From Takakia lepidozioides (Eukaryota > Plantae > Bryophyta), in NCBI GenBank assembly GCA_030704615.1, contig CM060732.1, positions 73,904,001 to 73,968,000 on the forward strand: a DNA stretch of 64,000 nt. Direction: 5' to 3'. Both the position numbers and the translations under genes were made by a program. Shown piece after piece: positions 1 through 64,000 of this stretch. The notes under the pieces are model-generated. The model saw nothing but the letters and a program-made list of their open reading frames with translations. It did no database searches and had not been told where the DNA came from. Position 1 is the stretch's first letter. Each line of letters opens with the position of its first letter.

Positions 1-738
1 AAACCATGACGGCTTGTGCGCTATGGCTGTCATTAAGCCAATTGAACACGAGAGCTGTTTTCATAGCTGCCTTTGAAGTGTAGAGGAGTTCAGCAGGAAT
101 TTCATTCAAGCGATTGCACTTACTTTAGGCTCGATCAAAAAGGAAAAGAATAGGCTGACATATGGTGGTGGTTGATCCAAAGTAAACTCGGGCCTTGTTA
201 GGCAACCTGTTTGGCATCTATACAATGAAGAAGAGCAGGTGTTTTAGTTGTCACTAGGGGACATTGCAACTCAATCTTTGGATATGCAAATGGGAGTTCA
301 AGAGGGTCAAGGTTTGCAGTAAAGGGAAAGGGACGGGGCCTGGACAGGGCTTCAAAGAAAGAACTTGAAGAAACTCTTTCTGGTAGCCGGTAAGGAATAT
401 CAACAGATTCTGGACAAGTCAATATACCACTGTGTTAGTGAACTCTACACTAACCTCTTAAAGGCTACATGTTGAGTGCATATAGTTGCAAACGATGTGA
501 GGACCTGGATTTCAAGAGGGATAGCAAGGTGGTGATCTAGTCACCCTTTCCAACTACATTCACGTAATTGTGTTGCTGAATTTGCTGTGTTCACATGATT
601 AAATGTTGTGGGGTTGCCTGAGACACCCTTTGTAATGCCTTACCTACAGGGTCACAGAAAAAGGAAGATTCTGAAATGCAAGACAATCTGATGAAGATAG
701 AAACTTTATAAGGCCCACAGGGGGATGAGAGTGAGAGA

Positions 739-873
739 AATGAAATGAAATGGTGCTTTATAACGTCCGCGGAAAGCTCATAGAGCTTATGGGACAAAAT
801 GGAAGAAAACATGAGAGAGGAAACAAAACCACAGGCAAAAATAAAAACTATTGCTCGAGTGACTGTCTAAGGG
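739..873 (-). mobile_element. 5'-truncated copy of the (CATTT)n-tailed LINE in an F2KP intron, with 13-bp TSD
   Basis: Matches the 3' end of the LINE at 60714-64000. TGAGAGTGAGAGA occurs at 726-738 and at 874-886. Confidence 0.88.
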
Positions 874-1214
874 TGAGAGTGAGAGAGAAACCTTCCGTTT
901 CCCCCTTCTTTGACATACAACATAAGAGAAAGACAGAATGTAGTCATTGGACTTGGTTTCCCTTAGCCTTTGTCACCAGCAAGGGAGAGGGAGAAAAGAA
1001 GAAATGTATACATCCATTGGAAGCCATGGGACTAATAGATAGCTAAATTAAAACCAAGGGAATCATATTTAATAAGTTGGCATGTGGATCTTGGGGTCTT
1101 CACAAGCAAGTGCAATCCTCATCTCGGGTTTTAGGGGAAAAGAGAGTGATTCATGAGCAAGAGGATGGATGCTTGGATGGCGGGCGGATGGTGGGGTGAT
1201 TGTCTGGGAAGCAG

Positions 1215-1306
1215 GTGATATTTTTGGAGACCATCTGTAATGACCAAGCTGTGATCGACTTCAATGCCTGTGAAAAGATAAAGGCCAGCCCCGACTATGT
1301 GAACAT
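1215..1306 (+). other. F2KP alternative exon A (92 nt, [30 protein letters not shown]), duplicate of exon B
   Basis: cag|GTG...AT|gtgagt; same length and phase as exon B; no stop codon. Confidence 0.8.
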
Positions 1307-4300
1307 GTGAGTGGCCATGTGGGTGCTAGATTTGGCAAGTGCCCTTCAGCTCATATCATCCTTCCCTTCCTTGCCTCTGTGCATTTTGTGCAGGTCATTT
1401 TTTTGGAGACCATTTGCAACGACCAATCAGTGATCAACACCAACATTCAACTGAAGATTCAGCAAAGTCCCGACTATGGTGATGTGTGAGTTGCTGCAGA
1501 GAGTGTTGCTCCTCCCACTGTGGTTAAGATGTAAAGTAGCCAGAAGAACAGGAAGTGGGTAACGCACCATTTTTTGCACTCGATTCCACCCACTGCAAAG
1601 ATTGTGGACCCGGCTTCCATACAGGCTTCTGGTGTCAGGATGCCTGCTTCAATCTGCAGGGCCTCGTGCCTTTTGATAGCCACTTGCTTGGAAGTGGCAG
1701 AAATGGGCACATGCTTGGGACTCATCATACATGCCAACTGATGAAGTGTTCTGGTTGACTGCCACAATTTTTTGGTCATATGCAGATGAGAGTGTGCGTG
1801 TAAAGATCCAAAGCTGCATATAGTCCATTTCAAAGTGCAAGGGATGTTCCAGAAACAGACTTGTACTTATAAGGAACAATAACGCCAACCACATGTTGTT
1901 ACCACACACACACTCAGCTGCTGTTGTATGGAATGTCCCTCTCTGCATGCGCAGCCACTCATCCTTTGCAAGGGATACCCTTTGCTTGTATTTGTCAAGA
2001 TATTTCCACTCAGTTAAGGGTACAGTAGGTGAGTCTTCTGAGTATTAGTTCCGGACAGCCCATAATGTGTCGTCAACTTGTTTGTGTAACCACTTGGGTC
2101 CACGTTAACCTTTGCCCACTTTTGGAGCCCTGGCTAGAAGGCTGCTGGGAAGATTGATTTGCTTAAGGCAGGCGGTATGTATCAAGTGTTCTATCTTTTC
2201 TGTACACAATGTTGCTCAAGAACCGTGTTGGGGTTGAATCTTGCCATCCTCTTTTTTCTGTGCAGTCTAGCTATCATCTAGTCTAAAAATCCAGGTGCCC
2301 TGACAGCCATTGTTGGCATGCTAAGGCTATAGGGAGTTTGATCTGGGCTTACCATTTATAACTTACTATGGTTCCACCCCGCCTATTCCAATATTACGAG
2401 GCACTATTCAAGGAGACACCCTAAGCCCCTACCTATTATTATTCAGAAAGCCTCATTTGGGATCGCGCTCCTGCAGCTTCCCACAAGTTGAAATCACAGC
2501 TATGGAGGTGGTGCTGGGTGATCTGTTTATGAACCAGCCCCAAACCTCTGATCTGGGTTACGATTGATTCCCTCTTATCCTGTTTCATACAATTTCGCTT
2601 GGAGTCTTGTTCCCCACAAGTTATAACAACCATTGAAATGGGGCGTGGTTATTGTTGATTATCAGTTTATGAACCACCATGCAATCTGTGTGATGTCCAG
2701 GCTTACTCAGAGGTCCTCAGAGTGCAAAGTTGTTCTGCTTTTTGTTGTAACAGGCCCGATTATGAAACTGCCCTCACAGACTTCAAGACCCGCCTTCTGA
2801 ACTATGAGAAGGTGAGCCATACATGATCTCATTGACCTGGACAGAATTTTTGAACTTTTGGAAGGAAGTTGTAATGCCAACGCACATTTTAGTCCAGAGT
2901 GTTTGTGTTGGCATCATTTTTGACTGTATGGTGATTTGTGATCAGTGCCAAGGTGGTGCCCTGTAAGCTACACGTCTCAAAGATCTCTAATTGATTTCAA
3001 ATTGTGATTCCCTTTTGCCAGTCCTTGGAGTCCTCTTTGTTTTTGCAGTTTGAATTCTAATGTACATCGTCTACTCCACCCCGAATTCCTCTGATTTGGT
3101 ACAGGTTTATGAGCCAGTAACTGAAGGCTCCTATATCAAAATGATTGACATGGTCAGTGGCGAGGGAGGCCAAATGCAGGTGAGCTTGACAGTGGGTTAT
3201 ACTGTGGTCAGATAGTGCTCTGCTGGGTTGCTTAGCTTGCCCCCACAAGCCCAAGTCTCTTAAGACAACCCATCACTGTTCTAGGCAGCACAAAATGGCT
3301 CCTCGTGCATCATCTTGTGCAGAATGTAGAGCTGGTTGATAAGATTCATCGTCGTCATACTGTTTTTTAAGAGGCTGAACTCAGTTTGGCAGATGCACAA
3401 ATCCTAGATTTAGTTCGAGGCATAATTGGAAGTGCAGTGACATCATGAATGTTCCTCTAGACTCATGGCTACTGCATTTGCAATCCATATTGATGATTAA
3501 TTGACCATACTCAATAGGGCAAATGTTGTGGATGTGCAGGTGAACAACATCAGTGGATACCTACCTGGCCGCATTGTCTTCTTCCTGGTATGTTTAGGTG
3601 TTCCTTGTTGGGTTACACCTTCACCACTAATAACATAGGTAGTGTACATGAGCTCAAGGTTGTCAAATAAACCATTTTAAAACAGTGTCCAATTAGATGT
3701 CTGATGTCAAAATCGACAGAACTATACCTCATATAAATTGCATGTACCATGTTGTGTGGCTTGTAGAGATATACAACCACAGGTGACTAAGAAGTCCTGG
3801 ATGTATTGGGCTTCCAAAGGGTGCTCTCATGTGGTCAGTGTAGGCTCCCGGGATAGGTATTACCTTCTAGGCCCAGTTGAGGCTTACAAGTCCTGAGCTT
3901 GCCATAGTTGGTCAGCACTTGGTCTGAGATAGCATGCTCTCTTCCTGTGTCTTGCTGTAAGTCCTTTGATGACACCTGGGAGCCTATTCGTCTACCCTTA
4001 GATTTGTGAGATTTCATTACAAGATCACAGGAGTTACTAACACTTGCTTGCAAATCACCCACGCTATCCACAGCATTGAGGCCACTTACTACTGTATCAG
4101 CACGTCAAATCCACACCAGACAGCCTTTCATGTCACTGGTGTTCCCAATTCATGCATAAGAGTATCTGGTGTCACATCCACCATGTGACATGTAACATGT
4201 TCAATTACATGTTACAGACTGGCAGTGAAAGACTTTTAAAGTGAATTTTGGGAATGTTGGGACTTTTTTTTTGTTTTCCTGTAGGTGAATACACACATAA

Positions 4301-7300
4301 CACCACGGCCAATCCTGCTGACTCGGCACGGGGAGAGCCAGGACAATGTAACGGGTCGCATTGGTGGTGACCCTCTTCTCAGGTAATTCCCTTTTCCTGA
4401 ACTCAAATGGTAACCTTCAACACCTTGATGAAACTGCTAATTTTTATCTAGCCATAAGAAATATTTTGTTTCTTCCCAGTACTCATGAGGGAAAGCATCC
4501 TGCTGTACATAGTAGATGTCTAGTCCGTGGCTTAGCTGGAGACTTTTTCAGTTAACTCCTTTATCTTTTCAATATTGCAGAGAACATGGTGGACACACTT
4601 GTGGTGGGTAGTTGCGCGACTTTTGAGTGCATGTACTGCCTGTGCAATTGTCTTGTAGGAGCTAGCTTCTGGTAGTGGACTAAATCAAACTTGATGTGTC
4701 TGTCAGTGAGGCTGGAGAGAGGTATGCGCTCAAGTTGGCCGATTTTGTAAACAAGCGGCTCAAAACTGAGCGCACTGCCTCTGTAAATACCTTGAGCCTT
4801 GTTTCTCTTGTGATGCATTTGAATTCACACGGCCAGACATGCCTTCTTTCTTGTTTCTATGTCTCTGTCTTTCATTATCTTTGCATGACCTGCTCTGTGG
4901 ACCTTAGTACCATTTTCCTTTACAAAATTGTGAGTTTCTGGTACTCCGTGAGTCACTCATGGCCACCCATGCAGTTATGGACAAGCACTTTGAGGAGGAC
5001 ATTAGTTACGGCACGCCACATCGTTGGGTTTCCTAAGGTATAGTAAATTCATATGCTACTTCACTGATGGAGAAGTGAAAGTCCTCAGCCATGCTGTGTA
5101 TGGTTTCATTACAAGGCTCAAAGATTCACAATTGTGGATAGGGTCCTTAGCTGCTAGACATTGCAAATATCAGCAAAGGCAGCAGCCTTTCAATTTTGGC
5201 CTAATTATTTCCGGTTAGCTTCATTAACTGAGAATGCTGTACAAGGCTGTCTTGCCAAGAAACTCTTGAAGGTCTGTGCAGGTCCTTGATTGCACCCATC
5301 CACAATGTTTACACAGATGTGAGTGTTCTATGTGCCTATAGAAGAAAGTCAGTAGCTTGTGGCCTGGCATTATTCCATTTCTTGACGCACTTGGATGTGT
5401 GGCTCAACCAAAGGATGTGGTTACAAATCAGTTTAACAAGTTATAAGTTGAAAAGGTGCAATGGCGGGCTCTGGATGAAATCAATGCTGGCGAGTGTGAT
5501 GGAATGACATACCTGGAGATCAAAGAGTCCATGCCTGAAGAGTACCAGTATGTGACCCTTACCTTCATCACAATCTTCCTCATGCATGTGGCAAACACAC
5601 ACCTTTGAATGACATCCCCCTTCTTGCTAGTAGCTTCCTAAATTCGCCTTTGGGAGTAGTGAAGCATCGCTCGGAATACCTTAATAAGGAACCATTCCTA
5701 TGCCTGCCATGTACCTTTTTCCCCAGCCTTGAGCTGCATCAGAGTGACTATTTGGATCTGTTGTGGCGGAAAACTGCAAACCTAGCTGGCAAGACTTAGT
5801 GAAATTGGGATCTATTGGACGAAAGCTTTGTGGCAATGTTTACTACGTAAGAGCAGCCTCGTGCACCTCAACAGGTTAGCATTAGGTTAGGAACATGAGA
5901 GCATAAAGACGTGCCTTGTTCATATCTGTCAGCCTTCTTCTATCAGGGTGAGAAATTCACCCTTCTGGTCTTAAGTTTGTACTTGAATGAAGAATGGGAG
6001 GTCCATGATGCTACTCAAGTGCAACTCTTACTAAATCTGGCGCATTTTCCTCAGTTTTAACTGTCATTTGTATCTTGCACGGGGAACTAGATATTGCATC
6101 ACAGCAGCCTTGCAATATCAAAACGTGCAGCAGTTTTCTCTCTCAAGTGACCATAATGAATAAATCAAGGCCTTGTCAGGTAATTGCCATTTTAATCGTC
6201 TTATTACACAGGGCTCGGAAGTTGGATAAGCTCAGATATCGATACCCACGTGGGGAGTCCTACTTGGATGTCATCCAAAGGTACACTTTTGAGACACTGT
6301 GTTGTTGTATTACAGGTCTCATAGCTGGTTGATAGGGCTGCCCAGGCATATTTCTGACTAATTCGACTGTGGGGGAGGGTTGGTGCAGATTAGAGCCAGT
6401 AATAATTGAGTTAGAAAGGCAACGCTCACCTGTAGTGGTGATTGCCCACCAAGTGAGTACTGTGTCCTTTTCTTCATGCCAAGTCTGAGCCCAACATAGG
6501 ATTTCTTTTTCGGGCTATCATGATGTAATGTAGGGTCTGCGGGTGCTCGTACTCCTGAGAGAGAAGAAACCACGTCTACCAGACAGAAAGAAAGAATCAA
6601 AGAAGAATGATATCTATCATGGTCCAAGGAATACAAGCAGAACAACACAGAAGAATCAGAATGATTGTTCTAGGATAATTTTCCTTCCCCTCACATTAAA
6701 GAGGGAATAGAATAGAGAGATGAGGGGCTGCTTGTTGTTAGACATGTATGTCATAGTGTAAAGGATGTGAATTTGGATAAGTTGCCTACATCTTACACTG
6801 TGGTGGCATCAGGCTATACTGCGCTCTTTGTATGCGTACTTCATGGACAAACCTCTGAAAGAAGTTCCACATATTGAGGTTCCTCCCTAATTCCCTCTCC
6901 TCAATGTACTCATGATTGAAGTGTTTTGTTTTACTACATTGCCTTACTACCATAGCCTCCATGGCTGACGATCAACATAATTGCGTGATGATCTTTGTTT
7001 GGAGCCCCTATAGCTCTCTCACAGCCAATGCAGACCATTTGGAAGACTCAGTTTTACTGCGGTTGGTGCTAAATTCAAGTGGGACAGTTTGCAGTAAGGT
7101 AGAGCATGCTGTTACTAACTTCAGGACTACTTGTGATAGCAGTGGAGCACTAACCATCACCTGTCAGTATGTTGAGCCTGTGAGGTCAGCCAAAGCATGT
7201 AGTATGTCGATGCGTACCTCGCATGAGTCTTAGAACGGCCCAGAATTTACTGCTATATAGTCAGGCTGTCTTCTTCAGTTATTCTCAGCCTTTGGATGGG

Positions 7301-7420
7301 ATGCAGATGCCCCTGCATACAATCATTGAGATCCAACTGGGAGTGACGGGTGTACAAGAGAAACGCTACAAACTCATGGAAACAAGCAGCTGGGTTCCAA
7401 GCCATGACATTGAGGGGTAA
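1215..7420 (+). CDS. F2KP: Bifunctional 6-phosphofructo-2-kinase/fructose-2,6-bisphosphatase, 3' part (5' exons lie upstream of the window). Exons: 1215-1306 or 1394-1485 (alternatives), 2754-2811, 3105-3179, 3540-3587, 4285-4382, 4707-4782, 4975-5037, 5456-5547, 6212-6280, 6389-6452, 6813-6878, 7307-7420
   Basis: All exons are AG/GT bounded and phase-consistent. Spliced peptide includes IFLETICND...[38 protein letters not shown] (phosphatase RHG motif), [37 protein letters not shown] and [24 protein letters not shown]. Confidence 0.96.
1394..1485 (+). other. F2KP alternative exon B (92 nt, [30 protein letters not shown]), closest to the canonical plant sequence
   Basis: Pyrimidine tract plus cag|GTC...GT|gtgagt; LKIQQSPDY as in angiosperm F2KP. 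Confidence 0.92.
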
Positions 7421-8489
7421 GGCTCCTTCAACAAGCTAAGTTCATCGCTGGTGTGTCAACAACAATTGTGTCCTCTCAAAGCTCCTTTTGGACGGACCTG
7501 CATATTTAATGTATGTAATAATGATCTCTCACACACTAATCATCTAGACCCATAGGGTAAGGAATTGATTTCAAATATATTCCTGCCAGCAGGTGCTGTC
7601 ACAGCAAAAGCTAATATTTGGTTGCAAAATGATTGTTGGGTTCTGGTTACTTCACAGAAATGAATAGGATTGTTGTAAGATTTGGATGAGGTTCTACTTG
7701 TTTTAGAAGAGAAATGAACAGAATTGAATGGATTTACCACAAAAGCACATCCAGAGGAAGGCTTGAAAAAAATTCGGCTGAAGGACAAAAGTTTATTCAA
7801 ATGAGGCAAAGTCAAGAAGCACCACCAATTGCTCCTCAGGGGCTCGGTGGATGGTTGTAGTCAGCTTTGAAGACTGTTGTGAATATACTATGATCTTTAC
7901 AGTATTTTTGAATCTTGGTGAATCAAATAAAACTTGACATGTTTGCAGTGAACAGTCTTTGCATCTGTTCTTAGTATTTGTGCAGTCAGCATGGAGTACC
8001 CACATTCTAGCGCAGACATATATGGCCTCAAGCTAGTGTGTAGGACAAGTCCCAACCGAAGGACAGCTTTCTAGAAATGACCCTCATGATCGGTAGGAGA
8101 TTAATTTTAGACAACTTGAAAGAAAGAAAGAGTTGACATAAAATAAAGCTTTTAACTCAATATGCGTGCCATTGAGGGGCTGAAAGGAAAGAAGTGTGCA
8201 GTTTAGGACAGGAGAAGTCTGTTGGTGGTCTACACAGTGCCGTTTATAAACAGCAGGTAGGTCAATCGATCGTCAACTCAGAGAATATTCCAACAAATAG
8301 GCCACAATACTCGTGGAAGTAAGAACTCTTGTCTCTAGTCTTGCCAGTGAGGATCTTGGGTATGATACCCATAGTTGTATGCATTGGCTCTTCACAAAGT
8401 TAATTTTTCCTTGTTTTAGTACTAAAAATTAAACAGCCTCCCCTTTTCTTAAAATTAAAAATAGTTAGCCTTTCTGATTTGGTTGTGCC

Positions 8490-8659
8490 ATATATATATA
8501 TATGACGCCTCTCGCAGGAAGCGCAAATTATGGTGGCTCTTGACCCCAAAGGGCTACTGCCTTCCAGCAAGAAGGTGGACACCTTTGTGAGACCATTGGT
8601 GGATTGAACCCACAACCACTTCTGAGGTGGTATGTGCCCATGACCATTGGGCTACAACT
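8490..8659 (-). mobile_element. tRNA-derived SINE
   Basis: Minus strand has A box TAGCCCAATGG (8654-8644), B box GGTTCAATCC (8610-8601) and a (TA)n tail; highly similar to the copy at 44201-44370. Confidence 0.8.
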
Positions 8660-9026
8660 TGGTTGTCTGGTTATGCCCCCACTTTGTGGTTAGTGGGACC
8701 TTGCAAAGCTACCATGCCAACAGTTGTCGGCAGTCTTCATTCTGCGCCCAATATAGCCCAAGACAAGTTGTAGAGAGAGAGAGAAAGAAGAGACAACACC
8801 GTACAAGCTGCTAGTATAGATTAGCACCTCCTTCTTAGTTGTGATCTTCTTTTTCTTTTTTTGGTTCTTTTGTGTCCACAACAGTCTCTAACTGTTTGTT
8901 GTAGAATTTGCGGCTGCATAACAATTCCTCAGTTAGGTTATGGAATGGTCAATACTGATCGCTGTTGCCATTGTTCCCGTGGATGCATTACAAGTATTAT
9001 GGAATGGTCAATACTCCTGTATTTAC

Positions 9027-9894
9027 CAGTGTTGGGCGGTTCTTGCATTTGTGAAGGAACCTTCGGTTCCGGTTCCAAAATTATTTCAAGAGACGGTTCC
9101 GGATCCGGTTCCGGTTTTTTTTTATTGAGCCGGTTCCGGTCCGGTTCCGGATCCAACTTTTAAACATGGGGGCGGTTCCGGTTACCGGTTAGTTGCTGAT
9201 AAAAACCATCGGTTCCGGTTAGGTTCCGGTTCTATTTTAAATATATATTTGTTTAATTTAATTAGATTTAAAATATTTTATCAGTCCGGTAGATTAAATA
9301 GCAGTGTATTCACATATTTGAACTAAAATCCAACGATTTTGTTAGTTTTCACTAACACAAAAAAACAAACAAAAATACTCTAAATAAACTGGTAGAAGAA
9401 AATGGGTAAAATTTTATGGGTTGAAAGTACTATTCAGCTACCTGGCAAGTATTGGCATCTTCAAACATTTTATTAATGAACTTAGCCAGGATATCATGGA
9501 GCTGGAGATTGAACCCAAGATCTCATGGCGCTGAAGCATTGAACATAGAATCTCATGGCCTTCAAGCATTGAACCCAGGATCTCAGGAGCTTAAGAGCAT
9601 TAAATAAGTTTTTCCCTGGGCCCACCAGCCCCACCAAGGGGTCAAGAACCAAGAACCGGACTTAGAAGCGCTTTGGTAGGTACTAGAGACATTTAGGGCT
9701 ACAGCCCACGGGTGGACCGGAACCGGAACCGGAACCGCTTTGGAGCTGGAACCGCCGGTTCCCACACATGTGGTCGTAGCTGGAACCGCCGGTTCCGGTT
9801 CTGCACAGGCGGGTCGGGTTCCGGTCCGGTTCCACATAACCGGAACCGGAACCGGCGGTTACCCGGGGCCCAGGCGGGTAACCGCCCAACACTG
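9027..9894. mobile_element. Non-autonomous hAT element (MITE)
   Basis: TIR CAGTGTTGGGCGGTT...AACCGCCCAACACTG; 8-bp TSD GTATTTAC (9019-9026, 9895-9902); many subterminal CCGGTT/GGAACC repeats. Confidence 0.92.
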
Positions 9895-11034
9895 GTATTT
9901 ACGTTCTGATATTGTGTTTGCCTGTGAGTTTTGGTTGCATCTGTTGAGTTATTTGTTCAATTTTTCTGTTAGGTTATGTAAGAATGTATATGATTGGATT
10001 AGTGGTTGTTGGTCAAAACCACATAAAGTTTGTTGGCTCCTCCCTCAAGAGGAGACCACGCAGTGCCAAAATGGAAGAAGATCCTGATATACCTTTGCCG
10101 GAAAACACCCAAAAATAACAGATATACCTTCACTAGTTAACATTCCTCCTGATATTAATGAGCATCAAATATTAATTTATATTATTGTTTTTGTTTATGT
10201 GAAATATGTTTTTAACCATAACAGCCACCGGTAAATGGCTGGAGACCGGTGAAAGCCGGTCGCTATTTCTTCTCTTCTTCCCTGCTCTCTTGTTAAGGGG
10301 GCTTGGAGGCTCATCTATCGTAGTGAGCAAATGAGCGCCTGAAAGTTATGAGGGTAGAGTAAGGTTTATCTATTATAGTGGGGCGGCAAGAGCTGAGAGT
10401 TATGAGGTGTGGAGTTGAACGATTGAGCAGCAGCAGCGGTGACTTTTTTTTTGGGGAAGCAAGTGGATGCAGCGATGGACAGCTCGACAGTGAAGGGGGC
10501 ATGCAGGCTGAGATATCTGCCAAGCAACACATGCATTGCAACAAAAGTGATTCTTCTTCTTTTTGCTACACTTAGAACACAACACACGAGTTGGTGGGTG
10601 TGGAGGATAGCTTGGCAATGGCCATATGGAGAATATTTCAGTGTTTTTCAGCCAGAGTTTCAACAAGTATTTCAATATTTCAGCTTTTTCTTCGACAAAT
10701 ATTTCAATATCTCAGTCAGCTTCAACAAACATCTCAATATTTCAGTAATTCAGTAAATTGAAAGATCCGTTTATAGTATCATACATTAATATTTAATTTT
10801 TACTTTATGGTACATGTTCATTTAAGTAATTGTTGAATTTTTAAAAAAAAGAAAAAGATCAAAAGTAAAATTTATGGGAGGATTTGATGATTAGTATATT
10901 TTCAATTGCCAAAGTTGTCAATAAACTATAATATAATAAGCTGAATGTTATTATATATTTTCTCATAACAGATATTCTAGACTCTATTATAGGGAATTTG
11001 TTTTGTAATTTACTATTTATTTTATCTACAAATA

Positions 11035-11489
11035 CCGTAGTCGGCAGGCTGATTCTAAATAATTAGAAATGAACATGCCTAATAAATAAGTGAAATTAAA
11101 AAAAACAATTGTCGAAATTTCAGAAATTTCATAAAAAAATGCCTAAAATCTCAAACAAACTACTCAAAGATGTTTCAAGGCACAAAATATTTTCCTAGAG
11201 CTTGTGGTGCTTTAGCTCTGAGAAATCCTAGAATAATTGGCTGAACAATCAATGCATTTAATGATTGACCAGATGCTCTCATGGCTCTTATCAACCCACA
11301 TAATTCTCTTACCACATCTGGTACAGTAGATAGAGCAAGTCCATGCTAGGAGTCACCACCGAATTACTTAAAATCTCCTCTTGGCATTGCCGTAAAATCT
11401 AGAAATTTCCTTAAGTTATGCCGGAGTGATTTGTTGTAAAGAAAATAAATATTCGGCACTTCACCGCCGGATCAGCCTGCCGACTACGG
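11035..11489. mobile_element. Tc1/mariner/pogo-type MITE
   Basis: Perfect 19-bp TIR CCGTAGTCGGCAGGCTGAT...ATCAGCCTGCCGACTACGG, flanked by TA on both sides; AT-rich interior. Confidence 0.88.
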
Positions 11490-11596
11490 TAAATCCAGGG
11501 ACTCTGGTATATATATATATAACATTTTCAATATAACATTTTAAATGAATATTTTACTCTCAAGGTGGAGCCATTATGCGACTAGCTGAATATCAT

Positions 11597-11690
11597 GAAG
11601 GTGTCCACCTTCCCATTGGAAGGTTGTAGCCCTTTGGGTCAAGCCCCTCCATGTCAAGTAACACCGCAAGTTTGGCAATAGTCAACATTA
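11597..11690 (+). mobile_element. Degenerate 3' fragment of the tRNA-SINE family
   Basis: ggtgtccaccttcccattggaaggttgtagccctttgggtcaag aligns with the SINE 3' domain. Confidence 0.55.
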
Positions 11691-13035
11691 ATCGCATATT
11701 ATGAAAGTCGTACCATGCTAATTTATTTTGTACCACACGTCGTGTTTGTAAATGCCAAAATCTCTTGATTTGTATCCTTGCCGCAAATATATATAACACG
11801 CAACCCAAATGTTTGACCAAACCACTTGTTAGTTTGAAGGGTCCATGAAAGTATTGTGATCACAAGATTTTCTGAGCTCAGCGATGCAAAAGGATACAAA
11901 ACATGCCTGAGCCCCAGAGGTTCTGGTAACTTTAGTTTTGGGATTGTCTTATTCATTATTAGCATTGTTTGACATTATTGTTCCTAGTTTTAACTTGATT
12001 AGGTAGAGAGCCCTTGTCCCCTTCTCTCTTCTTTTTCTTTCTTTTTTGGTCTGTTGGGGGAGGAAGCCTTGACCCCTTCCTGAAATAATCTTAAGAGAAA
12101 ACAAATTGTGTAAGGGGTGTTTGTTATTTTCTTATTTTGGCACGCTTGGAGACAAAGGGGGGAGGAGCCGTTGAGCGAGAGTGAAGGCGTAGCATAACGG
12201 CTCCTGTCTCTCTGTCTGTCTACGCACCAGTCAACAACTATGGCGCGTTGTTTGTCCTCCACAGTGCCACCCTCACATCGTGACAAAGCCCACCGTCTCA
12301 GGGGCGTCAACTTCTATACATGGGAGCTGATCTTACTGTTTGATTCACAATACCCATCTCTTCAAATCTCACTCTCTCCTTGATTTCCCTCTGTCTTCTG
12401 TCTGTGTTCCCATCAGACCACGCTGTGGTGAGGAGCGCGCAGAGGCAGTTCTGGTGCTGAAAATGCATTACGCGTTACCCGTTGTCTCTGTGTCAGGTTG
12501 CAGTGCGTTGCGGTCCTTTCGGGTAGTCAGCACCTAAGTGAGACGCATGCACTTAGGGTGCTGGTGGAAGGCTGCCCCTATTTTTCGGTGGAGGTTGTTT
12601 TCTGGAAGTGTGTATGTCTGTCTCTTCGGGAGCTTGCGTGGAATCCGTCGGAAGCATTGTAACTCTTCGAGCTGCAGCACCACCTGTGATCATCATCCGC
12701 ACCGAACCGTGGCTCTTTGTTGTCAAGTTTAGGATAACTGTACCATTCCTTCTCTGAATTCACCATGTTGACTTGGTGTACTTAGTTTCGGTCGTCATTT
12801 CCTGCTTTGAGCTGATAGGATCCAATGACATTCTGTCGCCATTTGTTTTCTTACCTGCCAATGCATCCTAATCGTCAAGTTTAGTCTCGGTTTGCCGACA
12901 AATCAGCTACCTTCCCTGATACTCTGAATCTCAATTGGAGCCATCAATTTGGAATGCTGGGCGAATTTCTGTGCCTGCAAAGTATTCAGCACATTGTCCC
13001 CGTCATCGAACACATTGAAATTTCCACGTGTGGAG

Positions 13036-14325
13036 ATGGAGGCAACAGAGGTTAGATCGAAAGGGATGGCAGATACTGCTGGGGAAGAGCAACATCGGGT
13101 GGTTTTGGATGGGGTGGATCAACAAAGGGGAGTGAAGAGGACAAGGCGTGATAGGGGTTCTTCTGCCAAAGAGCGAATCAGCAAAATGCCGCCTTGTGTG
13201 GCGGGGAAGAGAAGCTCAATCTATCGAGGAGTCACAAGGCATAGGTGGACAGGGCGATATGAAGCTCACCTTTGGGACAAAAGTACTTGGAATCAGTCCC
13301 AAAACAAGAAGGGCAAGCAAGTATACCTTGGTGCGTATGATGACGAAGAGGCTGCAGCACGTGCTTATGACTTAGCTGCTCTGAAGTACTGGGGCCCTGG
13401 CACTCTCATAAACTTTCCGGTGAGCGACTACACAAGGGATGTTGAGGAGATGCAGACTGTCTCAAGGGAGGAGTATCTCGCTTCACTCAGAAGAAAAAGC
13501 AGTGGGTTTTCAAGGGGAGTCTCAAAGTACCGTGGGGTTGCGAGACATCATCACAATGGGCGCTGGGAAGCTCGCATAGGCCGGGTGTTTGGAAATAAAT
13601 ATCTGTATCTGGGGACTTACAGCACGCAGGAGGAGGCCGCAGCAGCCTACGACATGGCAGCCATTGAGTACAGGGGCCTTAATGCTGTCACCAACTTCGA
13701 TTTGAGCCGTTACATCCGCTGGCTACGTCCAGGCCAAACCAACGCCAACAACCAAGATGCTGAGGAGGGCAGCCCTAAGGCAGGGGACGACCTTCCGTCC
13801 CCTGGGGATGACCAGTCGGCAGTGGACGACCATCAAGCCCAAGGGTGGCCTGGGCAGGCCAGTAAACCATACCAGCTTCCTTCGCTGGGGCTCACACGTC
13901 CAAGTGTCCCACAGAAGGGAGGAGCATCCGCCCCCACAGCTCTCAGTCTCTTACTACAGTCGTCAATGTTCAAGACCATGCTTGAGCGAGCCTCTGCTGG
14001 TGGAGCCACGGATGTTAACCCAAGACATCATGCTGGGGTGGAGCTTGGCAGCCGCAGCCCATTCCTGGCCCGCCACCAATCAGTTATAGCAGACGAAGGT
14101 CCCCAAGATAGTCATTACGAAGAGACCGGTGGGAATCCCGAGCTGTTCCATCGAAGTCTACACCACGATTTGTTCTCTTTGTACAATCACGGACCTTCTG
14201 CGATCTCTCTAGCCCACGACCCTGGGCAATTGCAGGCAAGGCTACACAGGAGCCAGGCTATTGCATCTCCTAATTTAGACAACCCATGGGGACAGTGCAG
14301 CAATTGGCAAATTGCTAGCGTGTAA
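13036..14325 (+). CDS. SMOS1: Double-AP2-domain transcription factor, SMOS1/At2g41710-like (ANT/WRI lineage), intronless
   Basis: [59 protein letters not shown] signature; second AP2 repeat [20 protein letters not shown]...[11 protein letters not shown]. First ATG is at 13036 (the ORF track uses an upstream TTG). Confidence 0.88.
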
Positions 14326-14718
14326 CTGGATTTCGAGGCTGAAATGCGGCTCCCTTCCATAATCACTTGCACACCAATACAATCCGATGCCAGCCAGAAT
14401 TTCTTGCAGTCGTATGGGTTGTTCCAGCACTACTGTAGTTTTAGGCACCCACACATGTCAAGCAAAGTAGAGAAATAATCTAGTTGATTTTTCTCTCTTG
14501 CTGGGAATAGGTTGCCAACTAGCAGTTAGACCTCAGGCTTGACCAGAAATTGAGACAGGGACTGTCTACGGCTACTCTGGTCACACTTGATAGACCACCC
14601 ACATGTTGGGATGTATCAGAACTCGCAGCCACTTTCTGAAGTGAAGGCTCCAAATTACCCCCTTTTTCCTCGGGTACACAATTAAGCAAATTCAAGTTAT
14701 CATTTCAAGAACACCTTT

Positions 14719-15168
14719 GGATCCGTTAAGATGCAAAGATCAGTTGGATCATTCCATCAATTGAGGACTCTTGTTTGCTATCTGTCATTTGTGTGTATTC
14801 CTGTTTTGCGATCCGTGTTAGGATGCAAAGTTCAGTTGGATCCTTCCATCAATTGAGGACTCTTGTTTGCTATCTGTCATTTGTGTGTATTCCTGTTTTG
14901 CGATCCGTGTTAGGATGCAAAGATCAGTTGGATCCTTCCATCAATTGAGGACTCTTGTTTGCTATCTGTCATTTGAGTGTATTCCTGTTTTGGCATCCGT
15001 GTTAGGATGCAAAGATCAGTTGGATTGAGGACTCTTGTTTGCTATCTGTCATTTGAGTGTATTCCTGTTTTGGCATCCGTGTTAGGATGCAAAGATCATT
15101 TGGATCCTTCCATCAATTGAGGACTCTTGTTTGCTATCTGTCATTTGTGTGTATTCCTGTTTTGCGAT
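14719..15168. repeat. 92-bp tandem repeat, about 4.9 copies (one unit has a 12-bp deletion)
   Basis: atgcaaag recurs at 14731, 14823, 14915, 15007 and 15087. Confidence 0.95.
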
Positions 15169-15484
15169 ATCAAGTCCATTTTCAGACAAGCCTTCGATGT
15201 GCGACGTTTCCAAGGATATGGCTCAGAACAGCTTCTGACGCACTCACAAACATGGTTTTGTCTCGACGCTGTTTCCTTCCAAGGATATGTAATGTGGACT
15301 CGCTGTCTTTCGATATATTTGTGATGTTTCCAAAGACCAGACGATGAAGACCCTCTGTAGCACCCGACACATCGTCGACATTGTGTATCTGTCATATCCC
15401 TTTGAAGAATTTCTCCACTGCGGAACTTTCATTCTAGCGACGACTGAAGGTTGGAGACTAGTTTAGCGTAGAGCAGGAATAGGG

Positions 15485-15930
15485 TGCCATAGTGCCACGT
15501 CATCGTCACCATGTCATCATAAACATGTCAACGTTGCCACGTCATCGTCGTCACGCCACGACGTCGTCGTCAGCCATGTCATTGTCGTCGATTTTCTTGA
15601 AAGCCCGAAATACCCGAAAATAACAGGGAGAGGTGTCTTGTACCGCGGGAGGGATGACTGCCATAGTGCCACGACATCTTCGCCATGTCATCGTCACCGT
15701 CATCAGCCATGTCATTGTCGTCGATTTTCTTGGAACCTGCTCGAAATACCCGAAAATAACATGGAGAGGTCTTGCACCGGGGAAGGGATTACGCCATAGT
15801 GCCATGTCATCGTCATCATGCCATGTCATCATCGTCAGTCATGTCATCGTCGTCGACTTTCTTGGAACTTGCCCGAAATGCCCGAAAATAATAGGGAGAG
15901 GTGTCTTGCTGCGCGGGGAAGGGATGACGA
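15485..15930. repeat. Three diverged 130-175 bp direct repeats rich in gtcatcgtc, probably subterminal repeats of a DNA transposon
   Basis: The ccatagtgcca...cgaaatacccgaaaataa...gggatgac unit is repeated three times. Confidence 0.7.
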
Positions 15931-16219
15931 GGTTCCCACTTAGCGGGGAGAGGATTCACACACCAATCTCATAGGGCGATCCTACATGGTGGATGTTGCA
16001 GAACCTTTTTTTCATTTGGGGACTGGCTGCAGTTTGAGGATTCCAAGCCCATTATGCTCTACAATCCACTCCCATAACCAAATTAGTCACGGAGAGATTC
16101 AATACCCCACTTTGAATGGATCGGATGCAAGGACACCGGTGCAACTAACAACATTCTCGCTTACAGATATGCAGTTGAATAATAAGAATGCAGGAGGTTC
16201 GAAGAACAGTTTTCATGTC

Positions 16220-17430
16220 TAAGGTGTACTTCAGCTGGCAATTACATCCCAGAGAAGCATCTTTTATGGAGGGGGCATTCTAGCAAACGAGCATCGAGTT
16301 GGAGGGCGTCTCTATAGAAACAGAGAAGGAGTATATGCTGCTCTGTATGCTTGGCTGTACCCTGTTCCCAGCGAAAGAGGTCAAGAATTTGACTAAGGAT
16401 TGCAACGTTATGGTGCAACTGCAGGCAATCTCTCATCAGCCATCCATGGCCAAGTCACCAGCATTGCAGCTCCTGGTGACAACCATTATTTCAGTCTTAT
16501 CTATGTGTCATCGCAGATGGAGACATTTGGAGTACACCGCAGGAGCTCTGACAGCTGGAATTTGCAATGAGACTTGTCCCCAGAGTTCCTCATACCTACC
16601 AAGGGCCTAAGTTTTGCGAAGCTGCATTACAACTTATTGCTGGATAGTGGCTGGATATTGAGCCTTTTTGGCAATGCACCCAGTCCGAAATTTTCCGTTT
16701 CAAGCTGGCCCCTTTGGCTTGGGGGCATCCCATGGGGCGAATCTCCCCCGCTGTCGCCTTCTCATTCAGTACCTTAGATGTGAGGGTGCAAAGTCCAACA
16801 CCAATGTTAGTGCTGTTTTCCGTGCAGTACTTGTGGAAAGAGTCCCAACCTTGCATTTCGAAGGTCTGGCTTGAATGGGCACACTCTTGCAGTGGAAGGT
16901 TCATGGAGTAATGAGTCTGGGCAGATGTGCTTGGTGGCATGTCATGCTGGTGCAAAGAACAGCGATATGAGTGGTGATTGTGATATCAAAATCTGCCTCC
17001 ACATTCGAGCGGCTGTCTCTCTCAAGCAGCGCAGCATTGTGGAAGGCACCATTTCCAGCATCTGGCCTCTCAACCACTCTAGTTCATTCAACCAAAAACA
17101 GCTTCAGTACAAGTACGACGACATCAGGGAGGTAGGTGCAGTGATGGAACGGTATGAACCTAACCTCGTTCGGTCCAGAATCCGGGCCAGTGTGTTTCGT
17201 TACCCTTCTCTCCATGGACTTGATGATTACAGCATCTTAAGCAGAGATCTTTCAGTGGAACACTCCTGCTTCCCCAGCAGAAGCAGCAGTCCAGGTTGGA
17301 TTATCCGAGCTTTAGTGTGCTTGCACTTGAGGACCACATGACAATAAACTGGAGGGAGGAGAGTAATTTTACCATGGTTCCAGAGGGGACAACCGCGTGA
17401 AGATTTGCTACCATACATTGCTGATATTGG
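16220..17430 (+). pseudogene. DUF2921-family (plant membrane protein, E3-ligase-related) pseudogene fragment
   Basis: EGVSIETE..MLLCMLGCTLFP, TLAVEGSWSNESGQMCLVAC and DCDIKICLHI...SLKQRSIVEGTISS are spread over several frames with stops. Confidence 0.65.
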
Positions 17431-17830
17431 GTAATCATCACTTTACCCTAGTAGATCTCTTTTCAGTGCTAGTGGTTCCACAAGGAATCCAATAGCATGA
17501 AAGCTCCAAGGGTTTTCTTTTCTTTCTTTGGTTATTTGGAGGGATTGATTTGCTCAACAGACCAAAAGGAGAATAGCATCACATACCCCACCCATGAGGC
17601 CTTAATAAACCAAGATGAGCCCCAAAGAGCACAGAAACTGGCCATGCTTTATCTTCGTTATCCCAGCTGCACATTTATTACCCTAGAAAAACTCTTCTCT
17701 TTGAGCTTCCTATGGATGCTATAAAGTTTCTTTCTTTCTTTCCGCACACGTTATAAAGTACCATTTCATTTCTATCTTTCTTCCACAATGTCATGGATAT
17801 GTCTAAGTTTGCTCCAGACTATGGCTGCAG

Positions 17831-19628
17831 ATATATGAAACCAAGTCATGTGGATGTGGCAGATTTTCTACAAGAAGTAACCACAGAAGAAGGCGTGCGT
17901 TTCTTGCAGCCTGGTTGCACACATCTATCAAGAAATTAGTTTGTTGATGCCTATTCAGGTTCTGATATGCATAAGGACGTATTGCGTGTTGTTGATAGCC
18001 CAAAGGTACCCATCACTCAAAACTATCTTCCATGTGGTTAAATCTGAAACTCTGTCACTCTTGAACACCAGCTCATAGGTCAGACTAGAGTTATGATTCA
18101 GTCAACTACAGTCCCGACCAACTATGTACTTGTAATTCCCCAGAGTATTGCACAACTAATATTCTGTATGAAGCTCTCTCTTAATCGTCGTTTAGAAGTG
18201 TTTGTGTAACTTTGGTGAATGTGCTTAAATCCCTGGGATGCGAATCTCACTGCTACACCATCAGCAAAAAGCCAGTTAGATTTGTCTTTGATGGCCAAGT
18301 TCTGATTACCCTGCCCTGTTTACCATACAGAATGTACATGAGCTTTAATTGGAAGCAGCAAAACCTCTAGGTCTGGAACTAACGGACAAAGAAGGCACGG
18401 CAGGTGAGGTATTCTCATTCACAACAATCACAACAATTGAATACATCTTAGCTGTGGCATTTTTTTTTTCTGGGTTCCGTATGATAAATGTCTCGACTTT
18501 TAAATAAGACAGTTACTAAGATCACCATGAATGTGAGATGTAATACAATAGGCCATCCAGCTGGGTAGCTCCACAGTGGTGCTTGGTGAAGACTGTGGGC
18601 AGACTCTTCTACTGCTTTGCAGTCTTGCTGGTGTATTCTAAGTTAAAAGTGCACAATGAGCCCAATACTGTGCTGGTCTACATGGTGGCATATTCAGGTT
18701 GTTTCAAAGGTTGATGGTCAATTGTGGATGCTGAAATGGATCAGCATCCCTGAGCTTACGACATCAGGACATCCAAAAGCCACTATCTTAAATGGATTGG
18801 TGTCAGATCATCCCAGCAAATCCATTTCTATTTACCAGGGATGCCTGTGGACCAGGTGGGAAGAGTGCCATTGTAGTTTCTGAAGTCGAAGCCACAGGAA
18901 TGGCAGCTGTTGCTAATATCCAGCAAACCACACAAGTGAAAGAAGGAGACTGTCTAACAGGAGTTGTGAACAGCCATGGTAGATCTGAGTATGTGGCATT
19001 TCCAGAAAGCACTTATATTATTGCTGCAGATATTGTAAAAAATGTTCAGGAGGCCCCATGCAATATCGGTTTGCAGCTTGAGCGTCCTCTGGTACACTCT
19101 TAACTCATATTGTTTTGCAACCACCTAAAAGTTGATGGAGATTCTTCGCGAATTTCCATTCTGGTATTAGAGGTCCAATATCAGTGATTATACATGTCTG
19201 GTCACTTATCTGCTTTTACATGTTGAAATTTGAAATCTAAAGGCAAAGAGGGCTCTACAATCTAGTACTGCTATCCATGTACTACCTACTGGTACATGTA
19301 ACTCTGGAATGGCATTAACCCAAGACATTGCTGAAGGGATGGCCCCCAATCTTTTGATTGAAGAACATGTTGGATAATTGCACTTGTATCTATCTTTCAG
19401 TCAAGTACAAACCCAGCAGATTTAAATTGACATAGTGTCATGACTGATAAAAATCTGAGATGAGCTAAATCAGGATGTGTTGATATGATTCACGAGGATG
19501 CATCGGCTTCAAATGTCTTTGACCATGAGTTTGTGCAAGACTGGTGGCCCTCAACAAAGACAATTTTCAAACGCCAGGCCACCTTGGCATTGCAGAACAC
19601 AAGCTTTGTCCTTGCCCGTAATCTGCAG
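17831..19628 (+). pseudogene. ABCG/PDR-type transporter pseudogene fragment (exons about 17831-17958, 18331-18408, 18698-19091, 19474-19628)
   Basis: YMKPSHVDVADFLQEVTT...*FVDAYS (end of NBD, in-frame TAG) and FVQDWWPSTKTIFKRQATLALQNTSFVLARNLQ (pre-TMD helix); splice sites retained. Confidence 0.72.
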
Positions 19629-19789
19629 GTGCAATCATCCATCACATTCAATTGTCACAGTTGCCACTTCTTCCAACCAGAGGTTCACTCAGCCTTAATT
19701 TACGTCAAGAAGACAGAATGTACTTATGTTTGCTGTAGCCTTGTGGCCATAGACCCCGCGCCCAATGTGGGCGGAACAAAAGGCAACAG

Positions 19790-21200
19790 ACACTAACTTT
19801 GTGAGGGGCTCACTCCACTGGTGGGAATTACTGTGATATAAACAACTGGGCCGGGCTTTCCAGATTTCCTCTAGGAAGCCCCTCACACAAGCATCAATCT
19901 GCTGTGTGTGGTCAGCCCAACAATTAGACTCCAACAGGGGCAGGGATTTAGGCTCAGCCTAAAGTGTGATCTTGAGTGCACAAAAGTGCAGGGACTATGC
20001 TCTTGATGTTCCTCAAGAGGGTCGCTCTCTGATGAGAATACCCCGGAAATTGTATCAGACAATGGATACTGTCTTCAGGCCGCCCACACATTGGGCATTG
20101 ACAATCTCCCTTTCCCCTCTGCATCTGTTTATTGTTCGAAGGTAGACTCCCCACCCTCAGTTTAAATTTCTCAATGCAGTGATAAAACTGAAAAGAAGTG
20201 AATATAGTGGAATTCGAGAAAGTGAATACAATAATCCTTAAGCTCAGACTTAATCAAGTTCATGGAAGTTTATGCCTAACTTTGCTTGTTTGGATATTCT
20301 TCGACATGGCCTTAGACACTTCCGCCTCAAGAAGACATCGACTGCTTCACCTAGGCTGCCTGTCTGAGGGTTGCCTGGGATTGGTATTCTATTGTTGGAG
20401 ATCACCTTTGTATACCCTTTTAACCTTTATGTTGTATCATGTGAGTAGATAAAATAATCTCATATCGGGCAATTACAATCTGGGCTTTGCAGATTTTGAC
20501 ATTTTTCTATGTGTCAGTTGAATCAGTTTACCTGAAGTTTCCCCTGTCTCTTGCCCTGAAGAAATTGTCCCACTTCAAAAAAATTCCTTTGGTTAGTCAG
20601 CCCCCAAAAAATTGAACAGGGCCAGGGCTTTAGGCTCAGCCTTGAGATCTTGAAAGTTGGCGAACAGAGGTGCAGGAACCATGTTCTTGATGTTTTTGAA
20701 GAGGGTCACTCCCTGCTGAGAATACCCTCCCTCAAATAGTCCTCCAGAGTTTATTTTCCAGCTCAAAATAACCACCTTCTTTAACATTAAACCTGGGCCT
20801 GCATGCACTCAAGCTGGCCGAATGTATATGGGAGAAGTAGGTAGTCCAGTAAACCAGGATAACCACCTTAGATGCTGGTACAGTATCTTTTGAGTAGGTG
20901 TACATGAGAATTCAATATTGCTTAACAATTTTAGTTGTCCCTTAATCAAAACACTATAGTAAAGCTGCATGGCCCACATACAACGAGGTACCCATATTAG
21001 ACCAAAATGTTTTGTGATATTCAGACTGACATACTTACAAATCTCAGAGACTTCCTTTGGACATATACCGGCCCCAAGGATGGCATGCAATTCTTCACAG
21101 CTCGTTACAAAATTTTGCTTCATCTCTTTCTCACAGTGGAACAATTCCCATGCATTCTTACCCTGCCCAAGCACAAGCGTTTAGTGGTGGTTGGAAGATG
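19790..21200 (-). mobile_element. Degenerate LINE remnants (two diverged tandem 3' segments)
   Basis: KLRVGSL...CPMCGRPEDSIHCL...GYSHQR zinc-knuckle-like C-terminus; 19939-20044 is repeated in diverged form at 20618-20727. Confidence 0.55.
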
Positions 21201-21546
21201 AAGCAGCCATTGATCAGCAGCAGTGAAAATGATAGAGAGGTGGTATTGGAAAGTGGCAGAACAAAATATCAATAAATTACAGATTTTTATCAAAACAACT
21301 TGGGCATGTATATAACTTCAAATAATATGGAAAAACAGAATGTTAATACGAAGAGACGGATAAAATATGTTTCAATTAAAGACAAAATACATTATGAACG
21401 CCGGAACAAATATGCATTAAGTTAACTAAAACACAACAAATCTTTTTCATGAAACCGTGACATTAAATCAGAATCCAAACTATTTGAAATCTAAACCAAT
21501 TGAAAATGAAGATGAAAAAGATCTCATATAAACAACATTCATAATC

Positions 21547-21642
21547 CAAAGGTGTCCGGCTTCCTAGCATAAGGCAGTAATCCTTCGGGATGAAGAGACA
21601 CCATAATTCATCCTTGGCGTCAAATATTAAATATTAAATATT
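21547..21642 (+). mobile_element. 5'-truncated copy of the tRNA-SINE family
   Basis: aaaggtgtcc...ggcagtaatccttcgggatgaagagacaccataatt...ggcgtcaaatatt matches the SINE 3' half plus tail. Confidence 0.7.
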
Positions 21643-22631
21643 AGCCGTATGCAAGTTTGTATGTGAGCCCCATAACGGGCCAAACCCTCCACCCAAACAT
21701 GCCAAAGATGGTCAAAATTTGCCAATTTTGTCGAAAACCATAGGAATAATGTGAGAACTTAATGCAGGCGCATACTTTCGCCCCGGACTAGGTAGGGTTG
21801 GCTCCTCTGGCTAGCCCCCTGTCAAATTCTCTCCACCCCTTCTTACCCCAGATTTTCTATTAAAATCTAGTGACAACTGAAGGTCAGACATTAGTTTTAG
21901 TTTGTCACGTCATCATTGCAATGTTTTAATCTGCCCAACCAAAAAAAAATTGATTTTTAAAAATCATTTATTGCGTCATCTTCAGCCTATCATGGTTTTA
22001 GTCATTGTTACCTAGAATTTTTTTTATTTCTAGTTAATTAGGATAAAATAATTTATATTTGTGGCATTGGGACTTCACTTGGTTCCATGTCTCACTTGGG
22101 ACGTTATCTCCATATGAGGATCAGAAAGGTTCGTCTTCTTCTAGTCGAGGTTCCCGAGGCCTCTCTCATCGTTATAGCTCTAGTACTTGAAGTGTGGATG
22201 AGGTCTCTATGGTGAAATCCTTTAGCAAAGGTGATGTTGGCTTGACTTATATAAAGTGATAGAGTGGTTTCGTCTTTTTTCACATCTATCATCGTTGTGG
22301 CATAGCTTTGGTGCACGATAAGCCACGTCATCGTCGTCATTTCTTAAAGCTGATAAAAAAAAAGCAAAAAATATATTTTATGTGAATTATTTCTTTTTAT
22401 CACTTTCTTATTTCTTTTGTTGTCTTCACATACTCAATGTAAATGATATAGCACTTCTAAATATTAATTGTGATAAAACCACCAACCATAATCATTGGTT
22501 TGCCTAGTTTTGAAACCCTCGAAAGTTCAATCCTCTGGTTTTGTTTTTTAATTTATTAATAGGAGCCGGTTCCACGGTATTACCAACAACAAGGTTGGGT
22601 AGCACATGAGCAGGCTCACGCCTCCGTGCGC

Positions 22632-22738
22632 CTGCTCACGTGAGCAGAAAATGATATACCACATATTCCAAAAATATTCTTAAGAAAAATGCTTTAACAA
22701 AACTAAAATGTGAAACTTGTGCTCACGTGAGCACAAGT
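22632..22738. promoter_or_regulatory. Two perfect palindromes centred on G-box CACGTG
   Basis: CTGCTCACGTGAGCAG (22632-22647) and ACTTGTGCTCACGTGAGCACAAGT (22715-22738). Confidence 0.45.
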
Positions 22739-23331
22739 CTGCTCATGTGAACACAAAGCCACACGAAGTCGGGGCATAAGGAATTTCTCGTCAGTGTCAT
22801 CTCCATCAACACTATTCGTTGATTAATAGTTGCATCTTTAATCATGGGTAGTTGACACTCGTAGCCATCATTGATATGCGAAACTAGACACAATTCATTC
22901 TATTTCGCCGATGAAAGCGTGGGTAGCGTCCTACTGCAATATGCACGTAACAATACGGTAGCGAGATAAAACAACCTCACGTCGTTCCTTATATGCAAAA
23001 CCAAACACAACTCATTTTTGTTCGCCCTCTAAATTTCTCACCTCAGTTTCTCTTGCATAGCTGTTCAAGGGAAGGTTAGACACTTTCATTTCAACTGTTT
23101 CTTGACAATGACTGAGTTTGATGCTGGTTCGGCTTCATTTACTTTACATACGTTCTTTAGTTTTAATATTGGCTATTTCATTTGAAACAATGGCAGGTTG
23201 CAGGTACAGGCTGGTTGCAGACATACGAGTGATGTACCTCTTCCCTCAGTAAACATCAAGAAGCCATATTTAACACAACCAATTCTAACACTGCCACATA
23301 GATTGCCTGCTGTGAGGCTCCTGGTCTAGTC

Positions 23332-23769
23332 ATGGACACAGTCTCCACATCTGGGAGACCACCTCTGCCTCCATCAGCCTCGTCCCTTGAAAATGTAGCA
23401 TCAGTGAAGGAGAATGCACTTACAAGTAAGAGAAGTTCAGTTGGAAGTGGGACTCACGTGTATGATCCAATCATTGTGCCCTCCTGCCAGCCTCAGACAA
23501 CCACAGTGAGCAATCTTCCGTCCATAATTGTGCAGTTACCTCCCCCACATCTCTCAGCCCCACCTGTACCTCCCCCTTCTCTACCACATACCCCTCGAGC
23601 CCCTCAGCAGCTGTCCTCCGTTTCTACAGCCAGGGCTGTACAGTGTTGCAGGAGCACTCTACGAACATCGATACATGGGATAGGTTGTTTCTTCAAGGGG
23701 CGAATGCAAATGTTGTTGTTTGCACTGATAATGGCAGCATTATTGATGCTCATTCAGGTGTTCTGGTAA
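23332..23769 (+). CDS. Hypothetical Pro/Ser-rich protein with a C-terminal transmembrane helix (145 aa)
   Basis: ATG-started open ORF ending in hydrophobic MLLFALIMAALLMLIQVFW; upstream TATA-like site (about 22989) and possible 5' UTR intron (about 23075-23203). No family recognised. Confidence 0.45.
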   Translation: MDTVSTSGRPPLPPSASSLENVASVKENALTSKRSSVGSGTHVYDPIIVPSCQPQTTTVSNLPSIIVQLPPPHLSAPPVPPPSLPHTPRAPQQLSSVSTARAVQCCRSTLRTSIHGIGCFFKGRMQMLLFALIMAALLMLIQVFW

Positions 23770-24582
23770 GACACTACAGTTGCGTGCTCTAGTCTAGAAT
23801 AACATGGCACCAATACTTGGTACACACATGATCATTTGCTCAAAACTTCCTCGTCTGGATTCTACAAAGTTCAAATGCTACAGTGCTCGAAAGGAGTTTG
23901 ATTCTTATCTTCAGCTTCCTCTTGCATGCTTTTGTACTTGGCTACCAGATGTTGCAGGGACCCATTTGAAAATTAGAGTGGACGTGGAGTTTATTTCTGT
24001 GGATCTGCCATTTAGCAGCAGCCTTTGGACAAAATGCTTTGCTGATAGTTGCCCACATTAGCAGTGAGGTGTACAGTATCTTGCAGTTTTACCTGGCTGA
24101 TATCCCCCAAATGACCGTGAGCATGTTCTTAGAGTCTACGCAACGATACCTTGAAATTTCACTGGTGAAACCCAATACCTTGATTTATTTTGCTGGCAAA
24201 ACCCCATACTTTGATTTATTTCGTTGGCGAAACCCAATACCTTGATTCATTTCGCTAATGAATCCTGTTGTTTGCCTCATTATATTAAATTGTTCAATTA
24301 TTGTTTGGTAGTTGTGTATTTTGGATGGTGTTGGTGATTGTGACTTTGCTTTTCCCCAATGTGTTTTTTTTTGTAGGATACCGAAGCTGTAAATATTTGA
24401 AACTTGGAGCTTGTAGGTGTACATTAGGGTTTAGGGACAGAAATAGGCACAGAAACCCCTATTTCGCATGGGGATTTGACAGTGCGCCCCGCTGGAACGT
24501 CGCCGGTACGGCTATCCCCAACGACCGTACCGGCAAGGCTCCCACGCTTGCATTCAACTCGTCAGGTAAGCGTAGTCTGCTC

Positions 24583-24631
24583 CAACCGGAACCGCCAGTT
24601 ATGAAAAAAATCAAATAACCGCCCAACACTG
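24583..24631. mobile_element. Right end of a hAT element related to 9027-9894
   Basis: AACCGCCCAACACTG TIR followed by GTATGTAC; left end not found. Confidence 0.65.
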
Positions 24632-24923
24632 GTATGTACATCTATTTAGTAGCTATATTTAATTTTCTCTAGAAAAACCTTTATAAAACCATAAACGAAG
24701 TGGCTATTAGTTACATCAGCTCTTGCCATACATAGTCTTTTTTATCTCTATAATAACAACAGTACCATTAACTGATCGGATTGAATTTATTTTATTTTTA
24801 AATGAATATTATTTTTATAATTAGAAAATATATGAAGTGTGGTTTTTTTAAAGATATTCTGTTGTATTTTTTATTTAAAACATATAAAGAGATATTAATC
24901 TTTTTTTTTTAAACTCTTGTCGT

Positions 24924-24986
24924 AATTTATTGTCTTACTTCATCGTGAAGGGTTATTGCCTTCCATTTGGAAGGTAAATACCTTCT
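24924..24986 (-). mobile_element. Degenerate SINE 3' fragment
   Basis: gaagggttattgccttccatttggaaggtaaatacc aligns with the SINE 3' domain. Confidence 0.5.
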
Positions 24987-25819
24987 ACTGGGTGTAACCA
25001 AGGCAACATGTGAGGGTTAAGTAGTCGGTTGATCCAATATCCTTTTTCTTAAAAACAAAGCTCAAGGAGCTGACGTTGCCTGAACTCAGCAAAAAGTATT
25101 GTCAAATCGCACGCCCACATTAAGTTATTATTTTGTTCATATTTTTTTTCACATAAAATATATTTCCAATCAAAATGAACATTGTTCTCAAAAATAGTAC
25201 TGACCCTAGTAAATTTGGAATGCAACAAGTCTCCAAGAAGCTGTGAGTAGCTTATGGCTAGGTGTTGGCAGTGTAGGTGGCGAAGTATTTAGTTCAACTC
25301 TTAATGGATGTTTCGTGTACCCTGGCTAATGTAACCCTGGATTTGGGGTGAAACCTGTGTCACATTGTTTCTTGTGTGACTCCTCTCTATACAATTTATA
25401 TTTAATAAAAATTCGAGACCAATTGTAAGTTACATAGGAATTACACTCCTCTCCGTGCTATGACCAATGTAATCCCAGTAGAGTTACACTCTCTGTCCTG
25501 TAACCCAGTGTAGCCCCATAGAGTTTACTCTCCTATGTAATCCAGTGGCAATAGAATTATACCCCCTTAAGTTCCATGTCACTCTCGAGATGGCTGCGGA
25601 AGATTTGACATGCCGGAAACCGGCGTACTATCCTGTGAGAAATCACACTTATGCATCAAGTTCTTACATGGCTTCTAGTGTTCTCTAATTTTCTTTAAAA
25701 TCGGTGTAGAGCCATATGGCATCGTAATGAAATACAATCAAGTGCTCAGAGATGTAATTTCGAGCAGAAAATTCAACATTGAATACAAATAGTGCTACAT
25801 AATGAAAATATACTCTCTA

Positions 25820-26210
25820 CTTCACGCTCCATGCTGGAACCATGAAGTGGAATGCCCTCTGGCCGATTGGTTTGACTGGAAGACAATGGCCCCTGGTCTG
25901 GAAAGAGGTTTGGAGGCAGGACCGTGCTGCTAAAGTCTGTGCTTTCCTAGGGAAGATCACTAACAGAATCCTTCCTGTTGCTGCTCTATCACCCCAGAGT
26001 CCCCCTCATGCTTGCTTTGTCTTCTATCTGCTGAGGAATCAATTGAGCATTGCCTTCTCTTTTGCCCTCGGACGGTTCATGTTTGGGGGCTTGTCATTAC
26101 TTTCTAATCTAGATGGGCCTCTCTCCGCTTGTTCAGTTGTGAACTCCTTTTGCTTAAATGGAGGCAAGATCTGGTCTTCCTGCCCTACATGGCGCTGTCT
26201 TAGAGAAGAA
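25820..26210 (+). mobile_element. L1-type LINE 3' ORF2 remnant (zf-RVT region)
   Basis: WKEVW...KVCAFLGKITNRILPV followed by a frameshifted C..C...ESIEHCL; resembles 40880-41200. Confidence 0.6.
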
Positions 26211-26486
26211 TCTTTGCATGCCCAAGAAGGTAAATTATCCACTCGTAAACCACTGCCAAAAAAATTTGTTTGTATTTATGGTGCCGTTAAAAAGCAGAAT
26301 TCATGGGGGTGCATTCCACATGGCAGAATGCACCCCATCAGCTCCCTCGGGTGCATTCCGAAATGCAGAATGCACCGGCACGGAAATATTTTTCAAATTT
26401 TGTGGCATTTCTTTACGCAGGGTAATGCCCCCTCGTGTGGGGCATTCCCGGATTTTTGGGCCTTCACCTAGGGCTAAGGCCCTCAA

Positions 26487-27280
26487 TGTTAGGCCCTTAA
26501 ATCATGCCTAATTGTGCAACGTTCCGCAAACACAACTACGATTCTTTTCTTTTTCAGGGTCTCATATTGATCTGTCGAATCCCATTCGGTGGATCCAGAT
26601 GACGATCGCCTCGTTCGTCGCGTTCCGTCCTCGCTCGAGTAAAGAGCCGATTTGACCAGTATCCGTATGACCCCAATTATCGAAAATTGTAGAGTCCGCA
26701 TCATGAAGAGATCCCATGAGTCTCAAATCTCTAATCTCTAATTCTAATCTCTCGCTATATTCTCTCATTTCTACTCACTGTACTAATTTAGCTATGGTCC
26801 TATTTGTTTTTGGGCCCTGGAGGGAGCCCCCTAAATACTAACTAAAATACTTATTATATATATATATATAGTAGTAGGCAAGCAGCCTCTTATATAGGCC
26901 TGGAGGGGGTGATGGAGACCTTGAGAAGACCCTGTGAGGCGGTGGTGGGGCCTTCCGGAAGACCCTAGAGACACCTCCACGTGTCCTACCCTACCCCACC
27001 GTTTGACACGTTTTCACTAATTCTAACCCTACAAAACCTCTAATCCTAACCCACCATTGGCCAATGGTGGGCCTATTTTTAACCTTCTATAAATAAAACA
27101 ATCTCTCCCCTCTCTTTTTAGGTGTCCCTACAGCCGAGACCCACCCGTCTACTCAAGAGCCCAGTTAGTCGTGCTAGCTAGTCACTCGCCGATTTTCTTT
27201 GATTGAAACTTGGGTTTACATATTAGCTCAAACAATCGAACTAACTCTCGCCCGGATGGTGCAACAATTTGGCGACTGAT
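26487..27280 (+). mobile_element. Probable LTR plus primer-binding site of a truncated LTR retrotransposon
   Basis: TGTT (26487)...AACA (27266) termini, internal TATAAATA, followed by TGGCGAC; no TSD or internal ORF seen. Confidence 0.45.
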
Positions 27281-27406
27281 TCGAACTTTTGGCCTCCCAC
27301 CATTGGTCTATTCACATCAACAAACTGGATACACCACAGAGAAAAAGGCCATATAACACAACGTATCTTTGTGAGTGTTATGATAGTATCTCTGTCACTA
27401 CACTAA

Positions 27407-27782
27407 GGGCCGCTTTACACTAGGGCCCAAGCCCAATAAAAATTGGGCCCAATCTCTACCACTCTTGGGCTGGTCTTGGGCCAACTTCAACGGTCATGAT
27501 GAAACGATCATGATCAAACAAAGATATTATTTTAATACCAAACTTCTTGGGCCAAAGAGTGGAGAGCTCCACTCCAGGAGGGTTCCTTTTTCTTGGGCTA
27601 GCCCAAGAAGCTGGCGCCACCGTGTTCTCCTTTGCGGTTTCTTTGCATTCTTTGCTATTCTGTTTTGTGAAAATGCTATGCTCTGTTGGGGGGCTAAAAA
27701 CTTGTGCCATGTAGGTGCCATGTAGGCAAACGACCCACTTCCATTTTCTTGGGCTCGGGCCATAGTGTAAAGTCGTTGGGCC
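27407..27782. mobile_element. PIF/Harbinger (Tourist-like) MITE
   Basis: Imperfect TIR gggccgctttacactagggcccaagcccaa / ttgggctcgggccatagtgtaaag...ggcc; TAA on both sides. Confidence 0.7.
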
Positions 27783-28693
27783 TAATTTTCAGGCCTCCGC
27801 CAATGTGCATGTATCATGGACACTCATGTAGTTGTTTATTCAGTGTGCAGGTGCAGAGAAAAGAGCGCTCTACATAAACTGCACCTTCCAGCATTGCCTA
27901 ACTAGCGGCCCTCATCACTAGAGAACATCAATATCAATTGGAGGTAGTGCAAAAATCAAAACCCTGAGTGTAAAGCTAACAAGCTGACCTCAAAACAATC
28001 TCGTAATTTACGAGTGAGGTCATTAGTGACACTACTAGCCACTTATTTGTTTATGGAAGGAAGTGTAACATCCAATAAATGTACAAAGCCTACCTTTGCA
28101 CCCAATGGTAGTCTGAAGAGGATTGAATATCTACCTCCAGATAACTATAACAAAACAACACAAAATGAATCAGGGCAATCCAAGTCTTTTCTCTAAAACA
28201 TGTTATCCTAACCTATCCCCTAGTGACATGCATACAATTACTATCAAGGAATCCGCCCAAGATGGACAGCTAACCACAAATTGCCAGCCACCATTCTACT
28301 TTTCCTGTAAACTTCAACAATGCTTGGAATAAATAATGACTGAGAGCAGTGATTAAAAATGTCACCCCATTCACATATACATTGGGTCTTGTAAACAACT
28401 GCATTTTGGTACACCAACTACCTCATGCACTCCTGTCATGAGAAAGATCTGAGCACATATGACATACTGCATCATATGGGATGAACTTTCTCCAATGCTT
28501 TGTGCGTGTATTTCTACAATTTCTGACAGATAAAGTCTATTTCCTCCTTATTGCCACACACAAACATATGCTGGAAACCACCTTGGTATGCTTTTTATGC
28601 CACTACGACACTGTCTCCACACTGTGTTGGTGTAGAACAAGACCCAAGAATCATAAATCCTGATCCAGCCAACTGAGTATGAACCTCGTGAAC

Positions 28694-31600
28694 TCAGCCA
28701 TGAGTATCCAGGGTAAGTAATGGCAATAGCATTATGCTTGCAAAGACTGCAACTAATAAAGCTGTTAGCCAGAATGGGAACTTGTCCGGTGGGTTGTGTT
28801 TCCGCCCTTTTACCTCTGCCTCCCTTCCACTAACAGATGCAGCTGGTGGCACTACTTGTGGAACCGAAGAAGCTAATGGGGGCAAGTCATCATCCACCTC
28901 CTGGTGACCCTGCTTGGCAGCAGCTTGCTCCTTTGTTCTCTGCCTCTCCAAATGCTTCTCAACATATTCTGGAAACATCTTGCGAAATATGGCACTGCAA
29001 GCCATGGGAAAAGGTCATTCAGTCGTCATTGATCAGTCCACTTTCCATCTGTTCTTGCCTCCACTTGTTCTTTGTTTCAATCAGTTTTATTGCACTTTCA
29101 GAGGATTAAGACTGCATACCTCTGAGACACCAAACCTGCCTATGTTTCTCTGTGCTTGCAGTTGTTGGTTAAATGTTGGCACTGTCGGCCTATTTAGATG
29201 GAAACAGTTGGTGCTTGTATTCAATTCACCATCACCTTCCTCAAACATTGAAAAAGGTCACTGTTGTCAGCACCTCTGCCAACTGAAGTTAACCTGGATA
29301 CCTTTTCCCATGTAAATAGCAGGAGGGAAGGGGGAGAGAGGGAGGACCTACCTCTTACAATTGTAAGCAAGTGAGACCTGAGCCAAGCGTTGCTTCTCCT
29401 CAGCACTGGTCGAGACACTGCCTGTTGTGGGTGTATTGTCCATCTGCACTCAGTGCCCAAACTGTTGTTCTTATATCCCGCCCCCCAATTGAATCCACCA
29501 ATTTAACGTGGAGGGATACAATCAATCATTATCACAGTGACGGTAGGTGTTGCAGCCTATTGAGTGGGTAGGACTTGGGTTCCTCAGTTTACAAGGCGTT
29601 TCAGTCTCAGTTAGGACTCTCAGTAACAGGATCTAGGAAAGAAAGATATGGAGACAAATGAGGGCATTTAACAAACCGGCGAGGGAGAGGAGACAGGGAT
29701 TGGCAAAAACAAAGAAGGGGCTTGGATGAAACACGAGGGACGAGCAGGAGCTGCTGAGGAGGGGCACTGGAGGGTTGCCGGGGAAGGGTTAACAGGTCCC
29801 TGGCACAATACGGCTGAACATGATGTGGTCTCATGGAACACAAGGATGGCAGGATATGCTCAGCCAAGGTGTGGTAGGGAGGCTCTGGAGATCTATAGCA
29901 AATGATATTAGAAGGCCCAACAAAGTCACCTTCACTGGCATTCACTTGGAAGTGCTAGTCCACTCTCCCTACTAATCTACAATGCCGGAATTGCAGGAAG
30001 AAAGACACTGTTGGAAGCAAAGAAGCTGGACTTGCATGAAAGGAGAAAGCAGAAATCTGCAAAGAAGAGAAGCCACCTTTGCACGCAACTTGATCTTTAA
30101 TGGAAATCTAATGGGGTTGGCATCCATCAGTTATGCACCGACACAAGTGGGCCTAACTTTTCGTGTAGGCTATGGGTTTCAGTTAATAAAGCACTAACTA
30201 TTGGCTTATCAAACTGTAAGTGGGGCCCTGCCCTAATCAATGCAGCCTGTATCCAGAATTTGCAGCAAAACACATTGCTAATCAATACACAAAACTCCTC
30301 ACGATTTGACGATGTTCACAGCAAGCTAAAGCAACAGGCCAAGAGACATGAATGTACCATGAAAGAAAGAAGGCCAGTGAGGATGCTGCATTCACACACC
30401 CACAATACACAACTCAGTGGCCCTGCCAACCATACAGATAAGCCAGACCAGCAAACCTGTGAACAACCATCATAGAGTCATTTGCTACAATCCAAGAAAA
30501 TGAAAACCAGATAGCACAGAAACTGGTACCTGGAGACGGACCACATGGGATTCCATGTCTCAGGATGAACTGCCCACCATCACCACCACAAATCAAATTC
30601 CCTTGCTCAGTTTCTCACCAAACACTGTATGATAAGTGGCATGTAGAAACGTGGCATTCCTTATTCTTCATGAACTTCAAATATTTACATTAAAGCACAT
30701 TTGTCGGCCATGACAAGGTTCCAGAATGAATATGGTGGACAGCCTCAAATTTCGTTTCAAATGTTTGTCATTAGAAAGAAGTACAGATTTCTGACTTTCA
30801 TTACCCAACCTGTAAGAAGGAAATTCAACAGATATGCCCTGTCATCCCTTCAAAAGAGTCAAGAAACAGATGCTGTGCAGAAACACACAAAAGGGGGAAA
30901 GAGGGGTAAAAGTGACGTACAATCACTCATGGACATGCAGATCCTCTTGTGAGTTGCAAACCTCCCATTTGGTGTAATCATGCTGCCCCCACCCTCATGC
31001 CTTATCAAAAACAGCCACAGTCTGGATGAATTGGTGCATCTGATTGCTGCCTCCGATTCCTCTCTTACTCCCACCCTCTGATCTCTAAACATAAGCAGCA
31101 TTGCAGGTAACAGGAGAATCACAGTATATGTGTCAAGGCACTGTACCTGATACCAGGAGGCTTGTAGGGGTACTCAGCTGGAAATTTGACCTTGCCGTGG
31201 TACACTCCATCTGCACATTCTCACTTCGTCACCCATTCAACATGCAAGCTGGGAGATGCATCTCTCAAAAGCTGCTAATGAGGATTATTGTCATCTATAC
31301 AATGACCAAAAACTTTCTACTATGAACCTCCCCTGTATATACAACTTAAACACAAATCCTAAGCACCTGCGTGTGTTTGGAAAGAAAAGAGCGGCAGAGC
31401 ACATTTCATTGCCTCCCCTATCACTTAAGAGGTTCACAGCAAGCTTGCGCTAAAATATTTAAGAAATCTGCATCACAACCAACACAAATACAACCACAAC
31501 CAGTCTTGGGCCAGACCTTCGAATGGTGTGCCCTTGCTTCCTTCCAAAACATAATCTGCACACAGCGAGATGATACAAAGGCCTGTGAGAGGACAAGGGC

Positions 31601-33829
31601 CTCCATGGGACCAACACAACACAAGAAAATGTATTGAAACTATCCTTCAGGAGGGCTTTCTGAGGAATGTGAAGTTTTGCGTAATCGTGCTTCTCTCAAT
31701 CATATCTCCCAAAATTTGCTCTAGAGGAGCTTCCACTAGCTGTATAATTCATCTAACTTTTACATATAATTTGGCCCCCATCACATGTATATGCTAGCAG
31801 ATTGTCCTAAGAGCAATGGGGCACATTACTTACGCCACTCCAAGATGTCAGCTGGGGATGGGCGTGCCAATACGTGTGGAACGGGCTCCTATTAACACAA
31901 GGACAAACAAAAAGAAGTCATTCCCAGGTGCTATAGAATTGGTATCTTATGGAAGAGTGTAGCAAGAAGTGTGACTTATCCCTTCATTTTTGGGCTTGGG
32001 CAAAATGGCATAGAGACCTCATCAGAGACTCTACACATGGGGGGGTGCCAGTCTGTCATTGATTTCTGGCCAGAGGAATATACTCCACTTTTCTTTAAGA
32101 TATCCCCTCCATAGTAACGAGTACAGTTAGGGTCATCAAGGCTGAAATACATGTGGTCCTTTGCTAAGGAACCCCATTAGATAGAAGCTATTAAGTACAG
32201 AAAATGAGGGAATGCCAAACCATAACTGCTGTTGAATTTTAAACTACATGTTAAAAAAAAAAAATCTCTTCTCCCCCACCCTCCTGGTTTTTGGTTAAAG
32301 ACCACCAAAGTGTTTCCACCATAGAGGAGTGGTCAATGCAAGCTCGCGAGTAGATGATATTTCTCCATAGAAAACCATACAGGTGGTGGGCAAGATGAGT
32401 TGGAAACTCTTGCCCCTTCAAATCTGGGTTGATAGGGAAAGAGCACTCTTGAAGCAAAGAGAAATGAGGGAGAGAGAGAGGACAAGAGAAAGTAACCTAC
32501 TTTATAACGCCTACCATGGGCCCTGAGGAAGTCGAACGGCAAGGAAGCCACAACACCAAAATGTTGCTGGGCAGAGGAGGGGCAGGAAGGACACGCGTCT
32601 TGTAAGGCTAACCACTTTTGGAACAAAGTTGGGAACTCAACTCATAGACACACTGAGTAATGCGCAAGTTCCTAAATGTTAAAAGGATGGAAAGAAGAAG
32701 TGTCACATATGCTGTAAGATCCAAGGAATCTGGACAGGCAAGCCATCTTTGAAGAAACTAGAATTATAGAAAAATGTCAATGGGGTACTTGTCCAGAAAC
32801 CTAGCAGGATTACAGGAGCAAGCAGAACCTGGGGCACAGACAGCTACATATTTCCATCCAGAGAAGTATGGTCATATGGACACCACCATAACTAAATCCT
32901 CATCATTTTCAGCTCAAAGATTGTCACCAAACCTTCACTGGAAGAGGACTAGCACAACAAAATATCAACTGTGTTGATAGAAGGAAGGTGGCCTCTGTAA
33001 AAAGGTGAATGAAGGAATGAAGGAGAGGGGCTTGCATGTCCCTTCAGATAGTTCCCCATCCTCTCCAAAAATCCCAAGCTCCTGGGAACACTCGTTCAGT
33101 TGTTCACGATATAAAATACCCTGAAGCTACGCCAGCATGTGAAGGCTCAATTATCCATCTTAGGATCTGCGAGAGCACGTGAACAAGCTTTGGTGACTTC
33201 GATATGTCGAGGTTGTAATCAGGTCATGTGCCTCGTTCACAATGGCCACAGCTGTAAGCCGCACACCACTAAACCTCCGCTGGACTTGTCAACGGGATTT
33301 ACCATCTCCCCAAGTGCTCAAATTATGTTTCGGATTTAATGCTAGGGTTCAAACAAGGGTGCATTCGAGCCCCATGACGCATGAGGGCAATTCCATGGAT
33401 GGGGGAAGCTCCGCACGAGCTACAACCTAATACGAAGTTAGACGGAAATATGTGTGATCGAGAGCTATTCAGAAGCGAGTCACATTTATTAGAAGGGCCA
33501 ATTCTTCCCAGCATACAATACCTGTTTCGCACCCGCAGTCACCTAAATTCCGCTCAACAACAAGTTCACACTGCCTTAATGTAGGCAGCTTGCAGACTTC
33601 CTTAATCATTTATCCGCTAACATGTCCTGTTTCTAACTTATGAATCTGAAGTTACACAGCACTCTAGTAGAGGTGAACGTAGTGTGTCAAGTCTTCAAGA
33701 CAAAGGCACTGCGAAAGCCATGGGTGCAAAGCGTTGTAGCAGACAGATGTATCAGGGAAGAGAATAGGATACCTTACACAACGATCTGAATTCCTTTTGA
33801 AGCCGCTGTACGCACGCTCGCTCTGCCAT
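28694..33829 (-). CDS. UBC33: ER-anchored ubiquitin-conjugating enzyme, Ubc6/UBE2J2/UBC33-34 type. Exons: 33829-33773, 31888-31834, 31555-31517, 31210-31147, 30982-30921, 30569-30530, 30385-30358, 29443-29352, 28994-28694
   Basis: MAERACVQRLQKEF, DILEWHYVLEG, FPAEYPYKPP, TPNGRF...[30 protein letters not shown], C-terminal TM helix; all phases consistent. Confidence 0.95.
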
Positions 33830-34167
33830 GATCGTGTGCCTTCCAGGCTTCGCCGTACAGCCCACGCACTCTTCAAAGTGAGACAGCGTAAGGAACACGA
33901 TCTCTCTTAGTAGGCCACAAACGCTTAGCGGAGACTTTAGATCCACAAGACCGAAGAGAGAGGGCGAGAGAGGAGCGCCTGCCGAAGCCGGCCCGAATGA
34001 GAGCCTGGACCCCTTGCGGGTACTTGCCCTGTTCGGAGGTGGGCTCTGCCCGCGGACCCGACTAAACTCCACCAACTACACCACACTACACCACAACTTC
34101 AATTTACAAATGTTCTCGGGTAAAGAGAGTCTAATTGCCGTTATATTTGAAATACAGAGAATGGTCT

Positions 34168-34450
34168 GCCACCTCACCTTACGGCATACAAAATTCAATA
34201 CCGAGAAGGGTCCTAACTAAGAGCCACCTCACCTTACGGCATACAAAATTCAATACCGAGAAGGGTCGTAACTAAGAGCCACCTCACCTTACGGCATACA
34301 AAATTCAATACCGAGAAGGGTCGTAACTAAGAGCCACCTCACCTTACGGCATACAAAATTCAATACCGAGAAGGGTCGTAACTAAGAGCCACCTCACCTT
34401 ACGGCATACAGAATACAATGCGGAGAAAGATAGTAACTAAGAGCCACCTC
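34168..34450. repeat. 55-bp tandem repeat, 5+ copies, upstream of the UBC gene
   Basis: gccacctc starts at 34168, 34223, 34278, 34333, 34388 and 34443. Confidence 0.95.
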
Positions 34451-36880
34451 AACTCACCTCACCGCTGTTGGGTAGGTTACAATAAAATTGTGGGGAAAGT
34501 TTTGCTTTAGGATGTCGAAGTTGATATTACGAACTCGTTCTTGAGCGCTCTCAGTGTTGTAATGTATAGGGGAAGGGCAGTTGACGAGGGCGGTAGGCCG
34601 AGTTCACAAGTTTGAAAACGGTGGAAGGGCCGAGTCAGCTGCCCTACATGCCCCCCCCCCCCGCCCCCCCAAAAAAAATTGTCATCTTATGTATTTCAAA
34701 AGGCCCTGGTGCCTAGGTGTCTTATCATTGCCTTGCGTAAGGTGCATCCTCCTGTTAGGATAAAAACTTGGAGCAGCGGACGAATGGCAAGTGATGGGAA
34801 GTATGAATGATGCATGTTTTTCAAGTTTTTGATTTTTACAGGGGACAAAATTTATTGTCTATAAGAATTGATCGCAACAATAGGTAATTTGATGGTGTGG
34901 TTTTTTTCAATGATTTATACAAACATGTGGGGTTAAGGACGAGTGTTGGTCTGGTAGTGGGTCCAGTCCTAGGTATGAACCCGGGTATTAACTATTGTAT
35001 CGATCTACCCTATTAGTCGGGTCAAGTGTCAACCCGATCATTACCATGCAATGCTCAAGGTTGCCTAGTAACCAATACTAGCTCTGTACCTAGGTCATGT
35101 CGTTCATCACATTGTGATATTAGATCTTAGGTTTGGGGTTTTTGGGGATATGTTTCGCATTTGTATTGGTATTGCAGTGGGATGCTTGAATAATGGATAT
35201 CAATGGTAGAGGGAGATATTTTGGCACTCAAACTGATTTTATGAAGCTTCACTACCACCACTGCCATTGTTGCACTTCATTGTGGACGGCCTCTTCTAAC
35301 TTGCTAGCAAGATATTTTAATCCATTTTATTGGCTATACCATGACTTGGGTTGATACTAAGTGAAACCTGGGCTGATATCACTTAAGATGTATCTATCCA
35401 TCAATGTGTTTCTCATCCCACGTGAATATAGTTATCGAGGATGGCGGTGGTTCATCCATTGAAGCATTGGATCGGGTCGGATCGGGTCGGATCCCAGCCG
35501 TCCATTCGACCGTCGAAGTGGCGGGTGATGACTAGAGGAGAGAGAGAGGTGCCATCCTGACCCTTGGTAGAAAAAACCACCCGTGTTTTTACTCCTTATG
35601 GTAAGTTGGGGGGTGAAAGTTGGTAAGCACGCCTTCTTTAGCAGCCCACAACTCATCTTTGTCACCCCGCAAAGCCGGACTTTTTTTCGATTACTAGCAA
35701 GTAATTCTTAATGATACCATAAATTTCAGCGGCTTAATCTACATATACCGTTGGGGAACTCATGACACTATGGGACCAATCTCTATTTCCAAAGAAATTG
35801 GATTTCTTAGTCCCGATTGACCTATTCAACCATCAATAGATCACAGTGATAAAGGATAATGAGATCAATAGTATGTTTGGGAACAAAATGTGTTACACAT
35901 TGCAATGGAGTAATTTGGATGAACATACACACGACATAAGACACAAGTCACTCTGGTATCGGGTGGTCAAGATATTGTCCTCCTTAATGAAGTTCAACTA
36001 TGTTGAGGTAGGATGTGATACTAGTAGAAGTTTGTACATATATCTCCTCATTGGTATATGGAAGTTAGGTGACGTGTGAATGCTCATGTCTTGAGCATAA
36101 CAATATATTTCATGTATTCTTTGGATATCTAGAGAACATGCTATGACAAAACAAAATCTCTCCATAATGAACTAAAGATTAGATTGATCACTTCATACAT
36201 AACCAAAATGTAGGAGATTAGTACAGTATTGTCAACTTCATGCCCAAATAATTTGATGAGAATCTTGTTCAAGCCAGCCGTTCCTTGTACTCCTCTGTTG
36301 CATCTTCTTTTATATAGATAAGGTTTTTCGTGACTCACTACTGCTGTTGAAATTCGAGTGCGACCATTTGCAGGAGGAGTACAAGAGCAACTACATAACA
36401 TGAATTTAATCACACCAATCGTTTCTTGGAACTTCACTTTTGCATGGCAAGTTAACCGTCAACCCTACTAAGTTTCCCAACGGTGACTGTTCCTTTGTTT
36501 TCCAAAAATAGAAATGAGCAAAATTAGACAAAGGAACAAAAAGTTGGAAGAAGCTCAAGTTTTTTCGGAGACCTCAGAGACAGACTGCTCTCATATAAAC
36601 TTGTTGAACATCTCCTTAAATCCCATTCTAATCTGCGCTTGCTCTCTCTCAGTGGGTGATTCGCAAGCAGCTAGTCATCTCTCACCATTGCAAGACCATT
36701 GCCGAGTGCTAGTGATATCAAAGCTAGCTGGGACATTCGAAATCTTCTCTCAGTGGGCGATTTACAGGCAGTTAGTCATCTCTCCTCCCCACTGCCAAGT
36801 GCTAGTGATCTACTTCTTATCTCAAAGCTAGATCGGACATCAGAAATCTTCTCTTACGTTTGCTTTTGTTTGTTGGAAAA

Positions 36881-37312
36881 ATGAAGTTGTTTTTACCAAT
36901 TGAGGATTTCCTCCTGGCAAATACTTGTCAAGTCATAAACATTAGAGACAACGTGCTGATGTATCATGCAGATGAGAGTCAGCCCTTGTGGGTGGCTCGA
37001 ATAGATGACATATTCAAGGATTCCCTTACTGGAAAAATAAATGTGGCATGTTGTTGGCATTATCGACCAAAAGGTTATCTTGGGCGAGAGGCTCATCATG
37101 GTAGGAACGAGCTGTTGTTGTCAGATCACGTTGATTTGAACAAGGCGGATGCTATCGCCCGCAAGTGTAATGTCTACACCTGGAAGGAATACAAGGACCT
37201 GCATCTGGAGGTTGGCGAAGATGACAAGTTTCTTCAGTCGATACAAAAAAATATGCAATATCACTCTGAATACACAAATGATTCACCACAATTACTTTAC
37301 AATGTGAACTAA
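36881..37312 (+). pseudogene. Isolated intronless BAH domain (EBS/SHL-like) lacking a PHD finger
   Basis: DNVLM...PLWVARID...VACCWHYRP...HHGRNELLLSDHVD...IARKCNVYTWKEY..L.EVGEDD. Confidence 0.7.
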
Positions 37313-39419
37313 AGATTACATCGATTATTTCACACATAACTAGCAATTCTGAATGCTAAGACTACTCAAATGATCTACATCATTAGAACTTGTGAAAGCT
37401 GAGACTACTCATTTGACCTATACCAACAACTCAAGTAATGATACTACTCATCCTAAACCATCTAACAATATGCTAACAGAGTATAGTATATTTATCAGTA
37501 TAGACAGTTATATAGCATTGATATATTGTAGATCTACAACGTCACAGACATTATACATGAAGTAAAGAAGAGTTTGAAAACAGGATACAATGCTTCCAAA
37601 TCTCCCAACTTACTAGTATTACTTCAATTCTTACAACAAGTAAGCTCGAAGTTGGGGATTTAGAACTTAAATGCATTAAAAAAGAGGAAAACCAATAGTG
37701 AAGATGACTATGTTATGCTACGGTCACACCACAAAAAAGAAAATAAAATAGTAGGATGCATATAAAAATCTTAGAAAAGTGGCCAACATCAAGATGCAAA
37801 TCAAAGTTATTGCAGCTCAACATTGCTACATTTTTGTCACTATGAGGTTATTGGAGCCTATACCAGCTATGTCTACAAGAAAAGAATACTTGTGTTGGTA
37901 CATATTGTCGACTTTCTAAAGCAAGAAGCTACAACCAGGTATCTGCCATCACGTAGACTGTGTCACGTCAATTTCCTCCGGCCTTAAATTAAAAGCATAA
38001 CCGTCCGAATTCACAAGCTAAGAGACATGATAGTTACAAGAAAATAGACAAAACTATACAAATCTCTATTGTGAGAACAAAAGCAGTCCAATATTAAGGA
38101 GGTGAAGTACTTTATATATTTCTTAAATCATCACATAGAAGCGACAAGGTCCGCGAACAACTTCAATAGTGTTCTTTTTGCATTTAAAAATTCTCTTACA
38201 TTAAACAAGCCGCAAACCGCGAGAGGCTCTGTCCATTGAAGCAACAATTTTGACAAGATGCCACGTGGTTTATACTCAAGAGTTTTTTTAGACCAATCGT
38301 ATTCTTGACACGGTGTAAGGTCCGTTGACCATATTTTCTCCATTGACTTCAACACGATGCAAAGTCTCTGCCCCTGAAGGGAGAGAGCCAACAAAACACA
38401 TGGAAGTCTAGTTGACCGAGTTAAACTAAAGTTCATGCGCCAAAGAAGTCAATACTCAAGCTCATGTGCCAAAGCTATTTGAGTTTATAGAAAAGTTTTG
38501 AAGGCGATACCTTACTATTGTCATTGCTCATATATCTTTTTCAAAGTTCCTAACCTTATGTTTTTTACTCACTTGATCAATTTTTCCCATTGCGTGTAAG
38601 CATTGCCCACTATTGCGCTTACACGAAATACACCCATTCGAGAACCTCGCCATATTTGGAATTTGAAAAACTAGCTTATCAAAAAGCCCAACCACAAACA
38701 ACCAAATCTTTGCATGGGCTGATCATACTAAAACCCACATTGAAAAGTAGACGCTCTCAAATGTATTAGACCACAAGCTATCTAACCATCTGGGGACCAC
38801 CAAAGCGGCCATGGATGCACATTCAAATAGACCCTTCGTTTTCATTATGCCAAGTATATGGGCAACCAACAAAAAATACATCTTTTGACCCTCCCTCTAT
38901 CCTTCACTCTTTTGTCCCCTTTGCACTAGAATCTCCCTGCCCGAGATACCTGACCATACATGCTCAGCCGATGCATGCACAGAATCCATGGACTGTGCAT
39001 TACTTGACACAACCAAGCTGTATGACACCTCCATGAACTGTAACTACTACAACGCATAAACACAATGGTTTACTTTTATCAATGTGAGTGTGTATAAGGC
39101 TAAGTACACTCCTCACCACACCATCCTATAATGGCTTCTCTCATGCTCACGCTCCACCTCCCTTGCTCATGCCGTGCTCGCTCTACCCCAACATCATTTT
39201 AGTCACAATGACGAGTCTCCTCTTCTCTTACCCCAGTTTATTAGAGATTTTACCATTCATATAGTATAATTCACTTTTGGCCCCAGTGAACAAGCTATTA
39301 TTTAAAGCAAGAAAAAAACCAATCACTAATACTTGCTCTCAAGCACCGAGGTTGGGTGATAATTTATTTTCCTCTCCAGTAGTTATCTATGCAGTTATAT
39401 ATGTGTGCGTGTGTGTGTG

Positions 39420-39690
39420 TGCCGGAGGTGAAAAAAATGAAAAACCGGTCTAATTATGAACTGACAGTGGTTGGGCATTTAAATAACCCGACCAAAGAAC
39501 CTTTGAAAAAACCACTCAATATCCGCAGGTTATTCGATGAAGCAGTTGGTTATTTAAATTTTTTGCTAGCAATCGGAACCCAGGTTATATCTAGCCATGT
39601 TTTTTAATAACTGCAACTGGACATTATTATTTCCCAAAATTTGAACCAACTGGAACCGCCAAATATGAAAAAAATCAAATAACCGCAATC
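39420..39690. mobile_element. Degenerate hAT MITE remnant
   Basis: ggaaccgccaaatatgaaaaaaatcaaataaccgc closely matches 24588-24622. Confidence 0.5.
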
Positions 39691-39987
39691 ACAATCATTA
39701 CGGCTTATATAGCTGGAGGCATTCACATGCAAAGCCTCCCAACATTTAAACCTTAATCTACCCCTCAAATACATCTTCAAATGCTTCAAAGAAGAAAAAC
39801 GAATCGGCTCTTAGTTATGCCGGCCCAGCCAATGTATACTTTATATCTGCTTCAGAGAAATCCATTTCATCATCATCATAATCAGGTTTCTAACGGCCAT
39901 TATTATCAACAAAAATCAGGCTTGAGAGCATTAACCCACCTACTTGACAAACTTATCTCTATAGAGCCCACACATAAAAGAGCAGTT

Positions 39988-42900
39988 TTTGTTTTTGTTT
40001 TTGTTTTTGTTTTTTTTTGGTTCCTTCCAACAGGGTGCATAGGCCCTGATGAATTTTATTAATAAAGGGGAAAATTATGACAGAAGGAGGAAAAAATAAC
40101 CTCCAGGAAGACCGTAATGGCGTGTCTCATGGGGAACACCCAACACTAAGTAGAGAAAGGGGCCGGGGGGGGGGGGGGGGGGGGCATCAGGATTAAGCCA
40201 CACTAAGGCTAAGCAGGGAGTCCGATGAGCCAAGAGACTAATCAGAGACTGAAGGAGAGACTAATTTGAGAACCAAGACGTAAAGAGAGAGGTAGATCAA
40301 GCTACCAGACAGGAATGAGGATAGGGGAAAAAACAGGCGGGTACTGTTCGCGAAACAAACTCCTCCCGAAGACTATTCTAGAGCTAGCAAAAAAAAAAGC
40401 AGATGCATATTGGCTCGGAACAAGGTCCTTCCGAAGACTAATGTAAAACTAGCCACTGAAATCCAGATGCACTTTGGTTTTGGAGCTGTGGGCCTTGCTG
40501 TGCTTCCAGTTGATGTCGGGGGCATCAGACTCAGCTGGGGACTTGCCAATTGCCCGGGAGTTGGTCATGCCATTCAATTCTAGAGTCAGAGATCTTGGTG
40601 CAGAGCAGGTTGTCCTTGGCCCAAGTGATGTCAAAATCCGTGAAAAGCTGCCTGCTCTTTCTCTCGCTGCACCTGCTGACAGCTGCTTGCAAGGACACCC
40701 ATGCTTTACGCCCCCTCAGTCATCAGATTCGAAAACAACTTGCAAAGGATATTCGGTTTGATGTTGGGGCACTTCCCCTCAAAGACTAAAGTGCATCTGG
40801 CCTTCTAGATTGCCCAGAATGCATGTGCCCTAAGGCAGGCCCACAGTGGACATACATTCCAAGCAGAATCCCTATCCAAATTTAGGGCAAATTTAGCAGA
40901 AGCAAAGGATCTGACAAAGAAGAGAGGGGCTTCCAATTCGAGTAGAAATCTCCCACTAATTGCCAAACTCTAGAGGGAAGGTAACACTTGGAAAGACAGT
41001 GTTCCATGGTTTCAATCGTGCCACAATTGCACATCAAGCATGAGGGGTCCTGGTCCTGAAAATTGACAGCCATAGGTAAAATTCTATTCGCAATTTTCTA
41101 GAGGAATGATTTCTGCGGATCTGTGTTTGGCCCATATGTCCTTCCATATTCCTTTCTAGCTCTGAATCTGCAGGTCTAGGTGCCACTTTTTGTTCCACTT
41201 GCCTGTGAAGTTCGCATTGCCCAGCAGAAGCTTATAGCCTGTCTCGACAGTGTAACCAAGGAGCGGCTTTTTCTTGGGGTCCATCCAAGTCCATTCTCCT
41301 GGATTGAATTGAAGTGTGGACAGCGGGAAACGTAGGAACTAGGTCAAGGGCATGCGTTGAGCCCAACAGAATTCTCCTTCGGGGGGTGGCTTGGGGTCTG
41401 GTGTCCCTGTTAACGTTTCAAATACTCTAATTCAAAACGCCAAGTCTTGGTGCATCTGGCCTTGCCCTATGTGCACGAGCGTTCCCTCGGAATCTGCCAT
41501 AAAACTTAAGCCTTGCCACGTCTGGGGACCACACCGAGGCTGAGAACCAAATAGAGGCTAGCAAAACTTGATTCAGGACTAGCGCTCTACCCGAATGCGA
41601 GATAGCTAGAAGGGCCAGGAAGCTGTTACTTGTGCTCCCACCCATTCTTATTGAATTGGTTGAAATGAGAGAGGACAGGAGCACTGGTTGTAGAAACTCA
41701 CTGTTTTCCCAAATGTTGGCAATGTGTGAGAGTCCCTTGGACTCCCACGTAGCCCATTTCTTGTGGAGTGTGATGAGGGCAGCGTAATCCAGGTTGCGAT
41801 TTCCGAATAAAGGTTGTCGAATTGCCTCCTCAAAGCACGACGCCCTCCTGATTTCCAGCCAGGCAAACCAAATCGACCGCCAGGCTGCACTCCCAGTGCT
41901 TTTTGATTTCGCAGATCCTTGAACCAGCCACCTCAAGGAAGGAGCCGGCCAGGAATTCGAGCTAAGAGGCATGGATTGCAATAAGCGTGATCTTACCAGC
42001 TTGCACCAGGGGCTGTCCCCGTGTTGAAGGGCCCTGGGTATCCATTTAGCCAAGAGGGCGGTAATCTGCGTGGAAGGATCAATGAGGCCAAAGCCGCCTT
42101 CCTTTCTAGGTCTACAAAGCTGCGCCCAAGAGACCAGGGCTCTTTTGGCAGGAGATTGAGGGCAAGCCCCCCATAGAAAATTGCACATCATAGCTTTGAT
42201 TTTACTTACGAGCTTGGGTCGAGGGCGCTTTTGCGTGGAAGTCTGCTACAACATGCCCTTCACCATTGCATCCAAAACAGATAATACTTCTCTTCCCTGA
42301 TTTGAACTAAAATGTAGGAGATATCCAGTGTAGGGAGCTTAATTGCATTTCCAATTTTGGCGGAATCCGGCATCATCACCACGATTTTTGGAATCCCCGA
42401 GTCTTTGCTGGAGTCGAAAATGGAGGGGTCCTGGTCGACACTAAGCACCGCATCGTCAATGGGGTTGAAGACGTTCAAGCTGCCGGTGTAGGAGCCAAAA
42501 TGTGTTCCAATCTCCGGGAGGGAGGCCAGGTAGTTATCCGGTAAGAACGGGACGGTAATTATCCGAGGCTTGCAGGTTGAACCATCTTTGTGCCCCCAGG
42601 CTAGAGACCAGGGGAAGATGTTCACTTTGAATCTTGATTTGCGCGTGTTGAAGGCCAGTGCACGATCAACATCTTCCTTCGAGCCAAATTTAATGGAGTA
42701 GAAGCCTCTTCCCATAGAGTTGGCAAAAATGATGCGTCAGGCCACCTTCTGCCCCCAGATGCTCAATGACCCACTTTCTCGCCCTGTCCTTGCCCCTTGG
42801 TCTACCTGGAAAATGCACCAAAATCCCGTGTTGCATCAGCTTGGTAGAACGAGCTCGTAAACATTCAAGGTCCAGGGAGATAACCTCTTGAGAATCAGAG

Positions 42901-43984
42901 TCCGGGGCAACAGATTCTGCCCATGGAGCTGTGTCTTGACATGGCACGGGTCCAAGGGCCTCAGGACCCTTACCCAGAATAGAAGAGGACGGGGTAGAGT
43001 TGGAGGAGCGCGGGACCCAAGAGCCTCTGCCTCTAGAGCTAACACCAGAACCTGATCTTTTCTTGCGGGGAGCTCCTCTGGAAGCCATGGACAGAGGGCA
43101 AAAAAGCAGGAGAGGGAGGAGCGCGGATCGAACGTAACTGACGAAGGCTAGCAGCAAGGACAAGCAGTAAGAGGAGCAAGCGAAGAGTGAGGATCGATGG
43201 CACCTTAAATATAATCACTGAGGAAGCAAGAGGAGGGAGCCGGGCCTGATCTGCTCAGAGACGCAAATGCAATTGAAGACCCAGAGATTCTTGCGAAGGA
43301 AGTGAACACCGAGGGAGGTGAAATCAATACAAGCGGGAGTTTAGTGGGAGGGCGGCGCAGCAAGAGCGCTGACAAACAGAGCAGAGCAGAGCGACAAAAT
43401 GTGGTCTAACAGATTCCGAGGGGGAGCTAAACAGGTGAGGAGTTGCCAGTGATGCGGGCGGTGGAGTAAAACTTCAGGTTGGAGGAGCTGACATGCTGTC
43501 AAGAGGAGAGCGTTGCAACCTCGCAGGAGGATAGCGACAGAGAAGTAAGAGGGGGGGGGGGTGCAGGGCAGGACTGCAGTCCTAGGGAACCATGAGAATA
43601 ATGAGCCGCCCAGAGTTTGAGGGCTGGGGGGGAGGAGACGGCGATCAAGCATGCAGATTTAATAAGGAGGCGCATGTAGAGGGCCAACAAAGCAGGGTTA
43701 GCTGCCTGATGATTAGGGAGAAAGCACACTGGCTTGATTAGGACGTGGGGCGCGAGAGGTAGGGTTAGCGAACTCAATGTTATATCGTATTTGAACCCAT
43801 GTTTCGGAGACCAGCACACTGGCTAGGGTAGGACTTGTTGCACGAGAGAGGTGCAGCAGAAGCAGGGAGGGAAGGGGCGATGTGAGCCTGCAGTAGCTGG
43901 AAAAATTTCTAAGTCCCAGGCTCGCCTCTCATCGCAAAACGCGGAGCTCCTCCGGAGCGCCCCCCCCCCCCCCCCCGCGGCATC
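39988..43984 (-). mobile_element. L1-clade element, internally deleted (ORF1 remnant plus ORF2 C-terminus, no APE or RT core)
   Basis: A-rich tail 39988-40018; minus-strand AATAAA at about 40055; TSD GAGCAGTT (39980-39987, 43985-43992); ORF1-like 43088-42260; ORF2 motifs CNFLWG, VSWAQLCRPRKEGGFGL and CLMC...ETMEHCL..C. Confidence 0.85.
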
Positions 43985-44200
43985 GAGCAGTTAGTTAGGC
44001 CAGATATGGCCTGAGTCTTTTCTATGTTACTACTGTCATACTATATTATGGAAATTAAATATAATAAAAAATGATATGTCTTGAGGGTTTTATTTATTTT
44101 TTGCATAATTCCAAATAAACCTTCTCACTTGGTTCTCTTTTAAAATAAGAATAAAATACATTTATTATAGATCATGTAATTGACCCTATTGATGCAGTGA

Positions 44201-44370
44201 TATTAATAATAATATTTGACGCCTCCCCAAGGAAGCGTAAATTATGGCGTCTCTTCACCCCAGAGGGTTACTGCCTTCCGCTACGAAGGTGGACACCTTT
44301 GTGACACCAAGGGTGGATTGAACCCACAACCACTTCCGAGGTGGTATGTGCCCACTACCACTGATACAGC
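44201..44370 (-). mobile_element. tRNA-derived SINE
   Basis: B box GGTTCAATCC (44324-44315), degenerate A box, (TAT)n tail; matches 8490-8659. Confidence 0.8.
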
Positions 44371-45489
44371 AATACACTATGTGGGCATGGGGAAGGCATG
44401 CTGCCATTTGTCCAAGAAAAGGCTGGAAAGAGGGGGAAAGTGTAATTGTCTGCAAGGCCCATCAACTATCTGAAACTGAAGTTGGACCAAGTAAGGAAGA
44501 AATTAGATGAAAGAGTGTATCTCTAGGATTGAGTTTTGCCCCGCATGGGTGGGCATATGAACTTGGCTGTAAATTTCCTTGTAAATTGGAGTACCTCCCT
44601 GTCTGAAAAAACCCCATCCCACGGATTCCACGTTTTTGCCTTGGGAATACCGTGGAATACCATATTCCAGCTAAGTTTTCCCATCGACAGAATTTGCGTC
44701 TTATACAGCCATATGTTTAAGACAGGTTCCTCGTGCTCAAATCCTGCCTTGGCATGGGGCCAGGATTCACAAATCCCAGAAAACAATTGAGAAAAACTGC
44801 TCCATGATTCCCTTTTCCGGGTAAAAAGAAGAAGAAAAACAATGCCATAAAAAAAATCAGAGGCGTCCTTTCCTCTCTTGTGGTACTCTATCAAATGCAT
44901 TTCTCCGAATTGTTCAAAAATTCCTTGCGAATTGCATGTTTCAATGGCTAGTTGTTACATAAAAAGTGGAATGTAAGATCCATGGGGCTTATGCAGAATA
45001 CAAACTATGTTATGTATTATTCTTGACATTCAAGTGTGGTATGACTTGTGACCTCAACTTTGTGAGTATAATTATTTTCAGGTTTCTCATACCGGGATTG
45101 TTGACTGATTCGGACTTTGCTAAAGGTGTGCGGAAATTGCGCAATTCTATGTACACCCAATCTGGTACACAAGTGCTGTAGTGATGGACCACGACAAGCA
45201 TTTTTATCAACAACAACCAACCCCCTCAACCAGCACATAACTTTTGTTGTGTTTGGTTTTGGAGGAGCTGTTTTGTCTCTAATCAAGAAAAAGAGGAGCA
45301 ATGAAATAATTAACCAGCTTAATAGGCTGAGAAGAAGTGAAGAGGACTCGGTGCATTCTGTGTGGAACTGTTGCCAAAGCAAAGTCAAAGTTGGAGGACG
45401 ATAGCAAACGGAGGAATCTGCGTCCTGTCGATAGAATCCCCCCACCTTCCCTCTCTCGCTCTTTCCCCATCAAGATTGCGCAGGTATCC

Positions 45490-48400
45490 ATGGCGGAAAT
45501 CGTGCAGCAAGCATGGCACCGCTACTTGCTGTCTCTGCAGCGGGAACCCCTGAAAACCAAAGTGAGGCCTTCAGCGTTTTTTTTTTCACCTCCTAAGGCG
45601 CTGAGTGTCAGTCGTTTGCAGTCTATGATTTCCGGGACTGTTGCAATGAGCTTTCTAATTTTTTTTTTGGCTGTGTTCTTTGGAAACTAAACGCATTCAT
45701 GTGTGGACTGTTTCTTCCAAGTTGGCCATTCAGACGAATTTGTAACCTGGTGTGCTGGTTTTGGATCGGGTTGACTTACAGGATTTGCCAAAGAAAGAGA
45801 AGATAATTCTTTACCTTCTCAGTAAGGACATACTAAAAGAATGTGATGTTAGGTCCTCTCGTGTGTTATGAAGATTTCAGCATCTCTCGCATATACAAAC
45901 ACAGGAAGACGTACTGAACACTGATGGGTCACGGGAAAAAACCGTGGATCGATACCTGAGGTAGATCAAAGTTTTTATGTCATCCATTTGGGAGTGCTAT
46001 ACAGAGTCTGCCAGCTCATGGGGGACATAGGCTTTGGCCAAAACGGAACCACTGTATGACAGTCGTGGTGTCTTCCTGCTGCTTCTCGCTTGCGCTGTCC
46101 ACGGAAGGCAGGAGGTCGTTTCTGTACGAAACGTAAAAGCTGGCTTGGCTTGGGATCGGGTGCAGGCATTAACAGCAGGTGTCTTGGCAGGATGCAGTGA
46201 TATGTTTGCCCAAAAGTTGATGGGAGTGAAGAACCTGCAACTCAAGCGGTCTCTTTATATGTTTGTGAGTACTATTCCTGACCGCTGCTTGATTCTTTTT
46301 TATTTCTTGAAAGAGTTTGGTTGGCCACATTCTCATGTCTGTAAGCTGTTGGTCGACCCTTGTTTGAGAAATGGAAGCTGGAAGATATATTTATAGCTAG
46401 AAATTTGAGGTGAACTTTTTGGATTAATGGCATAATGTTTGTGCGCAGCTATATGGGCTACTGTATGGAGGGCCATTTGGGCATTTCTTTCATAAGCTGA
46501 TGGAGAAGATCTTCCCCCCAAGCCGAGACACAAAAACTGTAGTCAGCAAGGTGATACTAGGCTGGAGTTTTAGTTTAGGCCATATTCTCTGCTGCCATGA
46601 GACGATTTAGGCTGTTTACAAGTTCTAATGTGGCAATGGAACCAAGTTTGCTCCTTTATTTGTTGGACACCCTAGGTGTGTGGCTCTGTCCATTTATGCT
46701 TGGAAATGTTAGGAATGTTTCCCTTTTGAGTCTATCTGAGCAGTGCTTTGTTCTCTGTAGTTCTTTGGGTAATTGAATTCATTCTTCTGTGTGGCTTTGG
46801 GCTAGATCACACCAGTAAACACATATGTTCACTGGTGCAGAGAAATGAAGACATGACATCATCCATTGCTTTATGGGTCACTTGAGCACTTCATTTGCTT
46901 TATGACTTCGTACTTGGGGTCTAAATCAGTTGCAAGGAGGCTGGTTGTTGACAGGTACTTGTGGAGCAGCTTACATCGGGGCCTTGGAATAACTTCTTGT
47001 TCATGTTGTATGTGGGTCTAGTGATTGAAGGTCAGGATTCCACTTTCGCTTCAAGATGTTCCACAGAATGCCAGATTCTGTGTGGCTTTATGTCAGTATG
47101 GCAGAAGTCCTTGGTCAATGCTCTTTTAGTACTTATGTTTGCTTTCCTGGTCCCTTAGACTGTGAATAAAAGAAGGTAAAGACTTCAGAGCAAAAGCAGT
47201 CGCAGGGGGATGTTGTTGGGGTTTTTTCTCTTGCACTGTTTCCTCAATAAATGTGGCTTGTAACAGTCATACATTTCAAAAAGTGGGTTTGGATCCATCT
47301 GACGGAGTCAATGACTGAGCACAAGACATTGCACCAAACTCTACACTCAAAGTTGGCAGACAATCAAAGACTAGAACATGTGCTGGCATCATCTACCAAA
47401 TATCTCTCGCAAGATGCTTTGTACTTCACGTGTTGAAATCTGATGGAAGTTGATGCTATTTGGGTTTCTTGTTGTGTTGGTGCGGGTGACAGGACGGCCG
47501 TGGAGTCTTGTGAAGAGCAAGCTTCGCACAGACTATCCCTTGGTGCAGTTGAATGCTTGGAGGGTACTGACCCCATACTCACCTGTTTTCTCCCCTCCCC
47601 CTTCTTTCTCCCTCTCTGTCTCTGCTTTTCACCCTAGACTCAAGCTTTACGTTATAAAGCTTCTTTCTTTCTTTCTATTATTCTACGTATCTGGTCTCAG
47701 AACCCTGTATAGTTCCTTTTTCCTTTCTTGGATTGATTTTCTGGGCTACGTTCTGCCAGTTGACAGTCCAGGTTATCATTGTTGGGTGAACAAAAGGAGG
47801 TGGTTAATCCAAGGCCCTGATTGCTCTTTGCAAACAAGGTTCTATGTATGAGTTTCAGCTGTATGAGTCACTGCTGAGGATCAGGGTCACACATTAACAA
47901 ATGACTGGATTGGTACAGGTATGGCCGTTGGTAGGGTTGATAAATTATCGCTACTTGCCCATCCATTTGCGCGTCCTCTTCCATAACCTGGCGGCAGTCT
48001 GCTGGTGGGTGCAATTCTGGCAAATTTGAAGTTTTGGTTCTTGACCTAGCTTTTGTGCCTCTCAAATTTGGTGAAGGTCAGAGCTTGCAGGTCCTCAATG
48101 AGCTTTCAATAATGAAGTCTGTGGTCACAGTATACTGAGTCTCCTCCTGCAACCTTGAAACAATGCTCTTTTATGGTATTCGGTACTTTACATCAGTTGG
48201 GATCCATAGTATACTTGTTGCTAGCAAATCAACTGTTCAATTTTCCATGGACATTGCACCACACTCTGAATGCCAAGAAGATAAAGCTGTTGGCTGGGTG
48301 TTAGTCTGCAGTAAGGGCTATTTGCTGACAATGTCTTCTATCATCTATGGAAAATACAGTCTAATTATGTAGAAAGTATTTAACCTTGTAAATCTGTCCT

Positions 48401-48560
48401 TCCATCTTAAACCTGTACTGCGGGAATTGTCTTTCAGAGTGACATGAGATGTTATGTACAGCTGCTCAACTCTCGCTTGTTGTTTGTTGTTGGATCTGAT
48501 TGCAGGGGTACCTTTTTGATATTGCGGTCCCAGCCTACAGTGGTTAAAAAGGTTGCTTGA
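45490..48560 (+). CDS. PMP22: Peroxisomal membrane protein, PMP22/Mpv17 family. Exons: 45490-45561, 46166-46264, 46449-46550, 46955-47030, 47493-47563, 47919-48004, 48506-48560
   Basis: YLLSLQREPLKTKALTAGVL, YGGPFGHFFH, EQLTSGPWNN, VWPLVGLINYRYLPIHLRVLF; phase-consistent GT-AG introns. Confidence 0.95.
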
Positions 48561-49526
48561 TGAATTTATGCTCTCTTCCACGAGCATTGAGACTCAAGAC
48601 TGTCTACAGTGGACAGCCTCTGCTTTTTGACAGGACATACAGGTTGCCCTGAAGGACTTCAAGGAGAGGTCATGATGCAAAGGTCATGATGCAAAAGTGG
48701 TGGCTCTGCTCTTTCGAATCCTGATTGTTACAAATGGGCTTTATGTAGGCCACTGTGTTGGGTTGTACTTTAAGGGGTGAACAGGGTCCACTCGAATACT
48801 ATGATACATATCTGGCTTTTTCACATCCTCCTTTCCAAGTTATTAGACTACAAGTTCCTGCATCATACCTTCAGGTGAAGAGACACCATAATTCGTACTT
48901 GCTTTGGCAGGAATTCACCTTTTGTGTTAGTCCCACACACTTGGATTACAGAAGGCCTGGCAGCAAAACATGCACTTGACATTGTCGCCCTCCTGGGCAA
49001 AGCAAATTCTACACAAAGCACGTTCCTGCCAAGCACTTGGGCAATTTTTACAGCTCATGTAGACAAATTTGTGGGAGGCCAAATATTGAATGGTTCCTCG
49101 AGGTCACATTAAGAGGTTTATCCAAATGTGACTGGTTGAGCCTAAAATCAGCATTTGCACTAAAGTGATTTCTGGCATCTGGGACAACCAAGTAGCAAAA
49201 TCCTACATTGATTCTGGCTATAGATGTTGCCATCCTGGATGGAGGCAGTCAAATCTGCAGATAATCTTTCTTTCTGGTTAGGTAGTCTGTCAGCAATGCT
49301 GGGTCGAAATGTGTCCATGTGCGAAAGGAAATTTCCAAGATCCACAAGTCAACAGTCAACACAGTTTATGTACAGACAGACAGCAGATTCAGCCAAAATT
49401 GGAATTGGAATTGGAATATGATCACAGTCAAATCCCTGGAATCTCAGAAGATTAATGCACCAACATTGTGGCTGGCATGTCTGGTGTATGTGCATTTTCA
49501 TGCCAGTAGCAAGGGGTCGCCCAGCT

Positions 49527-52500
49527 TTAAGAGTCATAAATTTTGCGGACTTTGCCGATGGGTTGCCGACATATAGGGCACGTTGATGCATCTCCTCTTT
49601 GTATCCTGCCAGATGCCATGCCACAACCACATAATGAATATTAGTTGTCAAGGACTCCTGGCCCCCCTGAGGCATCTACTGCACATACTATCTTTTGGAC
49701 CCAATCAGCCAACATTTGTCAACTACCCATCGGAACAAATCAACAGCCTCAAGAATCTTGCAGCAACAGTACAGTGATTTCTGTAATGGGCAACATGAGC
49801 AAGGACTATCACTGATACTATCACTCCAACTGTGTGACCTGTAATAAGCAGTTCATGCATCATACGAATGGGTTCTTTAGGAAGGTTTTCATGTACGATG
49901 GGGAAGAAGAAAGAGACGCACCTAAGGCCACAGGAGTAGCAGGTGCAGTGATGGCCACAAGGATAAAAAAAACTGTCCTTCGGTGCATCCAAACACACAG
50001 AGCAAAGCTGTTCATCGGAGATGTTTTCTCCCTGCCCCACAACATACTCGCCCGGTGGACTGGAGGTTGGCAAACTTGGGGGATAGCTTTCTGTAGAAGG
50101 GCTAGGTGGTGTCTGTTCCTCCTGTGATGAAACCAGTGGAGCTTGCTCCAGACTTCTGGGTGGTTGTCTGCCAAGGAATCCTGCTTTTAGGCCCCACACC
50201 ACAAAGAATGCTGAAGCTAACAAACCTGCAAATACAAATCCATGTGCTCCTTCAAAGTTTGGATATATGAACTGCCATAATAACTAATCAACAAGTAAAA
50301 TGCACAGAAACACGGGTTAGCTCCAAACTTGCAAGAGCACTCATAGCAATGACTGTACCTTTGACTTATTGTGGGCTTCGCTCCACATGCAGGGTTTACC
50401 ATTTACAGATTCAACCTGTCTCCATGTCTCCATCTAAATGTCCTCTTTAGAATTTTTATGGCAAAGTTGATCAACAACCACAGGAGATAGGATTACCACC
50501 CGATTCAACATGATAGCAAGCCAAATGAACCTTACACTCTCTTCAACCTTGAAAAATCAAAACTTCATTACCCAATGTTTTCCAATCTAAACCCTAACCT
50601 GTATGAAGCCTTGGGAGTAAGAAGCACTACCACATACCCCAGAATAAGAGGTAGATTGCCCAGCGTGCCGCATATGACACCTCCACCTCCCACACATCCA
50701 TTCCAAACTGCATTTGCCAATTCCAACTTAATAAGCCCTAGGACGTGCTGACAAGAACCCCCAGTGTTCACATTAGCTCCAAGGCTTTGTAAAGAAAACT
50801 AGTTACAAAAGATCTTGATGATCTGACATGATATATCATATGTGTTCTGTGAGGAAATTAATGCAATTGATATGTAGCCATAGACAAATATATAGTAGTA
50901 TAGGCCGCCTACTCCTATACGCCATAAACTAGATCAAAGGACTCGCTGCATTAGAGATGCAGCTAAATTGCATTTGCAATGCACGGTTTTGGTCCAGACC
51001 ACTAGTTATGGTCCAGGCCACCATTTCCTAACCAGGAATAAAATAGTGTTTCCCATTTGATTCAAACGTTAGGAGAAAGATAGTACCTGTACCTCCTGAT
51101 TGGGGGTTGTCAAAAGCACACAGCGGGAACCAGGAATCGGGAGAGGAAATATACAATGCTCTGACTCCACTGTCAAGGAGCACCTTTGATCTACCCCTTC
51201 AAGTGTGTAAAGCTTGCTGTGCAAGTTGAGATGCAAAGAAAACTGTTTCCCAGCCATCCAATCCACCTTATTTAAAAAATATGAGAGAACTTAATATCAT
51301 TGTGGCGGGCCATAGACAAGAACCCATTCAGCCCATTATAGGTTCAGCCATCTCTTGCAGTCTTTGTATCTTGTGGGAGACCATCCTTCCTTCAAAGGTT
51401 GGGCTAGCACACCTTTCAGACACATGATGTAATAATCAACCTCCTTCAAGAGCAAAAATGGAGATCTCTCCATCCCTATTCCCCTTGAAACATAATTGAG
51501 GTTGACCACATCTCAGGAAGATGGAGCCACTACTAGTCAGTCTTCAGTTTAAGTGCAACACTCCATAGGGTGACATTACACCTAAATGAGCTATTAGCAA
51601 CCATAAGAAGGCAGAAAAAGTTTCGTGTTCCAACATGGGACCAAATTGCACACTCCCATGTAGATCTCTGCATAAAAATCAAAGTTTTGCTATACAACAC
51701 ACCTGAACCTCATGATGATTGAAATTGCCGAAGGCAACATAGTACTCATCATCTTTGTCTGCCTTAAAATCTACGGATCCACTACCTGCACACCAGACAG
51801 CCTAAGTCAGTCAAGAGAGAGGGGCACCAACTCCATGGGATTGACAACTTTTTGTTACAAACAATGCCTTCAATCACCACTGTCTGAGCTGGACCAATCT
51901 TGGTAGACACATAATCCAATACAACTCTCATGGTGCTGGATACCTAGGGTCAACAACATGTGGCTTATTTCCTCTGCAGAATTTGAGTGGTGATGGACAT
52001 CGTTTAAACCTCACCCCTTCCTCAGTAACATGGCAAGGAAGGTCACTTACCATGGATACGATACCATTGTATTGACGTACTAGGATTACTAGGATCATCA
52101 ATCCACTCCTTCAGACCATCTTTTCCTGCCATTCCTCACCACCTGCTGTCAGTGAATTTTCACTATTATTTATAATGCTCGGATGGAGTCTTACATGACG
52201 TCCCTACATTATCTTGAGATGCCACATCCACAGAGAGAACAAGGGGTCGTTGCAAAGGCACAATCACGGCCCCTTGGTCATTTCTTACAACCAGACAAAC
52301 CTCCACTGCTGTCTCACTAGGAAAAACCATACATTAGCTTTGTGAATTCAAGCCATAGCATCTGAAGAAATGCTCAGGTCAGGCATTCAGAGAGGCAAGC
52401 ATTTTACCTCGTAATATTGCAAGCACCAAAGTGTCTTGTGCAGATCCCTTTATATCGTGCACCAAATCAAAAGAGGAGCCGTTGTTCAGCCAAAATGCCC

Positions 52501-54307
52501 ACTCCTGCCATCAACCAGGAACACCAGATGAACATCCCCAACTTCGAACCACCCATTCAAAACGTGTTATTCGCCAATGGATACTAATCATTGGAGATGT
52601 GATGCATCCAAAAGGCACAAGCATGTTAGGCATTGTGGTGGGTCATCTAGAGAGTGACAAACCACAAATGTACACAGTGCTCCCCGTCTATTTCTCCATC
52701 TTTGCAAATGGGTTTGTGCCATGGAGGTAATAGGGAGATACCATAGAGACTGAATCATAAACCTTTCCAATCCACATGGCTAGTGCATGATTCTTACTTG
52801 GTGGTGCCTCTCATCAACAGTTGATTCATACGACTCAGCCCAGTCGATGGAGCGAGTCAAAGCTGGCTGCTTTGGGAAAGAGTACAGCACCACGCCTGGG
52901 TCTTTTAAATTTCGTATCTGCACCATGCATATTTCCCTTTTCGTGAGAGAATATCCTCAACGACTGGGAACATCCAAGGATTTCACTGGAACTGTGACGA
53001 AATCACTGGACCGTTACGGATTGGCCAAACACCACTGCAATTTTCTTCAACAACTCACGCATTACATTGGTTCTCCAATCAAGCCATGATAGAGCAGCAA
53101 GGCTGTCTTTTGGTTGCAAGCATCCTAAACTAGTAATGTCTCCTGATTTGATTTAGTGGCCTGAAGCAATCACAAGCCTGTTAAGTCCGAGTTATCTCAT
53201 CAGTCCAACAGAAATTTTTGTTACCCAGAGAAGACAGTGGGCAGGAGAAGTTAATTTGATGTCCAACCTTGATTTCCTTCACTAAGACAGCCTTGGCCAT
53301 TAACATTCTCGAAGAATTCTGTCCCAATTCTAGCTCCTCTGATTTATACAGAGCTAACAGCATCCACATGGAAACTATGACCCATCTCCCCATGATGCTC
53401 AAGCATTAGATTACAGGAGCAAGCACATGCAATAAAGACAGAGGGACAGAATCATAGCTATAGCGTCCTATGGCATATCCAGATACACCATCAAGAACCA
53501 GTCAGTCATCACTAAACTAAAATATCACATTCTGATATTATCAGGAAGATCTCATCTGAGTTGATATTGCACAGATTAGGATTTATAATAAAGACACAAT
53601 ACTTGAGTGAACCACTGAATATCCTAGGACCTTCTGATGTGCCACTTCCACGCCCTTCATACTGTCTTTGCCTCAGGACGTTTTGTCCTGCTCCATTGCG
53701 TGTTGCACTCATACAACCAGGCTATGATTTATATAGTATTTTTAATGCTGGATTATTTTGCTGGTAGGTTGGTATAATCAACGCCACTGTCCGAGTAACT
53801 ACTAATAACTACACATTGCACCCACCAGCTCCCCTCTGCCAGGAGCCACCATTCAGTCAAATACTTCCGTGAGTTACATGGCAATAGGATCCTCCTGAAA
53901 GGCCAAAGGTCGCCAAGGCTATCCATTCGGAACAACCGGCCTTGTGTAGAGCAAAAGCTGCTTCCTGGAATTTTGAAAACTTGGCATCCACCACATTGGT
54001 ACATAATCGAATGTATCAAAGGAAGGTGCAAAAGTATACTAGACTACATACCAAAGAACAGGAAGAGAGCGACCACGATGAAGATACCAAAGCCACATGA
54101 TACATCTTCTCGTTGCCTCCGAATTAAATCTCCCCTCCATTGCCTCTGATAGTGCGTATTAGACGAGTCAATGTAGGTGGGAGGATAAAATTGGTTATGA
54201 TGATCGTGGTGATGGTGGGAGCCAGCAGTGTCAAACGCTCCTGATCCACCATCGTGACTGAAGGCTGCCACCTCCCCTCCATCAAAGGCACCCCCGCCAT
54301 CCCCCAT
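49527..54307 (-). CDS. APD2: APD-type membrane RING-HC E3 ubiquitin ligase. Exons: 54307-54052, 53374-53268, 52917-52798, 52504-52408, 52125-52051, 51785-51703, 51242-51087 (or 51093), 50707-50638, 50225-49922, 49605-49527
   Basis: LYKSEELELGQNSS, EWAFWLNNGS, EWIDDPS, YYVAFGN, WEVEVSYAARW, and RING CSVC...PCGHHCTCYSC...CPICRQ. Confidence 0.88.
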
Positions 54308-54832
54308 GCCCTAAACCAAACTTCGTTCTTCGAGACTACAGCTCTCAATTTCATCAGGATACCTTTGGCAAGTTTCTCACTCCCTCAATCGATCTCTGTT
54401 AGTCTTTGATCCTTGCAAAGTTCTCTTATTTTAATCATTTGTAAACTCCTCCTCGAAGTGAAAGTGTGACATTGTGTCCACTGAGAATTTTTCAGTTTAT
54501 TTAAAGCTGCCGCCGACCCTTCCTCCCTCCTCTCTTCGGCCTTCATCTCTTCGGATACGAAGAGTGCACTCTAGACTACAATACAGTTTCCATTCACAGA
54601 GTGAATCGTCCATTCACGATTCTTATCATCCATCCACATTGGGGTCTGACGTGGTGGTTTAGGAACCTCAAGTGAGACCTCGATGTCCGACATTGCAAAT
54701 TTTTGGTTTCAATTTCATTTTTGAGATCCTTAATGAGGTGTCGAACGGGGGTGGACTGAAACGAGCGGCAATTTTTGAACAAGACGAGAGGCCAAGGTAT
54801 TGCCCGTTTGCGTTGTGTGTGTGAGAGAGAGA

Positions 54833-54856
54833 GAATGAAATGAAATGGTGCTTTAT
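54833..54856 (-). mobile_element. Tail-only fragment of the (CATTT)n LINE
   Basis: gaatgaaatgaaatggtgctttat next to a (GA)n tract. Confidence 0.6.
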
Positions 54857-54955
54857 GCTTTATTGTACTGCGCGAGAGGGCGAGTGAGGAACGCTTTGAT
54901 GCCTGATGTAGGGCATTAAGAAGTAAGTGAGGGGAGTGAGGTATCCGCAGTAGTC

Positions 54956-57900
54956 ATGGAGAAGATATCAGTTTCGATACGAGTACGGCCTCTGAGCAAG
55001 CAGGAAGCAAAGGGGAGTCCGTGGAAACTTGAACATAACTCAATTGCTCTTTGCAATGCCTCCGGGTACCCTATATCCGGCCAATCGTACACGTTCGGTA
55101 TGAGTTCTTCCCATATGTCATGGTTCTGTAATGTTTGTAGCTCCTTGTTGACTATGCTGCAGTTAGGCTTGGCCAATGTTTGGCGACAGTCTCTCTGAGG
55201 GATTTGGCCTTCTGTGAGTGTCCGCTAACCACTGGCTACTATCAACATGAAAAAACATCCTGGTTGGAGACTACTCTAATGTAGAAATGAAATGAAATAG
55301 TACTTTATAACGTCCGCGGAAAGCTCAAAGAGCTTATGGGAAAGAATGGAAAAAAAAAAGAGAGAGGATACAAAACCAGGGCAAAAAAGCAGCCCAAACG
55401 CAACTACTGCTCAAGGGATTGCCTAAGGGTCAAGGCCTCGCGCAGGTAAGCTGCCAAGCATTTCTGATCCTCATAATGGAAGACTTCAGTGAGAGATTGA
55501 GTTCCACGGAATAGACAGTGGAATCTCCCATGGATCTCATAATACAGAGGGCAATAAAAGAAGAAGCAAAGTAGCCCATGATCGGCCAACGCTGACCACA
55601 GCACATTTAGCAGTGGAATGAGGAGACCAGTTGTAGTGAGAGAGAGATGAAATGAAATGAAATGAAATGGTACTTTATAATGACCGCGGAAAGCTCAAAG
55701 AGCTTATGGGACAAAATGGAAAAAACAAGAGAGAGGAAACTAAACCAGATCCAAAAATGAGCCCAAAAGCAACTACTGCTCAAGGGAGAGAGAACTGAAG
55801 ATGGCCCCTGATCGCTTCCCTCACCTACCACTCAATTACTATTTCTCTTCTCACAGTAAGTGTGTCTGTGGTGGGCTCTTCCAACGAGATTGGTTGCTAA
55901 GTCAACCCCGTTGTTCAAGTCAAGGTTCGTGTTTCTCAAAGGTGGATACATTGGCTGTGCATGTGGCTGCAGACCGAGTATTTGGCAGAGAGTCTACGAC
56001 TTTAGACATTTATGAAGCACATACAAAAGACATAATTGCATCAACTGTAAAGGGCTTCAATGGTTTGTGCACCACACCTCAATTTCAGTGATTGTTTCTC
56101 TGGCATTTCTGTTCTACAGCCCTAAGATCTCACATGTTCATGCACATGTCATAGGACTATCAAGCAATTGCTATGGCACGACAAGTTATGGGTTTTCATA
56201 TTTATGTGTGTGCTCCAGTAGTCCAGGATTTTATCTGAATTCTCACAACCACCATCTCCTGGACATTATGCTTTGTGAGTAGGTGAGGCTGGCCCACATG
56301 AGCGGATATTTAGCAAACCTTTTCTCTCTTTGAGTTTAGATGTTAATCTGGAAAGTGCGATGGCAATGTCAGAATTTTTTTGCATGATCATGCAGAGCAA
56401 ATGGGACTATGAAGTGATGTGCAAATGAGCATATTTATTATCTTTGTTGCCAATTTTTTTATTCCTAGACGACTGTGACAATACAGTGCCCTTCTTGCTT
56501 CCTGCATTTAGTCTCCCAGTAATTCCTCAATAGTCTATGGTGTTTAGAGCACATGAATTCCTTTGTCTTGACATGGCTAACTTCATTATTTTCCTTGCCT
56601 ATTCCTCAGGTACTGTTTTGGCATATGGCCAGACAAGCAGTGGAAAGACCTTCACAATGCGTGGAACACTGCAAGAACCTGGGATCATTCCCCTGGCTGT
56701 GCAAGAAGTTTTCAGAAACATTCATATGGTATAACTTGTCAATAAGTTGCTCTAACTGATTTTTGGACGCCAAAGCAACTCCTAAGCAGGCATGACAACA
56801 TATTTGAACTGTACAGGCAGAAAATCGTGAATTTCTTCTCCGAGTGTCATATCTGGAGATCTACAATGAAGAGATCAATGACTTACTGGCTCCGGATAAT
56901 CAAAAACTACAAGTCCATGAAAATCTGGAGGTATGCCAGCAGATTCCTTGAAATCTCGAGGTGACCTATCTGTTTCTGAGTTCAAAGGAATTTAGAGGGA
57001 CCTGGAAAATTAACTGACCTGTCCTGTAATTGGCATGTGAAAAATCTGGAGCATCAAGGGCTGAAGACATCTCTGACATGATGCCTGTGCATGGATTGTC
57101 TACAGCGTGGAATTTTTGTGGCAGGCCTAAGAGAGGAAATAGTGGTCACCCCTGAGCAGGTTCTGGAGCTGACGGAGTTTGGTGAAAGTAAGATATGCTC
57201 GATTGGTCTCTTTTAGACAAGCATGGTGGATATTGTGGTGTGTTGATACTATTAGCTACTAGGTGGACATGCAAATGCTTAACCTTACCTGTCTTGTGCT
57301 TCAACTAAGATGCCGATAAATAGGCTCAGGCAGCGGTTGGTTGGGATCTAAACCGTATGGTGTTGTTGCAGGTCATCGGCATGTTGGGGAGACAAACATG
57401 AATGTTTACAGCAGCAGGTCACACACCATTTTTCGCATGGTAGGGAATTCAGTTTTATGTAACTGTTAGAACAAAGTTTGGTTGGTTCTTGAAAGGTTAC
57501 AGAGGTTCTTGTCAAATTCTTGCATTGCACCCTCTCACTTTTCTCTTCCAGTTGAGATCAATACAAGTTCATTAATGTTATGATCTTTACACTCGTGTGG
57601 TTCTGACATCTCTAGTCTTTATGGGTTTGAAGGTGTGTAGTCAACTTCACACCTTGTGCATATGAATGTACTTGATGGTGCCTTATTTTCTGAGGTGGCT
57701 CTAATACAAGCCAATGAATGCAGGTCATTGAGAGCAGGGACAGGAGCCAAGATGACCCCTCTGGCCCTGCAACTATGCAAGAGTGTGACGCTGTGAGGGT
57801 GTCTGTCCTGGTATGACCTCAATCTGAACCTTTCCATGAGCTTTCTGCGGATGTTATAAAGCACCATTTCATTTCATTTCATTTCATTTCATGATATCTT

Positions 57901-59162
57901 CTAGATTCTAATCCAGAGCTTTGAATCTTTATATTGTTCAGTTTCTTTGTCTGCTGTATTATCCAGTAAGATTTAGAGATTTCAATAGTGGTCTTCTCTT
58001 TGAATGGCCGGTCAAACTGGGCGCGGGGTCAATGGCCACAAGGTTATGGCGAACAACGTCTTATGAGTACATTCTTAGAATGGCCGGTAAATGGTGGAGA
58101 TTTAGATACCATCAATAAAGCTATAGAAAGAATATGTGGTGGAGTTAGCTGTTCTAATACTTGCTAGAAATGTTTGATTTTCTTGCTATAGCAGGTGAAC
58201 TTTTAGTACTGGAAGGCATTACATTGACTACTTTAGTGGTCCCTTGGTCTTAGCCTCAGTAAGTTATTGAATGGCATATGACATTGTACTATTAATTATG
58301 AGTTCAATGTTTGCTTGATTTAGTATCCTGATTGTCTATCCTTGAATGGGTTTGTGCAGAATCTAGTGGATTTGGCAGGCTCAGAGAGGGTGGCCAAGTC
58401 AGGAGCTGAGGGCACGCGTCTCAAAGAGGGAACCCATATCAACAAAAGCTTGATGACTTTAGGAACAGTGATCAACAAACTAAGTGAAGGCATCGAGAAA
58501 CAGGGGTGAGGAATGATTGGTCGTTAGGAACTCATTATCTAGTACTGTAGGAGATTTTAATATTGTGAGATTGTAGACCATTGAGTGTTCTTGTTGTGGG
58601 ACTGTTAGATCTAGACTGTTTGAAAACTCTGTACACCCATTCCTGGTCACAACATGGAATCATCCCAGAATGAAGCAAATGGGTGATGAATGGGAAGCTG
58701 TGTTTTTGTATTTTTCCTTGGAGAGGGGTTCATTGACAAAACCTCAAGGACTCGATACATGGTGTTCCGGTGGATGCAGCGGGCATATTCCCTACCGTGA
58801 CAGCAAACTCACAAGAATTTTGCAACCAGCCTTAGGTGGCAATGCAAAAACAGCAATCATATGCAACATCACACCTGCTTTGGTAAGCTGTACTGATCCG
58901 AAGCTCCTGCATTAGGCTGTCAAAGTGAAATTTTTTGACTTATCGTTATTTCTCATCAAGCTTGCCATTTTGTGTTCTATGTTCTCTCCTTGCTCTAGAT
59001 GCCCTATGCATATGAGGTCCTTGTTTTCTATAACCCCTTCCCTCAATATGTTCTTGAAATGGTAATGGAGAGAATATGCAGGTTCATGTGGATGAGACAA
59101 GAGGCACATTGTACTTTGCGAGCAGAGCAAACTGTGTCACGAATTGTGCCCAAGTTAATGAG
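54956..59162 (+). CDS. Kinesin-7 (CENP-E-like, KIN7N/KIN7O type) motor domain, continuing beyond the window. Exons: 54956-55097, 55973-56062, 56610-56728, 56817-56930, 57106-57187, 57372-57439, 57724-57810, 58360-58505, 58780-58882, 59082-59162
   Basis: IRVRP, P-loop [55 protein letters not shown]. Confidence 0.96.
55284..55566 (-). mobile_element. 5'-truncated (CATTT)n LINE copy (variant 3' UTR) in kinesin intron 1
   Basis: Encodes [18 protein letters not shown]...LRQSLEQ; carries the tail. Confidence 0.9.
55647..55787 (-). mobile_element. 5'-truncated (CATTT)n LINE copy in kinesin intron 1
   Basis: 3' UTR plus tail, flanked by gagagaga on both sides. Confidence 0.88.
57836..57892 (+). mobile_element. 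Very short (CATTT)n LINE copy in kinesin intron 7 (sense orientation)
   Basis: atgagctttctgcggatgttataaagcac followed by (catttc/atttc) repeats. Confidence 0.85.
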
Positions 59163-59186
59163 GTAAGCTTTGTTACTGATTCTAGA

Positions 59187-60712
59187 GAAATGAAATGAAA
59201 TGGTGCTTTATAACGTCCGCGGAAAGCTCGTAGAGCTTATGGGACAAAATGGAAGAAAACATGAGAGAGGAACAAATCCAGAAACCACAATTAATGAGAG
59301 AAATGAAATGAAATGGTGTTTTATAATGTCTGCGGAAAGCTCATAGAGCTTATGGGACAAAATGGAAGAAAACATGAGAGAGGAAACAAAACCAGAACTA
59401 ATGTTCTAGTGATTGTCTAAGGGTGAAGGCCTTGTGCAGGTAAGCCGCCAAGCATTTCTGATCCTCATAGTGGAAGGCCTCAGTGAGAGATTGGGTTCCA
59501 CTGAATAAACAGTGGAATCTCCCACGGATTTCGTAGTACAGAGGGCAGTAGAAGAAGTGTTCTTCAGTTTCAATTTCCTTGCTGCGCCCTATGCAAGCTG
59601 GACATAGGCGGTCCTCCCGTTGCAGGTTTTCCCATCTGCCAGTCTCTATCCGTAGGTTGTGGGAACCCACCCTGAACCGCCCCAATGCCCTCAGGAGGGA
59701 AGGAGATAAGGATGCTGAAAGGTGATTTGGCCTCAAGATTCTATCATCTCGGAGCACCAAGAATGTCTCTCGATAGAAGTGGAGCTTTGTCGTGAGATTG
59801 GGTAGTTTCCAAGTTCTCTTGACATGTAATTCCATAAGCTCTCTCCTAATGAGTCTGTTGCGGTCATGTCTGGATGTGATGTCCACCGCATCTGGATTCA
59901 TTGGTAATAGGAAAGCAGTAGAAAGTCCGTTACGTTGAAATAAACTGTCCACTCAAGCATACCAGGAGTTCCTGAAACCTGCAGCTTTGAGCCTCATAGA
60001 TGTTGTGAGGGCCCTTGCCACGAGCCCCTTGGGTGGAAGGGCCTGTAATCTATGGAGAAAGACTGTAGGCCGGAAGAGGGCCTCGGATTGCAATGGTACA
60101 CATGCGAACTCTGCACCTAGGATCTGAGATGGAGTTGTGCTCCTGGCGCCAAGCATTGCATAGAGAAATGAAATGAAATGGTGCTTTATAATGTCTGCGG
60201 AAAGCTCATAGAGCTTATGGGACAAAATGGAAGAACATGAGAGAGGAACAAATCCAGAAACCACAATTAATGTTCTAGCGATTGTCTAAGGGTGAAGGCC
60301 TCGTGCAGGTAGGCTGCCAAGCATTTTTGATCCTCATAGTGAAAGACATCAGTGAGAGTTTGGGTTCCACTGAATAAACAGTGGAATCTCCCACGGATCT
60401 CGTAGTATAGAGGGCAGTAGAAGAAGAAGTGTTCTTCAGTATAGAGAAATGAAATGAAATGAAATGGTACTTTATAACGTCCGCGGAAAGCTCATAGAGC
60501 TTATGGGACAAAATGGAAACATGAGAGAGGAACAAGTCCAGAAACCACAATTAATGTTCTAGCGAATGTCGAAGGGTGAAGGCCTCGTGCAGGTAGGCTG
60601 CCAAGCATTTTTTATCCTCATAGTGGAAGACATCAGTGAGAGTTTGGGTAGAGAAATGAAATGAAATGAAATGGTACTTTATAACGTCCACGGAAAGCTC
60701 ATAGAGCTTATG
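59187..60712 (-). mobile_element. Five 5'-truncated LINE copies stacked head-to-tail (59187-59296, 59300-60159, 60165-60440, 60446-60649, 60653-60712)
   Basis: Each begins on the + strand with (GAAAT)n and the same 3' UTR, has a different truncation point, and is separated by (T)AGAG or AG. Confidence 0.93.
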
Positions 60713-60713
60713 A

Positions 60714-63700
60714 GAAATGAAATGAAATGAAATGGTGCTTTATAACGTCCGCGGAAAGCTCGTAGAGCTTATGGGACAAAATGGAAGAAAACATGAGAGA
60801 GGAACAAATCCAGAAACCACAATTAATGTTCTAGCGATTGTCTAAGGGTGAAGGCCTCGTGTAGGTAGGCTGCCACGCATTTTTGATCCTCATAGTGAAA
60901 GACATCAGTGAGAGTTTGGGTTCCACTGAATAAACAGTGAAATCTCCCACGGATCTCGTAGTATAGAGGGCAGTAGAAGAAGTGTTCTTCAGTTTCAATT
61001 TCCTTGCTGCGCCCTATGCAAGCTGGACATAGGCGGTCCTCCCGTTGCAGGTTTTCCCATCTGCCAGTCTCTATCCGTAGGTTGTGGGAACCCACCCTGA
61101 ACCGCCCCAATGCCCTCAAGAGGGAAGGAGATAAGGGTGCTGAAAGGTAATTTGGTCTCAAGATTCTATCATCGCGGAGCACCAAGAATGTCTCTCGATA
61201 GAAGTGGAGCTTTGTCGTGAGATTGGGTAGCATCCAAGTTCTCTTGACATGTAATTCCATAACCTCTCTCCGAATGAGTCTGTTGCGGTCATGTCTGGAT
61301 GTGATGTCCGCCTCATCTGGGTTCATTGGTAATAGGAAAGCAGTAGAAAGTCCGTTACGTTGAAATAAACTGTCCACTCGAGCATACCAGGAGTTCCTGA
61401 AACCTGCAGCTTTGAGCCTCATAGATGTTGTGAGGGCCCTTGCCACTAGCCCTTTGGGTGGAAGGGCCTGCAATCTATGGAGAAAGATTGTAAGCCTGAA
61501 GAGGGCCTCGGATTGCAATGGTACACATGCGAACTCTGCACCTAGGATCCGAGATGGAGTTGTGCTCCTGGCGCCAAGCATTGCTTGGAGAAAAGATGAC
61601 TGTAATGGTTCCAAATTCTTTTCCCACCAGGAGACAGGGACACCAGGCGCCCAGAACTCACAACCATAGATGGTAGCAGGGCTGACGACGGTGTCAAACA
61701 GCCACTTTTTGGACGGGGGATGCCGCAGATGTATTTGCTTGCATTTGGCCTGAAGGCGGACGGAGGCCGCCTTGCCTTTAGTCAACCTGTCCAAGGCAGT
61801 GGCTGCAAAGTGAAACTTGGGGGAGTGGATAACCAGACCTAGGTACCGGTATGATTTCACAATCTCAATTTCCTGCTGGTTGAAGATGAATCTACGATCA
61901 GCCTGGCCATTGAAGACCATGATCTTGGTCTTGCTAAGATTGACCTGCATCCCATAGTCTTTGCAGATTCCAAAATTTTGAGATGGCGTTGCAGAAAGAC
62001 CGGGGATTGTGCCAAAAGGGCAACATCATCAGCATAGAGGAGATCTGATTGGGTTGGTCCCCCATCCAATGGGACCCCAACCCCATGGTTTTTTGATATG
62101 TAATTCTCCAAGGCGTCAATGTAGATCCCGAACAGGGTAGGTGAAAGGGGCCAGCCCTGTTTGACTCCAATGTTGCTGTGGATCTCGGCTGAGAATTCAC
62201 CAGCGATGTTGACCATGCCAGTGACAATCTCATACATAGAAGAGATGGCACAAAGGATGTCTGGAGGGACTTCCACTCTATGGAGCCGTTGGAAGAGAAG
62301 GTCCCGAGGAACTGAATCAAAGGCTTTGTGAAAGTCCACGAAGCAAACATAGACCATTCTTTTGTCATAGCGTGCACTTTCCACCATAACTTGAAGAGTG
62401 AAGATGTGGTCAATAGTGGATCGGTTTCGACGGAAACCAGCCTGTCCCTCAGCACGAATGCGAGAGTACTCAGCCCAATCATCCAGTTCCATGGCCACTA
62501 CTGCCCCAAACAGTTTAGCAAGTAATGAGGACACCATGATAGTACGATAGTTTGTCGGTGCGAGCCTGTCACCGCTCTTAAAAAGTGGGTGGATGATGCT
62601 CTTTGTCCACTCTGTTGGAAAGCCCCGTTGCACCACCTCATTGAAGAGGTTAGCTATAAAAGGGGCTAAAGTAGGTGCAGCATGCTTGATGAATTCACTC
62701 TGAAGTCCTGAAATGTCCACCGCTCTGCCATTTTGCAGCTTCTTGATTGCCTTACTGACATTGGCTGTAGTAAAGAGAGAGAAGTGAAGGGGTTTAGAGG
62801 TTATAGGAGAAGGAGTTTGGGTTGGGGAATGGTACAAAGACTGTGCATACTCATGCCAGACATGAATGTCAGTGATTGGGGGGGGATCTCTATGAGGTTT
62901 AAGGAGGGACCAAAAAGATCGAGGAGAAAATCTGATTTTAGCAAGGAAAGAAGATTGCAACTTGATAGTGTAGGCTTGCTTTTTGGATCTAATGAGGGAC
63001 TTATAGTGCTTAAGAGCAAGATTAGTGGACTCTGGAGAAGAATTGGTATCAAGTAGTAAAAATTTGATGCAACGTCTAGCAGTCTTGCATTCCTCATCAT
63101 AAAATGGTGCGTAACGACGAGTGGAGAAGGGTGAGGAGGTAGATGGAAGGGTGACGGGAAAGGATCGCAGGGCTGAGTCCCAAAGGGCTTGAGTAAGATG
63201 TGTAGCCTTGTCGTTAGGAGATGATAGATGTAGAATGGAAGGGAGGGTTGACGCAAGGTATGTTTCATACTCGGCGTCGTGTAAGTGAGAGAAAGGGGTA
63301 TTAAAGTGGATACGTGGGTGTAAGGGAAGAGACGCAGAGGGGATCCTCACGGGGAGGGAGATGGAAGGAAATGCAAAGGAAAGGCAAGAGTGATCAGAAT
63401 CCGGGTACCTCGTGATGTAAAAGGAGCTTATTCTATCCGGCTTGTTGGGGCTCCCCAAGAGATAGTCAACCACGCTTTGGCCCTTGTACGTGTGGCAAGT
63501 GAACTGGCTGGAGGATTTGAAGTTGGTTGTTCCATTGTAAATGGATAGCCCCTGAGTTTCACAAAACTTGAGTAGATGGTGACCGTAACTTGTGATTTCG
63601 CAAGAGGAATCTGCACTTTGCCTCTCCAATTCCGTATGCGAGCGTTGGATGTGTAGAGGATCTGTGTGGTCGAAGGTGGGGGCCTGTAGTGATCCTGTAC

Positions 63701-64000
63701 GGGCGTTGAAATCTCCAACCAAGAAAATGTCCGTTTGTGGGGTACGGAGACAGGCCATATCGTCTTCCAATGGAACATATGGTGAATCTGTTCGAATATG
63801 TAGGCCGCTGTGCGGAGATGTGGCCGGAGCAAAATAACATCCCGCCAGCAGGATGTTGTAGCCTTTGATGTGACACCAAATGTACCTTGCCAGTGGGTCT
63901 TTGTATGGGAAGGAGATAAGTGGGAGAAGCCAGTCAGCAAAGTAACAAGCCACACCTCCAGATCCTTTGAGACCTTTACGTGGACGAATCACTGACTGAA
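60714..64000 (-). mobile_element. Long non-LTR retrotransposon (APE + RT + C-terminal Cys/His domain; RTEX or CR1/L2-like), frameshifted near 61965; 5' end outside the window
   Basis: APE motifs GGVACY, GDFNARTG, VDY, SDH; RT motifs NYRTI, QAGFR, FVDFHKAFDSV, GVKQG(W)PLSP, LLYADD; C-terminal RFRVGSHNLRIETGRW...CPAC...ETEEHFFYCP. Confidence 0.95.

Follow-up and report, generated by a model that had tools for sequence, protein, structure and literature searches.

In the bryophyte Takakia lepidozioides, two homologous copies of one exon of the PFK-2 kinase domain, here called A and B, lie side by side in an F2KP gene at the start of the 64,000-nucleotide stretch of DNA that was analysed (the window). 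An old, lineage-specific duplication of this exon at the ATP site of F2KP is, as read from the genomic sequence, considered real, and the two copies are probably used as a mutually exclusive pair. For the full reading, in which tandem duplication produced such a pair and with it an F2KP whose kinase site is altered, we estimate a probability of about 0.65. The features on which this reading is built are listed in Table 1.

Table 1. Features of the F2KP locus, in window coordinates
Feature	Position	Strand	Remarks
Exon A, candidate minor alternative, a diverged copy of the kinase-domain exon	1215..1306	+	30 codons and 2 nt
Exon A acceptor region	1163..1214	+	G-rich, AG-free, without a pyrimidine tract, AAGCAG end
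A-B intron, 87 nt	1307..1393	+	predicted branch-point-like CTCAT/ATCAT, followed by an AG-free pyrimidine tract of 44 nt
Exon B, the canonical form of this exon in plant F2KP	1394..1485	+	
Next constitutive exon, common partner of A or B	2754..2811	+	starts in phase 2
Further F2KP exons (n=10), to the stop codon	3105..7420	+	RHG phosphatase motif included
First five of these ten exons	3105-3179, 3540-3587, 4285-4382, 4707-4782, 4975-5037	+	
Last five of these ten exons	5456-5547, 6212-6280, 6389-6452, 6813-6878, 7307-7420	+	

The original prediction described two homologous exons of 92 nt each, running from phase 0 to phase 2, separated by 87 nt and each provided with a CAG acceptor and a GTGAGT donor; on re-measurement, all of these values were the same. 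The copies are identical at 20 of 30 residues and at 61 of 92 nucleotides, and 8 of the conserved codons differ silently. A profile of this exon, scanned over the 64-kb window, matched at A and B only (62.8 and 51.5 bits), and the likeness of the two is therefore not due to chance. All F2KP introns in the window are of the GT-AG type. Elsewhere, one Sphagnum gene has GC at the beginning of the intron that precedes this exon (L008 4804-4805, L010 9716-9717).

Either copy, used by itself, is in frame with the exon at 2754-2811, and A or B followed by the 11 downstream exons gives an open C-terminal F2KP of 304 residues with its stop at 7420. When the alternatives were recomputed, inclusion of both copies again led to a TGA within exon B and skipping of both again shifted the frame, so that the either/or use deduced earlier from the frame is borne out: A-only and B-only transcripts are open, while both or neither are broken. 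The exclusion device established for this pair is frame incompatibility alone. No upstream F2KP exon was found in positions 1-1214, and the N-terminal CBM20/regulatory region and the P-loop lie upstream of the window. Since the upstream exon is thus outside the window, a phase-0 upstream junction is assumed from homologues, in which the exon directly before ends in phase 0.

The domain order, a PFK-2 kinase domain followed by a histidine-phosphatase domain with an RHG motif, is that of plant F2KP (Pfam 6PF2K and His_Phos_1). Exon B and one downstream exon match solved PFKFB structures, in support of the earlier placement of the pair in the kinase domain. Over approximately 295 residues, the B form is 85-89% identical to bryophyte orthologues, with 89% to the F2KPs of Sphagnum and Marchantia, and in a tree it falls among the bryophytes with no supported grouping with either mosses or liverworts. 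Intron positions around the exon are the same in plant F2KP genes elsewhere; the genes examined have a single copy of the exon, whereas the Takakia gene has two.

The remainder of the window holds several unrelated features. A segment at 9030-9893 has CCGGTT/GGAACC repeats at both ends, an AT-rich middle and inverted-repeat-looking ends, and is MITE-like by eye. A 465-codon open frame with two AP2 domain matches is located at 12928-14322 (+), and LINE-like endonuclease and reverse transcriptase frames at 60826-63998 (-). The exons at 16811-17338 (+), 36809-37309 (+) and 49726-50283 (-) match DUF2921 N-terminal, BAH and RING-finger domains.

Judged by its residues, exon B is the standard copy: only one of them is unseen among 77 plant variants, whereas exon A has six (Phe16, Ala18, Cys19, Glu20, Lys23 and Ala24). 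Exon A is 8 residues away from its nearest variant, while most plant variants have a neighbour within 1-2 residues. At the conserved codons, A and B agree at 46 of 54 nucleotides, compared with 35-44 for either copy against other genes, and they have rare bases in common; this mutual closeness suggests that the duplication arose within this lineage, and along with the adjacency and homology of the copies it upholds the proposal of a tandem duplication. Silent differences affect 8 of 20 conserved codons between A and B (40%), close to the 100 of 227 (44%) between the Takakia gene and Sphagnum, which indicates that the pair is old, as far as a small and partly saturated sample of codons can date it.

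On profile scanning of all homologous loci compared, a second copy of the exon was seen only in the Takakia window. A single copy is present in Marchantia, Riccia, Calypogeia, Physcomitrium and Ceratodon, in three genes of Sphagnum type, one further moss gene and one gene of fern type, and in numerous, redundant angiosperm metagenome contigs, about 10 of which are mRNA and unable to reveal a duplicate; the survey covered mosses, liverworts, a fern-type gene and angiosperms, the Diphasiastrum locus being without this exon. Some metagenome contigs hold copies of the exon with an in-frame stop (L056 43-135, L083 3739-3831 and L084 4006-4098), which are pseudogenes or errors. A comparison of exon A with 1.84 billion representatives returned only a B-type exon and three junk matches, with no A-like protein, and none was present among the F2KP homologues compared. 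The search for exon A in related genomes that had been proposed with the original prediction thus went against it, exon A being absent from every relative tested, all of them distant species. Among the loci compared, the pair is so far lineage-specific; conservation across species is usual in mutually exclusive exons of tandem-duplication origin but is not essential to them.

Coding constraint on exon A was assessed by simulations in which A drifts neutrally and B is limited to silent changes. Twenty identical residues together with 8 silently different codons were obtained with P up to 0.03-0.07, and the earlier argument that the silent codons imply constraint is weak in that form. The constraint on A itself stands on the core residues that were kept: exon A retains 12 of the 13 columns that are invariant in 70 plant F2KPs, the exception being Leu20, and in the same simulations P was <=0.006 for ten core residues kept with at least 7 replacements, <=0.003 for the first 11 residues kept, and <=1e-4 for 20 residues kept with 30 nucleotide differences. 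The replacements are clustered, with none in codons 1-11 (P=0.006), and all six novel residues lie in the helix before SPDY, where the differences had been placed earlier. Several of the replacements are changes of 2-3 nucleotides beside the conserved Asn17, Lys21 and Ile22. Despite a nucleotide divergence of 33% from B, exon A has no stop and no indel, and its AG and GTGAGT are intact. Taken together, these tests speak for prolonged selection at the protein level, with a changed profile, rather than for uniform decay. Both exons show good signs of coding constraint, on a small sample of only 30 codons per copy and with statistics that were picked after the sequence had been seen. Against a functional exon A stand two radical changes, Leu20 to Glu and Ile18 to Ala, which would fit a damaged protein just as well; use of exon A may also have been lost very recently.

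The acceptor of exon A is the weakest and least pyrimidine-rich in the gene, pyrimidines making up 35% and G 52% of its 40 nt, compared with 80% pyrimidine at exon B, and this suggests that exon A is probably the minor form. Within the 87-nt intron, candidate branch adenines are predicted at +47 and +52 from the A donor, where the steric limit in animal pairs is roughly 50 nt (PMC7969005). As introns of 71-91 nt are spliced beside this exon in other plants, this distance is suggestive only. Around the exons, RNA pairing of the docking/selector type did not exceed that of shuffled sequences (p 0.22-0.97).

It is conceivable, though rather unlikely, that exon A, once an alternative exon or else simply a duplicate, is now left unspliced and is decaying within the intron. 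The G-rich acceptor without a pyrimidine tract, the six residues unseen in plants, the absence of exon A from all relatives tested and the neutral probability of up to 0.07 for the silent-codon pattern would all fit such a decay. The intact splice sites and open frame do not, nor do replacements that spare the conserved core and are clustered rather than scattered, and a similar G-rich acceptor occurs at the same exon of a moss gene (L009).

An improbable alternative is that exon A serves mainly as a poison cassette, with the A+B frameshift lowering the level of F2KP mRNA through nonsense-mediated decay and the protein likeness being a leftover of duplication. The early TGA in the A+B product would suit this role, and an intron of 87 nt is spliceable in plants, given those of 71-91 nt that flank the exon in other species; however, a poison exon needs no conservation of residues, and in exon A the silent sites have diverged while the core residues stayed. 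Very improbable, and largely refuted, is an origin of exon A as the remnant of a larger F2KP fragment (a paralogue piece or an assembly duplication) that was constrained in a former home and not at its present place. Positions 1150-1190 briefly resemble the exon two places upstream, but a remnant of that exon was rejected there since the resemblance is not significant by profile (E 2.4). Moreover, there is no trace of adjacent exons or of common flanks, A groups with B, and the 33% divergence of the two copies shows that they are not an assembly duplicate.

Returning to the preferred reading of a mutually exclusive pair, an alignment-based model of the Sphagnum F2KP, with low to moderate confidence at this exon (pLDDT about 55-60), presents it as a strand, then a helix at exon positions 11-24, then SPDY. 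The corresponding stretch of PFKFB2 has one lysine, which we take to be Lys174. Lys174 is placed at the ATP site and described as essential for kinase activity (PMC12097583). The ungapped alignment puts the PFKFB2 lysine one residue past the invariant plant Lys21; the two are presumably equivalent, and the exon would encode a strand and the helix bearing the animal ATP-site lysine. Simple helical geometry would place the kept residues 10, 13, 14, 17 and 21 on one face of the helix, with the changes at 20 and 24 bordering that face. The likeliest consequence for the A form would be an altered affinity or regulation, probably with lower kinase activity and with the phosphatase untouched.

A comparable remodelling is found in the second F2KP of Physcomitrium patens (XP_024403353 cluster), where the same stretch before SPDY has TTR for IQQ (P0089/P0228). 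It differs from the Takakia case in stemming from gene duplication rather than exon duplication and in the residues involved, with NI-LK kept, and it suggests that this segment is tunable in bryophytes. The same Physcomitrium proteins and P0054 from Adiantum are long-branch F2KP paralogues with FLEILCND for FLETICND in the exon, which may reflect either a second F2KP lineage of shifted function or convergence.

The course of events that would best account for these observations begins with the tandem duplication of an F2KP kinase-domain exon in a deep-branching bryophyte lineage. Copy B would have stayed standard, while A would have been kept by protein-level selection as the helix lining the ATP site was remodelled. 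One exon would be used at a time, B by default with its strong acceptor and A as a minor or regulated form with its weak one. Inclusion or skipping of both leads to a frameshift and an early stop, and nonsense-mediated decay would presumably remove the products; the joining of A to B may also be impeded by the short distance from donor to branch point in the 87-nt intron. The phosphatase domain and the conserved residues of the ATP site would still be present in the A form, and its 2-kinase activity would most likely be lower or differently regulated, shifting the set point of Fru-2,6-P2.

Substitutions derived from tandem exon duplication are well documented in animals, with 236 events catalogued in human (PMC8373072), and known examples in metabolic enzymes include exons 4a/4b of OGDH (PMC7969005) and pyruvate kinase M1/M2 (PMC11464654). 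As in animal pairs, the two Takakia exons are neighbours and homologous, agree in length and phase, are separated by a short intron whose candidate branch point is close to the 50-nt limit, and would exchange a functional patch in a metabolic enzyme. Unlike those pairs, they occur in a plant, in one lineage so far, and are known here from genomic sequence alone. The paper on the human catalogue does not mention PFKFB in its main text (PMC8373072). Amongst plants, FLM/MAF1 of Arabidopsis likewise has two mutually exclusive exons, the second of which is lineage-restricted (PMC3266260); the FLM exons are of 19 and 15 residues, the second being described as cryptic, whereas the Takakia exons are full-length homologues in the active-site region of an enzyme. 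A literature search for mutually exclusive exons with F2KP or PFKFB/Pfrx found no paper. To our knowledge, homologous mutually exclusive exons are rare in plants, and a review only lumps them under 'others'. A more far-reaching version, in which Takakia has an animal-style splice switch of the F2KP ATP-site helix that yields a conditional kinase-low or phosphatase-dominant isoform and is one of many such pairs in the genome, is tentative and somewhat doubtful.

F2KP sets the level of Fru-2,6-P2, which regulates partitioning between starch and sucrose, and the known regulation of F2KP is by metabolites and by phosphorylation of the N-terminal domain, not by an exon swap (PMC8733343). If the present reading is true, a splice switch in the ATP-site helix of F2KP would constitute an undescribed layer of control. 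The pair would also offer a natural variant with which to probe the role of the plant-invariant NI-LKIQQ segment, and it bears on the question of whether homologous mutually exclusive exons are rare in plants, or in flowering plants only.

Follow-up and report, generated by a model that had tools for sequence, protein, structure and literature searches.

Stringent-type LINEs, such as UnaL2 of eel and ZfL2 of zebrafish, have a conserved stem-loop some 20 nt ahead of a tail of short tandem repeats, and retrocopies that consist of the tail alone are known. In Drosophila, "tail-to-internal" tandems of non-LTR elements, whose junctions hold a duplicate of the target and whose truncations differ, were regarded as proof that one site had received multiple insertions (McGurk & Barbash 2018, PMC5932611). 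The tandem array of R1, with its duplicated rDNA target, likewise consists of head-to-tail non-LTR copies (PMC5932611). The telomeric arrays of HeT-A, TART and TAHRE (cf. PMC5932611 and PMC5537684) are also head-to-tail, variably 5'-truncated and formed by consecutive insertions, which are added at chromosome ends with no internal target or target-site duplication (TSD). The microsatellite-targeting AP-endonuclease LINEs include Kibi at (TC)n, Koshi at (TTC)n, Waldo, Mino and Dong (reviewed in PMC3812793; Kojima & Fujiwara 2004). In RTE-related elements, the repeat of the microsatellite-like 3' tail is correlated with the bases that open the TSD, a T-rich sequence lies upstream of the nick, and the RNA tail has been proposed to take part in selecting or priming the site of cleavage (Nishiyama & Ohshima 2018, PMC6007223).

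In Takakia lepidozioides, six head-to-tail copies of one LINE family (c1 to c6), all on the minus strand, were found in the intron after exon 10 of a kinesin gene. The window, that is, the whole stretch of DNA analysed, is 64,000 nt long. Compared with the Drosophila tandems, the array comprises six copies at an ordinary intronic site of a land plant; its tail consists of pentanucleotide repeats, its apparent junction duplicates are 2-6 nt long and at least two lineages are present. A likeness to telomeric elements had been suggested by the sequence-only reading, of which only the head-to-tail geometry stood: the array lies not at a chromosome end or in telomeric repeats but 25 nt inside the intron, and its junctions carry what look like target duplicates. 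The element resembles the Kibi/Koshi type in its AP-type endonuclease and in a liking for TC-type pyrimidine/purine repeats. Those LINEs, known from animals, have a strict sequence specificity, whereas the Takakia element shows a preference only (three of seven sites in (CT)n, one non-CT); its copies were not confined to a target repeat. Compared with the (GTT)n or (CAA)n tails of RTE-related elements, the Takakia tail is (CATTT)n and ORF2 has a conserved CCHC motif, the likeness being one of tail type and not a clade assignment. Like UnaL2 and ZfL2, the element has tail-only copies and a predicted stem-loop about 20 nt before the tail. Nothing relevant on a moss LINE with a (CATTT)n tail was present in the literature searched. 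Multiple-insertion tandems and TC-targeting LINEs have already been published, and the Takakia array adds another case to them, not a new kind of element or mechanism.

The coordinates of the array and of the other features are collected in Table 1. The exon that precedes the array ends with VNE at 59162 and is the tenth of the kinesin if the ATG exon at 54956 is taken as the first; 20 nt of intron, beginning with the GT donor (59163-59164), and TAGAG (59183-59187, + strand) lie before the first tail. The Pfam Kinesin family was matched by all four exons scanned out of the ten, exon 10 being too short for scoring. The sequence-only reading, which had placed six same-orientation copies of 110, 860, 276, 204, 60 and >3280 nt some 24 bp from the exon-10 donor, agrees with the measured distance of 25 nt and with the lengths in Table 1. 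Every array copy (6/6) has a private 5' truncation point and a private (CATTT)n tail; the tails comprise 3 or 4 ATTTC units each (+ strand reading), and the six truncation points, all different, lie 116, 872, 281, 209, ~64 and >3288 nt from the 3' end. In the whole window, 12 copies of 23 to >3288 nt were found, all of which share the 3' module and tail and are variably 5'-truncated, and the tail-end motif occurs 11 times against 0 expected.

Table 1. Positions of the LINE copies, their junctions and the features of c6 in the window
Feature	Position	Strand	Remarks
Intron start/genomic flank	59163..59187	+	First 25 nt; ends TAGAG (CTCTA in element orientation)
c1	59188..59296	-	109 nt; 3 ATTTC tail units; CTCT before 5' end
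Junction AGAG	59297-59300	+ strand reading	
c2	59301..60159	-	859 nt; different subfamily; CTCTA + extra T before 5' end
Junction A+TAGAG	60160-60165	+ strand reading	
c3	60166..60440	-	275 nt; CTCTA + extra T before 5' end
Junction A+TAGAG	60441-60446	+ strand reading	
c4	60447..60648/60649	-	~203 nt; CTCT(A) before 5' end; one base ambiguous between element and junction
Junction (T)AGAG	60649-60653	+ strand reading	
c5	60654..60712	-	59 nt; tail module only; CT before 5' end
Junction AG	60713-60714	+ strand reading	
c6	60715..>64000	-	>3286 nt; long, nearly intact; 5' junction beyond window
c6, two-tier stem-loop of the 3' module (predicted)	60747..60777	-	(CATTT)n tail starts ~20 nt later
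c6, ORF2 downstream piece	60823..61950	-	375 aa; another frame; contains C-x2-C-x11-H-x3-C
c6, ORF2 upstream piece	61857..63992	-	711 aa; predicted AP-type endonuclease (domain cut by window edge) and reverse transcriptase
Solo copy	737..831	-	11-bp TSD (GAGAGTGAGAG on + strand)
Tail-only copy	17738..17781	+	Old, degenerate; CT-rich site
Three separate copies	54834-54856, 55284-55563, 55649-55790	-	Upstream of and inside kinesin intron 1; 2/3 at (GA)n runs
Tail-only copy	57838..57890	+	48 nt; opposite orientation; ~25 nt past exon-7 donor; only site without CT after tail

ORF2 of c6 is interrupted by a single frameshift near 61960. In its 711-aa piece, the Pfam families Exo_endo_phos and Exo_endo_phos_2 were matched at residues 9-202 and RVT_1 at residues 479-676 (4e-24), and the reverse transcriptase matched the structures of R2 and L1 ORF2p in the PDB, these being generic reverse-transcriptase matches only. 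With a predicted endonuclease N-terminal to the reverse transcriptase in one ORF, the element is classed as an AP-endonuclease-type non-LTR retrotransposon (LINE). The CCHC residues (C308, C311, H323 and C327) are invariant among eight relatives, and no Pfam match was found for the C-terminal ORF2 piece or for the ORF1 of a relative. The exact look-up of the 375-aa ORF in protein collections gave no match, the Atlas returned generic reverse-transcriptase/endonuclease clusters only, with no clade, and the best protein relatives obtained by a word-based protein search showed at most 40% identity. In the contigs of the relatives L001, L002 and P0001 (L001 and L002 being the relatives examined as DNA), an ORF of 256-428 aa lies upstream of ORF2, the 5' part of c6 being located beyond the window; ORF1 is present in RTE-X, unlike RTE proper (PMC3905857). 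The stem-loop of the 3' module has a stability z of -2.8, its stem is invariant with variation limited to the loop, and in distant relatives (40% protein identity) compensatory changes are seen at two of its base pairs. Such a conserved stem-loop just upstream of a short-repeat tail appears to be a stringent-type 3'-end feature, with a putative requirement for it by the reverse transcriptase.

All five internal junctions of the array were found to be prefixes, 2-5 nt long, of the local flank CTCTAG, reading T/CT, CTCTA, CTCTA+T, CTCTA+T and CTCT in element orientation. The TAGAG, or part of it, that the sequence-only reading had noticed at the junctions was thus confirmed, with the refinement that one additional base, matching neither flank nor element, is present at two of them. 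CTCTA does not follow the tail at any of the six other family sites of the window, where the post-tail bases are CTCTC, CTACA, CTATC or CATGA. CTCT(A) was also considered as the element's own 3' end and was rejected because the post-tail bases vary between loci. Since the junctions match the flank and CTCTA is absent at the other copies, they look like reiterated target-site duplications rather than RNA-templated sequence. The TSDs of single copies are 11 bp (737) and ~8 bp (55649), and weak or unclear at 55284, 54834, 57838 and 17738; with solo-copy TSDs of ~4-11 bp, a junction duplication of 2-6 bp (more if some of the resident tail is included) falls within the range. Distinct 5' truncations and independent neighbours, the marks of a multiple-insertion tandem, were both found, as six truncation points and a dN/dS of 0.24 between c2 and c6.

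The preference for CT/pyrimidine sites is real but not strict. CT follows the tail directly at six of the seven independent insertion sites (P = 5e-7) and CTCT at four of the seven (P = 4e-8); real (CT)n runs are present at only three, and one has no CT. There are 27 empty TTTCTCT heptamers in the window, and no second hit is seen at three solo copies whose tail junction is a CT run, an exact TTTCTCT being present only at 737. Of the preferred target that the sequence-only reading had proposed, a CT/TCT-type preference was therefore retained, while AGAGAAATG as a required target was not, given the empty heptamers, the non-CT site and the solo copies that were not rehit. Six hits at one site have a probability of 4e-7 under equal sites and of ~0.09 under preferential attachment.

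Comparison of the copies revealed that c1 and c6 are 100% identical over 110 nt and alone share the UACG loop variant, and that c2 is 95.3% identical to c6. Between c2 and c6, 18.5 synonymous and 15.5 non-synonymous changes were counted (dN/dS 0.24, P = 2e-4 against neutrality), and one CGA>TGA stop is present in c2. Ancestral states are common to c2 and the copy at 55284, derived states to c3, c4 and c6, two CpG>CA changes in the last 50 nt to c2 and c3, and the GTACC variant to c4 and c5. As judged from these substitutions, with selection against non-synonymous change, c2 and c6 come from different active lineages, at least two of which are represented in the array. A simple tandem duplication, which had been doubted from the sequence alone, is ruled out by the dN/dS value, by the differing truncation points, by the assignment of c2 to another subfamily and by the order of short and long copies.

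Taken with the junctions, these data are probably best explained by serial independent insertions that reused one self-renewing site. Six separate events of target-primed reverse transcription, all by one LINE family, would have started at the same intronic nick site, and each would have left its own 5' truncation and duplicated a few target bases (CTCTA or a prefix of it). Since the target is duplicated at each insertion, it would survive on both flanks of the new copy and stay open to further cutting. On the 3' side, the tail already in place would supply TTT before CTCT, which resembles the TTTCTCT-like sites of solo copies; the (AAATG)n of its bottom strand is also the complement of the tail of the incoming RNA and may be a better primer. 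The serial timing, the choice of half-site and the help of the resident tail are parts that we infer. Insertion histories running rightmost-first, leftmost-first or from the centre outward all fit the junction strings, so no insertion order is claimed. Of the earlier proposal of a regenerated target, the junction prefixes expected of reiterated TSDs are supported, but tail plus flank is not singled out as the reused half-site, because the upstream flank plus TSD is regenerated equally and all orders tried fit. If c6 was inserted first and the tail-side half-site was reused, the 5' junction of c6 would duplicate CTCTAGAATC...; if c6 was inserted last and the upstream half-site was reused, the junction would carry a prefix of CTCATAAGC....

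A further and tentative suggestion is that the resident (CATTT)n tail acts as an active landing pad, at which the incoming (CAUUU)n could pair with (AAATG)n and either position the nick or provide a perfectly matched primer, each insertion raising the odds of the next. Were this so, arrays would grow by preferential attachment in the introns of ordinary genes, and the element would be a self-homing LINE of a land plant without a fixed genomic target. Under serial insertion, the intron would be a clean natural example of how a LINE makes an array grow from one ordinary site, with a record of each event kept in the junctions. Such stacking would be one route of intron growth and of tandem-repeat seeding in a bryophyte-type genome rich in the family. 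The array may also serve to test whether microsatellite-like LINE tails take part in choosing or priming the target, a role that has been put forward for RTE-related elements.

Some observations count against serial insertion: six hits fell on one site with 27 TTTCTCT heptamers empty and three solo copies not rehit, a strictly one-sided series does not predict identical end copies (c1 and c6), and an extra untemplated base is needed at two junctions. The extreme clustering would be explained at once by one retrotransposition event in which templates were switched serially: 110 nt of one RNA were copied, five jumps led to 3' ends of other RNAs of the family, and the long copy came last. Jumping from the end of one template to the end of another is documented for non-LTR reverse transcriptases, as in R2, and c1, made first, and c6, made last, with their identity and private variant, would fit a start and an end on the RNP's own RNA. 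However, acceptor RNAs from other loci should lack the flank of the array locus, and the junctions are prefixes of that flank, two of them reaching unambiguously to its fifth base, A (chance ~0.06). Moreover, five jumps onto at least two lineages conflict with cis-preference, and no microhomology longer than 1 nt between donor and acceptor was found at the 5' junctions of the array. Serial template jumping, which the sequence-only reading had named as its alternative, is thus disfavoured by the match to the local flank and is considered unlikely.

Far less probable is rearrangement after insertion, in which one or two insertions would have been multiplied by replication slippage or unequal crossing-over between their (CATTT)n tails and then altered by deletions and gene conversion. 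As short tandem repeats, the tails could misalign, and the changes common to c2 and c3 and to c4 and c5 could reflect local gene conversion. Serial insertion is preferred to it since every 5' boundary lies exactly against a flank prefix, which would require deletions with the same endpoint five times, since the dN/dS between c2 and c6 reflects divergence under selection and not decay in place, and since short copies lie upstream of longer ones, whereas tandem duplication of a 3' segment would put them downstream.

An artefact of the assembly, such as a repeat that was mis-joined or expanded, might be suspected in a family that is very abundant and an array that extends to the window edge, but it is hardly credible because the units, unlike those of collapsed or expanded repeats, have precise junctions and vary in length, in SNPs and small indels and in the length of the tail. 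The diagnostic SNPs listed in the sequence-only reading were recovered and are mostly CpG transitions, with ctcgtag/ctcatag located within the hairpin loop.

Six head-to-tail copies of the LINE family were found in the kinesin intron that follows exon 10, numbered from c1, the copy adjoining the genomic flank, to c6, the long copy that leaves the window at 64000. Ten kinesin exons were located by translation on the plus strand (54956-59162), and four of the ten matched the Pfam Kinesin motor domain when each exon was scanned singly, by reference. The RT-coding strand of the element is the minus strand, and the insertions are therefore antisense to the gene. The six same-orientation units agreed across Tandem Repeats Finder, a repeat finder and a blastn search of the window with the long copy. 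The sequence-only reading had described copies stacked at a single target site; when 59183-64000 was read directly, its copy sizes, tails, SNPs and junction motifs all proved correct. Truncation points were counted from the 3' end, with each unit anchored on the long copy c6.

Coordinates of the LINE array, the adjoining kinesin features and the stem-loop of the 3' module (L001 and L002 are relatives)
Feature	Position in window	Strand	Truncation point, from 3' end	Remark
Kinesin exon 10 end	59162	+		by translation
GT donor after exon 10	59163	+
TAGAG genomic flank	59183-59187	+		follows 20 nt of intron, precedes first tail
c1	59188-59296	-	116 nt
c2	59301-60159	-	872 nt
c3	60166-60440	-	281 nt
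c4	60447-60649	-	209 nt
c5	60654-60712	-	~64 nt
c6	60715 to beyond 64000	-	>3288 nt
3' module stem-loop	60734-60778	-		counterparts in relatives: L001:5005-5046, L002:5010-5045

When the array was read in element orientation, the tails were followed by CT (c6), CTCTA (c5), CTCTA+T (c4 and c3), CTCT (c2) and, at c1, the genomic flank CTCTAGAATC; in the (ATTTC)n register, the same junctions read T, TCT(A), TCTA+T, TCTA+T, TCT and TCTAG. Every internal junction is a prefix of the local flank, 2-5 nt long, and two of them carry an additional base, which may be a non-templated addition to the end of the cDNA. The family has six further independent insertions in the window, and there the bases after the tail were CTCTCAC, CTCTCTC (twice), CTACATT, CTATCTT and CATGATA. 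Since CTCTA followed the tail at none of these six sites, the pentamer belongs to the locus and not to the element RNA, and such a locus-specific pentamer is what target-site duplication (TSD) predicts.

Comparison of the copies c2 and c6 gave 40 differences over 859 positions. Over their 253 shared codons, 18.5 synonymous and 15.5 non-synonymous differences were counted (dS 0.11, dN 0.027, dN/dS 0.24), a ratio that deviates from neutrality (P = 2e-4). Most of this divergence built up while both lineages were selected as active elements rather than by decay in place. Some states of c2 are common to the copy at 55284, derived states are common to c3, c4 and c6, and the array draws on at least two source lineages. 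Simple tandem duplication as the origin of the array was ruled out by the dN/dS of c2 and c6 together with the plurality of sources. The same two CpG-to-CA changes (CCGCAGACAT) were observed in the last 50 nt of c2 (59322-59350) and c3 (60187-60215), although these copies fall in different subfamilies farther upstream; they could stem from CpG decay that occurred twice, with a chance of about 1 in 12, from gene conversion of adjacent copies, or from a common source.

The array is most simply read through the published double-insertion model, with six events in place of two. For Drosophila, McGurk and Barbash inferred that a single site had been hit repeatedly where the junction held a duplicate of the target and a complete 3' end abutted a 5' end with a different truncation (PMC5932611), and the features used to recognise those multiple-insertion tandems are also present here. 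Each target-primed insertion would duplicate the first bases of the target, whereby the cut site would persist on either side of the newly inserted copy and could be used again. The tail-side junction recreates TTT|CTCT, which could make it an especially good site. It could also gain from a nick inside the resident tail: the primer would end in (AAATG)n, a perfect complement of the incoming RNA tail, and the true TSD would comprise some of the tail together with CTCTA and be as long as at solo copies; microsatellite-like tails have been proposed to help choose or prime the site in RTE-related elements (PMC6007223). The junction strings fit each of three insertion histories: every new copy beside the downstream flank, every new copy beside the upstream flank, or growth from the centre to both sides. 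Six of seven hits at one site in the window has P = 4e-7 if the 28 TTTCTCT-type sites are equal and about 0.09 under preferential attachment. Clustering this extreme implies one of three things: resident copies make the site more attractive, the locus acts as a hot spot, or a single event built the array.

Tail-guided self-homing of the family is a tentative possibility. It is rather improbable that serial template switching produced the array in one event. The two end copies, c1 (59187-59296) and c6 (60719-60828), are 100% identical over 110 nt and, among the window copies covering the hairpin loop, are the sole carriers of its UACG variant (CG in the loop), as one event might leave them, but the junctions copying the flank of this locus and the involvement of at least two lineages would go unexplained. 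Rearrangement after insertion and an error of assembly are both unlikely as the source of the array.

CT stood directly after the tail at 6 of the 7 independent sites (P = 5e-7 at the window CT frequency) and CTCT at 4 of the 7 (P = 4e-8), and the enrichment persisted with the array site left out. Where the empty site could be reconstructed, T-rich bases lay upstream of the nick (GGTTTCT at 737, CCTTTCC at 57838). The preference for CT sites is not strict; true (CT)n runs were found at only three of the seven sites, one site had no CT, and the window has 27 TTTCTCT heptamers without an insertion. TSDs of solo copies measured about 4 to 11 bp. AP-endonuclease LINEs that target TC and TTC are known in fish (PMC3812793) and multiple-insertion tandems in Drosophila (PMC5932611), so the array adds a well-preserved land-plant example to what is known and is not a new kind of system. 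Five of the seven family sites lie in or just upstream of the kinesin gene (54834-54856, 55284-55563, 55649-55790, 57838-57890 and 59183-64000), a pattern that may come from a preference for transcribed or open DNA or be due to chance; the 57838 copy and the array both begin about 25 nt past a 5' splice site. A 23-nt retrocopy that consists of tail alone, and for which no TSD could be recognised, sits in a (GT)n(GA)n compound microsatellite at 54800-54835, some 100 bp ahead of the kinesin start codon.

The final ~65 nt ahead of the tail is conserved in all window copies, and the 3' UTR further upstream varies by subfamily. In a second subfamily (55284-55790, 737-831), the 3' UTR that separates the stop codon from this module is a different and longer one, which places the constraint only on the last ~65 nt. 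In the two-tier stem-loop formed by the module (z = -2.8 against shuffles), the outer stem is GUCCC/GGAC and the inner one AAGCUC/GAGCUU; GACGUUA follows the stem-loop, and differences among the window copies are confined to the loop. In relatives at 40% protein identity, the architecture and the GACGUUA motif are kept via compensatory changes, and the tail of one relative is (CTTT)4 in place of (CATTT)n. Judged by these features, the family resembles LINEs with a short-repeat tail and recognition of their own 3' end.

The 711-aa ORF of c6 encodes an AP-type endonuclease and an RVT_1 reverse transcriptase, and the RT region matched the solved R2 and L1 ORF2p structures at 1e-13 to 1e-20. A second ORF of 375 aa lies downstream in a different frame; an overlap of the two pieces near 61950 implies a single frameshift in the RT region, and the pieces were searched separately, as they stand in the sequence. 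The closest proteins in a large collection were 37-40% identical and some 1000-1200 aa in length, with an ORF1 of 256-428 aa ahead of them; with identity no higher than this, copies from this genome must be absent from the collection. The 375-aa piece contains a C-x2-C-x11-H-x3-C motif, whose four ligand residues, together with the preceding SSHxLxIExGR block, are invariant across eight relatives.
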